Below are positions 1-7,930 of a DNA stretch of 7,930 bases, piece by piece. A program made the position numbers and the translations under genes. The notes beneath the pieces are model-generated. The model was not told the DNA's origin. It saw only the letters and a list, made by a program, of their open reading frames with translations, and did no database searches. The DNA is from a virus. Taxonomy: Duplodnaviria > Heunggongvirae > Uroviricota > Caudoviricetes. The stretch is taken from IMG/VR virus record IMGVR_UViG_2654587569_000015. The stretch is one strand, 5' to 3'. Each line of letters opens with the position of its first letter. The first letter of the stretch is position 1.

Positions 1-696
1 ATGAAAAAGGAAATACTCAAGGCTCTTTGCCCTACATGCGGTGGGTTACGTAACTGCACTGTGCATGGGAAGCTAACCACTAGCTGGGAGGATTCCCAAT
101 ATCCAGTTTATGGGTACCATTACCATCACCTACTCCAATGCAATGGCTGTGATACTGTCTTCTATCACCACAACGAACACTTCAGTGAGCATACTACCCA
201 CGAATATCGTGATGGTGAATTTGTAGAAACGCCTATAGATATGATCACTACCTATCCTGCCGCTGAAACATTTCAAGCTCCGATATGGTTATCCAAGCTT
301 GAATCAGTTGATCGTCAGCTCTTTCAAATATTTAATGAAATGTATTCTTCATATACTTCTGACCATTTCATTCTTTCGTCCATCGGTTTACGGACGATTT
401 TTGATCGAACTGCTGAACTGTTACAAATTCACCCCGGTTTGCCGCTTGGTGAAAAAGTTGAAAAATTAAAACAAGATGGAGTCATAGGCGACACTGAGGC
501 ATGCGTTATATCTTCAGTAATTGATGCAGGAAACGCCGCCGCACATCGCAGTTGGAGCCCGAATAAAAGTGAGTTCGAACAAATGCTAGAAGCTATAGAA
601 AGTTTTGTCCAAAGAACTATCTTGGGCAAAAGATCACTTGAACATATAACCAAACAACTCCCACCTCGGGTTACAAGACCTAAAAATAATGCATAA
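1..696 (+). CDS. Hypothetical cargo protein: N-terminal Cys/His-rich zinc-ribbon-like region plus C-terminal alpha-helical domain with GNAAAH motif (DUF4145-/HEPN-like by memory only); candidate defence or anti-defence moron
   Basis: Uninterrupted 231-codon ORF, ATG at 1-3, TAA at 694-696. Two CxxC pairs about 33 residues apart (CPTC ... CNGC), flanked by His-rich stretches, consistent with a zinc ribbon. Residues ~95-215 are helix-prone and contain VIDAGNAAAHRSW. GC content by eye is roughly 40-45%, against roughly 55-65% in the adjacent baseplate genes. Upstream context and RBS are not visible because the window starts at the ATG. Function is inferred, not demonstrated. Confidence 0.7.
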   Translation: MKKEILKALCPTCGGLRNCTVHGKLTTSWEDSQYPVYGYHYHHLLQCNGCDTVFYHHNEHFSEHTTHEYRDGEFVETPIDMITTYPAAETFQAPIWLSKLESVDRQLFQIFNEMYSSYTSDHFILSSIGLRTIFDRTAELLQIHPGLPLGEKVEKLKQDGVIGDTEACVISSVIDAGNAAAHRSWSPNKSEFEQMLEAIESFVQRTILGKRSLEHITKQLPPRVTRPKNNA

Positions 697-722
697 TCCG
701 CGATCATCAATATGGCGTAAGG

Positions 723-1280
723 TTATGGTTTACTTGCTACAGGGAATTTTTTATACACCGTTGAAATACCCAGATCATAAATCAGTGCGACTTGCTGCTG
801 ATATATTCCCGATTCAATCAACCTGCCAGCCTGCTCCCATTGTTCTACTGTCAGCTTTGGCTTTCGTCCACCGTTCCTCCCTTCTTGTCGTGCTGCGGCA
901 AAGCCCGCCCTAGTAAGTTCGACAATAAGCTCTCGCTCCATTTCAGCCAAGGCACCCATCACATGAAAGAAAAAGCGCCCCATTGGTGTGCTGGTATCAA
1001 TAGCATCCGTCAGGCTGCGAAAATTAACGCCACATTCGCGCAACTCCTCAACCAGAATGACCAGATGCCGCATACTACACCCCAGCCGATCCAGCTTCCA
1101 GACAACCAGAGTGTCACCTGCCGATAATGTCCTGAGCAGTTTTTTCAGTCCCGGCCTTTCGGACTTTGTACCGCTTATCTTGTCTTCAAAAATCAGCTCG
1201 CATCCTGCACAGTTCAGCGCATTACGTTGTAGATCTGTGTTCTGGTCATTTGTTGACACACGTACATAGCCAATAAGCAT
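723..1280 (-). CDS. pin: Gin/Pin/Hin/Cin-family serine DNA invertase
   Basis: Translation from the ATG at 1280 begins MLIGYVRVSTNDQNTDLQRNAL, the N-terminus typical of Gin/Pin/Hin invertases, with the Ser nucleophile in the YVRVS motif, GRFFFHVMGALAEMEREL, and a C-terminal helix-turn-helix (QVALIYDLGISTVYKKF). SD-like GGGAGA lies about 8 nt upstream of the 1280 ATG. The longer track ORF (start 1316, MASFLL...) is rejected as the start. Stop TAA at 725-723. The symbol is a family-level guess; Pin and Gin cannot be told apart without alignment. Confidence 0.9.
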   Translation of the reverse strand: MLIGYVRVSTNDQNTDLQRNALNCAGCELIFEDKISGTKSERPGLKKLLRTLSAGDTLVVWKLDRLGCSMRHLVILVEELRECGVNFRSLTDAIDTSTPMGRFFFHVMGALAEMERELIVELTRAGFAAARQEGRNGGRKPKLTVEQWEQAGRLIESGIYQQQVALIYDLGISTVYKKFPVASKP

Positions 1281-1334
1281 GGTAGATCTCCCTGACAAAA
1301 GCAGGAATGATGCCATTTGCTCGTTATTTCTGCA

Positions 1335-1360
1335 TTTTCATAAACGTTGGTTTGGGAGAA
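1335..1360. repeat. gix/hix-like recombination crossover site (invertase-proximal boundary of invertible segment)
   Basis: Plus strand reads TTTTCATAAACG-TT-GGTTTGGGAGAA, i.e. two 12-bp half-sites around a 2-bp core. Its reverse complement TTCTCCCAAACCAACGTTTATGAAAA resembles the hixL/gixL consensus as I recall it (TTCTYnnAAACCAAGGTTTTnGAnAA). Positions 1347-1361 are a perfect 15-bp inverted repeat of 3255-3269. Confidence 0.75.
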
Positions 1361-1720
1361 GCGGCAAAGCGGGATGTGGGGACAGGGGAAAATCAGATAC
1401 CGGACATGGCCTCTTTTGCCAGTGGTGATGGATGGATGAAATTACCCAACGGGAAAATCCTGCAATATGGTCGTGGTGCGGTTACGCCGACATTATCGAC
1501 GCAAACAATGAGAATTACATTCAGCATCCCTTTCCCCAAAAAAGCGGACTGCGCCATGCTTACTCATTCTGGTGATGGCGGTGCGCCTTTAGGCGCTGGG
1601 CGAGGGTTCGTGATGACTGCAGAAGGCCCAACGTTAACCGGCTTTAATTCTGCTTACAGAACGTCATCAACCAGTGACACGGTATCGATGAATTACAGTT
1701 GGTGGGCTGTTGGTGAGTAA
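1337..1720 (+). CDS. Silent alternative tail-fibre C-terminal variable segment (S'v-like); lacks its own N-terminus and would be fused to the constant fibre N-terminus only after inversion
   Basis: Open frame reads in phase through the gix site (FINVGLGEAAKRD...) and continues ...SGDGWMKLPNGKILQYGRGAVTP..., typical of phage fibre-tip domains. Stop TAA at 1718-1720, immediately followed by a tfa gene. Frame phasing matches the fibre gene at the other gix site. Confidence 0.65.
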   Translation, partial: FINVGLGEAAKRDVGTGENQIPDMASFASGDGWMKLPNGKILQYGRGAVTPTLSTQTMRITFSIPFPKKADCAMLTHSGDGGAPLGAGRGFVMTAEGPTLTGFNSAYRTSSTSDTVSMNYSWWAVGE

Positions 1721-1740
1721 TTTTATTCAGGGTGATTTAT

Positions 1741-2184
1741 ATGAACGAATATGTTTATAGCGCAAGGCATAATGCTTTTTTCCCTGTGGATATGATTGAT
1801 AAATATAAATCAGAGGGATGGGATTTATCAGACGCTAAGGAAGTAAATCAAAATATTATCAGTGAGTTTATGGCTGAACCGCCACAAGGAAAAATCCGTA
1901 TTGCCGGAGATGATGGGCTGCCTGCGTGGGCAGATATTCCTCTACCCACGTATGAAGAACTTATTGAAATTACTGAATCAGAAAGACAGCTGCTAATTAA
2001 CCAGGCCAACGAATACATGAACAGTAAGCAATGGCCCGGTAAAGCCGCTATTGGTCGTCTGAAAGATGATGAACTGGCGCAATATAATTTGTGGCTGGAT
2101 TATCTGGACGCACTGGAAATGGTCGATACTTCCGGTGCGCCAGATATTGAATGGCCTACGCCTCCGGCAGTTCAGGCCAGATGA
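1741..2184 (+). CDS. Tail fibre assembly protein (alternative chaperone, Mu U'-like / Tfa family)
   Basis: Product of about 147 aa from the ATG at 1741 (MNEYVYSARHNAFFPVDM...). The track's 1732 start is a GTG; the ATG at 1741 has SD-like GGGTGA 6-7 nt upstream. The C-terminus ...LWLDYLDALEMVDTSGAPDIEWPTPP matches the conserved Tfa C-terminal motif also present in the convergent tfa. Stop TGA at 2182-2184. Confidence 0.8.
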   Translation: MNEYVYSARHNAFFPVDMIDKYKSEGWDLSDAKEVNQNIISEFMAEPPQGKIRIAGDDGLPAWADIPLPTYEELIEITESERQLLINQANEYMNSKQWPGKAAIGRLKDDELAQYNLWLDYLDALEMVDTSGAPDIEWPTPPAVQAR

Positions 2185-2758
2185 CATCCGGCGCGGTGCT
2201 GGTATCTGTTGCCGTCACCGCGTCAATGTAATCCAGCACAGCGTTAAGCCGGGTTGTTTCTGCCTGCGTCAGTTTACGTCCGGCCCGCAATTTCAGTTGA
2301 ATCAGACTAATGGAAACCATTGCAGCATCAATCAGCGACTGCCGCTGTGTTTCTGCCATGTCTACTGCTGCTCTATGCTGTGCCTCGGTATCCGTCACCC
2401 ATTTCTCACCATCCCATTTATCGTATGGCGTTAACGGGGCGATAGTGGTTGTCTTTTCAGGGTAATCACCCGGAGCTGTGATTTCTTTTGATTCTCCCGT
2501 TTCGGTGTTATAGACAACTTCACCGCGATGGTCTGGCACATATTCCCATGAGTTAAAATCTGCAGAACGGCAGATTGCATAACCAGCTTTATGTGTAACT
2601 GGCGCATCTAAACAAGAACATGCCGGGATACCGACGCCAACCGCAAGATATTCAGTTGATGTGGAAATATATTCCCGCGTTTCACCATCATAATTATAAA
2701 TGGTAATGTCTCCCGCTTTTATAGCAATGAGTTCGTTATTTAATACCGCTTTATTCAT
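2156..2758 (-). CDS. Tail fibre assembly protein (Tfa, Mu U / P2 G-like), currently coupled to the expressed fibre
   Basis: 200-aa product [30 protein letters not shown]... with C-terminal ...LNAVLDYIDAVTATDTSTAPDVIWPELPEA, the Tfa family signature. Its start overlaps the fibre stop (TGATG at 2760-2756), indicating translational coupling. Confidence 0.85.
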   Translation of the reverse strand: MNKAVLNNELIAIKAGDITIYNYDGETREYISTSTEYLAVGVGIPACSCLDAPVTHKAGYAICRSADFNSWEYVPDHRGEVVYNTETGESKEITAPGDYPEKTTTIAPLTPYDKWDGEKWVTDTEAQHRAAVDMAETQRQSLIDAAMVSISLIQLKLRAGRKLTQAETTRLNAVLDYIDAVTATDTSTAPDVIWPELPEA

Positions 2759-3558
2759 CAGGCAGCCCTCACGATATAATTAAAGGCAATGTTACGAGGA
2801 CGGTTTTCGTTTGCAGTTGGAACAATTCTTGAAGCATCAAGGCCAATCACTTTTGGGTAAACAGCGCCGTCTGCTCTTTCTGTCACCATACTTCTGGTTA
2901 AGGAGAAATAACTATTGTTTGTAGAGGGACTCAATGGCACTATGGCCCCCTTAAACGAGCCTGCTGTTTCCCATATTGAATAATTTTCAGTGTTTACAGT
3001 TCTGAACTCACCATAGATATTACGTATGGCATCGCCCTGAGCTGATAATATTGTTCTCCCCGCATCCGCACTACGCCCATCATCCCAGCCACGAATAAAT
3101 TCACCGCGTAAATCAGGCAATTTATTTGTCGGGTAAGCCTTTGCCAGTTCCGGGTATTCTTCAGCAGAAAAAGCCGCACCATTGCATTTCAGCCAGCCTG
3201 TCGGCGGAGTGGCGGAAGGCCACGGAACAGGCACACCGACAGGTAATGCAGAGCCTTCTCCCAAACCAAGGTTTTCGAGAGCCGTTTTCACCGTGCCATC
3301 CGATTTGATATCACCAAACGGATTCTTGCGGCTTAACAGCAGCGCATGAAGCGCGGTAAGCAACTGGTCGTTTCGCCCCTTCTCCAGGCTGGCACCGGAT
3401 GCCTCCACCACGCCACAAAGCTCTTCCTGCAACATGTCAAAGTAGTCATCATCCAGATCGGTAGCAGGCGTGCCAGTCTGGGGGTTACCACGGGTAAAAC
3501 CGTTCTTACCCGCGCCGAACTTATCCTTCTGCGCGGTTTTAGTGTCTATGCGATGCAT
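2758..3558 (-). CDS. Tail fibre protein (Mu S-like) with tail-collar-type C-terminal receptor-binding domain; residues 1 to ~100 are the constant part, the remainder lies inside the invertible segment
   Basis: 266-aa ORF with GGAG about 8 nt upstream of the ATG at 3558. The C-terminal region contains [22 protein letters not shown]...[15 protein letters not shown], matching the phage tail collar motif as I recall it (W..C(D/N)G....YP.L...LPDLRG). A gix-like site is embedded at codons ~93-101. Confidence 0.85.
3256..3281. repeat. gix/hix-like recombination crossover site (invertase-distal boundary, inside the tail-fibre gene)
   Basis: Plus strand reads TTCTCCCAAACC-AA-GGTTTTCGAGAG. The inner half-site is identical to the inner half-site of the 1335-1360 site in inverted orientation, and the core dinucleotides are compatible (AA/TT). 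The site lies in frame within the fibre CDS at the constant/variable junction ([10 protein letters not shown]). Confidence 0.75.
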
Positions 3559-3562
3559 GGGA

Positions 3563-4147
3563 TTACTCCGGATATTTAAAAATTACGTAGGTATGCGACG
3601 GGCAGAGTTTGTTAAGCACACACTCGACAACGGTGTCACCCCAGATACGCAGTGCGGAATCACAGGGATCGCCACATGTCATCCAGGTGGTGTTGGTGGC
3701 GGCTGGCATGTTGACCTGCCAGTAATACCGCCATTCCGGCGCATTCACCGCGTCAGTACAGGCCGATGAGCAGGTGAACGTGCTTTTGTCGTATCGCGTG
3801 ATGGTAGCGTCTGGTCTGCCCAGGGCAGCAAGCTGTGCAAGATAAAAATTCTCGTTGATGCCGCCCGCCAGGTTAACCTTCGCATCCAGCCGTTGCTGAC
3901 GCTGGCGAAGGGTCTGTGTCCCTGCGGGAATACATTCATCCGGCAGACCACACAGACGCTCCCAGCGGTTTATCAGTTCAGTGGTGGTGCGCGGATCCAG
4001 CTCCCGCATCAGGGCATCCGCACGCTGATGAGCGCGGGTTAATGACGGTGCCGCACCGGCAATCGCCGGATCGCTGGCTGACCACGCCGGACCGGGGGGC
4101 AACAGTGCCGACAACAGATGGATGTAATCATCGTTTGTCACGTCCAT
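3563..4147 (-). CDS. Mu gp48-like tail protein (DUF2313 / YmfQ-like)
   Basis: 194-aa [26 protein letters not shown]...; the size, the N-terminal motif and the position between the J-like baseplate gene and the fibre match Mu gp48-type proteins. 4-bp gap to the fibre start. Confidence 0.75.
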
Positions 4148-5196
4148 GAAATCGTCCCCAGTACCGCCAGTTCATTTTTTGCAATGGAGATATTGTCCGC
4201 CGGTGCAAGCAACTGATGGCTGTATTCCCCGTTCGCACCGGAAATCGCCTCACTGATACGCGACACCTTCAGTTCTCCCTGCGGATAACCATCACGCAGC
4301 AGGAACGAACGCAACTCGGCGGTGATGGCAGCCCGTATTTCCGGTGTGTCCGGCGTCACGCGGATATGAAAATCCACTTTATGCGCCACCGGCCTGAATA
4401 CATACAAATCAGAGCCTGCTACCGGGGCCAGTGGCTCAATGTGTTGTCTTGCCGCCGTTTCCGTTGATTCTTCCGGAATGGGATTAATCAGGTCACTGCT
4501 GGCAATCATCACACCGACAGTCCCCGTTCCCATCCAGTGGCGGTATGTCCATGCACGGGTAATGCCTGGCACTTCTTTAGCCCAGACAACATAGTCCCCG
4601 TCAGCCCCGCCCTGAGGCGTCCAGTAATACCGCTCAATGACGCGGGCGCGCCACGTTTCCAGCTCTTCAGTATCAAATCCACCTGTCAGAGTGTCTGCCA
4701 CGCCGGAAGACGGCAGACCATTCACCGGCGTGACCAGGATTAATGACGTACCGTCGTCAGCGTTACCGACCGCTCCTGCACTTGAGCAGGCGATCGGCAC
4801 GCGCAGGACAACACCGGAGCTGGTTGCATCGGCAGTTGCCGTGTACTGAACCAGGTCATCGCGCTGAATAACACTCCCGGCGGTCACCTTCAGGCCATCG
4901 CTGACACCTTCCCAGCGCATATACCCGCTGGCAGCCGTGGCCCCCTTGCGCGGACACCGTTTCATCGCAGCATGTCGCGCCAGCCAGGACTCATCGCACA
5001 GGTCAGGCAGCATATTCATTGCCAGATAATCGATGTAACCGTAAACCGTATGCAGCGCCGCCGCATACACCTTTGCCCGCACGTCTTCATCCATGCGCCG
5101 GAGCGTGTCGCTGACGTCCAGCCTGGCGAATAAATCGTTACGGAGCATACTGATATTTTCTGCCAGCGTCGGGCGCTGAAATTCACTGTCCGCCAT
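4138..5196 (-). CDS. Baseplate J-like protein (Mu gp47 / P2 gpJ family)
   Basis: 352-aa ORF whose size and position (upstream of the gp48-like and fibre genes) fit a baseplate wedge J-like protein. Overlaps neighbours by 10 and 14 bp, typical of coupled baseplate operons. Confidence 0.8.
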
Positions 5197-5611
5197 GCGT
5201 TATCGCACTCCACAGATCATCAAAAGAAATCATTACCGGTCCGTCACGACGCCAGAGAGTGATACTGTTACCCAGTTCATTAATCCCGGTGCGGCGGATA
5301 TCCAGATCAATACGGGACACCACGCCGTCATCAATCATCCATTGCAGGCATTCGCGGATATACCCCCTTACCGTCTGCACCAGCTGATTGGTCAGTTTGC
5401 TGCGCTGAAGCAGCCACAGTCGGGAGCCGTAACGGTCATTCTGTACCGCAGGCCAGGTATCCCCCCACCATCCCATCGGGACGTCGGCGTTGTCATCAGG
5501 CTCCGCCCGCCGCCAGGTAAACAGGGAAATCACCACGGCGCGGGTCAGCGGATCCAGCGGTGCGCTGGCGCAGGTGCGTTTACCGTTCACCGTCAGCCAC
5601 AGTTCCATCAT
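5183..5611 (-). CDS. Mu gp46-like baseplate protein
   Basis: 142-aa ORF (MMELWLTVNGK...) in the gp46 position between the gp45-like and J-like genes. GGAGG precedes tandem ATGs at 5611 and 5608, so the start may be either; it overlaps the upstream stop (ATGATG). Confidence 0.75.
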   Translation of the reverse strand: MMELWLTVNGKRTCASAPLDPLTRAVVISLFTWRRAEPDDNADVPMGWWGDTWPAVQNDRYGSRLWLLQRSKLTNQLVQTVRGYIRECLQWMIDDGVVSRIDLDIRRTGINELGNSITLWRRDGPVMISFDDLWSAITHGGQ

Positions 5612-6156
5612 GCCTCCATCGCTTTATCCGGTTTGTCGGTGTTACTGCCCTGACCGTTCTCTCTGTGACGATGCCCGTTATAGGCAAGCCGCATCGCTGA
5701 CATGGTGGTGCCGCCGGAGTCGCACAGGTCTTTCACCTGTCCTGTCACTTCCAGGTCCATTTCAAAACGTGCTTTAGGTGAATTGCGAAACGTGATCGTT
5801 TTACCTGCACCGTCCACCACGATCCCCTCCCGGGTCAGCGTCACGGACTGCCCCTGATCATCATAGACAGCCACCTCACCCGTCTGCAGCCCTTTCAGGC
5901 GGTAGCGCCGGTCCGACACCGTAACAACCACCGCATGAGAACGGTCGCCATCCGGAAACAACACCACCGCTTCCGCACCGCTGTTTGCCCTTGCGGTAAA
6001 ACCGTAGGGTTCAAGATGTTCAACCCCGGCTTTGGGTTCACCGGCAATCAGGGACACATCCACGGTCTGACATTTCGTGGCGGCACTGATGCTTTTCACC
6101 ACTGCCCGCCCAATCAGGCCGAGAAGTTGTCGCTGCATGGCTTCAATCGTCCTCAT
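5608..6156 (-). CDS. Mu gp45-like baseplate assembly / spike protein (gpV-like)
   Basis: 182-aa ORF with a Gly/Val-rich beta-type sequence (GEVAVYDDQGQSVTLTREGIVVDGAGKTITF) typical of gpV/gp45 spike proteins. Start overlaps the stop of the upstream gene at 6156. Confidence 0.75.
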   Translation of the reverse strand: MRTIEAMQRQLLGLIGRAVVKSISAATKCQTVDVSLIAGEPKAGVEHLEPYGFTARANSGAEAVVLFPDGDRSHAVVVTVSDRRYRLKGLQTGEVAVYDDQGQSVTLTREGIVVDGAGKTITFRNSPKARFEMDLEVTGQVKDLCDSGGTTMSAMRLAYNGHRHRENGQGSNTDKPDKAMEA

Positions 6157-7235
6157 CAGAACGGGTCCTCCTGTACTCTGGCTTTTTTCTTTTTCCGCGC
6201 GCCGGGGGCTTCGGGTTCAGGCAGATAAGCATCAGGCGGGCCGACACGGATTTCCGTCAGGGTGCCGTTCTGGTCCTGAGTAAACGTGACTTCCGAAACA
6301 AGCAGTTCGGTATTGTCGAAACCACAGACCGGATCAAAGACAATCACCCGCTGGTTGGGCTGCCACAGCGTACCGTTACCCTGTCGCCAGCCCTGCACCA
6401 CATAGGTGGTTTCATCCGTCCGCGCCGCCCGTTGTCGGGATTCAAAGTCCGCACGGGCAATACAGCCTGCCCCCGTAGCCTGCCCTGTCTGCCTGATATA
6501 CATCGGACGGTAACGGGCAATAAATGCATCCTCTGTGCGGGCCCGCAGCGCGGTGGTGGTGGCCTCACCGAAATCATCGTCGTTTCCGGCACGCTGCCCC
6601 GCCACCTGGTAAACAGAAAACCGCTCCCGGATACTCTTCTCCGTATCGCAGGAAAGGATGTTTTCCCCGAGTACCAGCGCAGTATGTGCCCGCGTTGAGC
6701 CAATACCGCCAATCACCAGCCTGCCGTGCGGGTCGTCGTAAGCCAGTGCCTGCTGCTGACCGAGTATTTTGTTGATTACCTCAATCACCGTTTCACCGTG
6801 ATCAGGCTGGACGTCAGGAATAACACCCGACGGCGCACCGTTGTTCACCACCTCAATGCCGAAAGGCGCAGCAAGCGCCTGCGCAATCTGTACCAGCGAT
6901 CGTCCATTAAACTGTGTCGGTTCGGCTGCACAGTCAATCAGGTCAGCGGTCAGACTGCGTCCGGCAATACCGGTGCTGACCGAACGGGCATCGTAACGAA
7001 CGGGCGTCGCCTCCACCCAGCCGGTGATCACCAGCTCATCACCAATCAGCACCTCCACTTTTGAACCGTTTTTAATGCGCGGCTGAAGCGTGGTAATACC
7101 CTCATCTCCCGGCCACTGGCGGGTGATCTCCACACTGAAATCCCGCGCCAGCCGTTCAATACCGGCACCGATGCGCACCGATGTCCAGCCATTCCACTCC
7201 CGGCCATTTACCCGTAGCGTGACATTGTCGTTCAT
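6156..7235 (-). CDS. Mu P (gp44)-like tail / baseplate hub protein
   Basis: 359-aa ORF starting MNDNVTLRVNGREWNGW..., in the position and of the size expected for Mu P-like or P2 gpD-like baseplate hub proteins. Start overlaps the stop of the N-like gene (ATGA at 7232-7235). Confidence 0.75.
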   Translation of the reverse strand: MNDNVTLRVNGREWNGWTSVRIGAGIERLARDFSVEITRQWPGDEGITTLQPRIKNGSKVEVLIGDELVITGWVEATPVRYDARSVSTGIAGRSLTADLIDCAAEPTQFNGRSLVQIAQALAAPFGIEVVNNGAPSGVIPDVQPDHGETVIEVINKILGQQQALAYDDPHGRLVIGGIGSTRAHTALVLGENILSCDTEKSIRERFSVYQVAGQRAGNDDDFGEATTTALRARTEDAFIARYRPMYIRQTGQATGAGCIARADFESRQRAARTDETTYVVQGWRQGNGTLWQPNQRVIVFDPVCGFDNTELLVSEVTFTQDQNGTLTEIRVGPPDAYLPEPEAPGARKKKKARVQEDPF

Positions 7236-7930
7236 TGCACTGGCACCTTCAGAGGGATCACCGGCACAAAGCCGGGATGCGTAATGGCATTACGCCGGAT
7301 AATGTCCGCGTCACGCGCCGCGTTATCAAACCAGGTCGCTGCCAGCACCAGCGCGGGTAAAACCTCATCCGGTGTGCGCTGAATGATCCGTGCAGACTGT
7401 TCAAGGCGCGTGTTGATATCCGCATTCAGATCTGCTTTCACCCGGCGCAGCGCCAGAAACAGCGCATCACTGGTTGTACGGGACAACTCCTTATCAATTG
7501 CCGTATTCAGTGTGTCGCGAATGTCGGTCAGTTCTTCCCACGTTGGCAGGTCAACCGTGTTTTTCACCGCCGGTGCATTGTTCAGTGCCGGATGCGTGAC
7601 AGAAGGCCAGCCGGTGCTCTGCGCGGGTGTTGTTGACTGCCCCACTGTGGCATTCTGCATCACCGCGGAAGTTGTTGGCGCAGGCAATCTGGTGACGGCA
7701 TACGCCGCTTCGCTGATTGCGGTCGTACGAAGGGTGCTGGCAACCACATTACGCTGCTGCGTCGCCGTGGCGGTGGTTTTACTGTCCGTTTTCCAGACGC
7801 CGCGCGGTTGCAGATCGCTGCCGAGGCTGACACCGGAAAGCGTTTTGATCATGGTGACCAGGTCGCTGGCGTTACCATAAAGGCGTTTCCCGGTACGCCA
7901 CATTTTCTGCACCTGCTCAACGAAATTTTT
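7232..7930 (-). CDS. Mu N (gp43)-like DNA circularisation protein, 3' portion only (5' end lies beyond the window)
   Basis: The frame stays open from 7232 to the window edge; the track start at 7912 is a GTG and the in-frame codons 7913-7930 carry no stop. Ala/Thr-rich, helical C-terminal sequence and the position immediately upstream of the P-like gene fit Mu N. Confidence 0.7.
   Translation of the reverse strand, partial: KNFVEQVQKMWRTGKRLYGNASDLVTMIKTLSGVSLGSDLQPRGVWKTDSKTTATATQQRNVVASTLRTTAISEAAYAVTRLPAPTTSAVMQNATVGQSTTPAQSTGWPSVTHPALNNAPAVKNTVDLPTWEELTDIRDTLNTAIDKELSRTTSDALFLALRRVKADLNADINTRLEQSARIIQRTPDEVLPALVLAATWFDNAARDADIIRRNAITHPGFVPVIPLKVPVQ

Follow-up and report, generated by a model that had tools for sequence, protein, structure and literature searches.

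The gene at positions 1 to 696 of the window (the whole analyzed stretch of 7,930 nt) encodes a protein of 231 aa in which an N-terminal zinc-binding domain is followed by a C-terminal DUF4145/HEPN domain. Judged by its sequence, it fits best among RAZR-like zinc-ribbon/DUF4145 defence candidates and belongs to a large family whose sensor fold differs from that of RAZR and whose putative active site is non-canonical. By analogy to RAZR, we give somewhat better than even chances to the reading that it is a single-gene, phage-triggered HEPN effector which the temperate phage carries to exclude other phages. Within the window the gene is foreign cargo (a 'moron') of an SfV/e14-type temperate phage. 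The features referred to below are the following:

1-696, plus strand: gene of the zinc-ribbon plus DUF4145/HEPN protein (ATG start, TAA stop at 694-696; from the ORF listing and translation)
1-288 (about aa 1-96), plus strand: N-terminal all-beta zinc-binding domain, presumed sensor
28-39, plus strand: first zinc knuckle, C10-P-T-C13, read from the sequence (C10 94% and C13 93% conserved in 150 representatives)
139-150, plus strand: second zinc knuckle, C47-N-G-C50, read from the sequence (C47 99%, G49 95% and C50 98% conserved)
289-630 (about aa 97-210), plus strand: C-terminal helical DUF4145/HEPN domain, presumed effector
385-408, plus strand: GLRTIFDR motif, aa 129-136 (R131 100%, G129 91%, T132 90%, D135 96%)
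526-555, plus strand: AGNAAAHRSW motif, aa 176-185 (H182 and W185 invariant, R183 97%; I174 at H-8)
723-1316, minus strand: Pin/Gin-type serine invertase (Pfam Resolvase, E 2.2e-46, and HTH_7; pinE or 'recombinase family protein' in E. coli)
1342-3274, no strand: invertible tail-fibre segment (20-nt inverted repeats at 1342-1361 and 3255-3274, 95% complementary)
Outside the window, directly 5' of position 1: leader of the gene (5655-6000 of locus L002, the same as 11655-12000 of locus L001)

The gene, its product and the protein family

The ORF is real and forms a complete CDS on the plus strand according to the ORF listing and the translation. RefSeq contains a CDS of identical extent (696 nt), the product of which is WP_001514810.1, a 'DUF4145 domain-containing protein'. 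Complete E. coli genomes show an in-frame TAA 27 nt 5' of the ATG, and no start codon lies between the two. Because of this upstream stop and the matching RefSeq CDS, the gene truly starts with the ATG of position 1. An earlier reading of the DNA, made from the letters only (the sequence-only reading), had described the gene as lower in GC than the tail module and as transcribed convergently to the invertase. Both descriptions hold: its GC content is 41.5% (GC3 34.6%), whereas the invertase has 48% and the baseplate module (3563-7912) 57.8%, and the invertase ORF on the opposite strand ends after a gap of 26 nt.

The two motifs which that reading had picked out are found in the translation. 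The pairs C10/C13 and C47/C50 are separated by 33 residues (CxxC-x33-CxxC, aa 10-50), and VIDAGNAAAH occupies aa 173-182 of the 231 aa. The suspected DUF4145/HEPN domain, for which a profile-HMM search had been proposed, was recovered by Pfam: DUF4145 (PF13643) matches aa 115-199 with 39 bits, above the gathering cut-off of 23.1 (E 8.7e-10), and the match spans profile positions 4-87 of 88 (84/88). Nothing else notable was reported by the Pfam scan. HNH, GIY-YIG, GNAT and Mom domains were all absent from the 231-aa protein, as had been assumed for HNH and GNAT. PHROG 1305 matches the full-length protein (E 1.5e-42); its label 'DNA binding protein' is a putative annotation. Searches against the PADLOC library (5,027 defence models) and NCBIfam gave no match.

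The AlphaFold2 model of the full-length protein (pLDDT 84.8) consists of an all-beta N-domain spanning aa 1-85, a short linker and a helical C-domain spanning aa 97-208. As modelled, the C-domain adopts the all-alpha helical-bundle fold of HEPN proteins. Its structural matches are AF0298 (2hsb, 12.2), AbiA (10.2), a HEPT toxin (5yep, 10.2), a HEPN toxin (7ae2, 9.2) and Csm6 (9.1), and the Foldseek result was concordant. The N-domain, about 95 aa with long beta hairpins, had no match among solved folds.

The arginine of the canonical HEPN motif had been noted as apparently replaced by glycine. Its absence was confirmed but the glycine was misplaced: DUF4145/RAZR has an Rx7H spacing (R146/H154 in RAZR), so that the counterpart here is I174, and G177 is found at H-5. 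No Arg or Lys is present in the helix 164-181, which carries H182. Since this helix is devoid of basic residues, the arginine would have to come from elsewhere if the domain is catalytic. R131, located in the helix 123-140, or R183 at H+1 may supply the missing charge, as far as the sequence can suggest.

A profile search of 1.84 billion representative proteins yielded 297 clusters at E<=1e-30 and 1,470 at E<=1e-10. These approximately 300 clusters (50% identity) are distributed over Proteobacteria, Acidobacteriota and Bacteroidota, and the best 150 matches were nearly all full-length with about 230 aa. Conservation was determined in 150 family representatives with 25-46% identity to the query. 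All of them (150/150) matched PF13643, and none matched a PADLOC model. R131, H182 and W185 were invariant in this set. Residues conserved to at least 90% were C10, C13, C47, C50, G129, T132, D135, K152, A176-G177, A179-A181, R183, P187, E200 and P221, with 93-99% for the four cysteines and at least 93% for D135 and R183. Given this conservation of the cysteines and the invariance of H182, the zinc and His motifs are not due to chance.

The consensus of the His region is [LV]x[DEN]AG[NS]AAAHRGW, and the residue at H-8 was T, I, V, A or S wherever the motif was found among the representatives. The missing HEPN arginine is thus a stable trait of the family rather than a sign of decay, because these residues occupy H-8 family-wide and the helix holds no basic residue. 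The N-domain is the more variable and the HEPN domain the more conserved half of the protein: mean column entropy was 2.65 and 2.12, respectively, and distant homologues share 24-41% identity in the N-domain versus 50-60% in the C-domain.

Genomic setting

In E. coli the gene is rare: 34 of 5,426 complete genomes contained it, all copies being at least 99.4% identical. It is the last or the third-last gene of the prophage. At three dusA-site loci that were examined the order was dusA, integrase, dinI-like gene, zinc-ribbon-HEPN gene, pin and tail fibres. Strain QA-1986 630 carries the prophage at the bio-ybhB (lambda att) site, and here the zinc-ribbon-HEPN gene is the last prophage gene, with only pseudogene scraps and then host ybhB upstream of it. 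The sequence-only reading had considered that the gene might be the last one of a system continuing upstream of position 1 and had recommended an inspection of this region. In the complete E. coli genomes no partner genes were found there. Nothing upstream forms a system with the gene, since it is preceded by integrase and dinI-like genes or by scraps and ybhB, and no neighbour is conserved across 76 loci.

The prophage end adjacent to pin is a variable cargo slot which holds mcrA, a GIY-YIG gene or the zinc-ribbon-DUF4145 gene. That e14 carries mcrA at this place was confirmed in K-12 W3110, where mcrA is located beside pinE, and in two other strains the slot is occupied by a LEM-3-like GIY-YIG protein of 257 aa. 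McrA and the GIY-YIG protein share with our gene the place beside pinE at the prophage end, and are nuclease-type accessory genes. However, these cargo proteins are unrelated to the zinc-ribbon-HEPN protein, in which Pfam detects neither HNH nor GIY-YIG.

A separate case is the 55.6 kb 'plasmid' pSX12-2 of E. coli SX12, where alr, dnaB, qorA, pspG and dusA adjoin the prophage; probably this record reflects an artefact of assembly or a circle excised from the chromosome.

A non-coding leader of approximately 345 bp accompanies the gene in prophages at the dusA site and at the lambda att site, and may hold the promoter of the gene or a small RNA. Compared with Rfam, its best match was an insignificant one to CssrB (E 0.5), and nothing in the whole window reached a gathering score. 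Promoter and terminator scans returned no more sites than shuffled sequence. By eye, a possible short hairpin with a T-run is seen at the end of the leader, about 85 nt 5' of the ATG, which the scan of the plus strand did not call. One genome annotates the leader as a frameshifted 'capsid protein' scrap.

On the other side of the gene, the region from 723 to 3274 is a complete Pin-type invertible tail-fibre switch, whose invertible segment contains alternative fibre C-termini and two tail-fibre assembly genes. One of its repeats lies inside the fibre gene 2758-3558 (minus strand) and the other near the start of the ORF for an alternative fibre C-terminus, 1307-1720 (plus strand). The longest invertase ORF begins 36 nt upstream of the RefSeq start. 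A Mu-type baseplate and tail module makes up the remainder of the window; it is 97-98% identical to that of the Shigella phages SfIV, SfII, SfV and SfI and of related coliphages.

Relatives of the gene occupy cargo slots in prophages, conjugative elements, plasmids and defence islands, and are organised as stand-alone genes. The Enterobacter homologue (68% identical) is located at the outer edge of P2-like, lambda-like and P22-like prophages at one chromosomal site. The end of the P2-like prophage beside it is a dense cargo region. Over 2 kb (L005, 9625-11635) it contains umuDC-like genes (Peptidase_S24 and IMS) as well as genes for an SRAP protein, DinI and a hexapeptide acetyltransferase. 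The P2-like prophages of Pseudomonas and Burkholderia accommodate their homologue between gpS and gpV, on the strand of the late genes (L024, 6916-10605), at which position phage P2 itself has the non-essential, oppositely oriented orf30. The P2 S-V gap seems to be another slot that is used repeatedly for cargo.

Copies from Sphingomonadales share at least 80% identity among themselves and were found in at least 10 genera, beside F-type TraN and TraH. Loci of this type (L031, L034-L035, L037-L046, L048-L049 and L053) include two from Mesorhizobium and one from an uncultured alphaproteobacterium; the TraN/TraH neighbours were checked in L037 (3512-6760). The occurrence beside TraN/TraH in many genera suggests that these copies spread on a conjugative element. 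A 41%-identical member is encoded at 78399-79121 of plasmid pMT of Yersinia pestis Nepal516 and on about 50 other Yersinia plasmids. The pMT1 copy is flanked by copies of IS100 and IS256/IS1618 and is a few kb away from the phospholipase D (ymt) gene. Conjugative plasmids of Y. enterocolitica carry a 46%-identical copy, and one Burkholderia copy shares its island with Gabija-like, PRTase and reverse-transcriptase genes.

Across 76 non-redundant loci no conserved partner gene was found. The neighbour shared the strand of the gene in 42 of 73 loci on the upstream side and in 38 of 72 on the downstream side; such a neighbour came within 50 nt in only 12 loci on the former side and in 7 on the latter. 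Phage gpV (9 loci) and gpS (8 loci) were most often found directly adjacent, followed by type I, type IIG and type IV restriction genes, DISARM DrmMI, mad genes and an RT-protease. Defence neighbours are a minority (approximately 10-14 of 145 neighbour proteins). A nucleotidyltransferase (MNT antitoxin) was not among the 25 most frequent of the 102 neighbour families of the 76 loci.

Comparison with RAZR and other known systems

The only characterised protein with an N-terminal zinc finger and a C-terminal DUF4145 is RAZR, the ring-activated zinc-finger RNase originally named PD-T7-4 (Vassallo et al. 2022, PMC9519451; Zhang et al. 2026, PMC13017515). RAZR originates from E. coli UMB1727 (RRL46918.1; PDB 9Y6U and 9Y9C) and joins a Cys4 zinc finger at its N-terminus to a DUF4145 at its C-terminus, the latter being regarded as a divergent HEPN RNase (PMC13017515). 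R146 and H154 (Rx7H) are both required for defence, which is abolished by R146A (PMC13017515). Alone the protein is harmless. Its triggers are ring-shaped phage proteins (an Erf-like recombinase or a portal), around which 24 copies come together, and the activated protein cleaves ssRNA non-specifically, resulting in abortive infection (PMC13017515). Which phages are recognised depends on its zinc-finger domain, which varies more than the rest of the protein (PMC13017515).

The protein of the window resembles RAZR in several respects. Both are products of single genes, approximately 220-230 aa in length, with an N-terminal Cys4 domain, a linker and a C-terminal DUF4145 with a conserved His, and in both the N-domain is the more variable half. 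Both are located next to an integrase on mobile DNA. They differ in the N-domain, which has about 95 aa with long beta hairpins here but in RAZR is a compact RPB9-like ribbon of about 65 aa that contacts the trigger. Furthermore, R146 has no counterpart (I174, assuming a gap-free register of the helix), while R131, R183 and W185 are conserved here and the His (H182) is kept.

Direct membership in RAZR was considered and rejected, as phmmer and hmmsearch against PDB sequences and PADLOC were all negative. Neither phmmer nor two family profiles retrieved the RAZR chain from the PDB sequences at E<=10, although this set holds the RAZR entries, since a Gp77 query returns 9Y6U and 9Y9C. In PADLOC the protein and its 150 relatives had no match to PD-T7-4, whereby the release may not hold a PD-T7-4 model. 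At the level of HMMER comparisons the family appears to be separate from RAZR with a RAZR-like architecture. RNase activity is not assured, because the essential arginine of RAZR has no counterpart throughout the family. The trigger and the mode of activation could differ from those of RAZR as well, because the N-domain is larger and matches no solved fold.

Among other HEPN proteins, the profile match, the HEPN fold and the known fusion to a zinc ribbon connect the protein with Pfam DUF4145 (HEPN superfamily, clan KNTase_C). 'Zinc Ribbon' is listed among the DUF4145 fusions in the HEPN survey of Anantharaman et al. (2013), according to which about 20% of DUF4145 domains have no motif arginine and some HEPN families lack it. 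Lacking the Rx4-6H (Rx7H) motif, our protein differs from the majority and belongs to this minority. DS-38 (DefensePredictor; WP_001313577.1), a validated anti-phage protein of E. coli, likewise combines HEPN and Cys-rich zinc fingers in one protein, but it has 366 aa with an N-terminal HEPN domain carrying the canonical RNRVVH and a C-terminal region with multiple CxxC. Identity with DS-38 was rejected on account of the reversed domain order and an hhalign probability of 1.4% against the family. BxaP (BREX-associated) and Ishtar (anti-plasmid) also use a DUF4145/HEPN module in defence against mobile elements, with the difference that their DUF4145 is N-terminal, the C-domains are HEAT-like or beta/alpha and a zinc ribbon is absent. 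From HEPN-MNT toxin-antitoxin pairs the E. coli gene is distinguished by its neighbours, a dinI-like gene and pin, and by the lack of MNT among the listed neighbour families.

Probable function and alternatives

The suggestion of the sequence-only reading that the protein might be a defence effector is the best supported one, because RAZR, which has the same architecture, is an abortive-infection RNase and because the family is found in mobile cargo slots and beside restriction and defence genes. If the analogy to RAZR extends to trigger sensing by the N-domain, to the RNase chemistry and to the abortive outcome, the variable zinc-stapled beta domain would recognise a protein of the incoming phage and the C-terminal DUF4145/HEPN domain would thereby be switched on. 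The activated domain would then cut RNA and shut down translation, and the infected lysogen would die or stall ahead of any multiplication of the invader, which amounts to abortive infection and superinfection exclusion. What mainly limits this reading is the missing arginine.

One alternative is a non-catalytic HEPN domain, with the protein binding a nucleic acid or a ligand in a regulatory or adaptor role, like the HEPN-fold repressor MtlR. We regard this as unlikely. H182, R131 and W185 are invariant and R183 is kept in 97% over deep divergence, a pattern typical of a catalytic centre, and the label of PHROG 1305, being a putative annotation, counts little in its favour. The genomic company, too, consists of restriction and defence genes and mobile cargo slots and not of metabolic operons. 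The protein could also be an addiction toxin that stabilises the prophage, with a small RNA or a small peptide encoded in the conserved leader as antitoxin. HEPN toxins are common in toxin-antitoxin systems, the leader accompanies the gene in two integration contexts of the prophage, and the Erwinia homologue is located near a SymE toxin gene. This explanation seems rather improbable to us, given that the 76 loci have no conserved neighbouring ORF, MNT is missing from the 25 commonest neighbour families, the leader matches no Rfam family and RAZR as the closest analogue is non-toxic alone and requires a phage trigger.

A role for the phage itself during lytic growth, either as anti-defence factor or as an accessory of the lysis-lysogeny decision or of late genes, has the lowest probability of these alternatives and is in our view very improbable. 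It would agree with the position in P2-like prophages, within the late region between gpS and gpV and on the same strand, and 53 viral contigs of IMG/VR carry a relative. In contrast, a tblastn search of 50,697 deposited phage genomes did not detect a relative even at E<=1, which speaks against the anti-defence option raised by the sequence-only reading. Moreover, members of the family are encoded on conjugative elements, plasmids and chromosomal islands devoid of phage genes, and the low GC content, the possible hairpin 5' of the ATG and the position at the prophage edge resemble cargo expressed in the lysogen.

The same architecture has already been characterised as RAZR (2022, 2026), and for this reason the finding is less novel and will not surprise the specialist. 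If the gene is active, a widespread family of about 300 clusters that is invisible to PADLOC would join the single-gene anti-phage systems. It would also offer the natural comparison for RAZR, with the same overall plan, another sensor fold and no catalytic arginine, and this contrast allows direct tests of how HEPN nucleases become activated and of which residues they cannot do without. The pin-adjacent prophage end, with mcrA, GIY-YIG or zinc-ribbon-HEPN genes, and the P2 S-V gap are slots worth mining for defence genes.

Rather tentatively, the family may represent a second, independently built class of zinc-stapled HEPN sensors, in which a beta sensor of about 95 residues would respond to a phage or plasmid signal other than a ring, and an arginine-less centre of R131, H182, R183 and W185 would have an altered chemistry or substrate. 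If this were true, the principle of a sensor coupled to HEPN would be modular and far wider than PD-T7-4, and it would cover the copies fixed on Yersinia pestis pMT1 and on the conjugative elements of Sphingomonadales. For the present, the zinc-ribbon-HEPN family is a clean and testable extension of the RAZR principle.
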